DNA of 64,000 nucleotides from Histomonas meleagridis 2922-C6/04-290x (Eukaryota > Protista > Parabasalia): NCBI GenBank assembly GCA_020184695.1, contig JAANOX010000128.1:243982-307981 (forward strand), written 5' to 3'. Both the position numbers and the translations under genes were made by a program. How positions within the stretch are numbered: position 1 is the stretch's first letter; every line of letters begins with the position of its first letter. A model generated the notes under the pieces. The model searched no databases, was not told the origin of the DNA, and was given only the letters and a program-made list of their open reading frames with translations. This document shows, piece after piece, positions 1 through 64,000 of this stretch.

Positions 1-819
1 AATGATGATCACTTCAGCAGTGATTAAACTACCATCCTTGTGGTTGAAAATAAAGCTAAGAAGATCAGGAATATAATCGGGTATTAATCGAGAAACTTGG
101 TTGATGGAATGAGTAAGATTACTGGTGATCGTCCAATCCAGAATCCATGTTTTTTGACCAATCCTAGACTTGAAGTCATTCCAGAGAGTCTCAGAAAAAG
201 AAAAGGCAGAAAACATTATGGATAATGTAAACGTAAATATTAAATCATGGTATTTTTCGCTATCTTGGAATGAACCTTTTTTAACAAGAGCTTTGATAAA
301 GTTACATGCATAAACTGCAAACTCGTGATTAGTAAAAAAGCCAAACATGGAAGGAAATGTAGAAAACGCATAAAAACTTATGGGTATTTCATCATCTTTC
401 AAAAATTCTTCAATCATAGGTTGTACATATTCCGTAGGGTCAAAATGTAATTGCTTAAGAAGTTTTAACATAACTTGTGCTGTTAAAGGTTGTGGATGAT
501 TTACAGTATTTGTTGAATCTAAAAGTGTGTTTTTAATGATCTCGCTAACAGGGCATATCCCATAATTTTTGTAAAAATATGTGTAATACAAAAAAAGATA
601 ATATGCTCTTGATTGAAGTACACTATTTTTTTGAAGTGAACGAAGTTTATTACGTACCCCAGCGAGCTTGATGTTAGCATCGCTCATAGAGTAACGTGAT
701 ATTATTTCTTTTTGCTGCTCAAGTGATAACAATGGAATTAATTTAAATTAACCGTTATTTCTCAATTGTTTGAAAAAGAAATAATCGTAAACTGTGGAAT
801 GCAACACGTTAATATCCAT
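1..819 (-). CDS. Hypothetical protein running off the window start; one in-frame TAA at 748-750
   Basis: Translated by hand: MDINVLHSTVYDYFFFKQLRNNG*FKLIPLLSLEQQKEII...FYAFSTFPSMFGFFTNHEF... open to position 1. Absent from the ORF track because it is truncated. Alternative start is ATG 687. Confidence 0.6.
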
Positions 820-1742
820 AAATGCATTTGTTAGAATTGGTTTATTATACAAATAAATTGTTTGAATGAATATAACAGGAAAGAATTTAATTATGTTTTT
901 ATCTCAAAATTATCGAATTTTTTTGATTTTGAAAAAATTATCGTTACATAGCAATTGAAACAAAAAATGAGACAACCTCGTCCTCTTTCTTATGATTTTA
1001 CACAATATCATAATATTATATGAAATGTATGAAGTTTGTGCTTTTGTGATATTATAAATCTTAGGCCACAATTAATTTTTTATCAAGATATTTCTCGTGC
1101 ATTTTGATTGTTTTTGAATTGACAATATAATAAACTATTCAATTATCCAAAAAGTGAAAAAATTAAGCAATCAATTTTGTCTGGGCGCAAGTTAAATATA
1201 AACGTTTTCAGAGAACGTTATTTTATTGATCCAAAAAATCTATTTAATTTTACATGAGAAATTATGCATTAAATATTTGATCTTCAGAATGATTTTTTGC
1301 AAACCATTCGGAGTCACCAAAACGTGTTAGATAGATCTTTCGATTAATTTTAATTAACACTTTCATGATTTATTTTTTTTTTAAAGTTTTTTGTGAAGGG
1401 TGTGATCCTTGATCAAAATAACGAAATTATGTTAATCTTGAGATCTCTTTCTTGAAAATTTTCGAGCAATTGCGACAATATGAAATTCTTTACGTCATGC
1501 TTCATAAGTAAATGGAATAATGGAAAAAAATCAAAGATATTAAATATTGTGATAATTTCTATTTTTTGATGCCAATACTGAGTGAGGGCATTAGGTTGGT
1601 CGTTTATTTACTCAACTTTACTTAGAACCAGTCAATTAGCTATGAAAAAGTTAAACTTGTCGAATTGTCACTTTTCGTTTTGTGTGACAAATATTCGACT
1701 TTTTAATGAAAAACATAAGAAAATTTTCATAGAAGCAATTAA

Positions 1743-2350
1743 TTATTTCGATTGAAAGTCAACTACATAGAACTGCCAAATACTTTTACTCAAAGTAGTA
1801 CATTCACTAAGTCAAACACATATACACAATCAAATACATATTCTCAAAGAAATACATTCCAAATTCATTTATATATTCTCAAAGTAATACATTTTCATGT
1901 TCAATTACAGAAACATATTTATTAATAACAATGTCAACAAACACTATTATTATGTCGATGTTTAACTTGGAACACACATACATTAATACGATTATTTATT
2001 ATGAATATGTAATTTTTGGATATTCCTCTTATTATCAATTTTATTCCGATTTTTATACGATAATAAATCAAAATGAAAATATAAATAATACGAATAATAA
2101 TAATTATATCATTATTGGTGTAATTATTGGAATTGTTATAGTTTTAATTGTATTATTTCTTGTTATTTATCTTATTCGTAAATATAAATATAAAAATAAA
2201 CGAAATATTTTTGAAGAAGAAGAAGAAAAATATTCAGAAAAAGAACAAGAAATTAATAACAATTTCAATTTTGGTAAAAAAGTATCTAATGTTGAAGAAG
2301 ATCCATTTGCAGTAGATTTTAACGAAGATAATCTTAATGTACATATATAA
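1743..2350 (+). pseudogene. Fragmented single-pass surface protein: S/T-rich stalk, TM helix, acidic tail
   Basis: NTFTQSSTFTKSNTYTQSNTYSQ stalk from 1743, 1-nt frameshift near 1860, then ORF 1931-2350 with TM IIIGVIIGIVIVLIVLFLVIYLI; upstream part contains stops. Confidence 0.5.
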
Positions 2351-2544
2351 ATAAAACATGAGTAAATATCTTTCAAATTAAAACTTTTTTAAAAATATTT
2401 TATTACTATATAATTGAACTTATTGTTGAAATAATATGAATTAAATTGTAATCTACTTATGTCTTTAAAATCAGTTACATAATTTGTTAAATTTTTTTTT
2501 TCAATTAAAAATAACAAATATATATACAAAAAGATTTATTAAAA

Positions 2545-3223
2545 TTAATTTTGTTGATATGTAATTTCATGACCATATTCATGCAAGTGTGCAATTTTTT
2601 CATAGTTTCGTGTTTGAAATTCCTTATGATAATTCTTAATCAATGAATTTCTTGCGTTTCCTTTTCTCAATTCCACAAATTTTTTTATCGAATTATTAAT
2701 CTTTTGATTTTCTACACCTAAGTTCTCTCTATTTATAATTCGTTTTAAATGTTCTCTATAAATTTCAGCATTTAATTTTTTGCAGTCAACAACACTGTCA
2801 AAAAGTGTCTGATATAAACCTATCGAATCTGCGTTCTCAATTCTGACTATCGTATCATTCAATGATTCAATTAAACTGACAATTTCCACTTTTTGAAGCG
2901 ACTGTGTATCGTCTATTTCAATTTCCTTTTTGATTACAGTTGTAATTGGGTGAAACAGACTCTAAAAAAGTATCATTTTCAGTTGTAAATTCGACAAAAA
3001 ATTTTGGTTTCGCAGATTTGATTACTTTGAAACCAAAAAAAATTTTATGTTCGATTTGGAACGTAATATAATTTCCAGGAACAAAAACATCGATAATCAT
3101 TTTCCCTATTGTATCATCTGGCAAATTAAATAAAATGTTTTGTGTTGATGTTATAGGCATATTCATTTCGAAAACAACGAAACTGTTTCCATTTTTAGTT
3201 GGACATTCAATGTTTGTGCCCAA
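2545..3223 (-). pseudogene. Hypothetical protein split by a 1-nt frameshift near 2949
   Basis: ORFs 2918-3223 and 2545-2889 join as ESVS-PITTVIKKEIEIDDTQSLQKVEIVSL if one C of a CCC run is removed; could be an assembly error. Confidence 0.5.
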
Positions 3224-4069
3224 AATTACATTCAGGTTTCGTATTTAGGCGTAATTCAATACAACCTAAGTAGTATGACAGAGAAGATACGTATCTGGTT
3301 AACATCTGTTAATGTAATTCAATCACAACAATAATAAACCTCATGATTTTGAGGATGTGCTTTGGTTTATCTTAGTTTTTAACAAAGCAAAACTTTTTTT
3401 CCATATTTGTTTTTTTGGTTTCACTATAATAGAATCAAAATATGAAGCAACAATATTTAGAGAAAGTATTTCATATTAATTAAACAAGCCAAAAACAAAA
3501 TTTCATTAAAATTAAAATTATCAACAAAATTTCAAATCCTCAAGAATCAACAGTTACTCAAAGTTGATTTTCGAAATTTTGAAACTTTCTTTAAATGTGG
3601 AAAATTTGTTTTATATATAATTTTCGTTTTGACCAATATTAGAAAATTAAGTTGATCAATCTTGGAAGTATTCCAATTGACGTTTTTTCTTTCGTTTACT
3701 CATATCGTTCTATCTTTCACTGAACTCATTAACAGTTAATAATAATTACACGAAACACAAACAACGCATATGAAAAAACAATAATAAATACAAATATTTT
3801 TGAGTAAAACTAATAAGTAAAGGAAGAAATTGTTTTGACTCATCGATTTAACTGATATGATATATTGGATATGTGGATATTGTCACTACTCACTACCGAT
3901 GAAGAATAATGAGTTAAAATATATAAAATCATGGTTTCAAAATAATAACTTCTGGAGTGAGTTTTGATTGAAGTCTTCAGTTGCAAGTGATTTGTAAACT
4001 TCTCAAATCAATTTTTTCCAACGTGAAAAATCATTTCATGTCATATGTCATATAATAAACGGAAAGAGA

Positions 4070-5389
4070 ATGGAAAAGAAAAAAACAAAATATTTCACAT
4101 ATAAAATACACCACGCACAAGTACTTGATGATATTTTAAACAAAAATATTGTTGATAAATATATCACAAAAAATCCATCAATAAAAAATCGATTACAAAC
4201 ATCAGATAATATAAATCAAACAAAATACAAAACTCAAACATCAAAATACATCAACAAAGAAAAAGACAATAACCAGCTTTTTACGAAAACCGTTCATGAA
4301 TATTCAACACGAAAGTATCATATTGAAAAATCAGATTACAAAAATTATAATCATTTAATAAATGCAAGATCATATAAAAGCACAATGAATTCTACTTTAA
4401 AATCATTTACTTTAAATCAACACAAAAATAATGATTTTGATTTTAATCATAATAACATAAATGTATTTCATGATACATTTCATCACAATTCAAATAAAAG
4501 TAATACACAATACAATGAAAAATCGCAAAATATTATTTCAAGAATTCAAAATGATTATCATCATAAAAATTCCAATCAAAAAATAAAGAAGAAACTTGCA
4601 AAAGTAAACAACGAAAATATTGAAACGAACAAATTATCAATTTCTAATATGGGAATTATTGATTTATCTCCAGTTACCATTCATAAGAAAACAAAAACAA
4701 AGGAAGCAAATCAAAATCAAAAACGCATTAAAAAGAAAATCAATTCAAGAACAAACGAAATTGATGACAATGAAATTCATGAAACAAAAAATATTAATTA
4801 CAATCAAATTCCATCAAAAATATTAAATCAAAAAATTAACAATAAAATTCCAATTATTGAAACCGAATCAAATGTTTCATCATTTGCTTCTCATTCATTC
4901 TTTGACCGTAAATATGAAAGTGATAGTTATTTAATATCACCACGAAAAGACTCGAATCAAAAATTTGTTGTTCCAAATAAAAATTTTCTTGAATTAAATA
5001 ATGAAAAATTAAATAAAAATGATGAAACTTTTAATCATGAAGAAGAACTTCTTGAACTTAGTGATATTGACATAAGTGATTTTGAAGAAGTGGAAAGAAA
5101 AATTCTCCTTCAAAACTCATCTTCTGATGAAATGTTTTTGGATGAAGAAGAACTGAGCGAAGGATCAGTAATGAACTCTTCTGAAATTGATCGATTTGTT
5201 GAAGAAGAATGTGTTGATGAAAGAATTGATCAGCAAATCATTGATTTAATTCATAGATGTAAAAATGATTCATATTCTATGAAGTTAATCGATGAAAATG
5301 ATGAATTAGATATAAATACATATGAAATCTTTGACATGGCAGATAAGATACTTGCGAAAGAGCTATGTAACATATTATATTGTTTGTAA
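4070..5389 (+). CDS. Hypothetical N/K-rich low-complexity protein with acidic C-terminus
   Basis: 439-aa ATG-initiated ORF; no recognisable domain. Confidence 0.65.
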   Translation: MEKKKTKYFTYKIHHAQVLDDILNKNIVDKYITKNPSIKNRLQTSDNINQTKYKTQTSKYINKEKDNNQLFTKTVHEYSTRKYHIEKSDYKNYNHLINARSYKSTMNSTLKSFTLNQHKNNDFDFNHNNINVFHDTFHHNSNKSNTQYNEKSQNIISRIQNDYHHKNSNQKIKKKLAKVNNENIETNKLSISNMGIIDLSPVTIHKKTKTKEANQNQKRIKKKINSRTNEIDDNEIHETKNINYNQIPSKILNQKINNKIPIIETESNVSSFASHSFFDRKYESDSYLISPRKDSNQKFVVPNKNFLELNNEKLNKNDETFNHEEELLELSDIDISDFEEVERKILLQNSSSDEMFLDEEELSEGSVMNSSEIDRFVEEECVDERIDQQIIDLIHRCKNDSYSMKLIDENDELDINTYEIFDMADKILAKELCNILYCL

Positions 5390-5429
5390 ATATTAAAATG
5401 TTTAAGATCTGAATTTTAACTATCGCATT

Positions 5430-5437
5430 GTCACTTT
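5430..5437 (+). promoter_or_regulatory. GTCACTTT / AAAGTGAC core promoter motif (contains Inr TCACT)
   Basis: About 50 bp upstream of ATG 5485. The same octamer lies 15-16 bp upstream of Vps16 (28316-28323) and RPB11 (35298-35305) and at 45112-45119. Resembles Trichomonas Inr / AAAGTGAC motifs as I recall them. Confidence 0.5.
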
Positions 5438-5484
5438 TTACTTCGTGTGCCGTTTATTTTTTTGTTTTTGAACGTTAATTTGCA

Positions 5485-6189
5485 ATGGATTTGCAAGCAA
5501 TGGACAGAGAATTTGTGAGGGAACAACTCACAAAACTAGGCTATAAAGATCTAACAGATGAACTAATTGACGAGTTTTTGGAAAGACTTCAAGAAGACGA
5601 CGATCTTGATTATTCTTATTCCAAACAAAATACCACATCTACATCAAAAGAATCAACTCCAAACAAACAACAGAATAAAACCTCACCAGAAAAAACTAGG
5701 GTATCAATTGATGATAATTCAGTTGATGATTACGAAAGTAAAAGTCAACAAAATACATCACACAGTAGCTCTCAATCACCACGTAAGCAAAGGTCACCTA
5801 AAAGAAATAAAGATGATGATGATGAAATCACTGAATGGACAAAAAGGATTCAACGTCTCAACAAAAAAGCAAAAGGCCTTGATCTCCAAATTGAAGAGTG
5901 CAGGTCTGCAATAATGGATCCACCAACTGAGCATGTAGATGTTCCTTTATACTTTGGGACTTCAGAACGAAAGCTGGATCCATATCCATCCGTTCCATAC
6001 AGAAACGCTGGATTTATCCGGCCGCCTCCGATAAGGTCAAGTCGGAAAGGGATCAAAAAGAAGGGAAGGAAGTTGTTATATAATGAAAAATTTCCTGATT
6101 ATGTTCCTCCGCCTGAAAGAAGGAGAGATGCTCTCAGATGGCAAATACGACAAAAATTGGTGTACAGTGATCCTAAGTATCGACAATGA
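5485..6189 (+). CDS. HYLS1: HYLS1-like centriolar/ciliary protein
   Basis: N-terminal VREQLTKLGYKDL and C-terminal YVPPPERRRDALRWQIRQKL match the hydrolethalus syndrome protein 1 pattern. Confidence 0.65.
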   Translation: MDLQAMDREFVREQLTKLGYKDLTDELIDEFLERLQEDDDLDYSYSKQNTTSTSKESTPNKQQNKTSPEKTRVSIDDNSVDDYESKSQQNTSHSSSQSPRKQRSPKRNKDDDDEITEWTKRIQRLNKKAKGLDLQIEECRSAIMDPPTEHVDVPLYFGTSERKLDPYPSVPYRNAGFIRPPPIRSSRKGIKKKGRKLLYNEKFPDYVPPPERRRDALRWQIRQKLVYSDPKYRQ

Positions 6190-6254
6190 TCCATATATTT
6201 AATGCTTTTTATTTCTATAATTTATAATTTCTTACCAATAAAAAAGTAATTTAT

Positions 6255-7755
6255 TTATTTAGATCTTCTTTTTATCTTTTTAAAAGTTTTTCCTTGAAGT
6301 AATTTAACTATTTCTCTATGACCTTTTTTTGATGCTAACCGAAGTGCTGTTTCAAACATTAAAAATAATTTCCAAATATTATTTTGAAATATAAAATTAT
6401 TAAAATAAATATAAAATAAAACAAGTGAATATCTTTAGCATTAATATCAATTCCTTCTTGTTCAAGAAGTAATTTAACTATTTCTGTATAACCATTTTTA
6501 GATGCTAATATAAGTGCTGTATTAAATAATTTATACAATTTTTGAATATTATTTTGATATGTCAAATTATTAATATAAATTAAAAATAAGATGAATAAAT
6601 ATCTCTAGCATTAATATTCACATTATTTTGTTCTAAAATATATTTAACAAGTTCAATATTTCCAGATTGTACTGAAAAAATTAAAATATTTTTTGGGATG
6701 ATATTTAATTTCATTAAATCCTTAATAAGGAAAATATTACCAAATTTAACTGATTCACAAAAAAATTTTTCATTAATTTTCATTCCTTCATTTAATAAGA
6801 AAGAAAAAATCTCGAAATTACATAAAGCAATACATTTTATCCCTAATTTATATAAATCGTTTAAACTAGGAGTATTATTTTGATAAAAATAATGAAATAT
6901 TTGATTTTGATGAAATTTAATTGTATCGAAAAATCTTGAAAAAGAAATCTCATTATTTTCACATAGATGATAAATTTCTATGTTTCCACCTGCAATTGCA
7001 TATTTAATTGTTCTATTTGTTATAGAAGTATTTAACATTAGGAATCTAAAACATTTAATGGAACCAAAAAATGCAGCATAATCAATAAGTGAAACATTCC
7101 AATTATTAATGAATGAAAATCTTTCATATAGTGATGGTTCAATTTTTTGTTTAAAATTAAAATCTGTTTGTGATGATAATTTTTGAAGTTCCTCTACATC
7201 ATCTTCACGAATTACTTTTGCAATTTCTGATGGATTTACTCCTTCATGAATTAAATGTTTGTGTAATTCCCAATTGTTTGCACAAAGTTTTTGTTTATTA
7301 TCAAAGAAATATTTCGTAAATTGAGTAAAATATTTACTCATCTTTTCAAATTGCATTTTTGTCATATAATGAACAAAATATGGACTTGATGTAGTTTTAA
7401 AAATAAAATCAGGTTGGATTAATTTCCTTTCAAGCATTTGGTTAAGAATGTAATTTGATTCACACGTATTAAAAATAAGTAGAAATTGTTTAAACACTTC
7501 AAAAGTTTTTGGATTTTGATTAAGAATTTTTTCTTCAGTATTTTCAATTTCTTTTAAGTATTGAAAATAAAGATTAATTTCATTCTTCTTAGCAATAAAA
7601 GCAGAATAAATAAAATGACAAAGAATAGTGTTGAATGAGTATGTTAAATCCTTATCATAGTATTGCATTGACAATTGCGTCATATGTTCAACATTACTTT
7701 CTTCTATATCGAAAACAATTTGGTATATATTTTGAAGAATTTTTGTTTCTTCCAT
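6255..7755 (-). CDS. DUF3447/ankyrin-repeat protein, locus A; last two repeats interrupted by 80-nt spacers
   Basis: ORF 6580-7755 has IAKVIREDDVEELQ...LIDYAAFFGSIKCF...YAIAGGNIEI and stops inside the first spacer; ankyrin cassettes continue at 6431-6520 and 6255-6350. Confidence 0.8.
6351..6600 (-). repeat. Two 80-nt ankyrin spacers (6521-6600, 6351-6430), 170-bp period
   Basis: Counted from the GAT (Asp) codon to ACA GCA CTT (TAL): 80 nt each. Confidence 0.9.
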
Positions 7756-8158
7756 GACAAAAATATGTTTTTCAATAGTTTAAATTTTAGGGCACGATAG
7801 GGTTTATAGACTTATTTTAAATAGTTTACTTTCTCACTACCATGTTAAACTTTCGTAATATTTTTTATATCAAATAAATTTTTGTGCATCTTATTTTTTC
7901 AAAAATAAGATTTTTTTTGCTGAACATAACTTTATCTAATGATACTATACTCAAATTACAAAAGCTTCTATGTGATTAATGCTGGCATCTCCTAATTTAT
8001 GAAGTTTAAGAGCGTTAACAAATCTTTTTTCAACATGTTTTGAAAATTAGGAATACTTTGAATTTAATTTCAACTAATATAAATAAACTTTACTTAGTCT
8101 CTAAAACCCAGGTTTGATAAACATATTTGGATGTTTAAAAAGTTTTAGTTCCCTATCA

Positions 8159-8719
8159 ATGTATCAACTAAAAAAATGTAGAAAAATTTGCTTTCTCGGA
8201 GACAACTCAACAGGAAAAACATCTCTAATTTATACGGCTTATGAAGGAAGCCTACCAAAACGGTGTATTCCTAATGTTTCTGATAACATTTTATTGGAAA
8301 TAAAAATCAACGATTTTTTGCTTAATGTTCAGGTATGGGACACAAATTGCCAATGTGACAACGATAAATTTCGACTGTTTTGCTATGTTCTGCAAACAGA
8401 TATATTTATACTTTGCTTTTCAATAGCTGATAGACGTTCTTTTGAAAGAATTAAAATACAATGGCTCATGGAAATCAAAAGTTTTGCGAAAAATTCAAAA
8501 ATCCTTCTTATTGGTACAAAATCAGATTTACGAAAAAGCATGCCACCAGGGCAATGTATTTCGAATGAAGAGGCTTTATCTCTTGCAAGCGAAATTCACG
8601 CATTTGATTATGTTGAATGCTCATCCATTTTAAATGAAGGTGTGAAAGAAGCATTTACCAAAATCTATACAATGTTATACAGTATGGAAACAAAATCAAA
8701 AAAATGCAATGTTTCATAG
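8159..8719 (+). CDS. Rho/Rac-like small GTPase, atypical switch II
   Basis: GDNSTGKTS P-loop, WDTNCQ (DTAGQ variant), GTKSDL, ECSS, C-terminal CNVS CaaX-like; first ATG at 8159. Confidence 0.85.
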   Translation: MYQLKKCRKICFLGDNSTGKTSLIYTAYEGSLPKRCIPNVSDNILLEIKINDFLLNVQVWDTNCQCDNDKFRLFCYVLQTDIFILCFSIADRRSFERIKIQWLMEIKSFAKNSKILLIGTKSDLRKSMPPGQCISNEEALSLASEIHAFDYVECSSILNEGVKEAFTKIYTMLYSMETKSKKCNVS

Positions 8720-9043
8720 AAATAATAAGAGAACCAAATCTACTTTAATAAATTTGCAACCATCCAAAATTATCAATGAAAGCTTCACAAAAATGTGCAT
8801 AATGGAGTTGATTTAATCAACTGATTTTTTTGAGGTTGCTCATCGATTTAAATATTTTTATCGAAAAAAATTGTTAAATGATTTTTTCCCAAACCAAAAT
8901 GTTCGCACAGTTTGAAAAATCAGTTTTTGAAAGTTATCGTTGTCTGGATACATTCAATTTTTTCATTGAACTATCGGCCTTATTATCGGAGACCATTGGA
9001 TGCCACAAGTAAATCTCTCAAATTTGAATGTTGCAACAATTAA

Positions 9044-12000
9044 ATGTTTTTTGCGCTCTATTGCTTGTTTGCGCAAGCAACCGATCAATTATTCTCATCT
9101 TTATATCCCACTGAACTTGGAATTTGTAGTGCTAATATTAATGGGACTGAATATAATTTCCAAGAAATGGGTAATTTAAGAGGTGTTGATACTTTTCATC
9201 CTGATGGTGAACCTTATACATATTACATTAAAATGTGCAGTGAAATTGATCCAGAAAAAGATAACATTCCAGATTTTGATACCTCACTTAACACACATGA
9301 TGTATTTATTGCACGATGTAATGATCAAACACATGCTTGTCAATCCCTCATTACTTCAAACTCATGGGATTGGAAATTTGCAACATCCAAACATAATGAT
9401 GGAGCAATATATTATGCACAAGGTGAACCATATCAAATTCCAGGCACTCAATATCATGCCACATTCGACATAGAAATTGTTGTTAACTGTGACTCGACTA
9501 TTGTTGATCCAAAAGTTGAAGCAATTTATGAATATAATAATGAAGACGTTTATAAAACATCACTTAAAATGACGATTACCAATTCGTATGGATGTGGTAA
9601 ATCAGTTAAACCACCCACACCAACGCCCACACCATATGCTCCAGATTGTTCATTTCGAGAACGTGATCATGTTACTGGCTTAGGTCTTGACATCAACATT
9701 GTTGATCTTAATGTTGGTTCATTTGGTTCCCGAACCCCCATAAGTATTAATGGTGTTGGTGGTTATATATTATTTATGCAACCATGTGAGCGTATGAAGT
9801 GTCCATTAGGATATCAATGTCCATCCCCAGATATGTACTCGTCTTCATGGCTCTGTAATGAAGCTGACTTACAATGTGTTTCTTATGGTGTCAGTGAATC
9901 CACAGCATATATAAGCAAAGTTAGTGAAAATTTGGACGATGGAATTCAGGTCACATTAAACAACCTCCAAGAAAGGAAATCGACACAACTCAAACTCAAG
10001 TGTCAAAAGACATATCCACGTGGTCATATTAACTTTGGACATAATGCAACACTTGATGAAGAAGGCACATTAGTCGTTACAGGTTTCAGTGAAGAAATCT
10101 GTCCGAAGATTATCCCTGAACCACAACCTAAACCAGAAGGAATGTGCTCATTTAACAGCACTGTTGGCAAACAACAAATGCTAATTAATATAGAAAATTA
10201 TAACAAAGGTGATAACATTGGATGGACATCTGAAGTTGACATGTATGGAATTTTAGGCACACCCAAAGGTTTATTAATGTATGAGCCATGTAACAATATC
10301 TATTGTCCTGATAATTCTTATTGTAATGGTGATGAAGATGCAACAGTTTTCATCTGTACAAATGTCACAAACGAAATCGAAAAAGAATGTATAGCATATG
10401 GGTTATTCCATAAGAACATCAATATCAAGCTCAAAGACGCACAAGACCCGAGCAAAGGAATAAAAGTCAACTACTTTGGCGACTTGGATAAGCTGGTGAC
10501 CGTTAACTGGCATTGTGACAAAACGCTGGAGAAGAATCAGTTAAAACTGCCAAACAATATCACAATAATTGACTCGAAGACGATAGAGTTTGATGTGTAT
10601 TCATTTGATGCGTGCGCTACTGGCGAACCTACTCCTGCACCTAAGCCATGGTATCCACCTAAGCCTGTTAAGCCTACGGAGCCTACGCCTACACCTATAG
10701 CATCACCAAATCCATTACATTTCCATATCATTAATGATACACATTATATTGTAGCAGATTTAGACAGTTATCGACAAGAGATTTATAGGAATAATTTCAC
10801 TATTGTATCAGGTCCAGCAACTGGTACTATTTATTTTGAATATCATCCTTGGGAATTCATTACTTGTCCTACTGGTTATCATTGTAGTGAACATTTTACT
10901 GAAACCAATTTATGGATTTGTTGGACTGAAGATGATGGATCGAAATATTGTCATAATGGTGGCGACAAAAGAATTTATGTAAATTTGTTACCTTATGATA
11001 ATCCTGATAAAGGTGTTAGCTTACAATTTGGTGGTGTTTATGATTTATCAACTGAAATTTATGTACAATGTGATCCTAATGAAGATATTAATGCAATCAC
11101 TTTCGATCATTCAACTTACTTTAGATATTTCCATTCAATGGTAGGTACTCAGTTTATAATATACACTGATTCCGGTGCAATATGTCCAAGGAAATTTGTT
11201 AAACCTATTAAACCTGATATACAAACACCAACGCCTACACCTGATCCTTATTATAACCCATCATTTTCTTATGTTTCCAAAGTCATTAACAATCAATTTG
11301 TTATGTTAAATCTTGACGATATTGATAATGTTTACAATATCGAACTTGGTATTAATTACGCTAGAAATGGTTACCAAAGAAATGTAATAGTGTTAAGTCC
11401 TGTAAGAACTATTAAAGGTCTTGTGAACTTCACAATTCTGGATGATTTAGAAGAATATAATAATAACAATGCTGTTTCTTCATTTGCCAATGCATGGCGT
11501 TGTTTTAATGCCTCCGATGGTATTAATTATTGCCATTCAATCGGTAATTCGAAGTACGGAGTTACAATGGATTTAATCGATCAAAATGATTTTGACGCTG
11601 GAATTTTGTTACATTATATCGGTGGTTACGACGGTTATGAAGTGAAAATCAACATCAAATGTGACACAACCGTCGAGGGAAGTGACATCAAGTTTGAGAA
11701 CGTAGGTGGAATAGACTCTGGAAATACGATTGTTGTGAATGCTTTTACTTCATTGGTATGCCCTAAAGATGCATCTGAATATCCAACGCCAACTACAACT
11801 GTAACTCACACTCATACAAATACTCCAACAAAAACACCAACTAAAGTTCCGACACCAACAAAGGAACCAGAACCTTCAGTAGAACCAGAGCCTCCTGAAT
11901 ATGTAGTATCTGTATCTGGTGGATCAGTATTTTTGATTATTTTGTTCATCGGGTTCATTGGTTACTTTGTTTTGTTCGTTCTAATAGGATATATTAGGAA

Positions 12001-12127
12001 CGGAACCGTAGAAATACCTCATTACGAGTTTTGGCATGAATTGGGTAATTGCATTTTAACCGGTTTTCTCTTCTTAGTAACATGTGGAAAAAGGAGGTCA
12101 ATTGAGTATGACTATGCAAACATTTGA
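9044..12127 (+). CDS. Type I membrane protein with about five Cys-rich MRH-like (M6P receptor/Atg27-like) domains and Pro/Thr linkers
   Basis: Signal peptide, repeated Cys-spaced domains ending in CPK/CPR, PTPTP linkers, SGGSVFLIILF TM followed by an IPHYEFW tail typical of M6PR/Atg27 family. Confidence 0.7.
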   Translation: MFFALYCLFAQATDQLFSSLYPTELGICSANINGTEYNFQEMGNLRGVDTFHPDGEPYTYYIKMCSEIDPEKDNIPDFDTSLNTHDVFIARCNDQTHACQSLITSNSWDWKFATSKHNDGAIYYAQGEPYQIPGTQYHATFDIEIVVNCDSTIVDPKVEAIYEYNNEDVYKTSLKMTITNSYGCGKSVKPPTPTPTPYAPDCSFRERDHVTGLGLDINIVDLNVGSFGSRTPISINGVGGYILFMQPCERMKCPLGYQCPSPDMYSSSWLCNEADLQCVSYGVSESTAYISKVSENLDDGIQVTLNNLQERKSTQLKLKCQKTYPRGHINFGHNATLDEEGTLVVTGFSEEICPKIIPEPQPKPEGMCSFNSTVGKQQMLINIENYNKGDNIGWTSEVDMYGILGTPKGLLMYEPCNNIYCPDNSYCNGDEDATVFICTNVTNEIEKECIAYGLFHKNINIKLKDAQDPSKGIKVNYFGDLDKLVTVNWHCDKTLEKNQLKLPNNITIIDSKTIEFDVYSFDACATGEPTPAPKPWYPPKPVKPTEPTPTPIASPNPLHFHIINDTHYIVADLDSYRQEIYRNNFTIVSGPATGTIYFEYHPWEFITCPTGYHCSEHFTETNLWICWTEDDGSKYCHNGGDKRIYVNLLPYDNPDKGVSLQFGGVYDLSTEIYVQCDPNEDINAITFDHSTYFRYFHSMVGTQFIIYTDSGAICPRKFVKPIKPDIQTPTPTPDPYYNPSFSYVSKVINNQFVMLNLDDIDNVYNIELGINYARNGYQRNVIVLSPVRTIKGLVNFTILDDLEEYNNNNAVSSFANAWRCFNASDGINYCHSIGNSKYGVTMDLIDQNDFDAGILLHYIGGYDGYEVKINIKCDTTVEGSDIKFENVGGIDSGNTIVVNAFTSLVCPKDASEYPTPTTTVTHTHTNTPTKTPTKVPTPTKEPEPSVEPEPPEYVVSVSGGSVFLIILFIGFIGYFVLFVLIGYIRNGTVEIPHYEFWHELGNCILTGFLFLVTCGKRRSIEYDYANI

Positions 12128-12206
12128 TTCTTCATTAGAATCAAAAATAAAAATAAATGATAATTAAGTACCATTTTTATATTTATTGATACACACAATG
12201 TAATGC

Positions 12207-12890
12207 TCATTGTGTTTCTTGTTTTGGCGCATCGGCGTGCTGAGGCTCATCGATTTGAACGCCGAAATATTCGAGATAGCGATAGCACGAAAGAGCGAAA
12301 AGATCAGTGACTCCGATGCCGGAGAGCGAGCTCACCTCATGGAAGTGTGCGCCTAATTGGTTGGCCATGTTCAATCCTTCTTCATGGGAAACTTGGCGTT
12401 CTTCTGGTTCAGTCTCGCATTTGTTAGCTACAAGTACAAATTCTGCGTGGTCACTTGTTAATGAAGACAAAGCAATGTTGTGGTATTCTGAAACGTTTTC
12501 AAATGAAGTCCTATCTCTGACATCATATATTATCATGACAATTTGTGCATCGAGTATGTGTAACTGTCCGGATCGTGTGGAGCTCACACTTCCTTCTGTA
12601 TCCCAAATTCCTAATTCAATGTCAAAACCTGAAACGGAAATAGTGTGCTTGGTAAAAGTGGCTCCTGAGGTTAAAGGAAGAGGGCTTGGAATAAAATTTT
12701 GTGTCAATCTATAAAGAATACTTGTTTTTCCAGCTTTTGAATCCCCAATCATAACAATCTTAATTGAAGAAGGTGGATCGGGTACATTAACTTTGTTTTC
12801 TTTTGGTGTTGGCTTGCCTTTAAAAAAATCCCTAAATTTATTTTTCCAATTCCCTTTCGTTTTAAATTTTTGGTACCAAGCTATCGTCAA
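12207..12890 (-). CDS. Rab-like small GTPase, atypical; true start unresolved
   Basis: GDSKAGKTS, WDTEGS, NKCE, EVSS; no C-terminal Cys; no in-frame ATG upstream of the P-loop. Confidence 0.75.
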   Translation of the reverse strand: MTIAWYQKFKTKGNWKNKFRDFFKGKPTPKENKVNVPDPPSSIKIVMIGDSKAGKTSILYRLTQNFIPSPLPLTSGATFTKHTISVSGFDIELGIWDTEGSVSSTRSGQLHILDAQIVMIIYDVRDRTSFENVSEYHNIALSSLTSDHAEFVLVANKCETEPEERQVSHEEGLNMANQLGAHFHEVSSLSGIGVTDLFALSCYRYLEYFGVQIDEPQHADAPKQETQ

Positions 12891-13498
12891 TTCATTTGAT
12901 CAGTTTTTCGTTAACGGACTACTTCATAATCAATCCACCAGACCACACACTTTTCATTTGCTAAAATTTGCAACATGATTAAAATTTATTGATTTCTATT
13001 CATTAATTTTAACATTTATGATGTATTGTTTGCATGATTAATTTGACAACTTTGGTTTTATTTAAATAATACTATTTTATGTTTTTATTAAAAAATATAT
13101 CCAAATATTATTTGAAATATTTTTGTCATACAACAAATAAGTATTGCTATAATATTTTTTTGTAAAATTATTTAGTGGTGATATATTTCTTGAAGTCTTT
13201 CTATTTCATCATTTCTTGTCATACGATTTCTTTCTAATATTCCTTCTTCTATTAATTTTTAAAGAAACACTCAAATATATTTAGAATTGAATTTTTTTTC
13301 TTTCTTTTTCTGATTTATAATGTGAGTTTTATTTATTGTAAATAAAAGTAACTAAAACCAAATATAAGCTCACAATAATTATCTATTTTAGCGCCTTTTA
13401 AAGTTATCACATTTGATTTTCTAAATTAATTAATTACAGAAATTTTCTATAAAATTAGAAAAAAAATCAATTATTATATATACAAATTCATAACTAAG

Positions 13499-14545
13499 TT
13501 AGAACCAATTAAAGTCTCTGCATATGTTTGGAGGAAAGCATTCTTCATCTGATTGAGCCGCTGGGTCGCATTTATCAAAATTACAAAATCGTTCATAAAA
13601 ATGAGGGGTATCTTGACCTCTTAGTACTCTCTGCAAAGAGTACTTTGGTGTTATAGGCAAAACAATGTCTTCTGGAATCGATTTTTCGAGTTCATTATAA
13701 AATGCAGTGTCACTTTTTTGTAATCTGCACGCGCAAGTGTAGGAAAACGAATACAAAATCAAAACATTTCTTTGGTCGCTCTGTTGGATGGGGTTCTTTA
13801 ATATGTCTTTGATAAAAGGTTTCAGGTACTTTTCAAAGATGTCTTTTTTGGAAAATACAAAAATGCAAAAATATAAAATGTAAGTAGCAACTTGTTGATC
13901 TAATGGCCATCGATCACTAATCTTTTTAATGCAATCGATTGTTTTTTCATAGAATAGTTGTGAAATTGGATCATTGAGATTTCCAAAAATGTGTGTAAAA
14001 ATATAACCATAATGGAATAGAGAATTCCAATCTAAATAATTCACTTTGAGGCTTGCTTGTCCTGGGAATGATTGTGTCAATATGAAATTTATGACTTCAG
14101 GTCGATAATCAATGTTAAATTCCTTAAAGTTATTGGAATCAAGAAGATCTTTAATCTGCGCCTGGAAATTTGGAAACAAGGCAACATTATTAACAATACT
14201 TCCAAAGATGCTTTGAACCTTTAAGGTATCAACTTTGTAATTTTTAATTTTCTCAAGCATTTCCTGTCTTTGACGTTCTTTTTCTTCTTTTTGAAGTCTT
14301 TCTATTTCTTTTCTTTTAGATTCATCTTTTAAATTTTGAATTAAAATATTTGTTTCTAAATATGGAAAATTTACTCGAGTGCTCTGTAATGTAATTTTTT
14401 CTGTTTTCTTAGGTGTTTTTGTGTGAAGCAGATCTGCAATTATCCGCATATTCCTACTCATTGCAACTCTCTTTTGTTTTCCCTGCTTCTGTTCCAATGA
14501 ACTATAGAGAAAATTGTGTGAAAATATGCTATCGTAGTTCGACAA
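13499..14545 (-). CDS. Hypothetical protein
   Basis: 348-aa ATG ORF with a short coiled coil; no recognised domain. Confidence 0.7.
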   Translation of the reverse strand: MSNYDSIFSHNFLYSSLEQKQGKQKRVAMSRNMRIIADLLHTKTPKKTEKITLQSTRVNFPYLETNILIQNLKDESKRKEIERLQKEEKERQRQEMLEKIKNYKVDTLKVQSIFGSIVNNVALFPNFQAQIKDLLDSNNFKEFNIDYRPEVINFILTQSFPGQASLKVNYLDWNSLFHYGYIFTHIFGNLNDPISQLFYEKTIDCIKKISDRWPLDQQVATYILYFCIFVFSKKDIFEKYLKPFIKDILKNPIQQSDQRNVLILYSFSYTCACRLQKSDTAFYNELEKSIPEDIVLPITPKYSLQRVLRGQDTPHFYERFCNFDKCDPAAQSDEECFPPNICRDFNWF

Positions 14546-14628
14546 GAATATTCATAACAATTTTTCCTGCCATGTTAAAAGAAACAAGTTTAATTATTGA
14601 AAAGACTGTTTAATCATGATACCGCAAT

Positions 14629-15045
14629 TTAGTTGCGCTCACCACGAATTCTTTGTGCTAGTTGAACATCACGTTCCATGATTGTAACACGGTTAGCATG
14701 GATTGCACAAAGGTTTGTATCTTCAAAGAGACCTACAAGATAAGCTTCTGATGCTTCTTGAAGAGCTGCAATAGCTGATGATTGGAAACGAAGATCACCA
14801 CGGAAACCAGATGCGATTTCACGAACAAGACGTTGGAATGGAAGCTTACGGATTAAAAGATCTGTACTCTTTTGATATTTACGAATTTCACGAAGAGCAA
14901 CTGTACCTGGTCTGAAACGATGTTGCTTCTTAGCACCTTGTGAATCAACAACTGGTGTTGACTTACGAGCTGCCTTAGCACCGAGTGACTTACGTGGAGT
15001 CTTACCACCAGTAGACTTACGTGCTGTTTGTTTTGTACGAGCCAT
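14629..15045 (-). CDS. H3: Histone H3
   Basis: [15 protein letters not shown]...[37 protein letters not shown]. Confidence 0.99.
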
Positions 15046-15505
<460 letters not shown>

Positions 15506-15761
15506 ATAATGATATATATATCATTTTTATTATTTTAAAATTTGTTTACTTCATACATATCGAATTTTAAAGAAAACCATTTTCTATTTGTATTCATCAA
15601 GCTTAGCTAAACTTTATCATTTTATTAAATAATGATAAATTTATGTAATCTAATTTGATAGATTCCATAATTGTTAACAGCATATAATCAATTTTTTTGT
15701 TTTGAACAAATGATAACAAAAAACATGTTTTAATAATGATGCAAATCCAATAACAACATTA

Positions 15762-16757
15762 TTACATACATCTTACATTTTCATCCCAAACGTTCGCCTT
15801 TATGTTCACAATTTGATTCAATTTTTCTTTGATCTTTTTCGGTTTGAAATCAAAATGTATCAAATCTTCTGCCTGATCGAAAAATGAGTGTTTCCGTACT
15901 TCCTCTAGTGAACACCTTTCGCTTGGGTGTACTACCAACATTTTCATGATTAAGTCTAAAAGACTTTCAGAATAATGATGAGATTCAGGGATCTTCAATT
16001 TTGTGGTTTTGATTTTGTTGACAATTTCATAAACATTTGATCCATCATATGGCAGCTTACCAAATACTGTTTGATATAAAGTAACTCCTAAGCTCCATAC
16101 ATCTTCTTTTGTTGGGTCATTTGTATCATATTCATCTTCTTCCTCGTCTTCAAAAAGCTCTGGAGCTTGGTACGCAGGCGACCCAATAACCGTGTCTGCG
16201 CTTTGGAATGTGTGGCCGATTCCGAAGTCCGATAATTTTGCGTATCCTTTTGAGAATAAAATAATGTTTGATGGTTTGATGTCTCTATGAACAATGTTTT
16301 CCTTTTCATGAAGATACGTAAGCCCGCTAACGATTTGTTTGAATATTGACGCAATTGTCACCTCTGTAAATTCCATATGATTTGATATTGCATTTTCAAG
16401 GGAACCACAGTCAGCATATTCTAGAAACATGTAAACTGTACCTCGCTGTTGTGAGCGAAGAACGTCATGTAATTTAATAATGTTTGGATGAGAAAATTTC
16501 TTTAATAATCTTATTTCTCTTTGAAGTAAAAGTAGTCCGTTTCCGCTTGCACCTCGTTCTGAGACTTTAATTATTTTTGCTGCATAGTAGCTTCCATCTG
16601 TTGTGTCTTTAGCTAAGTAAACTTTTGAAGAAGATCCATATCCTATTTTAGAAATCAGTAAATACTGATTAACTTTCTCTGTTGTTTTGATTTTATTTTC
16701 AACTATAAAAGTATGCTTGAAGGGTCCTGTTGGAAGAGTGGCCCTTCGAACTATCAT
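15762..16757 (-). CDS. Ser/Thr protein kinase, CAMK group-like
   Basis: GYGSSSKV, AAK, HRDIKPSN, DFG, GSPAYQAPE, DVWSLG. Confidence 0.95.
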   Translation of the reverse strand: MIVRRATLPTGPFKHTFIVENKIKTTEKVNQYLLISKIGYGSSSKVYLAKDTTDGSYYAAKIIKVSERGASGNGLLLLQREIRLLKKFSHPNIIKLHDVLRSQQRGTVYMFLEYADCGSLENAISNHMEFTEVTIASIFKQIVSGLTYLHEKENIVHRDIKPSNIILFSKGYAKLSDFGIGHTFQSADTVIGSPAYQAPELFEDEEEDEYDTNDPTKEDVWSLGVTLYQTVFGKLPYDGSNVYEIVNKIKTTKLKIPESHHYSESLLDLIMKMLVVHPSERCSLEEVRKHSFFDQAEDLIHFDFKPKKIKEKLNQIVNIKANVWDENVRCM

Positions 16758-17265
16758 TATGTTGCCAGATGAATTGATTTTGTTTTGTTTGAATTCACTT
16801 TTATTGTCGATACAACAGAATTCAATTGGTATGTTTGGTCGCGCATTCTTTAATTTTTTTCAAATTACTTTTTCTGTGCGTTTGAGAGATATGGTTGGCG
16901 TCGAAATTAATTTCTGGTATTTTCATCTCAAAATTCAATTCAATATTGTATCGTAATTATCTTCTATGTGCCGGAAGACGTTACATTATCATCAGATTGA
17001 TTTTAAGTCAATTTCTTTGTGTTTAAAGAAAACAAACCAGCCTTTTCTCTAAATGTGTTAACACCACAACATTAGACACAATTTCCATCAAAATAAACAA
17101 ATTAGTAATTGATAATAATATGTTAAAAAACTATTACCCGGCATCATATCTTACATGTAATACATAACCATTATTTTTTTTAGTGATATCAACACTTTAT
17201 TTATTACTTACGAAAAGATTTTTTATCTCATAATCAGGAGAACGTTAAACTACGAAAACTTTAAA

Positions 17266-18735
17266 ATGAGAGCAAGCGAAGATGACGCACAATCCTTTTT
17301 CTCAACAGTTACAGAGGATTCATCTTTTCTTTCCACATCAGAAACAACACAATTTTATTCTGCTATTTTCGAATATGCTCAAGGCAAACCACCACAAATA
17401 CTTTGGGATGTTGGAATTCCACAATTTAAATCTCTTGATTCTTTCAAGTTTTATATTGCTTCTACACCTTTTGCATCGCAGGATGAAGTTTTTATTCTCA
17501 AACCCACAATAATTCTTTCCTCGTATGAAAATTTCCATTATATTGCTCTTTATACTCAATTATTTGACATTGAAGCACGTGGATTTTCCCGTTCTATTGC
17601 CTACGTTATTGTTCATCAATCATCTGAAATGATCCAAAACATTTATTACACGCATCTTCAAAAGATGGTTGATCTTATCAATTCTCTCCAACGCAAAACC
17701 ATTGAATCCGCATCACATGATCTTTCAATCTATGCACTTCAACTTGAGAAAACCAATGAAAAATATCCAGAAAATGAGCCACTTTTCAAATCCAAGCTTA
17801 AAGAACTTCAACTTTACCTTGATTGCTTTAATGTTAAAATAGACCGAACACTCCAAGCAGAGCCCAAAGATGTTGAGTTCTTCTCGATAATCAGGAACGA
17901 TCTCCGCCCCATTTTTGACATCACCAACTTCACCGGTGAATTTTCTAAACGGTTCGAGGACCTCCATAACGAAGTATCAAATCTTTCGTTTAATGGCCAT
18001 GTTTCATCGCTCGGGAATTATCGTGAGTCGAATCCTAAGATATGTTTTGGTGCAGATAATTTCCCTGCATTTGTTGCACAAATGAAATCATTTTCAGATG
18101 AAGAGAAACTTACAAGTAATGATGAAGCTATCTTTGAAGCTGTATTTCGGAGCGAAGTCTTTTATCATTGTTCATTTTCAATTCTTTCAGGGAAAACTCT
18201 TTGTATAATATCGACAAAGAACAAATTAGCTTCATATATTTGCGAACGATTCTCCATATGTATTCCATTTTACAAAGACAATTACATACGGATTATGCCA
18301 GGCACAATTGAGTCCATTGATTGTTTAAGATATTCAATTGTCGTTGCAGAGAAAATTAATCAGCAAAAAGGTATAAACTTGAACGTGTTGGATTTAGATA
18401 ATCTGATTTACAGTGGAGAAAAATGTCCAATTAATTCATTCATAAGGAAATTTGATATAAATGATAGAACATATTCATATAACATATTCTTTAAGACTTT
18501 GTTCTTAAAGTTAAAAACAAAATCGTTTGCATTCATGATGAAATTGGCTGAATTAGGCGAACAAAAAAATTTACAAAAAGATAAAATTTTTAGTAAATCT
18601 GAATCAGGCTTTACGAAAGATGATGAGCCAATTCTAAGGTATTGGATATTATCTTACTTTAACAAATCCAACTTAAGGCCAATATATAACGGATGTGCTG
18701 TAGAACAGCCAAAAGCAGGTGAAGTGAAATTCTGA
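17266..18735 (+). CDS. Folliculin/SMCR8-type longin/uDENN domain protein
   Basis: LFDIEARGFSRSIAYVIVH matches the FLCN/SMCR8 D-x-x-ARGF-x-R motif. Confidence 0.65.
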   Translation: MRASEDDAQSFFSTVTEDSSFLSTSETTQFYSAIFEYAQGKPPQILWDVGIPQFKSLDSFKFYIASTPFASQDEVFILKPTIILSSYENFHYIALYTQLFDIEARGFSRSIAYVIVHQSSEMIQNIYYTHLQKMVDLINSLQRKTIESASHDLSIYALQLEKTNEKYPENEPLFKSKLKELQLYLDCFNVKIDRTLQAEPKDVEFFSIIRNDLRPIFDITNFTGEFSKRFEDLHNEVSNLSFNGHVSSLGNYRESNPKICFGADNFPAFVAQMKSFSDEEKLTSNDEAIFEAVFRSEVFYHCSFSILSGKTLCIISTKNKLASYICERFSICIPFYKDNYIRIMPGTIESIDCLRYSIVVAEKINQQKGINLNVLDLDNLIYSGEKCPINSFIRKFDINDRTYSYNIFFKTLFLKLKTKSFAFMMKLAELGEQKNLQKDKIFSKSESGFTKDDEPILRYWILSYFNKSNLRPIYNGCAVEQPKAGEVKF

Positions 18736-19104
18736 TGTTTATTTAAACGTTCTTGTGTAATGTGATATGAAATATGTAAAAAATTTTAATTTGGAATTTT
18801 TTTTAAAATAACGCGAATAGAAAATGCTTTAGTAGCCACGTGTCTGTGGCATCAGTATTAAAAAATCGTTTTGCTTTTAAAAAAATACTTTTTATTGATG
18901 CATTGTTAAATTTAACCATTTTGTAAATATTTCATTATGTCTATTTTGAAATAATTTTTACTCGTGAGTAATTCAAGTGATTTAGATATGAATATCTTTG
19001 GTGTGAATACTAATTTTCGTTTTCTTCTGTTGGATGGGGTGCGCCAATAATTTGAATCAAAAGCAATCGTTAAATTCTGGTTAAATAAGAAAAAAATTAT
19101 TTTA

Positions 19105-20607
19105 ATGATAAACCCTTTCGATCTCCCAGACGAAAACGAAAATGGAGAAGCAAATGACCAATTTAGTTTTACTTTCCCTGCTGAAGAAAGTAATTTTTCA
19201 ACAAATGATCAATTTACATTCACATTTCCCAATGAATCTGAAAATACAAATACAAACTCATTCACATTTACTTTCCCAGATGATGGGAATGAAAATAAAT
19301 ATGACAATCAAATCGAAAGTAATAATGGCGTCGATGATACAAATGGAATTGCAAATGTTAATTCAGTAAACTCAACTGAATCTTCTGCAGTTCAGAGCAA
19401 TAATGCATATTCGAAAGAAATCCAAATAAATATGGATTCTCAAGAAGGAAAATTACCAATAGAATCACAAGAATCCCCAAAAATCCTTAGTGCAGACAAA
19501 GATCATCAGCCAAAATTTAGTGAAATTGAATCAGATACTTCAGATAACAATTCACATGTTCGCAATGATGAAGCCGAAACAACACAAAATAAATCTCTTT
19601 TCGATGATGTTAATGCTGGTAGTGATCAAAATCGCAAATCTTTATTTAGCGATGACAATGATACAGAATCAGCAAACAAATCTTTTGAATCTCTGTTTGT
19701 TAACGAGTCGAACAAAGAAAATATCAAAAAACGCAAATCACTTTTCGACGACGAGGAAGAAGAACCGAATCAGAAAACACTTTTTAATGAAAATGAAACA
19801 AAAGCAATTTCTAATGAACAACCAAAAGAGGAAAATAAAAACATTTTTGTAGACGAGAAAGAATTAGATCCGAATGGTAAAGAAGGTCAAAATAATTCAA
19901 ATATAACTGAAAATGAAACTAAAATCAATTTAAGCATTAATGAACATCATAACGAAAACGAAACAAAAGCAATTTCTAATGAACAACCAAAAGAAGAAAA
20001 TAAAAACATTTTTGTTGAAGAAAGAAAATCAGTACCTAATGAAGAAGATCAAAATAAAACAATTCTTACCAGCAACATTAACGAAAACACTAAAAATGAA
20101 TCGCTTTTCGTAGATAATATCGAAAAACCAAAAGTTTCTAATGACAACAATTCGCTTTTCGTAGATAATAACGAAAAATCACAAATTTCTAATGACAATA
20201 ATTCGCTTTTCGTAGATAATAACGAAAAATCACAAATTCCTAATGATGATAATTCGATTTTCGTAGATAATAACGAAAAATCACAAATTCCTAATGATGA
20301 TAATGCGCATGCTGACGAAACTTTCGCCGACTCATTCTCGTTCACATCTCCGAGCAGCGACACTTCGTTTACATTCACATTTCCGACTGATTTCACCGCA
20401 GTAAACAATTCGAACAATTTCACGTTTACATTTTCTGATGAAGCAATTCAAGAAGAGGCAGCGAATGACTCGGAACTGTATAAAGAATTTATGAATTTGA
20501 TAAAGGACCCAATTTTTAACAAGTCAAAGTCAGAAATATATAAATTATTTGATTATGAAGATCCAAAAGACAATTGCAATGAATGCATAAAAATGTTACT
20601 TGCATAA
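19105..20607 (+). CDS. Acidic low-complexity protein with FTFTFP and (S/T)LF(D/V/N) motifs
   Basis: 500-aa ORF; repeated SLFDD/SLFSD/SLFVD motifs. Confidence 0.75.
   Translation: MINPFDLPDENENGEANDQFSFTFPAEESNFSTNDQFTFTFPNESENTNTNSFTFTFPDDGNENKYDNQIESNNGVDDTNGIANVNSVNSTESSAVQSNNAYSKEIQINMDSQEGKLPIESQESPKILSADKDHQPKFSEIESDTSDNNSHVRNDEAETTQNKSLFDDVNAGSDQNRKSLFSDDNDTESANKSFESLFVNESNKENIKKRKSLFDDEEEEPNQKTLFNENETKAISNEQPKEENKNIFVDEKELDPNGKEGQNNSNITENETKINLSINEHHNENETKAISNEQPKEENKNIFVEERKSVPNEEDQNKTILTSNINENTKNESLFVDNIEKPKVSNDNNSLFVDNNEKSQISNDNNSLFVDNNEKSQIPNDDNSIFVDNNEKSQIPNDDNAHADETFADSFSFTSPSSDTSFTFTFPTDFTAVNNSNNFTFTFSDEAIQEEAANDSELYKEFMNLIKDPIFNKSKSEIYKLFDYEDPKDNCNECIKMLLA
20101..20304 (+). 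repeat. Four 51-bp coding tandem repeats (SLFVDNNEKSQISNDNN)
   Basis: Units start at 20101, 20152, 20203, 20254. Confidence 0.85.
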
Positions 20608-21721
20608 TAATATAATTAATAAAAATGTTCTTTCGTTAACTTTTTCAAAAACAAACTTTTAAATGTATTAAATTATAAATAATTAATTTGGTTTTGTATA
20701 ATATGTATTTTTGTTTAAAAAAAATAAATTTTTAAAAAAATATGGGCGTTTTTAAAAAAAGCGTTCAATAGTTTTTCAATAGATCCCAGTCAATTGGAAA
20801 TGTTGGGATTCATTTATACTATGAGCCAGCCTGTCTGAGGATTCGGATTCATCAATTTTACATTATTCTCCATTTTTTGAGAAAAAAAATTGAATAATTT
20901 ACAATTGTAAATAGACTATGATAGAGAAACTTTTTGAATTCATACGGTTTCTTTATCCAATATTTCAATGTGTATAGAAATTTGTGTTGTTAACTTCATT
21001 TTTTATGTTTCAATTAAAAAATCAAGAATGTCTATAATGAAAGAAAAGACTATAAAGATTCATCGTTGACAGAACCCTCCTTTTTATATCAGTATTTTTG
21101 AATCATAATATAAATTGATGGTTTTAATATTAATGGTGAAAATGAAGAAGATTTAAAAATATAAATTCACTGAAGCCATGAAATAAATATCGATTCGCTT
21201 GGGTAAAAGAAAATAGGAAAAGAAAATTTAATTTTTTTACTTGAATTTCTTTTCAATTGATATTTTTTAAGAACAAAATAATTTGAAAAAAATTTTTTTA
21301 TTATGATTCAAAAAAAAGTATGGTCGAAATCAGATCGAAATTTCATAACAAGGATTTGAAGATTGAGTACCTCTCGTAAAAATACTTATTTTGGCTCGTT
21401 TTTTGTAAGGTATTAACTTTCGATTGAAGAAAATTAAATTCCAAAAAACACAAATACTTATGTTTAATTTTGTTTTAATAAAACAATAATGTAATATTGA
21501 ACAATCTTTCTTAATGTTTTTCACCAGTAAAAAATCGTGGGATCATCATATTTTTCCGAATCATTGAAAAAATTCCGAAATATTATTTTGAAATATAAAA
21601 TTAGTAAAATGAATTTTAAATAAAATAAATAAAAACGAATAGTAGGATCAATTCCATCTTGTTCAAGAAGTAATTTAGTGATTTCTTTGTGACCATTTTT
21701 AGATGCCCAATTAAGTGCTGT

Positions 21722-22141
21722 CCAAAATAATTTAAATAATTTCCAAATATAATTTTGAAATCCAAAATTATTAAAATAAATTTCAAATAAAATAAATAAA
21801 TTTCTTTAGCATTAATATCATTTCCTTCTTGTTCAAGAAGTAATTGAACTATTTCTGTATGACCATTCCAAGATGCAAACATAAGTGCTGTATAAAATAA
21901 TTTAAATAATTTCCAAATATTATTTTGAAATATAAAATTATTAAAATAAATATAAAATAAAACAAATAAATATCTTTGGCATTATTATCAATTCCTTCTT
22001 GTTCAAGAAGCAATTTAAATATTTCTATGTGACCATTGTAAGATGCTCTAATAAGTGCTGTTTTAAATAATTTAAATAATTTCCAAATATTATTTTCAAA
22101 CATTAAATTATTAAAATAAACATTAAATAAAACAATTAAAT
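21722..22141 (-). repeat. Three 80-nt ankyrin spacers (22062-22141, 21892-21971, 21722-21801)
   Basis: Counted by hand; 170-bp period. Confidence 0.9.
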
Positions 22142-23217
22142 ATCTTTAGCATTAACATCAATTCCGTTTTGTTCTAAAATATATTTAATAAGTTCAATGT
22201 TTCCTGATTCTAAAGCAAATAACAAAATATTTTTCGGGATTTGATTATTTTGCAGAAAATATTCAACGAGATATAGGTTTCCAATTTCTGCTGATGCATT
22301 AATAATGAGATTATTAATTTTCATTCCTTTCTCTTCTAAAAATGTTAAAATATCATAGTTATAATATAAAACGCATATACTTCCTAATTTTTCGATTATT
22401 TTAATTTCTTCGGTTTATTATCATAAAGATAATAAAAGATATCGTTTTTATGGAATTCAATTGCTGTTTCAAATGCACCTTCAAACGATGAATGATTTTG
22501 TTCACATAAATGAATTACCTCTATATTTCCACCTGCAGTTGCATATTTACCTGTGTCTGATACATTTGCATTGTTCATAAGTAAATATTTAAAACATTTA
22601 ATTGATCCAAAAAATACTGCATAATCAATTAATGTAACATTTTTTTTGTTAATAAATGAACATCTTTCATAAAGTGATGGTTCAATGATTTGATTAAAAT
22701 CAAAATTTGCTTGTGATGATATATCTTGAAGTTTTTCTATTTCATCATTTCGAATTATTTTTGCAATTTCGTTTGGATTTACTCCTTCATGAATTAATCG
22801 TTTATGAAGTTCCAAATCATTCTTTTTTAGTTCTTCACTATACGCAATGATTTGATTAATAACTTTCTCATTATAATCTAAAATCATTTGTTCAGTTTCT
22901 TTATCTATTTTATAATATTTTATAGAATTTTTTTCTTGATTAAAAAAGTCATATAAAAATTTAACATTCAAAAAAAAAATGACTTATTTTCTATTTCAGT
23001 TTGAAAAAGATCAAAAAATTCCTTTTCATAATTTGAAGTGATGCTTTTATCAATTAGTTTTTTTTCTATCATTTTTTCAAGTAAATAATATGCTACCAGC
23101 GGTTCAAGATTGGATATGCAATCAATAAAAACATCCATTACTTTTGGATTACTTAAAAAATCATGATATTGATTTTCATGTTTATTTAAATTTTCAATAT
23201 AACTTGAATCAAGAATA

Positions 23218-24495
23218 TAGGGGGTTCCAAAAGTTCGTGTAATCCATTTTATTTCAATGAGTAAACATTGATGTAATTTTATATTTAATATATATTATAT
23301 TCATAAAGTGTTCTATAATTTATATATGTATTAATTTGAGTTTTGTCGATTGTGAATCGAAATATTCACATTTTAAAAACGATAGCGACCGTTTGAGTCC
23401 ACTTATGAACCAGTTGGGTCGGTATATCGTTATTGTTATCTTAGAGGATTATCTCCAAGAGAAGCACATGAATAAATGATACGAGCGTATGGAGAAGATT
23501 GTCCTCATCAAAATACTATAAGAAAATGTTTAAAATATTTGAAGAAGGCTCAAAATCACTTGATGACGAACACCGTACAGGGAGACGTAAAAATACCTCA
23601 TTTGTTCCAAAAGTGCAGGATCTTTTAATGAACTATCCATTTTTATCAGCAAAAGCTATTGCCAATATGTTGGGAACTCTTAAGACAACAATTCTTGAGA
23701 TTTTACATGATAAAATGGGTTATGTAAAGTTGAATTTTCGATGGATCCCCCATCAACTCAATGATGATCAAAAAGCCGATAGGGTTCAGGCTGCACACGG
23801 AATGTTAGAAATTCTCAGAAACAATAAAAATCCCTGGTGCAACATAATTACAGGTGATGAAACATGTATATATTGGGAAAACAACAATACAAGTCAATGG
23901 CTTCCAATTGGAAGCAAAAGGCCAGAAATTCTTAAAAGAATTATGACGGTTAACAAAACGATGATTAGCGTATACCTAAGTACGGCAGGGATTATCTCAA
24001 TAGATCCTTTATTAAATAATATAAAATTTAGTGCACAGTATATGATACAAGGTATACTTCAGAAGTCAAATAATAATGTAAAACAAAGTAGAAAAAGGTT
24101 GGGAGTTTCAGGTTGTTTTTTACATATCGACAATGCACCGTCACACAACGCGACCGTTACTTTAGACGAGATCCGAAAATTAGGCATTAAAAGAATGTCT
24201 CACCCTGCTTATTCACCAGATATTGCTGTTTGTGATTTTCGGCTATTCGGTGTTGTAAAAGAACGGATCAAAGGCTACACATTCAATAAAGAGAACGAAT
24301 TAATTCAAAAAATTTCTGAAATTCTCAATGGAATATCAACACAAGAAATTGAAGATGTATATGAAAAATGGTACCGCCGTCTCGAATGAGTTATTAATAA
24401 CAAAGGGGAGTACTACACAAATTAATAAAAAGATTTTCTATATCTTGTTTATTTATTGAGAAAAAGTTGAATTACACGAACTTTTGGACCCCCCT
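23218..24495 (+). mobile_element. Mariner (Tc1/mariner, DD34D) DNA transposon, 1278 bp, decayed
   Basis: TIRs TAGGGGGT(T)CCAAAAGTTCGTGTAAT at 23218-23243 and 24471-24495, TA target duplication at 23216-17 and 24496-97. Confidence 0.95.
23405..24425 (+). pseudogene. Mariner transposase pseudogene
   Basis: WIPHQL, TGDET, HIDNAPSH, HPAYSPDIAVCDF with 34 residues between D2 and D3; TAA at 23473, lost G in a Trp codon near 23528, TGA at 24387 before VINNKGEY. Confidence 0.9.
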
Positions 24496-25145
24496 ATATT
24501 TTGTTCATTCATCTTATTCATAATATAAAAGTGATTCGTATCGGGGCTTTTTGTCGAAAAATTGTGAAAACATTTGAAGGATTTTTGGTTTAATTTTATT
24601 GTTTTCTTCAAATGCTTCAATTCCTTTAAGAAATTCTAAATAGATGTCAATATCATTTATGTTCATACCAAGTTTAATATATATCATTTGGATGATAACA
24701 GTATTAAAACATAATGGATAATTAATATCAAAAATATCAACTATCGAATTAATTGATTGATCAGTGTTTTTTGAGTTTAAGTTGAAAATTATTTGTTTGA
24801 TTGATAAATATGTTTCCCATTCATTCTGATTTTGGCTTTTCATTTTTATGATTTGTCACAAAAAAGTGCTGCAGCAAACGTTCAACAGCATACAAAAAAA
24901 TACTGTTTTAGAAACCGTTTAATGCTAATGCCAACGATAGGGATTTCAAAATGACGATAATGTTTTTTCTGTTGAAACGATCATTCAATTTCAACGACGA
25001 ATTGACGCTAATTTTCATGAAATTTAGATATGTCATATGAAAACAATAAAAAAATGACAACGATAAAAATGTCATATAAAAAAATAATAATAAAAAAATA
25101 TTTCATTTTTTAGTTCAATTCATGTTTATCAAAGCATTTAAATAT

Positions 25146-28100
25146 TTACTTCTTGAACTTCTTCTTCTTCTTTTCAGCCTCTGCATCTGGGTCCAAGCCT
25201 CTTAAATAGTCCACGGCTCTTTGATTCTTCAGTTCCTTACAATAATCGATTAATTCCATTACTATATCAGGCTTAGCCTCCTGTATCAGAAGCTTAATTA
25301 CGTCCATATTATTAAACTTAAGTGCAGTGAATAATCGTTTCCAATAAGATTCTTCAGGTGTCATTTGTAATATTTTTTGTGCTTCTAATATCTTTGCTGA
25401 ATTATTATACAAAACAATTTGTTCGAATATTTCAAGTGGCGTCATCAAATCAAACTCATCTTTCGGTGGTATCGGCTTCGGTGGAGGTTGGTCAGGTGAT
25501 CCATCCTTACTTGCGCCTGTTTCCTCAGTCGTTTGTGGTGGTTCTATTGGCACAAGGTTCGCATCGGGCTTCTCCTCTTCCGGCGGTTTTTCCTCTGGCG
25601 GTTTCGCATCAACCGGCGGTTTCGCATCATCGCCTTCTTTCTTTTCTTCATCGCCTTCCTTCTTCGGCTCCTCAGCGCCTTCCTTCTTCTCCTCCTCAGC
25701 GCCTTCCTTCTTGGGCTCTTCATCGCCTTCCTTCTTAGGCTCTTCTTCACCTTCCTTCTTAGGCTCTTCTTCGCCTTCTTTCTTCTCTTCTTCATCTTCT
25801 TTCTTACCTTTCTTACCTTTCTTCTTCGATTTTTCTTCTTCTTCAGAAGATTCATCTTCATCACTTTCATCCTTTTTACCTTTCTTACCTTTCTTATTAT
25901 TCTTTTTACCTTTCTTAGGCTTTTCTTCCTCCGATGATTCATCATCTTCATCTTCATCACTATCATCTTTCTTACCTTTCTTCCCTTTCTTATTATTCTT
26001 CTTCCCTTTCTTACCTTTCTTAGGTTTTTCATCTTCAGAATAATCATCGTCATCATCATCACTATCATCTTTCTTACCTTTCTTCCCTTTCTTATTATTC
26101 TTCTTCTTCTTATTCTCTTCATTTTCCTTATTCTTTTCATTTCTTTTTTGATCAATTGCTTCTTTAGCTTCTTTCACTTTACCGAATATCTTCGAAAATA
26201 TTGATTCCTTAGGTGGAGGAGGAGGTTCTTCGATACCATTTTTCTTATTTCTTAACCATTTCCTTAAAGGCTCCACTGCTTTATATATACTTAATGCCTG
26301 ATTTACCAATTGGTTCTTATTCTTCTTTAAAGAAGCTCTTAATTCATCTTCACCTTCATTATAAGTCAACAAATATTTAAACATTTCCAAATCTTCCTTA
26401 CCCATTGTCTTTAAGAATTCTATTTTCTCATCACCTTTTAACATCTTCACCCATAAATCACGAGCGATTTGATTCTTATTAAATATTTCTTGCATTTCAG
26501 TGTCCCTTTCTTGTTTCCGTGCTTCTTCAAATGCATATAATATTAATGACATATCATTTGATGAAATAGCAAAAGCTAAAGCTTCATCCCATTTCTCTCT
26601 TTTCAATAACAATGGTACCCCACGAGACTTCGCAGTATTTGTATCTAATAATGTTATAGCTACATCTTCATTCTCAATATCAAATGCAGTTGTAGCTAAA
26701 TCAATTAAATCAGTTGGTTGATCCATTTCTAATAATTTATTTTTGATTTCTTCAGATGGTAAATCAGTTCTAATCAAACAATTCGCCCAATGTGCTGCAA
26801 TGAATTCTGAATCAATACCCATAAAATTAGCAATACGAAATGCTTCGAAATGTAATGAACGATTACATAATCTTTTCAACAATATTGACGGAGTTAAGTT
26901 ATTAAATTGTGCATAAGTTATAGGTATATTATAAGGTGCATGAAATAATTGTTCACAAATACGTAACATCGATAAATGATCTGCATATTTATCGAAATCT
27001 CGTAACTGCATTAACTTATCACTAAGTTCTGTCCCATCATCTTTAGGAACGTCAATAATAGCCATTAATCTGGATATAGCTGTTAGTAATGGTAATCGTT
27101 GATCATATTGCGTGAAGAATAATGCTGCTTCATCGAGTCCATTTAAAGCCTTTTCTAACTCATCCAATGTGAAATCTTTCATTGGCTCTTGTACAGCTAA
27201 ATATTTAACATCTAACATACAATTAAATAACTTAACAGGTAATGACTTCAAGTTCCATAATCCGAATTGTGTAGCAGAGTTATTAAATGCGCGTAATAAA
27301 TACACTCCATCCTTCGCAAAGATACGTGCGCCATCAACTTCTGTAATTGCAGCAACAGGTGATATCATATTCCATTGTAACACTAATTCGGATGTACCAA
27401 TCATAGCTATAGTTCGATTCGCAATCAATAATGCGGTATCATCGCCACACCAAATGACTTGTCGTGGATCAATATCTTGGAAATTAATACGTAATAACAT
27501 CTCTGATAACGTAACATTCATAAAGAAATACCATTCGCCGGAATGAATCAGACAATATTTCCGAGATGGCGAAAAAACAATTTGTTCAATGTTATAACAA
27601 TACCCATCATATTGGAGAGTAAATGACTGGACATTGTCCTGCTGAACTAAGATGATTTGGCTACCGCTCCATCCATACAATACTGGTCCGGTGCCTCTGT
27701 TCGGGTCAGGCGCCACAGCTGTGCACCCTACGATGTTGGGTGTGCCCATGGTCTTGGCGAACAAGCGGATGTTGAGAGTGGCAATGTCATCGCATATGAA
27801 TACTTTCTTCGAATAGGTGCAGAGGAAAAAGCCACTGGACCAGAACGAACAAGAGATGATGGACTCGTATTGGCTTCCCCCAGCATCGCCTTCTTCGCGC
27901 TTGGGATTGAACTCATATTGACCAAGTTGATCACCGCGCAAGTTGAAGGTTTGGAGTTCGGCATTAGCAAAGAGAATAACAACGCACTCCTCGGGAGTGA
28001 TGTAGAGAGCTTTGATGTTCTCTTCGACATCTAATGGAATTCTATTTAACATAATGCCAGTGCTGTCATAGATGGTAATATGCGAATAGCCTTTGTTTTC

Positions 28101-28301
28101 TGGTAAAAGATCATTGCTATGTGCCATAACTATGGCACCGCCATTGGGTGCTATTGCCCACTTATCTCGATGGAAATCTGCATTGTCCTCAAAAAAAGAA
28201 CGGTCGGCATCATCAAACTTGAAGGCTTCCAGTGAAAATGTGGACCCTTCCATTTGTCGTGAGTCTTTGAGTGATTCGGTGAAAACTTGTTTGTATTCCA
28301 T
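25146..28301 (-). CDS. VPS16: HOPS/CORVET subunit Vps16 with a large K/D/E/P-rich insertion
   Basis: N-terminal WAIAPNGGAIVMA, WCGDD, RSLHFEAFRIANFMG, IAAHWA, GVPLLL match Vps16. Confidence 0.8.
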   Translation of the reverse strand: MEYKQVFTESLKDSRQMEGSTFSLEAFKFDDADRSFFEDNADFHRDKWAIAPNGGAIVMAHSNDLLPENKGYSHITIYDSTGIMLNRIPLDVEENIKALYITPEECVVILFANAELQTFNLRGDQLGQYEFNPKREEGDAGGSQYESIISCSFWSSGFFLCTYSKKVFICDDIATLNIRLFAKTMGTPNIVGCTAVAPDPNRGTGPVLYGWSGSQIILVQQDNVQSFTLQYDGYCYNIEQIVFSPSRKYCLIHSGEWYFFMNVTLSEMLLRINFQDIDPRQVIWCGDDTALLIANRTIAMIGTSELVLQWNMISPVAAITEVDGARIFAKDGVYLLRAFNNSATQFGLWNLKSLPVKLFNCMLDVKYLAVQEPMKDFTLDELEKALNGLDEAALFFTQYDQRLPLLTAISRLMAIIDVPKDDGTELSDKLMQLRDFDKYADHLSMLRICEQLFHAPYNIPITYAQFNNLTPSILLKRLCNRSLHFEAFRIANFMGIDSEFIAAHWANCLIRTDLPSEEIKNKLLEMDQPTDLIDLATTAFDIENEDVAITLLDTNTAKSRGVPLLLKREKWDEALAFAISSNDMSLILYAFEEARKQERDTEMQEIFNKNQIARDLWVKMLKGDEKIEFLKTMGKEDLEMFKYLLTYNEGEDELRASLKKNKNQLVNQALSIYKAVEPLRKWLRNKKNGIEEPPPPPKESIFSKIFGKVKEAKEAIDQKRNEKNKENEENKKKKNNKKGKKGKKDDSDDDDDDYSEDEKPKKGKKGKKNNKKGKKGKKDDSDEDEDDESSEEEKPKKGKKNNKKGKKGKKDESDEDESSEEEEKSKKKGKKGKKEDEEEKKEGEEEPKKEGEEEPKKEGDEEPKKEGAEEEKKEGAEEPKKEGDEEKKEGDDAKPPVDAKPPEEKPPEEEKPDANLVPIEPPQTTEETGASKDGSPDQPPPKPIPPKDEFDLMTPLEIFEQIVLYNNSAKILEAQKILQMTPEESYWKRLFTALKFNNMDVIKLLIQEAKPDIVMELIDYCKELKNQRAVDYLRGLDPDAEAEKKKKKFKK

Positions 28302-29019
28302 TCGAGCGCAAATTTGTCACTTTTGACTTCCTCCTTCAAATGAATTCTTTCAATTAGCGATAGAGAACTACTTTTATATGGTTTACGTAGCGGTTTGTGA
28401 AATTTTACGTTTGATGGAATTTGATGTGATATTAAATAAAAAAAAATATATTTATTATCGAAACAAAATTGAAATTTGGTTTAAACTGAATGACGTTTGG
28501 TGTTCTCTTTGACTGTTTTATAATATCAAAAGATTCGATTTCGAATTACATTTGTCAATGATATTTGTGATCAATAAACTGTAATGAAAAAATATAACGC
28601 GACAGTGACTCTGTGTAATTTTTGGATATTGACAATATGAATACTTTAAGATGTACATTTTTTCTAATAGTATCAATTTGGGGTGCCCTGATTTAATTCA
28701 AAAATGATCGGTCATAACCCAAAAATGAAATGCTTCGAATGGAATGAAACTTTTGCTCATTATTTATTTTATTTGGCTATTGAAAATAGAAACATTTTGA
28801 TATTGAGAACATTATTTAAGATGTTTGAAAGTTTTAATTTGGATGTGGGCAACGACCAAATAAATCATAAAAAAGTTTAAAATTCATTGTATCGTTATGT
28901 AAAATTAACAAAATATTTTTTTGAATTCGCACACAAAAATTTTTAAGAAATCGAACTTCTGCCCACTTAAATTTGACTTGTTTCTGTTCAATGTAAATTT
29001 TCATATCATATTTAAGAAC

Positions 29020-30291
29020 ATGTTCGCGTTACTATTTCAATGCATTTTTTCTGGATGCGATGTCTATGTTATGGCACCTCTTGAAATGTTTGAATCAAAT
29101 CAAAATCTTCTTTTTTCAGGCAAATTTGAATATTGGCTTAGTCAACTTCAAAGCGCTAATGTCAAAGGTATTAGAATCGATGTTTGGTGGGGCCTTTGTG
29201 AACAAGAACAAAAGGTATATAAATTTTCAGGATATAAAACTGTTTTTAATATGGCCAAAAATAAAGGTCTTAAGATCATTCCAATTATGTCCTTCCATCG
29301 TTGTGGTGGGAATGCTGGTGACACGTGTAACATACCAATTCCAGAATTTGTATTTCAAGGATCAATGAAACCATATTTTGTTGATCTTTTTGGTAACAAA
29401 AACTCAGAATATATATCATGTGCATATGATAATATTGAAATCAATGGTCGTACTCCACTACAAATGTATCATGATTTTATGACAAAATTCAAGGAAGAAT
29501 TTATTGATTTCATTAATGATGGAACGATTGTTGAGATCGATGTTGGCACAGGTCCATGTGGTGAACTTCGATATCCATCATATCAAATCGATAAATGGGC
29601 ATATTCAGGTTGTGGTGCCTATCAAAGTTATGATCCATTAATGAAATCCAAGTTTAAACAAGCAGCCAATTTAGCGGGCTATACACATTACAACTCACCT
29701 CCAACAGATACAGGCGATTATAATGTTCGACCTGGAGGCTCATCATATTGGAATGATGGCTGGAACAGTGAATATGGCAAATTCTTTAATAAATGGTACT
29801 CCAACCTTCTCATCGAACATGGCGCTAATGTCCTTAAAGATGCGCGTGAAATCTTCGGAAGTAACATTCGTATTTCATGCAAAATATCAGGAGTGCATTG
29901 GCAATACACTACAAGTTGTCACTGCGCAGAACTCACTGCTGGTTATTATAACATTTGGGAATATGACGGATATCAAGTGATGATTAATATGTTTAAGCAA
30001 TATAATATTGAGGTTTGTTTCACGTGTATTGAGATGAATGCGCAAGATTACAGCGCTGGAAGTAACCCGGCGGCACTCGTAGTGCAGGTTTTGAAGGATA
30101 CAAAAAACGCTGGACTACAATTCAGCGGCGAAAACTCAATCGAAAGATACGATTGGAACGCATACAACCAAATCAAGTCGTGGGTGCCGCAGGGGTTGTC
30201 ATCTTTCACGTATTTGAGACTATGCGACGAATTAATGGATAATAACTTTGTCGAGTTTAAGAAATTTGTAAATGCTATGAATAACGCGTAA
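29020..30291 (+). CDS. Beta-amylase (GH14), secreted
   Basis: Signal peptide MFALLFQCIFS; DVWWG, FHRCGGNAGD, GPCGELRYPS, KISGVHW, FTCIEM, GENSIERY. Confidence 0.95.
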   Translation: MFALLFQCIFSGCDVYVMAPLEMFESNQNLLFSGKFEYWLSQLQSANVKGIRIDVWWGLCEQEQKVYKFSGYKTVFNMAKNKGLKIIPIMSFHRCGGNAGDTCNIPIPEFVFQGSMKPYFVDLFGNKNSEYISCAYDNIEINGRTPLQMYHDFMTKFKEEFIDFINDGTIVEIDVGTGPCGELRYPSYQIDKWAYSGCGAYQSYDPLMKSKFKQAANLAGYTHYNSPPTDTGDYNVRPGGSSYWNDGWNSEYGKFFNKWYSNLLIEHGANVLKDAREIFGSNIRISCKISGVHWQYTTSCHCAELTAGYYNIWEYDGYQVMINMFKQYNIEVCFTCIEMNAQDYSAGSNPAALVVQVLKDTKNAGLQFSGENSIERYDWNAYNQIKSWVPQGLSSFTYLRLCDELMDNNFVEFKKFVNAMNNA

Positions 30292-30550
30292 ACAAGGTTT
30301 TATTTTTATTTTTATTAAAAGATATTTATCGATTCTGTAATTTGAAATTAATTTGATGTTAGATGATTCAATTTAATTCTCCTCTCTCTAAATGCTTAGC
30401 TATTTATTTGTTTATAACTGATCTAATTTTACTTTTCATTTAATTAAAAAAATTGGGTTAATACTATTTGATATTTTAACATTAAATTTTTGCTAACTTT
30501 CATCTAATCTTAAGATCGAAAACAATGTTCAAAAGTATAATATGTGCTAT

Positions 30551-31165
30551 ACTTCAATAACAAACTTTTGCTTTCCATTTCATATCATTTAAAAGTCATC
30601 ACATTCACTTCAATAACAAACTTTTGCTTTCCATTTCATATCATTTAAAGTCATAACATTCACTTCAATAACAAAACATTTACTTTCCATTTCATATCAT
30701 TTAAAGTCATAACATTTACTTCAATAACAAACTTTTGCTTTCCATTTCATATCATTTAAAGTCATCACATTCACTTCAATAACAAAACATTTACTTCAAT
30801 AACAAAACATTTGCTTTCCATTTCATATCATTTAAAGTCATCACATTCACTTCAATAACAAAACATTTACTTCAATAACAAAACATTTGCTTTCCATTTC
30901 ATATCATTTAAAGTCATCACATTTACTTCAAAAACAAACTTTTGCCTTCCATTTCATATCCTTTAAAGTCATAACATTCACTTCAATAACAAACTTTTGC
31001 TTGACATTTCATATCCTTTAAAGTCATCACATTTACTTCAATAACAAACTTTTGCTTTCCATTTCATATCATTTAAAGTCATCACATTCACTTCAATAAC
31101 AAAACATTTACTTTCCATTTCATATCATTTAAAGTCATCACATTCACTTCAATAACAAAACATTT
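30551..31165. repeat. Intergenic minisatellite: ten 55-56 bp units plus three 20-bp partial units
   Basis: Unit ACTTCAATAACAAA(C/AC)(T/A)TTT(G/A)CTTTCCATTTCATATCATTTAAAGTCAT(C/A)ACATT(C/T); no unique spacers. Confidence 0.95.
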
Positions 31166-31213
31166 CAATTTCGATTCGAATATTTTTATAATATCATTTC
31201 ATAACATTTCACA

Positions 31214-32731
31214 TCAATTTCCTTCCTGTCCGAATTCCTCTGTCCATCTTTCGTACCTCTCCAAGTCGTCCGGGGACACGCTCGGCCGCACCTTCATCAG
31301 CGCCTGCTTGAAGTCGTCCATTGTCACTAGCGGCGGGTGCAGCAGCATCGGATCGACCTCCCTCCAGCCCATTCTGACTGCGCCGGGCTGGTCGGGGTTG
31401 CACGGCCACATCATTCCCTGGTACTCGCAGAAGTACTGCGCAGACTGCAAGTTGCGCAACGATACGAACGATGCCTCTCGTGTCAAGATTTTTATGTCGG
31501 CACCTGAGAACCCCTCTGTGAGTTGTCCGAGCTCGTGGAAATCGTTTTGTGTCAGTGAATGCGGCGTTTCTGTCATTCGATTGATCAATAGATATTCCCG
31601 AGATGCAATGTCAGGTAATGGAATATAGATTTTCTTCTCAAAGCGACGACGGACTGCGGGATCTAATGACCATGGAGTGTTCGTGGCAGCTAATAAAAGT
31701 ATCCCTTCCATGGATTTACCAACACCATCTAATTGGACTAAAAATTCGGTCTTGATGCGTCGGGAGGCTTCGGAATCATTGTCTGTGCGTTCGGATAAAA
31801 GAGAATCGATTTCATCAATAAATATAATGGACGGCTTTCGCTCACGAGCTGTGTTAAATAAGGCTCGAATAAGCTTCTCGGAGTCGCCAAGGTACTTGGA
31901 AACAAGATCGGAGGTAGAAACTGTGAGAAATGTAGAATTGTCAGATTCGGTGGCAGTGGCTTTGGCTAAAAAGGACTTCCCTGTGCCGGGAGGACCATAT
32001 AAGAGGATGCCGTGCCATGGAGAGCGCTCGCCAGTGAAGAATTGAGGAAGGCGCAATGGCAAAATTACGGCTTCTTCTAGTGCTTGCTTGGCAGATGAAA
32101 GGCCTGCAACATCATCGAACTTAATGTTGGGTTTTTCGATAAGAATGGCACTAGAAATTTTGTCTTTGAATTCATTCGATTCTTTGTCAGCTGCTGTGTT
32201 GACTGGATTAGATGCATTATTGTTTGTAGTATTGTTGGGAATATTAGGAGGAGGATTGGATGGGATATTGTTATTGTTAGAATCAAATGTATTAGGTGTA
32301 GTATTGGGATTTAAAGCATTTGGCGTTGTGTTCGGAGTTGTGGGATTTGTAAAACTTGCCTTAGGATTGAATGTATTTGGAGTCGTGTTAGGATTAATAG
32401 GACCGGAATAACTTGCACTGAGATCAGTTGGTGCTTGTTGTATGCCAGAAGCTCTGAGAACATTTGAACTACTTAAAGTTTCAACTCTTTGCTTACATTT
32501 TAATAGATAGTCATTTAGTGCGACAGATATTGGCTCTACAAATTTTTGTGGTTGTTGTTGAGCTAAATTAAACATACCAATTGCTTGACGATAATGTAAT
32601 AAAGCTTGTGCATAATTTCTTGCATTATCCAATGAAATGGCGCTTGAAAGACATCTGATTCCTCTATCAAAGTATTCTTTTGCAGGGTTTTTATCAAAGT
32701 AACTAGGCTTCATTTTGTTATCGATTGTCAT
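31214..32731 (-). CDS. VPS4: AAA ATPase Vps4 (MIT + AAA)
   Basis: MIT domain (ARNYAQALLHYRQAI), GILLYGPPGTGKSFLAKA, SDLVSKYLGDSEKL, IFIDEID, beta domain PCNPDQPGA, C-terminal WTEEFGQEG. Confidence 0.95.
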   Translation of the reverse strand: MTIDNKMKPSYFDKNPAKEYFDRGIRCLSSAISLDNARNYAQALLHYRQAIGMFNLAQQQPQKFVEPISVALNDYLLKCKQRVETLSSSNVLRASGIQQAPTDLSASYSGPINPNTTPNTFNPKASFTNPTTPNTTPNALNPNTTPNTFDSNNNNIPSNPPPNIPNNTTNNNASNPVNTAADKESNEFKDKISSAILIEKPNIKFDDVAGLSSAKQALEEAVILPLRLPQFFTGERSPWHGILLYGPPGTGKSFLAKATATESDNSTFLTVSTSDLVSKYLGDSEKLIRALFNTARERKPSIIFIDEIDSLLSERTDNDSEASRRIKTEFLVQLDGVGKSMEGILLLAATNTPWSLDPAVRRRFEKKIYIPLPDIASREYLLINRMTETPHSLTQNDFHELGQLTEGFSGADIKILTREASFVSLRNLQSAQYFCEYQGMMWPCNPDQPGAVRMGWREVDPMLLHPPLVTMDDFKQALMKVRPSVSPDDLERYERWTEEFGQEGN

Positions 32732-33262
32732 AACCGCTGAGATTTTGCAGTAAAACTGAAAAGAAAAAAAGTGTCATATGACACTATAAGTGTTTAACAT
32801 ATACAAGATGCCTAATTACTCATCATCATATCCAGTTTTCCCTGCGTTAAAGATAGATGCAAAAGAATGAACATGAAGTTAGAGCGAACACTTATTTTGC
32901 AATTATTTCATCCTTCCTTTGAAACTTTTTGTAAGATAATTCAATGATCGTTTTTATTAACACCATTTTTCAAAAATGTTTATAACTATTAATTTGATTA
33001 AAAATTATAAATTTAATGCTTTACTTAATGGGATACGAGAGTGTGTTAATTCATTATTTGATATACAAAAATTATGAAATCAGATTAATTTTCTTTTGAA
33101 ATAAAATTTAGTCAAACCACAAAATTATAATAGATGATAAGAATTTATAAATAATGCATTAAATTAGCATTCAGAGGGAAATATTTTTCGAGATATTTTT
33201 ATTTTAAACAATTCTACGGTTTTGACATTCAGAAACAATTGTTTTTTTTCATTCTTTTTGTC

Positions 33263-34345
33263 ATGCAAAATTCACAATTTTCTACAGGCAGAGAATGGTT
33301 TGAAAGGCTTTTTGGCATTCGCGAAGATCCTTTACATGCTTATGATAGCTTTGAATGTACTGAAGAAAAAGATACAGCAATCTTACATTCCAAAGCTAAC
33401 AACAAAACTTTTAAAGCTGGAAACTTCCAAGTTCGTAATGTTTCTTCTTTTAACCATCTCCTTTCAAATCCACGTAATGGCGGTAAGTTATTTTTAATCA
33501 AAGGAAATGGATCAATGTCGAAACATTTTGAGCTCATTGATGTCCTCGAAAACCAAGGTCTTCCAGAGAATGATGGTGCGACTTATCTTGCTGCATCTAA
33601 TTTCAATTGCCTTGAATTTGTAGGAGCTGGCCAAAGCGCACAAGATGGAGTTACCAACTATGTATATGATCAAACCCAAGGGCCATATTGTTCTCTTGGT
33701 TCAGGACCAGCCATTGTTTATCGCAACTATTTTGTCAAACATCCCACAGGCGAAATTGGCCAATTCACACGTGAAGTTGAACTATTATCAAAGACACCGA
33801 TTACTGTTGTCCATGGTTACCCCAAGATTTACGAAACCAAATCATTAGAAAAAATAGATTTCGATTGGACAAATCCAGACAATTATCCTGTTGGAGTCCA
33901 TAGAAATTGTCAATTGACTATGTCACGTAATCGGGATGGCTTTTATTTCATTGATGAGAAAGAAGATCGTATTGTTCATCACATTTTTGCAGCAGCGTTT
34001 AACTTCGCTGGAACTGTCGTATACAACAAGTTCACCCAAATGGTCTCCAAAAATATGCTTGCAGCTGAGTATCGCGGCGCAATTCTTGGTGCATGGGAAA
34101 ATTCTTTGATGTTTCCCAATCGTAAAGGTTCAAATAAGTTATACCTGACATTGCTTGGCGGAGGAGTCTTTAACAACCCGCACGAAATAATTTATGGCGC
34201 AATTAAGGAAAATATCGATTTGATAATTATGTCCGGTTTGGATGTTTACGTGGTTTGCTTTAGCCCAAGAGACTTCAGTGAGGTGAATGGAGTTCTTGGA
34301 GAATACGTGGAAAAAACTGGTGGAAAAATAATTGAAACGAATTAA
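33263..34345 (+). CDS. Uncharacterised conserved protein, possibly macrodomain/PARG-like fold
   Basis: WFERLFG, AASNFNCLE, DGVTNYVYDQTQGP, IVYRNYF, LTLLGGGVFNN; ATG 33263 follows a TCATT Inr. Confidence 0.7.
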   Translation: MQNSQFSTGREWFERLFGIREDPLHAYDSFECTEEKDTAILHSKANNKTFKAGNFQVRNVSSFNHLLSNPRNGGKLFLIKGNGSMSKHFELIDVLENQGLPENDGATYLAASNFNCLEFVGAGQSAQDGVTNYVYDQTQGPYCSLGSGPAIVYRNYFVKHPTGEIGQFTREVELLSKTPITVVHGYPKIYETKSLEKIDFDWTNPDNYPVGVHRNCQLTMSRNRDGFYFIDEKEDRIVHHIFAAAFNFAGTVVYNKFTQMVSKNMLAAEYRGAILGAWENSLMFPNRKGSNKLYLTLLGGGVFNNPHEIIYGAIKENIDLIIMSGLDVYVVCFSPRDFSEVNGVLGEYVEKTGGKIIETN

Positions 34346-34904
34346 TTAGTAAAAGATATTTAAAACCAATAAATATTGTGTCTTTTGTATGAGCATATGA
34401 TGAAATAAAGCAAGTTCGCTAAGAACTGTGGCGCCTTTTATGTTCTATAATTCTAACCATGAAAGTGGCTGTAAGAGATAGGACAGCCGTAATAGCAAGA
34501 ATTAAAACAGACATAAAAATACTACAGTTAATAAACGAGTTTAGAACACTTAAGGTAAATATATCAATCATTGAATTGAGAAGGTTCATGAACCTGTTGC
34601 AACAGATGAAACTATGTGAGCTTGTTCTGAACTTTCTTCTTCCTCAAGCTTTTGAAGGTCTTTTTGGGTATATGGTTCTTCATGAGGATTAATTGGACTA
34701 TGAGGCAGAACATCTCCTATTGAGGGTTTCCGATCTTTCTAATGAGAAGTATAGATATTGGCGGATCAAGAATATCTTGTATTTGTTCAAAGTTTTATCA
34801 ATATAATTTATATAAAATTTTTTTTATTTAATGTTCTACGAATTAATTCGGGAAAAGGGTGGAGGTGATATGAAACGCTTGAGCAGCTATGATGTTCATA
34901 CTTC

Positions 34905-35282
34905 TTATCTGCGTTTATCTTGATTTCTAATGAAATTATCAACTTGACGAGTAAAATCTTGCTCTAATATTTTAAATTGGTTTTGAAGATTTCTTATTGT
35001 TCCTTCAACAAGTTCATCAGGTCCTTGAATTGCATCTGAAACGTTCACTCTCATTATAATTAAATCACTCATCGGGTGAACAATCCTGTACCCAGCAAAC
35101 AATACGCGTGGTTCTTTAAGAAGTTCTTGTGTGAGTAAATTTCCAATTGTATGGTCTTCTTTTAAAATCGTGAAAGTGTAACAGTTACTAATACCAGGAT
35201 CCTTTTCTGTTTTAACACGCAAAATGTTTGGGTCGTGTGATGAATTGTTATAACCAGGGGGAAACATCATAAGATTAGTCAT
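34905..35282 (-). CDS. RPB11: RNA polymerase II subunit RPB11 (RpoL family)
   Basis: KEDHTIGNLL...PRVLFAGYRIVHP; TCACT Inr just upstream. Confidence 0.85.
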   Translation of the reverse strand: MTNLMMFPPGYNNSSHDPNILRVKTEKDPGISNCYTFTILKEDHTIGNLLTQELLKEPRVLFAGYRIVHPMSDLIIMRVNVSDAIQGPDELVEGTIRNLQNQFKILEQDFTRQVDNFIRNQDKRR

Positions 35283-35938
35283 TGGAGAATAGTGATTGTC
35301 ACTTTTTGCTAATGGTTTTATATGTCAGTTTTTAGGGGGTGCCCTGCAATATAACGGTCTCCTTATATGTTGAAGGCAAACGATCAGTTGTGATTGAAAT
35401 AAACGGCCAATTAGTAAACATCAGAAATAAATTGTACAACTGGTTTGTTCAGAAAAATCGATATCTGAAAGAATTATAATATATTTAAATGAAAATAAGT
35501 TTCGGTGATAAAAATCCATAATATGGATTATAATTACTTCTGAGGGATTTATGTTTTCTGATCAAATGATCAAAAAGTAAAATGTTAAATATTTATGAGT
35601 TTCAAATTAATTTAAAAATAGTTAATCAAAAAGATAATCGAACAGATATTTTACTCTGATAAAATATGGCTGAAGATAATATTTTTGAATAAACTTTTTT
35701 TAATTCTTTGTGTACCGGAAGACGATCATTTTTTCAGTACTTTATAAATATAATTTATTCAATAGAATGATTTCAGTATAACCTGACTTTACCCCTTGGT
35801 CATATCGACCGTTAAAATCATTTAAAAACCTGCACTTTTTGAATTAATCATCATTTGATTTTATGAAACAACGTAGACCAAAACAGGGTCAGCCAATTTT
35901 TTTATAGCTTTTTGAAAGAAGCACTTCACAATTCAATT

Positions 35939-36529
35939 ATGGAAACATATAAGGTTGTGGTCCTCGGTGCAGGTGGTGTCGGAAAGTCTGCATTGACGAT
36001 TATGCTCGCCCAAGGTCGTTTCGTGACAACTTATGATCCAACAATCGAAGATAGCTACAAGAAAACGATCGTTGTTGATGATAAAGACGTTACACTCGAT
36101 ATTCTTGATACCGCAGGTCAGGATGATTTTGCTGCCATCCGTTCAACATACATGAGAAGTGGTCAAGGATTCATTGTCGTTTTTGCCGTTAATGATCCAA
36201 CATCTTTCGACTCAGTAGAAAGATTCCAAAAAGATATCAGAGTAACAAGTGGCAAAGATGATATCCCAATCATTGTTTGTGGAAATAAGTGCGATTTAGA
36301 AGGACGTCAGATCAAAAAAGAAGATGCTGAACAACTTTGTCAAAGCTATAACATCAAATACTTCGAAACATCTGCCAAGACTAACTACAATGTTACTGAA
36401 GTATTCGCAGAAATTACTCGTATGATGAGAGAACAAAATCCAGCCCTTAATGCATCTGGTTCTAAGAAAGAAGAAAAGAAAGAAGCCGGAGGCGAAGGAG
36501 GCGGTGGTAGTTGCTGCAACATTTTCTAA
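35939..36529 (+). CDS. Ras/Rap-family small GTPase
   Basis: GAGGVGKS, YDPTIEDSY, DTAGQ, NKCD, ETSAK, C-terminal CCNIF. Confidence 0.97.
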   Translation: METYKVVVLGAGGVGKSALTIMLAQGRFVTTYDPTIEDSYKKTIVVDDKDVTLDILDTAGQDDFAAIRSTYMRSGQGFIVVFAVNDPTSFDSVERFQKDIRVTSGKDDIPIIVCGNKCDLEGRQIKKEDAEQLCQSYNIKYFETSAKTNYNVTEVFAEITRMMREQNPALNASGSKKEEKKEAGGEGGGGSCCNIF

Positions 36530-37279
36530 AATCTAAAGTAAATTCGAATATTTCTTTTAGATCCTCGAAGATGGCAATCATAGAAAAAGCTCAAATAAAT
36601 AAAACACAAAAAATTCTGATGTTTTTCTATGATGTAGATGTTATTCTCTGAAAATTCAGTAGAAGAAAAATTTTTCCAGAAGTATTAAACGATGAAAATT
36701 TCCTGGAATTCAAACATGTTTAACAGAGTTAAATATATGGCGAACGTTAAGGGCGAGTGTTAAATGTGATCATTGTTTTTGACTAGTTTATAATCTTTTT
36801 GTGTAATATCAGAAAAGTGACAAAGTTAGGGAGAAAAAACAGAGCTTCAAATCAATTAAGGGTGAAAATAATGAAAAAAATGGAATTCCTGACAACACAA
36901 GAAGCGACAGATTTCTTATATAAATCATTCAAAGATTGACTTCAATTAATGTTATATGATATTAATCGGCGGAAAATCTATTTCACAGGCACAAAAATGA
37001 TACAAACCCAGTGCCTTTGAACTTGTGCTAACTAAAGAGTAGTTAAATGAGTCCAAACTGAACCAAAATGGAATTTTTTGAAGGTGCTCCTAACCAGTGA
37101 TTTACAAATTTATTGATAATTTTATTTTATATGAAAAAGTGGAATCAAGGTGCCCTTGCTTTGAATTTCTCTCAAAAGTGGCTCCATTGAAATTTTTCTG
37201 GCACGATTTGAATGTTGTTTTTGGGGTTTCAAATGTTACAGCTTATGTTAATCTTAAGTTTATGCATAAAATATTTTAT

Positions 37280-40200
37280 TTAACAATATCCGATTTTGTC
37301 ATATTTGCGATTATATAAATATTTTTTTCTGAGTAATAAATAAAATTTGATAAAAACAAGGTCGATAATATAAACTATCAAAGCTGAAATACAATCCGAA
37401 TGAAAAGTATAAGATAAACATGTGAACAGTGATAAGGACAAAATGGATAATGTGATTTCAATACCATTTAGCATCGAATTTGCGAAATTTGATTTTGAAC
37501 ATTTTATAAAAATTGATTCGCCTAATGGAACAGGTTTTATACCAAATACTTTATTTCCAACATTCATTTCTTCTATTTTATATTGATGTATTTTATCTTT
37601 TTTGTTTAAGAAATCTTTTAATGAATTGTTGAACATTTCGAATTCATCACTAATTGATTCCATAGAACTTTCTTCTTCATCTTCATCTGTTAATCCAAAT
37701 AATTTTTCTTCATGTTTTTTAATGTAATAAAAGAAATCTGGATCAAACATTACTTCAAAAGAAATTCCGGAATTTTTTGATTGTGGTAATGGCTCAATTA
37801 TTGGTAAAGTATCTTCATATTCATATTCAAATTTATTTTGTATATTCTGATTTGATTCAGAATATGATTCGTATTCTTCTTCTTCTTCTTCATTAATTGT
37901 TTGTGTGTATGATGTATCTGAACTAATTAGACCAACATCAGATGTTTTAGGTGAATCAACATCAAGAGATACAGATATTGTCGATGAATCAGTGTCTTGA
38001 GAAGTGGAATCTGATTTTGTGTTTGAATTATTTTTGGTACTTAATTTTTCAGTATTGGCTGAAGTTGAATTTATTTCTTTTTTATTGATTTCATGTGAAG
38101 ATAAATTTGATTTGCTTTTAGATGAAGATTGTGTTCCTTTTAAGCTTGCTTGGGAATTGTTTATTAATTCAGATTGAGAATTTTTTGATGTTTTATCATT
38201 AATGATTTCTTTGTTTGTTTCATTAACATTTATTTGTGTTTCTTTTACCGATTTATTACTTCTTCGAGAGTTTTGACTTTTTTCGCTATGTTCGGTATTA
38301 AAATTTTCATTTGTTTTATCTTTAATGTTTTCTTTGTTAGATTCATTTACATTTGTTGAATGAGTTTCTTTATCTGATTTGTTGCTTCTTTGAGAAACAA
38401 TACTTATTTCAATATGTTCAGATGAAGATTTCTCAATTGATTTATCTTTTTCTTTATTATTCATAGTTAATTTTATATCATTTCCGGATTTTTTGCTTCC
38501 TTTAGTAACAATTAATTCAATTGAATTCTTTTCTTCTGTAATCGATTTTTCATCAACAATTTCAGTATCTGATCCATCATCATAATCATATGAATCATCA
38601 ATTGTTAAATTGTTCATATTTTTGTTTTTTCCATGAATTAAAAATCCATATGTGTTTGATTTCATTATAAACACTGATATATTTAATGAAATGCAAAGAT
38701 TTCGAAAGTTATGAAAAGGATTTGTTGAACATTTCCAAATTAATCTTTTTACTAACCAAAAAACAATAGTTATAATTATCCAAATAAAAGAAGTTAATCC
38801 CACTTTAATTATTTCATAATTCTCTCCATTATTTACAAGTTCAATTGATGGAATTGAAGATGTATAAAGTTTTACATTTAATCCTTCCATAATAAAAACA
38901 ATTAAAATTAATGTAAAACTCAGAGATGTTGAACGCAATTTTGATAATTTAATCCACTCATTACATATAACAGTTCTTCTTTGATGGTTTAAATAAGAAT
39001 TTTTTGTATCATTTTGTTCCCAATCAATAATATAAAAAGTTCCAATTGATAAATAAAGAATTAATAAAAATCCACCAATAAATTTAAATATTGCACAAAT
39101 CCAAAGCATTACAAAGAAAAAATTATAATCAGAAATTTCAAGCAAAAATATATTCACAGATTTTGACCATTTATATGCACATAAAATATAAAAACTAATT
39201 AAAAAACTTGAAACAAAAAATGCGTTTCCGAAATAATCAAAAAATTTTCCAAAAAAATCAATTATGAAATATCGATTAAATCCATCAGAAATATTCGAAC
39301 GGATATTAAAAACAGTATGAAACAACAAAAAAGATATTGCAATAATTGCTGAAACAACATATATAACAATAACTAATGTCCAAAAATAATCATTTTGAAG
39401 TTCATAACTTACATGAAAAGAAAATCTTTGATCATATGAACTAAGTTCTTCTAAATACATTTGCTCATAATCAATTTCAATATAAGGTGGGTAAATTCTT
39501 TTATGATCATCTTTATGAACTTCAAATACTAATGAAATATCTTTTGCATATTGAATAATTCGATTGCTTTCTCTTGTTGAATAATTATCAAATAAAAAAA
39601 ATCTTCTGAAAAATTGATAATTGTTTTTGTTGTTTTCGCGATTCACATTAATTCCGTTTTGTCGGTATGTTTTTACCAAAACTGGAATTGGCCGAAGAAA
39701 ATTATTGTCATTTCCATCTGAAATAAAAGGTTCAAAAAAATCAGTAGTTTCCTCATCAATAATTTCTGTGAGGTTAAAGTTACATTTGCTATTGTAGTTA
39801 TTTCCAAATTTACGCCAAATTTGTCCAATGAAATCACGATAACCACATTTTTGAAGATTGGACTTGAGTTGCATCATTCCTTTATATTCTCCATGACGTG
39901 AAAAGCGCGCAAGGTAAATATCAATTTGGGAATTGTAATCGAAATTATTTGATACATAATCTTCGGATTGAATTTGATTGAAACTCTGTCTGAATTTATA
40001 AAAAATTGAATTGGTTGGCCAATCGCGGTAGTTGTATTGACCAGTTATTATGTTATCAGAAAAGATTATTTTCATTATTTGGCAATATGTAGATTCCTCT
40101 GAAAATGCATTTAGAACGCATGCATTAAGGAGTGCTTCGCAACTGTTTTGGCTGTAATGGTTTAAATAACATTCTTTTGCTGAATCTTCAATAAATTTTT

Positions 40201-40576
40201 GATAACTCAAATCTATCAAGCAACTTATTTGAGTTCCTTCTCTCCCATTATGATTTAAATCATAAAAAATCATGTTTTCTTCATTGTGCATTAACGAATC
40301 AATTTCTTGTGTATCATTTTCTGATAATAGGCAAACATATCCAGCTGTTAAATTTTTTTGGCAATTTGAAACACATGAGTTATTTGATGGATTATAAAAA
40401 GGAGTAGTTTCAGAGCATTGACATTTTCCATTAAAAGATGTAAATGGTGAAGGGCAATTTTTACATTGATATTCATATATGTCGAAATATTTTGTTAAAT
40501 CTATGGAGCAATTTTCTTGAATTAAAGGTTTGTTATCGACAACAGAAAGTGAGATAACAAAAAAAGCATTCAACAT
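37280..40576 (-). CDS. TMEM67: Meckelin (MKS3/TMEM67) with an S/N/K-rich insertion
   Basis: Cys-rich N-terminus, CEALLNACVL, RPIPVL, FFRRFFLFD, IIDWE, NEWIKL, LCISLNISVFIM..YGFLIHGK, multiple TMs. Confidence 0.85.
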   Translation of the reverse strand: MLNAFFVISLSVVDNKPLIQENCSIDLTKYFDIYEYQCKNCPSPFTSFNGKCQCSETTPFYNPSNNSCVSNCQKNLTAGYVCLLSENDTQEIDSLMHNEENMIFYDLNHNGREGTQISCLIDLSYQKFIEDSAKECYLNHYSQNSCEALLNACVLNAFSEESTYCQIMKIIFSDNIITGQYNYRDWPTNSIFYKFRQSFNQIQSEDYVSNNFDYNSQIDIYLARFSRHGEYKGMMQLKSNLQKCGYRDFIGQIWRKFGNNYNSKCNFNLTEIIDEETTDFFEPFISDGNDNNFLRPIPVLVKTYRQNGINVNRENNKNNYQFFRRFFLFDNYSTRESNRIIQYAKDISLVFEVHKDDHKRIYPPYIEIDYEQMYLEELSSYDQRFSFHVSYELQNDYFWTLVIVIYVVSAIIAISFLLFHTVFNIRSNISDGFNRYFIIDFFGKFFDYFGNAFFVSSFLISFYILCAYKWSKSVNIFLLEISDYNFFFVMLWICAIFKFIGGFLLILYLSIGTFYIIDWEQNDTKNSYLNHQRRTVICNEWIKLSKLRSTSLSFTLILIVFIMEGLNVKLYTSSIPSIELVNNGENYEIIKVGLTSFIWIIITIVFWLVKRLIWKCSTNPFHNFRNLCISLNISVFIMKSNTYGFLIHGKNKNMNNLTIDDSYDYDDGSDTEIVDEKSITEEKNSIELIVTKGSKKSGNDIKLTMNNKEKDKSIEKSSSEHIEISIVSQRSNKSDKETHSTNVNESNKENIKDKTNENFNTEHSEKSQNSRRSNKSVKETQINVNETNKEIINDKTSKNSQSELINNSQASLKGTQSSSKSKSNLSSHEINKKEINSTSANTEKLSTKNNSNTKSDSTSQDTDSSTISVSLDVDSPKTSDVGLISSDTSYTQTINEEEEEEYESYSESNQNIQNKFEYEYEDTLPIIEPLPQSKNSGISFEVMFDPDFFYYIKKHEEKLFGLTDEDEEESSMESISDEFEMFNNSLKDFLNKKDKIHQYKIEEMNVGNKVFGIKPVPLGESIFIKCSKSNFANSMLNGIEITLSILSLSLFTCLSYTFHSDCISALIVYIIDLVFIKFYLLLRKKYLYNRKYDKIGYC

Positions 40577-41028
40577 ATTAAGTACGTTTAGAAAATCACA
40601 CTTAAAATCTCAACAGCAAACAGAAGCATTTATCTCGAAATTCATATTATCTCTCAATCTACGCTCAGCTTTTTTCCACAAATTGTTGATGTTGCGTTCT
40701 GATGCAATCCAATAAGATCTGATGAAAATCAAAAAAAAATCCTTTGATCAAAAAGTTTTAACTCTAAGAGATCTTATGGAATTTTGTAAGAAAAGTTGTT
40801 TTTTACTTTCTAAAAGATTACTGATTAATAATTAAGTAATGTATTACAATTCATTTTTTTAATAAACTATTTTTTATCTTGTCTTGGAAGTTGACAAATG
40901 TTATGTATGTGCGAAGAAGACTACTTATCTCCTATCCGATAAATGGATAAATTCTTTTATATTAATTAACGGTCGTTTCAGCGAGGGAATTTGTATCGTC
41001 GATATTAAACGGTTTTGACAATAATTGG

Positions 41029-43107
41029 ATGGAAGAAGGAGAGTTTGAACTCCCACAAACGCTTGATATTACATCTAAAGAAGTCGATTTTAATGAAATG
41101 GAACAAGATATTGAGCGTTTTGCTTCTGAACCTTCTGTTCGTGAAGTCCTTGAAGTTGGTGTTGATCTTCAAAATTATAACAAAGATATTCAAAAAGAGC
41201 TCGAAATAGCAGAATTAAAATCCATTGATGATTACCTTCGACAAATTCCACGTGTTGAACGTCTTCATGATGAAATTGCATCTTGTGATAACATTCTTGA
41301 ATCCATGGAAGATTTACTTGTACAATTCAAGCGCTCACTAGGACAACTTTCATCAGACATGTGTAATCTTCAAAATCAATCACAAGAGATAACCATCAAA
41401 TTAAATAATCGAAAAGCACTTGATGTATGTCTTAGTGAGTTTACACGTAATTGTTGTGTAACTCGCGAATTTGTTGATAAAATCACCAATATGGAAGTTG
41501 GTCCAGCATATCAACAATTAGTTCAAGAACTCGTTACCAAAATCCAATTTATTCAGCGCAAAGACATCTGCAACAGCCAAGCAGTTCAAGATGCCAAAGT
41601 CACCATCAATGTACTTCGATCTCGCGCAACTGATCATATTCGAAAATGGATCATTTCATGCGTCAATGAGCTCCAATCATATCACGACCCAAAGCGCTCG
41701 CGCGATAACACTAAGCCACCGCCACGCGACAAACTTTCCATCCAAAATGCGATGATGCGATGCAGCAAACTTTTCACATTCCTCAAAGACAATTCGCCCG
41801 ACGTAGAGCACTCCACGCGCCAATACTATGTTGACATTGTTTCGCAAATCTATTCCAGCACATTTAAATCGAAAACGAAAAAACTATCGAAACAAATGGC
41901 GCAAATTTCGATGTCGGACGAAACGATTGTTCCATCATCGCAAAAAGGATTTTTCAGGACAAAGAAGATATCGTCAAATGAATCGACATTGTTTTTTTCT
42001 CTTGGTGATCGACAACGCCTTTTAAATGATGCACTTGCGCCACCGCAAATATTCACTGAAGATTCATATCCAGTGGAAGCTCTTGTTAGGTCACTTTATC
42101 AATCTTTAATTGATGATGTTACCGCTGAACATGTTTTTGCTTCTGAATTCTTTAGCGATGAAAACATTACTGCTCCTATTTTCGCACCGACAACAAAATA
42201 CTTGGAAGGGTTTATGGATGATTTAATAGCTAAGATTACTGATCCTGTTTGCGTCATTTTGTTACTTCGGTTCGCAATTGCTCATAAGGCCGAAATGGAA
42301 AGAAGGAAAATCTTCAAAATCGATCAGCATTTGACATCAGTTCAACACAAATTGTCCGAACGGTTTGACTCAATTATTGCGTTGAATTTAGCGGCTATCG
42401 AAAATGCTGATCTCAGAATCTTCCATCAAAACGAAGCTACAGATCATTATGCGAGTGCGATGGCCCGAAGGTTTTCAGAGTTTTCCGCTTCATTATCACA
42501 ACTTATGATTGATGATATTTCTGATATGATGACGTCACAATTACATGCGATAAGTGCATCAGTTATTGACTTATTAGAAAGAGCTGCAAGAGGATTTAAG
42601 TCACCAGAATTATCGGTTATTTTTTTAATTAACAATTATTATTTAATATTATCAACACTACAAACAATCAATGGTTGCGTATTATTAGAATTATTCCAAC
42701 AAAAACTAAATGATTGTACAATGCATTTTGTTGATTTGGAACTCGTTACAAACTTCAAGAAACTCGTGGAGACCGTTAGGCAGGCGTTTACGAAATTGGA
42801 ATCGAGAGAAGAACCGTTGCCGATAGCTATCGGCGAAAGTGAGCTGAAGGAGATAGCGGTGGAATTCAAGGAAAACCATGTAAAGAAGATGAAGCAAATT
42901 GCGGAATCACAAATTATGAAGTTCGACGATTTTCAAAACGGAATGGCGATCTTACAATTGTTAGCGAAAAGACTTGTTTTGTATTGGGCAAAGTTCGACC
43001 AGCTGTGTAGATCAGTGGTAAGAGGTGCTTCGCCTCCATGGCTCGTAAATATGCTTTCGGCACAACAACTTGTGTGCAATATCCGCCCTTTGACAGAGTC
43101 GTTTTAA
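41029..43107 (+). CDS. VPS52: GARP/EARP subunit Vps52
   Basis: GVDLQNY, SIDDYL, LHDEIASCDNILESMEDLLVQFKRSLGQLSSDM..LQNQS..KLNNRK, IFLINNYYLI. Confidence 0.9.
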   Translation: MEEGEFELPQTLDITSKEVDFNEMEQDIERFASEPSVREVLEVGVDLQNYNKDIQKELEIAELKSIDDYLRQIPRVERLHDEIASCDNILESMEDLLVQFKRSLGQLSSDMCNLQNQSQEITIKLNNRKALDVCLSEFTRNCCVTREFVDKITNMEVGPAYQQLVQELVTKIQFIQRKDICNSQAVQDAKVTINVLRSRATDHIRKWIISCVNELQSYHDPKRSRDNTKPPPRDKLSIQNAMMRCSKLFTFLKDNSPDVEHSTRQYYVDIVSQIYSSTFKSKTKKLSKQMAQISMSDETIVPSSQKGFFRTKKISSNESTLFFSLGDRQRLLNDALAPPQIFTEDSYPVEALVRSLYQSLIDDVTAEHVFASEFFSDENITAPIFAPTTKYLEGFMDDLIAKITDPVCVILLLRFAIAHKAEMERRKIFKIDQHLTSVQHKLSERFDSIIALNLAAIENADLRIFHQNEATDHYASAMARRFSEFSASLSQLMIDDISDMMTSQLHAISASVIDLLERAARGFKSPELSVIFLINNYYLILSTLQTINGCVLLELFQQKLNDCTMHFVDLELVTNFKKLVETVRQAFTKLESREEPLPIAIGESELKEIAVEFKENHVKKMKQIAESQIMKFDDFQNGMAILQLLAKRLVLYWAKFDQLCRSVVRGASPPWLVNMLSAQQLVCNIRPLTESF

Positions 43108-43348
43108 TAAAGTTTAATATTTTTTTAATGTTTTTCATTTGGTTTTGTAAATAATTTTAAAACTTTTTTTGTGTATTTGTAATTAAAATGATAAACAAAA
43201 AAAATTTTTTGTGTTATAAAAGATGAAAATAATAAAAATTCGTCGTTTTTATGTTATTTTTTTTCAAGGATTTTGTTATGTTGACAAAGAAATTACATAA
43301 AATATGAAATGGTTAATTTTTAACTTTTTAATAATTATTAAAATATAG

Positions 43349-44089
43349 ATGCAGAGGTTTCTTAGGAAAACAAAAAAAAGATTTGTTATAGGAATTGGTA
43401 CAATAAAAGATAAAGAAAATGATTTGTTATTTGATGAAAAAGAGAAAATTCTAAAGGATTATCAGGAGATGTTATCTACTTTTCAAGATGCGGTGAATGA
43501 TTATATGGGAATGATTAAAAGAATAGGAAATGTTTCGAGTAAATTGGGTGATGTTATGAGTCATTCATCACTAATTGATGAAGATACAAAAAAACACAAA
43601 TTTGAAGGAGAACAGATGAGAGCTTTATGTTTAAAAATATGTAATTTGATTGAAGTATTTACGAGAAATATTTTTGATGAACAACAACAAATTATTAACT
43701 CGATAAAAGTTATTAGGGAAAAAAGAAAGAAAAACAAAATATTAAAAGTTCAAGAAGCTAAAAATTATGAAAAAGCAAAAAAGAATAAAAAAGACATACA
43801 AAAATATGAAGAAGCTTATAGAAGAAGAACCCAAAAATTTGAAAATTATCAATATCAATTTGTTTATGACGTTGAAATGTTAAATAATGGAAAAACAGAA
43901 TTCATTAAAAAAATTTTTGGAGCTATTCTTTTTTATTCTAAGGAAATTATCGAAGTGCAAAATAATGTGATAGACTCAATATTTATAAAATATTGTAGTG
44001 AACCTATTAAATCATTGTTTCCTACATGTAATGCAGCTGAACCAAAATTCGAAGAAATTAGTTATGGTAATGATGAAAATTTAATTTAA
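43349..44089 (+). CDS. BAR-like helical coiled-coil protein
   Basis: 246-aa all-helical K/E-rich ORF with BAR-like layout. Confidence 0.5.
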   Translation: MQRFLRKTKKRFVIGIGTIKDKENDLLFDEKEKILKDYQEMLSTFQDAVNDYMGMIKRIGNVSSKLGDVMSHSSLIDEDTKKHKFEGEQMRALCLKICNLIEVFTRNIFDEQQQIINSIKVIREKRKKNKILKVQEAKNYEKAKKNKKDIQKYEEAYRRRTQKFENYQYQFVYDVEMLNNGKTEFIKKIFGAILFYSKEIIEVQNNVIDSIFIKYCSEPIKSLFPTCNAAEPKFEEISYGNDENLI

Positions 44090-44383
44090 ATAAAAAGAAA
44101 ACCATTTATTAATAAATTACATTTTCATAAATTTAAAAAATTCTTTAAACTTTTAGATAATCAAGGCGAATAACTCATATTTGCATAAACATATGCAATA
44201 ATTAAAAATGAAGTAAATGTTGAATAAAAATTTTCATTAAAACAAAAATATGGATCAAAATGCATAATGTTCAACAAAATTTGGTTTTTCCCTTTATTTC
44301 ATGTGATTAAATAGTAAAAAAATCAAAAAAATTATTTGTATCATTTATTATTAATTATCAATTTTTACTTTGCAAACACTTAG

Positions 44384-45106
44384 TTAAAATTCATCTTTTT
44401 CAGAATCAATTATAATCTGGCGAATATCATCATAAAGTGAATATGGAATTTTGTTTGCATTTATCGCAGGTCTCATATCAGTATCAGTCATAACTTCCAA
44501 AATCGCATATGAAAACGCGTCCTTGAGAGTATCGTCTGCCTCAAGGAGTATGCTTGGATCTTTTGTATTAATATTTCCGAAGAAGAAGAGATTATCTGGT
44601 GTTCGTTTGAGAGTTACGCCAACAGGTCTTAGACGCTCATTAGTCATCGTGAATATTTTCTCTTGCGCTTCTGATAATCCTTTTAATGGCATAACTTTAA
44701 AACCTCCGAACCAACGTTCGATTTGATTCAGATGATCTCGATATGGACCAACACGAACATTATACCCATCTATTTCTGTGGAGCGAGCTGATTTAAGTGG
44801 TTTTGGAGGTTTTTGATCTGAGAATTTTTCTATAATTGGTCCAATGGTATCATCTGTTTTTTGTGGGCATAAACTAGATTTAAATTGTTGACTATTAAAT
44901 TGACATTCTTGTGAGCAGAATATAGGGGCATCATGCCAATCTTTACAAACAACAGGATTTGGACATTTTGCCCATCCACAAAGTTGACACATATTCCTCT
45001 CAACAACATAATCTTTATATGAATCGAATGTTAAAAGTGGATTAGTAAGAACATCATCGGCTACAACTGGTTCTGTAAAAGCTTCAATAAAATCAAGTTC
45101 CTCCAT
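44384..45106 (-). CDS. RPAP2: Rtr1/RPAP2-like RNA Pol II-associated protein
   Basis: YKDYVVERNMCQLCGWAKC...FCSQEC Zn motif; ATG 45106 follows TCACT (ATG 45121 is the alternative). Confidence 0.75.
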   Translation of the reverse strand: MEELDFIEAFTEPVVADDVLTNPLLTFDSYKDYVVERNMCQLCGWAKCPNPVVCKDWHDAPIFCSQECQFNSQQFKSSLCPQKTDDTIGPIIEKFSDQKPPKPLKSARSTEIDGYNVRVGPYRDHLNQIERWFGGFKVMPLKGLSEAQEKIFTMTNERLRPVGVTLKRTPDNLFFFGNINTKDPSILLEADDTLKDAFSYAILEVMTDTDMRPAINANKIPYSLYDDIRQIIIDSEKDEF

Positions 45107-45153
45107 ATAGAAAAGTGACATTTCATATAAAGTTTTCAAATCACAGTCAATGT

Positions 45154-46542
45154 TCAATGAACATTGGCTACAAAGCAAAGCTCAAAATAGGGAAAATAAG
45201 CAAAACAAGATTTGTCAGAAATGTACCTAAGGAACCAGAAGAAAAGAAAGAATTGTATTATGAAGAAATGCCATATTCTTATGAACAGTTTGTTGAACTT
45301 GAAGGTCCAAGAATCGTGGATTCCATAATAAATGCACATTGTATTGAAAGTGATATGGAAAATCTCATGAAATGCATATGTTATCCAGAATTTACTTTTG
45401 ACATTTCATTTTTTCAAAATCCTTTTATTGATGGACTTCTTCTCATACTTAAATCAGCCGAGCCAGGCCTATGCAAGCAAACTCTTCATTTTATTCAATA
45501 TATGTGGTATTTACATCCAGAGAATTTCACACCCCCAGAACTAATTGATGCAGTTTTTTGTTGTTTTAATTATGTTGAAATGAACATCAGAAAGCGAGCA
45601 CTTCATGCACTTTTTAATTATGCATCAATTAGTCCTGAATGTCAATATTATTTAATTCGACAACATGACATTTTTGATTATCTTAGGAAATATCTCCTTA
45701 GTTGCACATATCATAAAGAATATTCGCCTGGTTATAAAATGCTTTTCTTGCTCATCAACGATCGCACAGAGGAATTTCACTACCAAATTCAACAGTTTAT
45801 TCCAATTCTGAAGTTTACATTGATGAACAGTTCGACGATTGTTCGAAGGATGACGTTATGGTCACTTGCGCCAATATTAGAGTCGCCCAGACTATTCCAA
45901 TATTGTTCTCATTTTGAAATTCATAACGAACTTAGTCAAATTTGCACATCTGTAATTGATCCTGAGTATGCGTATTATTATTATCGTTGTGTTTTTGCAT
46001 ATGTACATGACGGATATACATTTATATTTAGTCAGCGAACATTTTTAAATTGTTTTCGTCCAATTTTAGCGAAAAAGTTGACGGACAATATATCTCCTGT
46101 TTTTTATACAATTGCATGTTTAATACCTAGAAACTGGGAATACATTGTGGTACAACAAAATCTCGATGAGTTATTTATCGAATATGCCCTGAATAGTTCC
46201 ACAGATAACAAAATTTCGGCATCGTTGTGTATTTCGCAATTAATTATCTATTCCCATCCGCAGCTTAAAGATCAAATAGCGTTGAATGGTGGTCTTGAAT
46301 CGATTTGTGATTTGTTCGAATGCTTTTCTGAGGAAGAATTAATTTCAGCTCTCCGAGCGCTGTATGAGTTACTTGAGCTAAACCTTGTGCAGTACCAAGA
46401 GAAACTTCTGAGCGAGCAAATGGGCGAAAGAATTTACTCGATCGAAGCGGTAAACGGCTCCGCTTTAGAAAAGCTGAAAAGTGCCGTTTTAGAAAAGCTG
46501 AGCACCGAAATCGAAGAATTGGACGAAAAAAGCGATTTTTGA
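45154..46542 (+). CDS. ARM/HEAT-like helical repeat protein
   Basis: Helical repeats such as RKRALHALFNYA, SASLCISQLI, GGLESICDL. Confidence 0.65.
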   Translation, partial: SMNIGYKAKLKIGKISKTRFVRNVPKEPEEKKELYYEEMPYSYEQFVELEGPRIVDSIINAHCIESDMENLMKCICYPEFTFDISFFQNPFIDGLLLILKSAEPGLCKQTLHFIQYMWYLHPENFTPPELIDAVFCCFNYVEMNIRKRALHALFNYASISPECQYYLIRQHDIFDYLRKYLLSCTYHKEYSPGYKMLFLLINDRTEEFHYQIQQFIPILKFTLMNSSTIVRRMTLWSLAPILESPRLFQYCSHFEIHNELSQICTSVIDPEYAYYYYRCVFAYVHDGYTFIFSQRTFLNCFRPILAKKLTDNISPVFYTIACLIPRNWEYIVVQQNLDELFIEYALNSSTDNKISASLCISQLIIYSHPQLKDQIALNGGLESICDLFECFSEEELISALRALYELLELNLVQYQEKLLSEQMGERIYSIEAVNGSALEKLKSAVLEKLSTEIEELDEKSDF

Positions 46543-46678
46543 CGCAGACAATTTGGGGAATGTGCGCAAAAATGAGTGAACGGAATGTTTTGTAACATCA
46601 AATGAAATTTCATAAAATGTAATTTAATTATCTGAAATGAAAATATTATTTGTTTATTATATATACGTGAAATTGTTG

Positions 46679-47140
46679 TTACTTATGACTCGTTTTACCA
46701 TTACGACATCGATAATTAACAAAATATGTCCGTATTTGGCGGGTGGTGAGATTCGTTTGCTTCGAAAGAATTTTGGTCTCTGACTTAGAAAGATATGGCG
46801 TGTCGTGATTTCTTATCCAATCATTTAATATTGTGCGCTGTTCATTTGTGAAATTTTTCCTTCTTCTAATTGCTTTTTGTGCTTCAGGAGCAGTTGGACA
46901 TTTGGGAGCTTCATTTGGTACCATATCAAAATGTTTGATTTGATTCATTATTTCAGGACTGAAGAAAATATCACCAAAGATGTCAAATTGTTCTTGTTGT
47001 GGTTCCTGTTCGACTGGGTCAGGATATGTACAATTAGTTTCTTGTTCCAGAATGTTTGGGAAGCCATCATCAATTTTTTCAATGACATTATCAAATATAA
47101 ATTCGTCACTTCCAAAGCTAAAGTCGAAGAATGTTTCCAT
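46679..47140 (-). CDS. TALE/KN-type homeobox protein
   Basis: RRRKNFTNEQRTILNDWIRNHDTPYLS...QIRTYFVNYRCR. Confidence 0.85.
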   Translation of the reverse strand: METFFDFSFGSDEFIFDNVIEKIDDGFPNILEQETNCTYPDPVEQEPQQEQFDIFGDIFFSPEIMNQIKHFDMVPNEAPKCPTAPEAQKAIRRRKNFTNEQRTILNDWIRNHDTPYLSKSETKILSKQTNLTTRQIRTYFVNYRCRNGKTSHK

Positions 47141-47297
47141 TAATATAACTAAATGAAGTAATCCATCAGAGAGCGTTTGTAACACAATTCGAAGACTCAG
47201 TTGCACATTACAAACCGTTATTTTGTTTGAATTTTTCTATTCAATAACCGATTGATGACTCACTTAGAGTCGACCGTTAAAATCATCTTCAACTTTT

Positions 47298-48173
47298 TCA
47301 GTTGTTATATGGTTTGGACGATGAAAAGAAGTAATGATTTGGTGAACTTTGTAATCTTCTTGTTAATGAATGTACAGGCGTAAGTATTAGCAAATTATTA
47401 AATGTTGTTTTTGTTTTTTGAAAATCAGGTAGAACGTTAATTATTTCGAAATTTGATATATCAAATGTTTTCTTAGGCTTTTGATCTATAGATATTATTA
47501 TCTGTTTTTGTATATTTGATATTGATTCTGTCATTGTTTGTATTTTATTTGATAAAATATCTTTTTCTGTTTTAAGTTTTTGAATTGATTCTTCGTAATT
47601 ATTAATTTTTTGTTCAAGTTTTCTGTTTTCTTCTTTGACTTTATGTTGAATTTCTTGATGGAGTTCTTGTTTGGCCTTTAAAAAATTAACAACTCTTTGT
47701 TTTTAAAGTTGTTCGATTTGTTCTTTTTGGAAATTGTTACAACGCATTTGAAAGTTATTTTCAACTGTTTTTGTGAATTGTGTATAGTTTTCTATTTGCT
47801 TCTTTAAAGTTTCTCGTTTAGAACTTATTTCATTCATTGTATTTTTACATATTTTTTTCTTTTCATTTATTTGCTCTGTTAAAAATGTTATTCGTTGAAG
47901 TTGTGCTTCAATATATTTTTCTTCTTCTTTTACTAAAATTCGATTTAAACTTCGTTCACATTCAGTCATTCTTTGTTTAATAAACTTTGAATAACATTCT
48001 TCAAGATCGACATTTTGTTGATTTATTAAATTTAATTTTTCTTCAATCTTTTTTGTCAATTTATCAATTTTAATTCTGGTTTCATTTGTTTTTTGTTGTA
48101 TCCATTGAGTGATTTCTTCCATTCGTTGAGCTTGAATATTGGAATCAATATCAAATGGGAAAACATTAAACAT
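47298..48173 (-). CDS. Coiled-coil protein with one in-frame TAA at 47703-47705
   Basis: ORFs 47703-48173 and 47298-47534 are in the same frame and the 56 codons between them are open: EQIEQL*KQRVVNFLKAKQELHQEIQHK... Confidence 0.65.
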
Positions 48174-48469
48174 TTTGATTTGGACATCAAGTTAAGCATC
48201 AAAAAAGCGATATGCGACGGTTATTGATCGTCAAATATTTTTCACGAAAATTCCTTCAAACTAAACATATTTAAATAAAACATTTGTAAAAATAAGAATT
48301 TACACGATATATGGCATGCATTTGTCTATAAGTTTAAATTCGTTAATCAATCTCTGAGTCATTCTTTTCATTTCAGGCATGTTCAATACTAACCGTAGAT
48401 TTATCTGGTCGGGTGAGCTCACCGTTTCACAAAATTTTAATAAAGGGATTTTCAATAGTTTACAAATAA

Positions 48470-49282
48470 ATGAAATTCGATTTCTCTCCATTTTCTCCAA
48501 TCACAGTTGTTGATCTTTTCGCACGGATTTTCCTATTTTTATTTTCAATATGTTATCATTTTGTTATTTCATATTACATTTTTGTTCCTTTGTTTACCAT
48601 TTCAAATAATACCAGAATTGTTTTTTATGTTTTTTTACCAATATATTGTATAGTGGCAATTATTTGGTACTGGGCATATGTTCGCACTTCATGGCTTGAT
48701 GCTGGATCATTAGCACGTGAATTACATCAAAAAGGATTTCTTGACGAAGATGGAAATTTACATGATTTAACCACAGAACTTGAAGCGCTTCCACGATGTG
48801 AAAAATGTGGTTTGCCTAAACCTCAAAGAACTCATCATTGTTCGATATGCAAAAAATGTTATTTTCGATTTGACCATCATTGTCCAGCAATGGGGAATTG
48901 TATTGCATTATACAACATGAAATCCTTTTTACTTGTAATTTTTTACTCAACAATATTATTCATAATTGGTGGGATTTTATTAGTTATCGCTGTTTCAATG
49001 GGATATAATGTACCACTTGTCATAACAATAATAATTGAAATAGTTATAGTTGTTATAATAATATCACTCGTATCATTTGGATATTCTTATATACCACAAA
49101 TTTGTTCCAATATAACAACATTAGAAACAATAGCAAACGTTGAGCCTTCGACTTTTAACGAAGGGAAATTAAATAACTTTAAACAAATTTTCGGAAATTC
49201 AATTTGTTTATGGTTTTTCCCCACACTGCCTCCTGTGTCTGGTTTCGAGTGGTCGCACTATCTTTTAAATCAAGAAGTGTGA
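48470..49282 (+). CDS. DHHC palmitoyltransferase
   Basis: CEKCGLPKPQRTHHCSICKKCYFRFDHHCPAMGNCI, four TMs, TTLE. Confidence 0.97.
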   Translation: MKFDFSPFSPITVVDLFARIFLFLFSICYHFVISYYIFVPLFTISNNTRIVFYVFLPIYCIVAIIWYWAYVRTSWLDAGSLARELHQKGFLDEDGNLHDLTTELEALPRCEKCGLPKPQRTHHCSICKKCYFRFDHHCPAMGNCIALYNMKSFLLVIFYSTILFIIGGILLVIAVSMGYNVPLVITIIIEIVIVVIIISLVSFGYSYIPQICSNITTLETIANVEPSTFNEGKLNNFKQIFGNSICLWFFPTLPPVSGFEWSHYLLNQEV

Positions 49283-49576
49283 TTTGAATTATTTAAAATA
49301 TTTCGTTTGTTTCGAGGTAATTTTGAATAAAATGTTTTTAAACGACTTTTTTGTTTTGAAAAACGATTAAATATCACACAATATTCTTTCACAACGATAG
49401 AAATAAATGAATGAGAAATCATCGTACTTGCTTTCAAAAATTTGATGAAAATGAGGTATCTTTATTATTAATCATATGACTTTCAAATATATTTATCTGT
49501 AAAACCCCTTTTTTTCTTGAAACTTTGTAGTTACTTAATAATGTAACGATATCTCAATGATGATTTTTAGATGTGA

Positions 49577-51667
49577 TCATTTTTTCTGTTTCATATATGA
49601 AAGAATTAATTTAACAATTTCTCTATGACCTTTTTTTGATGCTAACCGAAGTGCTGTTTCAAACATTTTAAATAATTTCCGAATAATATTTTGAAATATT
49701 AAATTATTAAAATAATTATTAAATAAAACAAATAAATATCTTTAGTATTAATATCAATTCCTTTTTGTTCAAGAAGTAATTTAACAATTTCTTTATGACC
49801 ATTTTCAGATGCGTAAATAAGTGCTGTATTAAATTATTTAAATAATTTCTAAATATTATTTTGAAATATAATAAAATTATTAAAACAAATTTTAAATAAA
49901 ACTAATAAATATCTTTAGCATTAATATCAATTCCATTTTGTTCAAGAAGTAATTTAACTATTTCTGTATGACCATTTGAAGATGCTTTCATAAGTGCTGT
50001 TCTAAATAATTTAAATAATTTCCAAATATTATTTTGGAATATCAAATTATTGAAATAAATTTCAAATAAAACAAATAAATATCTTTAGCATTAATATCAA
50101 TTCCTTCTTGTTCAAGAAGTAATTTAACTATTTCTATATGACCATTTTTAGATGCAAACATAAGTGCTGTTTTAAATAATTTCAATAATTTTCACATATC
50201 ATTAATAAAATCTAAATGAGTATTATAAATTTCGAAAGATAAAAATTAATATTTTTAGCATTTATCTTTATAATTTTTTGCTGGAGGAGCAGTTTTATAA
50301 TTTCTATGTTTCCACTTATAGAAGCATACATTAAAGGTGTTCTAAATACTTTAAATTAATTCCAAATAATGAAGTGATATTCTAAATTATTATCATAAAC
50401 ATCATATAAAAAAAATTTATATCACATATGTTGATATTCAATCCTTTTTGCTCTAAAAAATATTTAAAAATTTCAAAATTATTTCTTTTAACAACCGAAA
50501 TTTGCAAATAACTTGATATCTGATTTCCTTCAGTAAAATGTATGATTATATATAAGTTACCACATTTAATTGATTCATCAATAAGTATATCATCTAATTT
50601 CATGTTATTTTCTTCTAAAAATGATAAAATTTCAAAGTTATGACATAAAATACATTTCTTTCCTAATTCTTTTAATTTTTTATAAGGATATTTAAAATTA
50701 TTGTAAATGTATTTAAAGATATCATTTCGATGATATTCGATTGCTGTTTTATATGCTTTCTCAAATGATGAATGATTTTGTTCACATAAATGAATGATTT
50801 CAAGATTTCCACCTGCAACTGCATATTTACCTGTTTTTTCTACTTTTGCACCATTGATAAGTAAATATTTGAAACATTGAACTGATCCAAAAAATGCTGC
50901 ATAATCAATTAATGTAACATTTTTTTTATTAATGAATGAACATCTTTCATAAAGTGATGGCTCAATTGTTTGATTAAAATCAAAGTTTGTTTGTGATGAT
51001 ATTTCTTGAAGTTTTTCTATTTCATCATTCCGAATTATTTTTGCAATACTATTTGGGTTAACTCCTTCTCTCACATATTTCCTATGAAGCTTCCAATTGT
51101 TTTTTGAAAGTTCTTCACGATTTTTATCAAACTGTTCCCAAAACAATGTGTATCGTTTTTGCAAATTTTCGTTAGTGGACATATTGTGTGCAAAATATAA
51201 TGTTCCAGAATTTTTATTCTCGGATCGATTAATTGTTCTTCAATCAATTTTTCCAAAAGAAAATTTGATTCTTGTGTATGTAATTTAATTAAAAGCTGTG
51301 AGAAATATTCAAAAATATTAATATTCTTTGGATTTTTATTACTTTCTTGAACTTTTACTTCAAATAATTTTAAAAAAATTATATATAAACTTGGATTTTT
51401 ATTGTGAATTTTATATGATGAATATAATAAACTACAAATAATATAAAGAAATGTTTCTGGATAACGATTATCATAATGCATTAATGAAGATTCAACTGAT
51501 TTTTCAACATTTTCAATCTGTAGATTCATAAAAATTTGTTCAAGTATTAAAGATTTTGCTAAGAATTCTTTCTCACTTGGTGTTTGGAAACCATGATAAA
51601 TATTTTCTCTTTCCCATTCTATTCTTTTTCTTCTTTTAATCACCCACCTACGAGGAGGTAAACCCAT
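49577..51667 (-). CDS. DUF3447/ankyrin-repeat protein, locus C; five spacers and one homopolymer frameshift near 51212
   Basis: ORFs 51071-51667 and 50382-51182 join if one A is added to an A5 run; the ORF stops in the first spacer; five ankyrin cassettes follow to TGA 49577-49579. Confidence 0.75.
49658..50420 (-). repeat. Five ankyrin spacers: 50341-50420, 50171-50250, 50001-50080 (80 nt), 49828-49910 (83 nt), 49658-49737 (80 nt)
   Basis: Counted by hand between the last Asp/Asn codon and the ACA of TAL/TPL. Confidence 0.9.
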
Positions 51668-53181
51668 TTTATGACAAACGAATCAAATGTGTTGATATTA
51701 AACGGTTTCTTCAAAAATGGGAAATTTTAACATTAAAACATAAACAACAAGCAATCATTTTTTTTAAGATTCAAATATCATCTCATGATGTAAATGGGTT
51801 GGTTTTTTTCACCCGAGGAGAGAAATTAACCAAATTTTCATTTGATTGGGGATCAAAATTTTAAACGGTCACTATAATTTTTCTTAATTAAAGATATTTA
51901 ATTTTTTGCTGAAAAAATGATATTCTCATAATGATTATTTTGTTTTTTTTAGAAACTATTTGCCTACTTTGGAAGTGGTGAATAATAATTTATCAATTTA
52001 AAGATATTGAAAAAATCATTACTCTATTACATTGAAGGGAATTGATTTATATTGCGCTTAGTATGCAATTTTATTTTTTCTGAAATATACTAATTGTTTT
52101 TAATTTGTTTAAAATCAAAAAATCAAAAAAATTTAAGCTCGGGATAGCTATGAATATTATATGAATATTATGTATATAATAAATTTTTTTAATTTCCTAT
52201 CATTTTAAATTATATAGAATCGCCTACACAAGCTTCTCTTAGGTGAATCATACCATCAATATGAAAGATATCTGAGATGAGGATTAATAAAGCATGTTCT
52301 AGAATTTTTCTATCTAAATATCGTGGGCATAGTATAACAATTTTTAAGCCCTATAGTAACAGCCGTGTTATAATTTGTGGAACTACTCTGGATAGGTTGT
52401 GTAAAGTTCTTATTTGACAAACATGAATCGGAAAGAGCATAGGAACCTGAATATATTTAATAAATTTATTAGCCAATACATTGAAAATATACATAATCAA
52501 AAGATCTGTTGCAAATTTAGTTTTTATGTTATTAGAAACTTGAGTATTACAAGTAAATGTTTGTTCGAACAGATAGTTGTGAAAGTTGTGCTATTTAAAT
52601 ATAACGACAATTGAAACCACAACAAGATGTTGATAAATAGGCATTAATTCTATGAATAATTTTTCAGACCAATTGGGATAATATCTCATTTTAAAAAAAG
52701 AGTTAATGTTTTGATCTTGTATGCCTTAGATCTAATTCATAATTTATACTTTCGAGATAATTATTTGTTAAATTTTGTTGGCTTCGCCTATTGTTCCATT
52801 AGAATACATATAAGTTTTGTACAAATTTTTGATGAAAAGTTAAGATTAATATTAATTAACTTTTTCATGAATAGTGTGCATATAATGGATATGTTTATCT
52901 GAACTTTTCTTTAAAATTTAATTTTTGAATTATTATTTCATGCATGAAATTTTTTCCAATAAGGCACAGCCATTTAATGAATTATCCCCAAAAAGAACCT
53001 TATCTATATCAAAAAAGTTAAACAAAAGAACTCAGATCTCAAGTTATTGTTGATTTTATTAAGATTTACAACCAAATAAATTTATCATTGGTCACATTTC
53101 GATAAAGTATACAATTCAACTGCTTCAGTTTTTGGAATTTCTGTTCATATTTAGCCAAGTACGATAAAGCTACATGGATTC

Positions 53182-56100
53182 ATGAATCCATTCAAATTGA
53201 CATCAGTTGTATGTTCCGAAGATCAAGTACGTGATGTCATGGGTGATTTTCAAACTAAAGTCGATCAATGGCATCGAACTACGTCAATTTCGTTTCGAGG
53301 CTCGAGGAGAAAAATTCAAGAAAAATATTGTCCAAACCAAATTGACCAAGAAGAAATGCCTCCACCAGATTCAGAACAATCCACGCCAATTATAACACTT
53401 AATAATTCATTTACGTCCAATACAAAAAATAAAGAATACGAAGATTTTGGTCCAACAATTCCACTCACACTTGTTGACAGTCGTCCAATTCGATGTAGTG
53501 AACTAAAATCGCGGAAAATAGAACCAAAAATTGAACCAAAAATAGATACAGGTAGGAAAACTGAACTCACCAAATTTATTGAATTAGAGAAATGGGTAAA
53601 CGAGCCATCAAGAGACATGTCTATTGAAATGCAAAGAAGACATATTGAAGAACAAAATGCATTTATCAGATCAAACTTACGACGTCGAATCCAGCCCGTA
53701 AGTCAGGTTACCCAAAAAGTCTTTCCCATGCCAAATTTGAACGGCAAACCAAAACCACAAAATACACCAATCACCTTATTTTACAGTAACCAACAATGCG
53801 CTCAAGGTCAATGGTCTATAATTTGGAACATTGAAAAATACCAAAATATTCCTTTAATACTTGATCGCAATGACAAATATATTGTACTTTCCGATAAATT
53901 AGATTCTGGTGAAAGAAAGAAAAGATCACTTCGGCAATGGGATAAACTGGAAATCCTTCCTCCAAACGATAATTATTATCTGCAACTTACTACAAAAAAA
54001 ACAGAAGGAAAAAATGTTGATATTCAACATTCGAATACAGCACTCTCTTTAGCACTCATTCAGCCTACTGTTGAAGATTTTGAGAACTTTCATCGGCCTA
54101 AATTCCTTCGTCCTTCAGTTTTACAAAGTCGATTAAATCAAGAATTCAAATTAGTCGGAATTGTAGATACTCAACCACATGATGACGAACACCTGATCTC
54201 TCCATATCTTAAAGAGCTTGATGACCTCAGTGCTCGTAATGGAATTGTATATGTTGTTGAACATACTGTTGAAGTTCCACCTTTAATGATGAATGTTGGA
54301 ATGTCATCACTCTTGATTACTTACTGGCATAAAGAAAACCCAAATGATACTCCACCAAAGTATGATAAAACGATGAAGATTCTTGAACCTGATGATGAGT
54401 CACCTTTTACTGCACAAATACCAAACAACAAAGGTGTACTAGCCATAACGAATTTGCTTTATCGTGTACCAGTTTTTCGTCATGAGCTTCATGATCAAAA
54501 TGACTTTTTGCTTATCAAAAGTGCCAAAGACGATAAGCAATTTTATGTCAGAAAATTTAATGCGATTTTTTGTGCTGGGATGCTTGAACCTCTTAAAGTC
54601 GTAATGCAACCTAGCTTAAAAGAGACGCAAAAGTTTATTGAAAGGTTCACGAAAGCAATGCTTATTAATATTTTTCGAGGAACAAAACAATATAAAGGTC
54701 GAAATCGATTTACACTTGCCAAAATTCAACAAGAATATTTCCCTGAAATGAACGAAACTAAACTTCGTAAGATTGTACAAAATTATGCCATTTTCTCACG
54801 TGAACAGACTAAACGTATATGGGAACTTAAGTCTTCAATGACGAAACAAGAACTTGACAAAAATTTCAATTCACTTAACATTACGCCGGAAGACGTTTGT
54901 TCGTATCAGTCAATGCTCGTCGGTTTATGGCGGTTGAAGAAAAGTGGCGTGAACATCTTAACGTCCTCCGAACGAGTTTTTCAAAAAATCAAAAAACTTA
55001 AAGGAACACTTACACAACTTATAGCTTCTAAGATAGAAATAGAGCTTATGAAAACTCCTTGGTCTAAAACCAAGAATTTTGATGGGGCTTTTCGATCAAA
55101 TGCTATGGAAACAATTAATGCAGAAGATGGACAAGTTTATCGGAGGAGAACTCGGAGGTCTAAGACAGGGCAAAGCGCACCAACGTATAAAGAACGTATA
55201 GCTTCAACAAACAAAGATCTTCGAACACTTACACTTAATGAATTGAAAGATAATCTTATGCAATTTAGTGTTCCATTATCCAAAATCAAAACTTTAACAC
55301 GATGGCAGCAAGTTCAACTCTTGGCAAAGTTAGCCACACATTCGAAAGATCTATCTGATGAATCCGCTAAACACAATGTCCTTGTAGATCGCTATGCTCG
55401 AGGCCCACGTAATGTATATCAAGCCTCCCTTGACAAATACAAGGCTCAATACCAATCTACGTTCGATTCTAATTTAATATATATATCATCTGATGAGAAC
55501 GAAAGTGAAGCAGATTCAGGCAACGACGCGTTATTGGATGAGCTTGGCCTTGAAGTTGTCCATAATGATTTAGATGATGATGATGACGTCGATTTAGATT
55601 TGGATAATCTCGAAGACGATGGGACCGAAAAACAAGACAAAGCATTAAACGTCAGCATGGATGACCCCCCGCAACTTCGTCCATATAGTATTTACACGTA
55701 TCCGAGTCATGTCGATTGGGATTCATTAGGGTTCGAAAATGTCCCACGTCGAACGATTGCGAAGATAATTAATGTCTCGTTCACAGAGAATGGCCTCGAG
55801 CTAAACATTAATTGGGAACGACGTCGTGAGAAGATCGAAGAATTAAAGCGCAAGAAGTCGAATGTTTATCCCGCTGAATCACCATTAGACTTTCGCGAAG
55901 ATGTGTATAAGAAGCGGAAGAAAAATCTTCAAAAGATCAAGAAATGGAAATTAAGTACAAAACAAATGCCAACGAATGCACCGTACAAAGAGTTTGACAA
56001 TTATTTCACTGAAGATTTATTGGTACAAGACAACAAGAACAATAGCCAATATTGTTTTGTGTTTTCTCCGAAGATTAAATCACAAATAAATCGAGCGGCG

Positions 56101-56514
56101 GAACGATTCCATGAATTCGAAAGACAAATCAGCAAAAGATCATATAATAGTAACGCAAAAGATCAAAGTTATGATAACGATGAACAAAATGATGACGAAT
56201 ATCATAACAGGAAAACGAAACTCGATAAAAACATACGAAAGAAAAAGGCAAAAGGATCAAATCCAATCGAAAAGTTTAACCATTACTGCAGTAAGTATTT
56301 GAACCTGTTTAATAAGTTTAACCATCTGCAGAAGTATAAAGAAATAGAACAGAAAACAAAAGATGCAAAGTATAAAAAAGCAGAGGACTTCTGGAGAGAT
56401 ATGGAGGCGCTGAAGCCTTTGACGAACGAAGAATGCAGTAGAAAATACGATAAGAATATTGTGCGGCATAAGGAAAGGTTTATGAAGCTGGAAAAAAGAA
56501 TTCCAAACTTTTAA
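53182..56514 (+). CDS. TAF1: TFIID subunit TAF1 (DUF3591 region)
   Basis: DLSARNGIVYVVEHTVEVPPLMMNVGMSS..YW, NLLYRVPVFRH, DFLLIKS, ITPEDVCSYQSMLVG, IEIELMKTPWSKT. Confidence 0.85.
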   Translation: MNPFKLTSVVCSEDQVRDVMGDFQTKVDQWHRTTSISFRGSRRKIQEKYCPNQIDQEEMPPPDSEQSTPIITLNNSFTSNTKNKEYEDFGPTIPLTLVDSRPIRCSELKSRKIEPKIEPKIDTGRKTELTKFIELEKWVNEPSRDMSIEMQRRHIEEQNAFIRSNLRRRIQPVSQVTQKVFPMPNLNGKPKPQNTPITLFYSNQQCAQGQWSIIWNIEKYQNIPLILDRNDKYIVLSDKLDSGERKKRSLRQWDKLEILPPNDNYYLQLTTKKTEGKNVDIQHSNTALSLALIQPTVEDFENFHRPKFLRPSVLQSRLNQEFKLVGIVDTQPHDDEHLISPYLKELDDLSARNGIVYVVEHTVEVPPLMMNVGMSSLLITYWHKENPNDTPPKYDKTMKILEPDDESPFTAQIPNNKGVLAITNLLYRVPVFRHELHDQNDFLLIKSAKDDKQFYVRKFNAIFCAGMLEPLKVVMQPSLKETQKFIERFTKAMLINIFRGTKQYKGRNRFTLAKIQQEYFPEMNETKLRKIVQNYAIFSREQTKRIWELKSSMTKQELDKNFNSLNITPEDVCSYQSMLVGLWRLKKSGVNILTSSERVFQKIKKLKGTLTQLIASKIEIELMKTPWSKTKNFDGAFRSNAMETINAEDGQVYRRRTRRSKTGQSAPTYKERIASTNKDLRTLTLNELKDNLMQFSVPLSKIKTLTRWQQVQLLAKLATHSKDLSDESAKHNVLVDRYARGPRNVYQASLDKYKAQYQSTFDSNLIYISSDENESEADSGNDALLDELGLEVVHNDLDDDDDVDLDLDNLEDDGTEKQDKALNVSMDDPPQLRPYSIYTYPSHVDWDSLGFENVPRRTIAKIINVSFTENGLELNINWERRREKIEELKRKKSNVYPAESPLDFREDVYKKRKKNLQKIKKWKLSTKQMPTNAPYKEFDNYFTEDLLVQDNKNNSQYCFVFSPKIKSQINRAAERFHEFERQISKRSYNSNAKDQSYDNDEQNDDEYHNRKTKLDKNIRKKKAKGSNPIEKFNHYCSKYLNLFNKFNHLQKYKEIEQKTKDAKYKKAEDFWRDMEALKPLTNEECSRKYDKNIVRHKERFMKLEKRIPNF

Positions 56515-57399
56515 ATAGAGTGAATATGTTTGATTAGTAAATTATGCTGTTTAATATTTGTTTTTTTGGATGGATTCAGTGATATAATTTGTCAAACAAT
56601 TGCGTTATAAAGGAAATAATTCTTTGAAGTTTCGTTATTCCGATTCTACAACTGAATAATTAGATCGAGCTTTAGTTGACCTTAAAATCGAAGGGTAAAA
56701 GTGATGGATCTTGAAACCTTTTTTTTTTTTTTGGATGCAATGTATTTACATCTTCAAATTATTGATAATAAGATATCTTTGTCTTCTGTATGACCAAATT
56801 CTTTACACCGGAGGGGGAGGAAAGAAGAATTTTTTGGGATTGCTGTTATAAAGATATTATAGTTTTGAGCAATTTTAACAAAGTTCCAAGCAATCCATAA
56901 AATAGCCAATATAATGATGAAATTTTCATTTAGAAATAAACATCAAAATTTTTGTCTGAAACCACCGTAAGCATTATGTTTTTAACCTATTCATGATCAT
57001 TTTTTATCCATTATTTTTTGGTCGGCTTTTTGTAAACTTTACATAACGATAAAAACGATAAATCTCACTTTGTATAAACATGTAGAGGTTCTTCAACTCC
57101 CAAAAAACATATTTTTTTTATTTTTTTTTCATTCCATATGTAAGCATTCCATGAATTATACAATAATTTATTTTTTAAATCAGAAGATTTTATAAACTCA
57201 TGAAATATATTTTTTAATCGATTTTTTTTTAAAATTTATTTTTTCCAGTCATTCATGATTAATTTATGTTGAATTTTATATTGTCATGATTTGAGAACCT
57301 GAAACCCACCAGGAAAAAAAAATTCATTCAAATTTTTCATTTTTTTCTCCCATTTTTTTTAAAATTGATGTAAAAAATTATATAAAGTGGCGACCTGGT

Positions 57400-58047
57400 T
57401 TATTTTAGATGTTTATTTCTAGCACAACTTAGAATCTTTGTTTTAATGCATAATCCCAAAGCATTTACTGATATTGTGGATGTTTCTTCTAATTGATTTT
57501 CATAAATATATTTAAAGATATCATTTCGATGAAATTCAATTGCAGCTTCATATGCACATTTAAATGTTGAATGATTTTGTTCACATAAATGAATGATTTC
57601 AAGATTTCCACCTGCAACTGCATATTTACCTGTATTTTCTATATCAGAACCATTTATAAGTAAATATTTAAAACATTTAACTGAAGAAAAAAATGCTGCA
57701 TAATCAACTAATGTAACATTATATTGATTAATAAATGAACATCTTTCATAAAATGATGGCTCAATTTTCTGGTTAAAATCAAAGTTTGTTTGTGATGATA
57801 TTTCTTGAAGTTTTTCTATTGCATCATTTCGAATTATTTTAGCAATTTCATTTGGATTCTCATCTTCATTCTGTTCTTTACTCGAAGAATCGTTTGAATC
57901 GTTTTCATTGTTTTCCAAAGTTTTACTGAATGAATCATCAAAATTCTTTTCTTTCATTTTTTTAATCAGACAATCATTTTTGTTTATTTTGTCTTTTGAT
58001 ATATACCATTTAAAATTCTCAATAATATTTGGGAAATTTGTATTCAT
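57400..58047 (-). pseudogene. Truncated DUF3447-family gene, locus D, without ankyrin tail
   Basis: NPNEIAKIIRNDAIEKLQ...LVDYAAFFSSVKCFKY...YAVAGGNLEII; homology ends abruptly after LGLCIK. Confidence 0.65.
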
Positions 58048-58181
58048 TTCTTTTTCCTTCGTTTGAATCGTTTTTAAATATTTTAAATATGTATTTAACC
58101 TTTTCTTTTGGACACAGAATGAATTATAAATTAAATTACAAATATTTATAACATTTATTTACTTTCATGATATGAAATATT

Positions 58182-61052
58182 TCAATTTTCGTCTTCAGGT
58201 ACTGGATGCTTCTCAAAGAACTCTTCCCAATATTGTGTTCCTAAGTCGAATGTATCAACAAATTTAATATGGAGTTCTTCAGCATAGAATGCGCTTGGGT
58301 TCTTATTCGGGTACATTTCCTTATCTCCTGTGTACGAATCAGGTATATTTTCATCGAAATACTGAATCGCTGCCTTTCTAATTCCTCTTGAGTACTTCCC
58401 ATTAGATGTATATTGTTTATAGTCGTTTGAGTCCTGGAAGTAAATAGTTCTAATCCATCCATCATCATCATATTTCACACCATATATTGTCATTGCATGA
58501 AGACCGCCCCAGTATTCTGCGCCAAAACCAGTGAACCAGTTCTTTTCGAATGCTTGAGTAAATACTTCGTTAAATTGCTTTCGTGATATACCTGTAACTC
58601 TTATTGGATTGTTAAATGCTAACTGTGCATCACCGAATACATCTTTAAAGTATCCGCCATTATCAACTGTTTCAGAGCCACTAATGTACCATTTAAATCC
58701 ATTGACTGCATAGCCTCCATCATTAGGCCAATTCTTACGAAAATCATCGAATACACCGCTATCCCATTCACCGCCATATGTTCCATTAACTTTAGATTTG
58801 TTTGGATACAATTTATAGTATTTTTCGATATAATGTTTGTTATTCTCTATGAACCAGTGAAGTGCATTGGATGCAGCAGCGGCCCAACACATATTACCAT
58901 CACTTCCCCATTCTGATGGATAATGCTTCTTACAGTCCCACCATTTACCTGAGTCATATTCTTTGATCCATGGAATTGTATAAACATCTGTATTAGCATA
59001 CATTAATACCAGTCTATCTTTGGTGAAATTTGTAATTCCCTTTAACCAAACTGTTTTACCTCTATACTTTAAGTTATTTCCGCCGACATTGTCATTTACT
59101 TTTTCTTCATATACTGCAAAAAGTGTTATATCCTCTGTTATTGTTCCTTTTTTGAAACATGCATTATCTATATAGTAATCTGGGGTTTTAGCACCTGCTG
59201 TGCGACTCCATCCGATTAATGGAGCTTCATTTTTGGTGATTTTGTTTAAGTAGTTAGGGAAGTATACTTCACTGTTTAAGTGATTCTTTTTATCAACATA
59301 TAATGGTTCAACATCCCCAGTTCCATTTTGAATATCGAATGTAACAGTCCAATAATCATTTGACCATTGTGCATATAAATTCCAAATTCCTTTGTCTTCT
59401 CCTTTGTTTGAAAACACTTGGTAATACGAGAATAAAAAAGTCCATTCGTTAAGGGTTGGATCTGATGCCCATCCAACAAATGCTTTACCATCATTAGTAA
59501 TTTGTTTTGGTGGTCTGTCGAGATATACTCTGATAGAATTATCAGTAAGTGAAACAAGTTGTCCTTCAACTGCACCTTCGCCACCATTCATATTATACTT
59601 AATAAGGAAATAACCTGATGGAATGTTTTCAACCCATTTTGCATATAATGTGATTGAACCAGTGAATGTAAATGGAAATTCAACACGTGTATCTTCAGTA
59701 CATTCCTTTGATGAATACCATCCAGCAAAATCATAGCCAAAGTTATGAAAAGTTGAATAAAAATCATTAACAAGATCACCAATAGAATATGATTGTGATG
59801 GCATTGTACCAAATCCTCCATTAGCATCGAATGATACTGTTTCATCGGAATAAAAATCTCGAGCATATAACTCAAGAGATTGAGTGATAGTATATGGGAA
59901 AGAAATTTTCGATCGAACTGGATGTACAAATTCATTAACAATAGTTCCATTTACATATGTTTCAGTTTTATCTTTAGTTGTTCCATCATTGTAATGGAAT
60001 GTGATGTCGTAATAAATATATTTGGTCCAAATCACTTTGAAGGTAACATTTTGCTTGAAATTATATGGGAATTTAACCTTTTCTCCAGTTGTAACTTCAA
60101 TGAAACCATCAAAGTATACATCATTAGATGGTGGTGCGAATGTGTTTGCCATTTCATTTACAGGAAGTGTAGCATCGCATCGTAATGAATCTAAAGTGCC
60201 TTCACCGCCGTTTCCATCGAAAGTAATTTCACCATCAACTTGTGTAAGAGATTCCCACTTCGGATATAATGTGAGATTTTGTTTGAAAGTAGTAGGGAAC
60301 TCAACTGGTGTTGTCCAATTGTATTCATAGTACCAACCACCAAAGTTATAACCAGTACGTCGATATGCATTTGGTATACTATCGACTATTGTTATAGATG
60401 TGATATTCAATGGATACATAAAGTTAATGCCTCCGAGATCATGGAAACTGATTTGAACAGGGAATTCGACTTCAGACCATTTCGCATATAAAGTAACATC
60501 GTTTTCCACAACATATGGAAATTCAATATCTGCACCATTAGGTTGAGTGGACCAACCGCCTATGTAATGGTTTTCTTTCGTGAAGTTTATGGAAAATTGT
60601 AAAATTATTTGTCCTTGATTAAGTACTTGCTTAACTTCTGTACCTTCGCCACCATTTGGATTAAATGTAATGTATTTCAAATCAGGTAATGGAATAGGTG
60701 TTGGAGGGGACGTAGGGTCGATTACAGGTGTAGGAGCGGACGTAGGGTCGATTACAGGTGTAGGAGCGGACGTAGGGTCGATTACAGGTGTTGGAGCGGA
60801 CGTAGGGTCGATTGCAGGTGTAGGAGTTGCAGGAGTAAATGTTGAAGAAGATGGAGAGGAACTATCTTGTGTAGGTGCTTTAGCATCTGAATCAGATGTT
60901 AAAACAACAGCTAAGATAATTACAATTGCAATAACAACTATACCAATTGATGCGCCAATGATAATTTTTTTCTTAGTACAGCTACTTGGTGATGAATCTT
61001 AATAAGAGTCGATGTCATCACTTAATTTATCCATGTCATTGAGTTCATTCAT
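58182..61052 (-). CDS. Type II membrane protein: TM, S/T/P stalk, InlB B-repeat (Listeria-Bacteroides) domains, C-terminal IdeS/Mac-1 cysteine protease; in-frame TAA at codon 18
   Basis: ATG 61052 after a TCA Inr, TAA 60999-61001, TM IIIGASIGIVVIAIVIILAVVL, repeats ITFDxNGGxG...GW...TLYAKW, WWDCKK..DGNMCWAAAASNALHWF, LHAMTIYG..IYFQDSND. Confidence 0.8.
60697..60826 (-). repeat. About 4.3 copies of a 30-bp coding repeat (PTPVIDPTSA)
   Basis: Units start at 60697, 60727, 60757, 60787. Confidence 0.9.
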
Positions 61053-61733
61053 GGTTTTTATGAGATGATGACATCGAACCTCGAGGTTTTACAGACAGAT
61101 CTGTCAGTGAAGAAGAATCAAAACTGTAATTAGCTTTGAAAATTCTGATAGTAAATTGTTATGTCGTAAACTGTTAACAATAACCATTTTCAAATTTGAA
61201 AAAATATTCAACGGTTTGAACTTGGTGAAAAACTTTGTGAAAGGAGTTTTTGTGTGGTTGTATGGAAGAGCTTCCAATGAAAAACAGCTTCAATGTCATC
61301 GTCTTTTTATGACGACGGTTAGTGATTTCGAGCGTATATATGTGTAAACTGTGTTTAGAGCTCAGCACTGATAATACAGGCAAACTATTCAATGTTTCTC
61401 TTGGAATGAAATGCTCAATTGCATTATAAGTATTTCCATATATATACACACACACAGCGGGGCCTCCATTCCTTCGGAATTTCAGCCCGGTTATAAAAAG
61501 ATATATCATTTGCAGAATTACTTTGTCACAAGGACCGGTTTAATTACAAAAAATTAATTATTTAAGACTTTGCTATGTGCTGATTTTATTTTTGAATGTT
61601 TGAATTTTGGAGTATATATCCTTACATGATAATGATAAATATTAGGTTTTTAAAAGTTAGTATTTTGAATACACATATATATCTAACATAATAATGATAA
61701 TTCATATTACTTCAAAAATTATATTTTAAAATG

Positions 61734-62051
61734 ATGTTCCCTGTTCCTGGATGTTCCGGGGGGAACAACATTCATCTAAAAGTTGAGGGCAAAAGGCAAA
61801 TCGGCAATAAGCAATCGGCAAAATGCTTTATGCTTATTAAATCAATTTCTATATTTATATATTCTCATATAAGAACTAGGAAGGAACATACTATAAAATA
61901 CATGAATTATTAGGGGGATGTTTGTATACACATGCCCAAAATACGCTGTTAATGTTGCCCTGTTGCCAAAATCTGTTGCCCAGTTGCCCTTTGCCCCTAA
62001 CTCTTAAGGTAATGTTCATGAACCGGGTACAAGCAGGAACAAGGGGAACAT
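61734..62051. repeat. Imperfect inverted repeat, arms about 90-100 bp, with GGCAA/TTGCC iterations
   Basis: Left arm 61734-61823 aligns to the reverse complement of 61954-62051. Confidence 0.7.
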
Positions 62052-62443
62052 TCAATTATCTATGAAATTCAAGGTTAATTTACTGTACTTTTGATACGTT
62101 GAATATTAATTAAAAATAAGATTTCTTCAATACACACACACACACAGCGCTATTGAAGCTTCGCGTGATACGCTCGCTTCAAGCCGCGCTACATAAAAGA
62201 AAGCATTAACGATAGAGGATGATTGAAAATTAGGATTAACGGTAGGTTTTAAGGAAACATGTGCGAAAAATAAAAATATTAAAACCTTACTTACTCTTAC
62301 CTAACTTACCTATAAAAACTAGAAAATTTAAGAAAGAGGATAAATACATGCGGACAAAAACCAAGGTAAGTAAGAGTAAGGTAAGTAAGGAAATTAAGCT
62401 TAGTTTTGAAGTAGTTTTTTGTTTTTTTATTCTTACTAAAAAG

Positions 62444-63808
62444 ATGTCAGAGGTAAGTATTGATATAAACAACAAATTCAATCTAATGGATATTAGAAAT
62501 AATGCTCCCTATGATTTAAACGGAGATGACGCAATAATCGATTTAAAGAAATGTTTTTTAGTATGTGATTCAACACCTGAAGTATTTATGTTTAAAGATT
62601 ATGACGCAGTGAATGATTATGTTAAAGTAAGTTATACATCAGAAAACGTTGCAAAACAAAAGCTAAAGAAAATAATTATTGGCAAAAGAACTGAAGGAAA
62701 CAAAACAAAAAACGTTTCCGCTTGGGATTTATATTTAGAAAATACAGAAATATTTACGGTAAAAGCATTAAAATTTTATTCCGAAGACCCTCAAATTTTT
62801 ACTTACTTTAGAGGTTATGATTATAAAAAGCTTGATAAAGTAAAAACAGAAATTATACAACCGTTTTTAGATCATGTAAGAGAAGTAATAGCAAATGGAA
62901 ATGAAGAAATTTATAGATATATTTTAATTTGGGTCGGGAGCATTCTTCAAAAACCAAATTTCAAAACTGGAGTTGCATCAGTTATATTAGGAAATTAAGG
63001 AACAGGAAAAAATACATTTTTTACAGATGTAATATGCAAATTAATTGCAAGATACGCAAATGAAAACGTTACAAATATTGAGTCAGTCGTAGGAAAATTT
63101 AATGCAACATTAGAAAACAAAAAGCTATCGGTTATAAATGAATTACACAGTATTGATACTAATAAATTTTTAAATTCCGATGCGTTAAAATATATTATAA
63201 CAGATAAAACAATAAATATAAATCGAAAGAATGAACCGATGAGAGAAACAGAAAATGTTGCGAATTTTATAATGGTATCGAATAATGATGTTCCAATAAA
63301 GATTGAAAGTTATGATAGAAGATATGTTGTAACAAAAACAAGTGATAAGCATTTACAAGATTTTGATTATTTCTCAAAACTTGCTGATTCATTCACGCCT
63401 GAATTTTATGAAAATTTATTTACATTTTTCATGTTAATGGATGTGTCGAAAGTAAATTTAAGAAGAATTCCGAACAGTGAAGCAAAAGAAAATATAAAAG
63501 AAGCTTCAATGTCAAGTTATGAAATATTCGCTAGAGACAATTACGAAAAAATCAAAAACATAACAGGTCCTGATTTATTTAATTTATATTGTGATTTTGT
63601 TGAAAAAAATAAATTCAACAGTTGCAGTTCAAGGACTTTTATTGCAAATATGAAAAAATTCACTGGAAATGCTTCTGCAAAAAGGATTGATGGAAAAGTA
63701 TTTAAAGTATATAATTTATTGCCAGAAGTTTATGATAGGTTTGAAAAATATCACAAAAAATTAGAAGAACAAATAGTTGATGATGAAGTTGATGATGATG
63801 CTTTATGA
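62444..63808 (+). pseudogene. SF3 (D5/NrS-1-like) helicase of viral or Maverick type; TAA inside Walker A
   Basis: ILGN*GTGKN (TAA 62996-62998), VGKFNA, LSVINE, LKYIIT, FIMVSNN, DRRY; ORFs 62261-62998 and 63239-63808 are in frame with open sequence between. Confidence 0.8.
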
Positions 63809-64000
63809 ATATGTTTATTTTTATCAAAAAAGTACCATTAAAATTTCAAGGGTTAAAAAATAACCAAAAAGTGAACCCTTTACGAAACGGAGTAAATAAG
63901 CATTTTTTGAAGGATTTAACACAAAAGGAAAATGACAAAAATTAAAATATTTCGTTATGTGATAGTTATTTTTATATAATTTACATATCAAATGATTTCC

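What the first reader, a model, noticed from the sequence alone, without database searches (positions are those of the whole stretch)
58182..61052. Surface-anchored IdeS/Mac-1-type protease in a protist, probably from bacteria
Seen: the C-terminal about 290 aa have WWDCKK...DGNMCWAAAASNALHWFIENNK (Cys codon 58887-58889), LHAMTIYGVKYDDDG (His 58497-58499) and IYFQDSND (58422-58433). Known: streptococcal IdeS has a C-x-AA-x-A-x-N-x-LHWW motif, a catalytic His followed by I/L-W-G, and Y-x-x-D-S-D, and cleaves IgG. The domain follows about seven InlB B-type repeats typical of gut bacterial surface proteins, but here it is fitted to a eukaryotic type II anchor and mucin-like stalk. Inference: a laterally acquired, displayed protease that may cleave host immunoglobulin.
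Basis: partly seen in the sequence, partly recalled or inferred. Interest (0 to 1): 0.8.

Follow-up and report, generated by a model that had tools for sequence, protein, structure and literature searches.

The report
Interrupted bacterial-type Mac-1 protease gene, Histomonas
The poultry parasite Histomonas meleagridis carries a gene of bacterial origin for a membrane-anchored IdeS/Mac-1-type cysteine protease, but this copy has a stop codon before its anchor, and what the family cuts in birds is unknown.

Summary
The C-terminal ~305 aa are an IdeS/Mac-1 (peptidase C66) domain. Pfam Mac-1 scores 45.6 bits against a cut-off of 20.3. The AF2 model (pLDDT 92) matches only IdeS, Mac-1, IdeC and T-Mac structures at E 1e-14 to 1e-16. 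Equivalents of Lys84, Cys94, His262 and Asp284 are all present. Seven Listeria-Bacteroides repeats, a Pro/Thr stalk with a 30-nt tandem repeat, and a type II anchor precede the domain.

The window is Histomonas meleagridis (contig length equals the published N50). Neighbouring genes are eukaryotic, composition is native, and the cultures were monoxenic with E. coli, so this is not a contaminant. Eight eukaryote-anchored homologues form one clade (100/100) nested among gut-bacterial lipoproteins, including chicken-gut Barnesiella and Mucispirillum MAGs. That supports lateral acquisition.

It is present in DNA and RNA contigs. TAA ends 11 of 16 long ORFs in the window. This transcribed copy is therefore probably silenced.

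An intact paralogue (P0002) lies elsewhere in the genome. A third paralogue has Cys replaced by Ser; the scan had already flagged it on other DNA (s1-309662).

Immunoglobulin cleavage is untested; the best-matching solved relative, T-Mac, cleaves complement, not IgG or IgA. GenBank already labels the gene 'Mac 1'.

The parts
61002..61052 (-). Ancestral start codon (61050-61052) and the first 17 codons of the cytoplasmic tail (MNELND...)
   Evidence: The N-terminus resembles those of paralogues P0002 (MNED...) and P0092 (MQEN...).
60999..61001 (-). In-frame TAA stop, codon 18; this is where the reading frame breaks
   Evidence: DNA contig 60762-61475 and RNA contigs 60762-61090 and 60788-61090 show 0 differences. 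All 7 sampled words of 60950-61050 are held by both DNA samples and 4 RNA samples. TAA ends 11 of 16 long ORFs in the window.
60900..60965 (-). Single hydrophobic transmembrane segment of 22 residues, preceded by CTKKK and followed by TSDSD; this indicates type II (N-in) topology
   Evidence: Read directly from the sequence. The same layout occurs in P0002, P0003, P0008, P0011, P0012 and P0092.
60681..60899 (-). Pro/Thr/Ser-rich stalk, including 4.4 copies of a 30-nt tandem repeat (60696-60826) encoding PTPVIDPTSA
   Evidence: Short-read contigs break at this repeat, between 60737 and 60762.
59103..60680 (-). Seven Listeria-Bacteroides (Flg_new / InlB B-type) repeats; the fourth lacks about 17 residues, including the G-W core, relative to paralogues
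   Evidence: Pfam PF09479 at 119-121 bits with 6 stretches; alignment A1.
58185..59102 (-). Mac-1/IdeS (peptidase C66) domain. Lys 58926-58928, Cys 58887-58889, His 58497-58499, Asp 58431-58433, Asn 58425-58427
58182..58184 (-). Stop codon TGA
58136..61090 (-). Extent of the RNA-run contigs, taken as the transcript. Flanks 57879-58075 and 61228-61424 have zero depth in the RNA runs but are covered in the DNA run
   Evidence: X3 records 14 and 15, X4 record 24.
60417..60419 (-). Internal ATG used by the public 745-aa gene model (P0001). Nine out-of-frame ATGs lie between the TAA and this codon
60985..61455 (-). Intron predicted in the other strain's 938-aa model (P0156, 'Mac 1'), which joins a 14-nt exon (61456-61469, MEAP) to the ORF and so skips the TAA. 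RNA does not support it
   Evidence: No joint was reported, RNA contigs run unspliced through 60984/60985, and RNA depth is 0 at 61228-61424.

Best explanation
This is a Histomonas meleagridis nuclear gene that descends from a gut-bacterial surface lipoprotein of the [Listeria-Bacteroides repeat]n-Mac-1 type. In the protist lineage the bacterial lipoprotein signal was replaced by a short cytoplasmic tail, a single-pass type II anchor and a Pro/Thr stalk. The repeats and a papain-fold thiol protease, with Lys, Cys, His and Asp/Asn all present, would thus be held outside the cell.

Shown: domain identity and fold; intact catalytic residues; a eukaryotic genomic setting; transcription; a single eukaryote clade nested among bacterial sequences; and three paralogues in this genome.

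Also shown: in this copy a TAA at codon 18, before the anchor, interrupts the frame in both DNA and RNA.

Inferred: this copy is a recently silenced, still-transcribed paralogue that makes no anchored protein. The other 938 codons remain open, which argues that the break is recent. The displayed-protease role then falls to the intact paralogue P0002.

Inferred: the intact enzyme cleaves extracellular host defence proteins (avian immunoglobulin or complement) or other luminal proteins. The substrate is unknown.
For: Family and fold:
- Pfam Mac-1 45.6 bits against a cut-off of 20.3, and Flg_new 121 bits.
- Single-sequence phmmer against the PDB: T-Mac 7e-12, IdeS 5e-10.
- Family profile against IdeS 2au1 3.9e-48, near full length.
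- AF2 model pLDDT 92.3, pTM 0.90.
- The top 12 Foldseek PDB hits are all IdeS, Mac-1, IdeC or T-Mac at E 2.8e-16 to 2.5e-14 and TM 0.63-0.72; the next hit is calpain at 6e-3.
- AFDB cluster hits are named 'Mac 1' or 'Ig protease IdeS'.
- Catalytic columns: Cys and His are invariant in 72 bacterial rows and present here. Asp is at the D284 position and Asn at the D286 (T-Mac N585) position.

Host genome:
- Neighbours are a TAF1-like DUF3591 protein and a DUF3447 ankyrin protein.
- GC 36% and GC3 25% fall within the range of the window's other ORFs.
- The cultures were monoxenic with E. coli DH5alpha.

Transcription and the stop.

Paralogues and relatives. A metagenomic relative sits beside DUSP-UCH and chromo-shadow genes.

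Lateral transfer:
- In the careful ML tree the 8 anchored rows form a clade at 100/100, inside a 31-row set at 99/84 that includes Barnesiella merdipullorum and Mucispirillum faecigallinarum MAG sequences.
- Bacterial P0031 has six or more Flg_new repeats followed by Mac-1 behind a lipoprotein signal. Its repeat-protease junction resembles the one here.
Against: - Apart from the single TAA the ORF is intact for 938 codons and all catalytic residues are kept. A functional allele, heterozygosity or read-through therefore cannot be excluded; Logan contigs drop minor variants.
- The DNA and RNA runs probably come from one clonal laboratory lineage, so field parasites may differ.
- No protein evidence exists either way. 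None of the paralogue accessions, nor 'Mac 1', appear in the held surfaceome or immunoprecipitation supplements.
- The tree is unrooted; the direction of transfer rests on distribution (361 mostly bacterial hits against one small eukaryote clade).
- Run X4 shows zero laid depth over the gene body although it holds 0.92 of the sampled words. This is unexplained.
Confidence: 0.7

Rival explanations
1. The gene is functional as an anchored protease. Either the TAA is bypassed by occasional read-through or context-dependent decoding, or an intact second allele exists that contig-level data hide.
For: There are 938 open codons after the TAA with every catalytic residue kept. The transcript is still made. 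The ATG and tail are homologous to those of the paralogues. A second in-frame TAA sits inside the Walker A motif of the neighbouring D5-like gene at 62996-62998.
Against: TAA terminates 11 of 16 long ORFs in the window, and no long conserved ORF contains one. No variant was listed at 60999-61001 in four runs. The D5-like gene sits beside highly repeated DNA, a setting where decayed copies are expected.
Confidence: 0.15
2. The true product is the spliced 938-aa model of the attenuated-strain annotation (KAH0790876.1, 'Mac 1'). In that model a 14-nt first exon (MEAP) is joined over a 471-nt intron that removes the ATG region and the TAA.
For: The model has GT...AG ends and yields an ORF with the anchor.
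Against: RNA contigs in two runs cross the proposed acceptor unspliced up to 61090. No joint was reported, and RNA depth is zero at 61228-61424. The proposed exon lies at the edge of highly repeated DNA with depth above 24,000. The displaced region encodes a tail homologous to the paralogues' N-termini. From my own knowledge, the conserved parabasalid 3' intron motif ACTAACACACAG is absent.
Confidence: 0.04
3. Translation starts at the internal ATG (60417-60419). This gives the annotated 745-aa protein without an anchor or signal, that is, an intracellular repeat-protease.
For: This is the public model for the virulent strain (P0001).
Against: Nine out-of-frame ATGs lie between the TAA and this codon. 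The model starts in the middle of repeat 2. The 193 codons upstream are open and homologous to the anchor, stalk and first repeat of the paralogues.
Confidence: 0.05
4. The family acts mainly as a binder or decoy rather than a protease. It would be an adhesin through the repeats, or a non-cleaving ligand of host immune proteins.
For: The T-Mac pre-protein also has a non-proteolytic N-terminal unit (abstract of PMC11833123).
Against: The window copy, P0002 and all six metagenomic relatives keep Lys, Cys, His and Asp.
Confidence: 0.1
5. The region is a bacterial contaminant or an assembly mis-join.
For: The nearest non-protist relatives are gut bacteria.
Against: The region lies in a 673-kb contig between eukaryotic genes. 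It has native composition. A eukaryote-type anchor is shared with paralogues on other contigs. The short-read DNA contig 57972-60737 reaches into the ankyrin gene, and 60762-61475 runs 420 nt upstream of the ATG. RNA coverage is gene-bounded. The cultures contained only E. coli DH5alpha.
Confidence: 0.01

Closest known systems
IdeS / Mac-1 of Streptococcus pyogenes (peptidase family C66; PDB 1Y08, 2AU1, 8A47)
   Same: Same papain-like fold (Foldseek E about 1e-15, TM 0.64-0.72). The family profile matches at 3.9e-48. The Lys, Cys and His positions correspond, with Asp at the D284 position, and the C-x-A-A-x-x-x-N-x-L-H-W motif is present.
   Different: Only about 20% identity. Asn replaces D286. 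IdeS is a secreted single-domain enzyme, whereas this protein has a membrane anchor, a stalk and seven repeats. IdeS is strictly IgG-specific; no substrate is known here.
T-Mac (TDE0362 / C0362) of Treponema denticola (PDB 9ARC, 9MDK)
   Same: Top match among solved structures by single-sequence phmmer (7e-12) and by Foldseek (2.8e-16). It has Asn at the position equivalent to N585. It is a multidomain surface protein of an anaerobe, with beta-rich domains before the protease.
   Different: T-Mac cleaves C3, C3b, C4 and factor H and does not cleave IgG or IgA (PMC11833123). It has Big domains rather than Flg_new repeats, and it is bacterial.
IgM protease IdeC of Streptococcus canis (PDB 9HB1, 9HB2)
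   Same: Same family and fold.
   Different: Gram-positive secreted or wall-bound protein. It is deposited as an IgM protease, which shows that substrate choice varies within the family.
Gut-bacterial lipoproteins with Flg_new repeat(s) followed by Mac-1: P0031 and Candidatus Mucispirillum faecigallinarum L003; Mfa-like + Flg_new + Mac-1 proteins P0014 and P0015; Candidatus Barnesiella merdipullorum L004
   Same: Nearest non-eukaryotic relatives (31-37% identity). They share the repeat-to-protease junction (GG..KY.G.T.W.KGI). P0031 has the same multi-repeat + Mac-1 order.
   Different: They carry lipoprotein signal peptides rather than a type II anchor and have no Pro/Thr stalk. Many have Gln at the Lys84 position (23 of 72 bacterial rows). 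None has been functionally characterised, to my knowledge.
Laterally acquired bacterial-type surface and secreted proteins of trichomonads (for example NlpC/P60 hydrolases; PMC10461829, PMC12612818)
   Same: The same evolutionary pattern: genes from mucosal bacteria adopted by parabasalids.
   Different: A different enzyme family. The PMC12612818 main text has no occurrence of Mac-1, IdeS, PF09028 or PF09479. PMC10461829 was not read and is cited from its abstract only.

Membership tests
Peptidase C66 / Pfam Mac-1 (PF09028), IdeS-like | Sequence match above the curated family threshold | tested here: met
   45.6 bits against a gathering score of 20.3. A profile of 40 relatives matches IdeS at 3.9e-48.
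Peptidase C66 / Pfam Mac-1 (PF09028), IdeS-like | Papain-like alpha/beta fold superposable on IdeS or Mac-1 | tested here: met
   AF2 model pLDDT 92.3. The 12 best PDB matches are all family members at E of 2.5e-14 or lower; the next fold is at 6e-3.
Peptidase C66 / Pfam Mac-1 (PF09028), IdeS-like | Catalytic Cys (IdeS C94), His (H262), Asp/Asn (D284; T-Mac N585) and oxyanion Lys (K84) | tested here: met
   C88, H218, D240/N242 and K75 of the domain align to those columns. Cys and His are invariant in 72 bacterial rows.
Peptidase C66 / Pfam Mac-1 (PF09028), IdeS-like | Thiol-dependent endopeptidase activity | not testable with these tools
   Needs a recombinant enzyme assay.
Immunoglobulin-degrading enzymes (IdeS sensu stricto) | Specific cleavage of an immunoglobulin hinge | not testable with these tools
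   Family members differ: IdeS cleaves IgG, IdeC is deposited as an IgM protease, and T-Mac cleaves complement but not IgG or IgA.
Listeria-Bacteroides repeat proteins (PF09479) | Tandem ~70-aa repeats matching the HMM | tested here: met
   121 bits with 6 stretches. A seventh repeat with an internal deletion is seen in alignment A1.
Type II single-pass membrane protein | Short N-terminal tail with basic residues followed by one hydrophobic span, with no cleavable signal | tested here: met
   KKK followed by 22 hydrophobic residues and then acidic residues; conserved in six homologues. Topology itself is inferred.
Intact protein-coding gene | Uninterrupted frame from the start codon through anchor, repeats and protease | tested here: not met
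   TAA at 60999-61001, present in DNA and RNA contigs. The two public models avoid it in different ways.
Bacteria-to-eukaryote lateral gene transfer | Eukaryote sequences form one clade nested among bacterial ones, and the gene is integrated in a eukaryotic chromosome | tested here: met
   Clade 100/100 within a set supported 99/84, with eukaryotic neighbours. The tree is unrooted and the donor phylum is unresolved.

The most novel reading that the evidence does not exclude
Histomonas and some unidentified gut parabasalids maintain a eukaryote-specific clade of membrane-displayed C66 proteases, taken from caecal bacteria, that cut avian antibody or complement at the parasite surface. The three diverged H. 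meleagridis copies (one intact, one stop-interrupted but transcribed, one Cys-to-Ser) would then be a functionally differentiated set of active enzyme, switchable reserve and non-cleaving decoy, rather than simple decay.
Probability: 0.15. Interest if true: 0.75.

Novelty: new member of a known kind. Interest (0 to 1): 0.45.

Why it matters
IdeS-family proteases are known as bacterial immune-evasion enzymes. A displayed version in a eukaryotic poultry pathogen would be a concrete, testable candidate for how Histomonas deals with host humoral defences, at a time when licensed treatment and prophylaxis are unavailable (PMC8529796, PMC11832935). It is also a clean case of a protist adopting a whole repeat-plus-protease module, probably from bacteria of its own gut niche, and re-fitting it with a eukaryotic anchor. 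For this locus the practical points are more modest. The copy is interrupted, and the two public gene models (745 aa and 938 aa) are both work-arounds for that break. Functional work should start from the intact paralogue.

Tried and rejected
- Alternative genetic code: rejected. TAA ends 11 of 16 long ORFs, and ORFs of more than 1000 aa contain none.
- Assembly error at the TAA: rejected at contig level by short-read DNA and RNA contigs.
- The TAA as a difference between the virulent and attenuated strains: rejected, because both DNA samples hold the same words.
- Synteny with the paralogue locus L001: none seen.
- P0092 as a C-terminally truncated paralogue: rejected. The genomic ORF in L022 continues to 938 aa, and the 749-aa model is a gene-model artefact.
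- The search for related loci with the 40- and 9-sequence alignments failed for lack of conserved stretches. A 5-sequence alignment worked.
- A 61-base query to the look-up of sequencing runs was too short.
- Literature searches for IdeS, C66 or Mac-1 in parabasalids, and Histomonas genome, surfaceome and immunoprecipitation papers with their held supplements, gave no mention.
- DNA for the metagenomic protist contigs (ERZ17292902-4) could not be fetched, so their organism is unidentified.
Full report
**Observation.** The gene lies on the minus strand. The Cys codon TGT is at 58887-58889 and the His codon CAT at 58497-58499. IYFQDSND is at 58422-58445; the quoted range covers only DSND. ATG is at 61050-61052 and TGA at 58182-58184. 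The stretch 58182-61052 is not an open frame, however. Translation shows a TAA at 60999-61001. That is codon 18, after MNELNDMDKLSDDIDSY and 11 codons before the hydrophobic segment. Downstream of it 938 codons are open.

**What the protein parts are.**
- Pfam gives Flg_new PF09479 at 121 bits and Mac-1 PF09028 at 45.6 bits against a cut-off of 20.3.
- At a permissive threshold six repeats are detected. The alignment with paralogues shows a seventh, the fourth in order, which has lost about 17 residues including its G-W core.
- The stalk holds 4.4 copies of a 30-nt repeat at 60696-60826.
- The C-terminal 322 aa match solved IdeS-family chains by sequence: T-Mac C0362 at 7e-12, IdeS at 5e-10, and the IgM protease at 2e-6.
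- A 40-sequence profile matches IdeS nearly full length at 3.9e-48.
- An AF2 model built on that alignment has pLDDT 92.3 and pTM 0.90.
- Its 12 best PDB matches are all T-Mac, Mac-1, IdeS or IdeC, at E 2.8e-16 to 2.5e-14 and TM 0.63-0.72. The next match is calpain at 6e-3.
- AFDB cluster matches are named 'Mac 1' or 'Ig protease IdeS'.
- In the alignment the window protein has Lys at the IdeS K84 column, Cys at C94, His at H262, Asp at D284 and Asn at D286. The last is the position of the catalytic Asn585 of T-Mac.
- Cys and His are invariant in all 72 bacterial rows.

**Whose genome.** The window's own annotated protein (P0001, 745 aa) sits on a contig of 673,467 bp. That is exactly the N50 reported for the virulent Histomonas meleagridis assembly (PMC8529796, Table 1). 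Neighbours are a TAF1-like DUF3591 protein (53182-56514) and a DUF3447 ankyrin protein (57400-58047). GC (36%) and GC3 (25%) lie within the range of the window's other long ORFs. The sequenced cultures were monoxenic with E. coli DH5alpha, so a Bacteroidota-like contaminant is not expected. Short-read DNA contigs cover 57972-60737 and 60762-61475 without a difference. The gap between them is the 30-nt tandem repeat.

**Transcription and the stop.** Contigs from RNA runs of a 2023 study cover 58136-60737 and 60762-61090 with no difference. The flanks 57879-58075 and 61228-61424 have zero RNA depth although DNA covers them. The signal is therefore gene-bounded rather than DNA carry-over. These contigs include the TAA. 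All seven sampled 31-mers of 60950-61050 are held by both DNA samples and four RNA samples. The stop is thus not an assembly error and not a virulent/attenuated difference. TAA ends 11 of the 16 ORFs of 300 aa or more in the window, so it is an ordinary stop in this genome.

The two public annotations avoid the break in different ways:
- The virulent-strain model starts at an internal ATG (60417-60419), in the middle of repeat 2, and gives 745 aa. Nine out-of-frame ATGs precede that codon.
- The attenuated-strain model (KAH0790876.1, named 'Mac 1', 938 aa, P0156) invents a 14-nt exon (61456-61469) and a 471-nt intron (60985-61455).

No RNA joint supports that intron, and RNA contigs cross its acceptor unspliced. 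The displaced 17 codons resemble the N-termini of the paralogues (MNED... and MQEN...). The ATG at 61052 is therefore the ancestral start, and the TAA is a break in an otherwise intact gene.

**Relatives.** The word-indexed search found P0002 at 46% identity. It is 959 aa and named 'repeat protein' in Histomonas meleagridis. It has an intact tail, anchor, stalk, repeats and protease, and lies on another contig. It is a paralogue. A third paralogue is P0092, named 'Listeria repeat-containing protein'. Its genomic ORF in L022 is 938 aa. It keeps His and Asp but has Ser in place of the catalytic Cys.

The exhaustive search found 361 hits at E of 1e-3 or lower. The best ones after the window's own protein have the same eukaryote-type anchor: P0003, P0008, P0011 and P0012, plus fragments P0009, P0010, P0013 and P0016. 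All come only from ENA assemblies ERZ17292902-4. One such contig also carries DUSP-UCH and chromo-shadow genes, so it is eukaryotic. No named Trichomonas or Tritrichomonas protein appeared among the 7 hits of the source-named search or among the anchor-type hits whose sources I looked up. The other listed hits mostly begin with bacterial-type signal or lipoprotein sequences. These include Mfa-like + Flg_new + Mac-1 proteins (P0004, P0005, P0014, P0015). P0031 has six or more Flg_new repeats followed by Mac-1. The repeat-to-protease junction is conserved between these and the window protein.

**Phylogeny.** A scan of GTDB genomes returned 19 loci. The best were Candidatus Mucispirillum faecigallinarum, Candidatus Barnesiella merdipullorum and Candidatus Alistipes merdipullorum, all chicken-gut MAGs, followed by other Bacteroidales, Streptococcus and Lachnospiraceae. 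The tree has 80 rows and 323 columns (IQ-TREE, LG+C20+F+G4 PMSF, careful search). In it the eight anchored sequences form one clade at 100/100. That clade lies inside a 31-row set at 99/84 whose other members are bacterial, including the Barnesiella and Mucispirillum sequences. The tree is unrooted. Given the distribution, transfer from bacteria into a parabasalid ancestor followed by duplication is the economical reading. The donor phylum is not resolved. The chicken-gut origin of the nearest named relatives is suggestive but biased by the choice of query.

**How it would work.** Shown: the anatomy and the catalytic residues. Inferred: basic residues before the span and acidic residues after it place the N-terminus in the cytoplasm. 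The stalk, repeats and protease would then face outward. The enzyme would act as a thiol endopeptidase on extracellular proteins.

The substrate cannot be read from family membership. IdeS cuts IgG, IdeC is deposited as an IgM protease, and T-Mac cuts C3, C3b, C4 and factor H but not IgG or IgA (PMC11833123). For this copy the most likely state is a recently silenced, still-transcribed paralogue. Read-through or a hidden intact allele cannot be excluded with contig-level data.

**Comparison and novelty.** The protein passes every sequence and structure test for the C66 / Mac-1 family, so it is a member. Its eukaryotic anchor and stalk are new trimmings on a bacterial [repeat]n-Mac-1 module that also exists in bacteria. 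GenBank's automatic name for the attenuated-strain model is already 'Mac 1'. None of the papers searched mentions this family in parabasalids. I rate it a new member of a known kind and of moderate interest, lowered for this locus by the break.

**Unexplained.** Run X4 holds 0.92 of the gene's sampled words but shows zero laid depth over 58076-60636.

Noticed in passing
window 62261-63808 (+): This is a D5-like primase/helicase ORF; PHROG 'DNA primase' scores 2e-7 for the second half. It is split by an in-frame TAA at 62996-62998 that falls inside the Walker A motif (G-N-stop-G-T-G-K-N). It is probably a decayed virus- or Maverick-like element. It is also a second in-frame TAA within 2 kb of the first.
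   Followed up: partly
window 61425-62400: Summed DNA word depth is 24,000-84,000 here against about 500 over the Mac-1 gene. The DNA immediately upstream of the gene is therefore highly repeated in the genome. The exon 1 predicted in the attenuated-strain model lies at its edge.
   Followed up: no
window 57400-58047 (-): A DUF3447/ankyrin gene belongs to a very large repeated family. Summed DNA word depth reaches 1.6 million, with many variant joints and loose ends in DNA and RNA contigs.
   Followed up: no
L022:3001-5817 (H. meleagridis attenuated-strain contig JAANOX010000205.1): The third paralogue is a full 938-aa ORF. Its public model (P0092, 749 aa) stops short. The catalytic Cys is replaced by Ser (motif HMSGHAHASNAIHHF), while His and Asp are kept.
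   Followed up: partly
window 59900-59960 region (repeat 4 of the gene): There is an in-frame loss of about 17 residues, including the G-W core of the fourth Listeria-Bacteroides repeat, relative to P0002 and P0003 (alignment A1, columns 410-427).
   Followed up: no
window 47703-47705 (-) and 31626-31628 (+): Two more places have open stretches of 130 codons or more on both sides of a single stop (a TAA and a TAG respectively). They may be split or decayed genes.
   Followed up: no
ENA assemblies ERZ17292902, ERZ17292903, ERZ17292904: These assemblies hold at least six distinct anchored [Flg_new]n-Mac-1 genes at 37-46% identity to the window protein. They lie on compact contigs, one of which carries DUSP-UCH and chromo-shadow genes and one an ankyrin gene. 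This points to an unidentified protist, or several, with an expanded family.
   Followed up: partly
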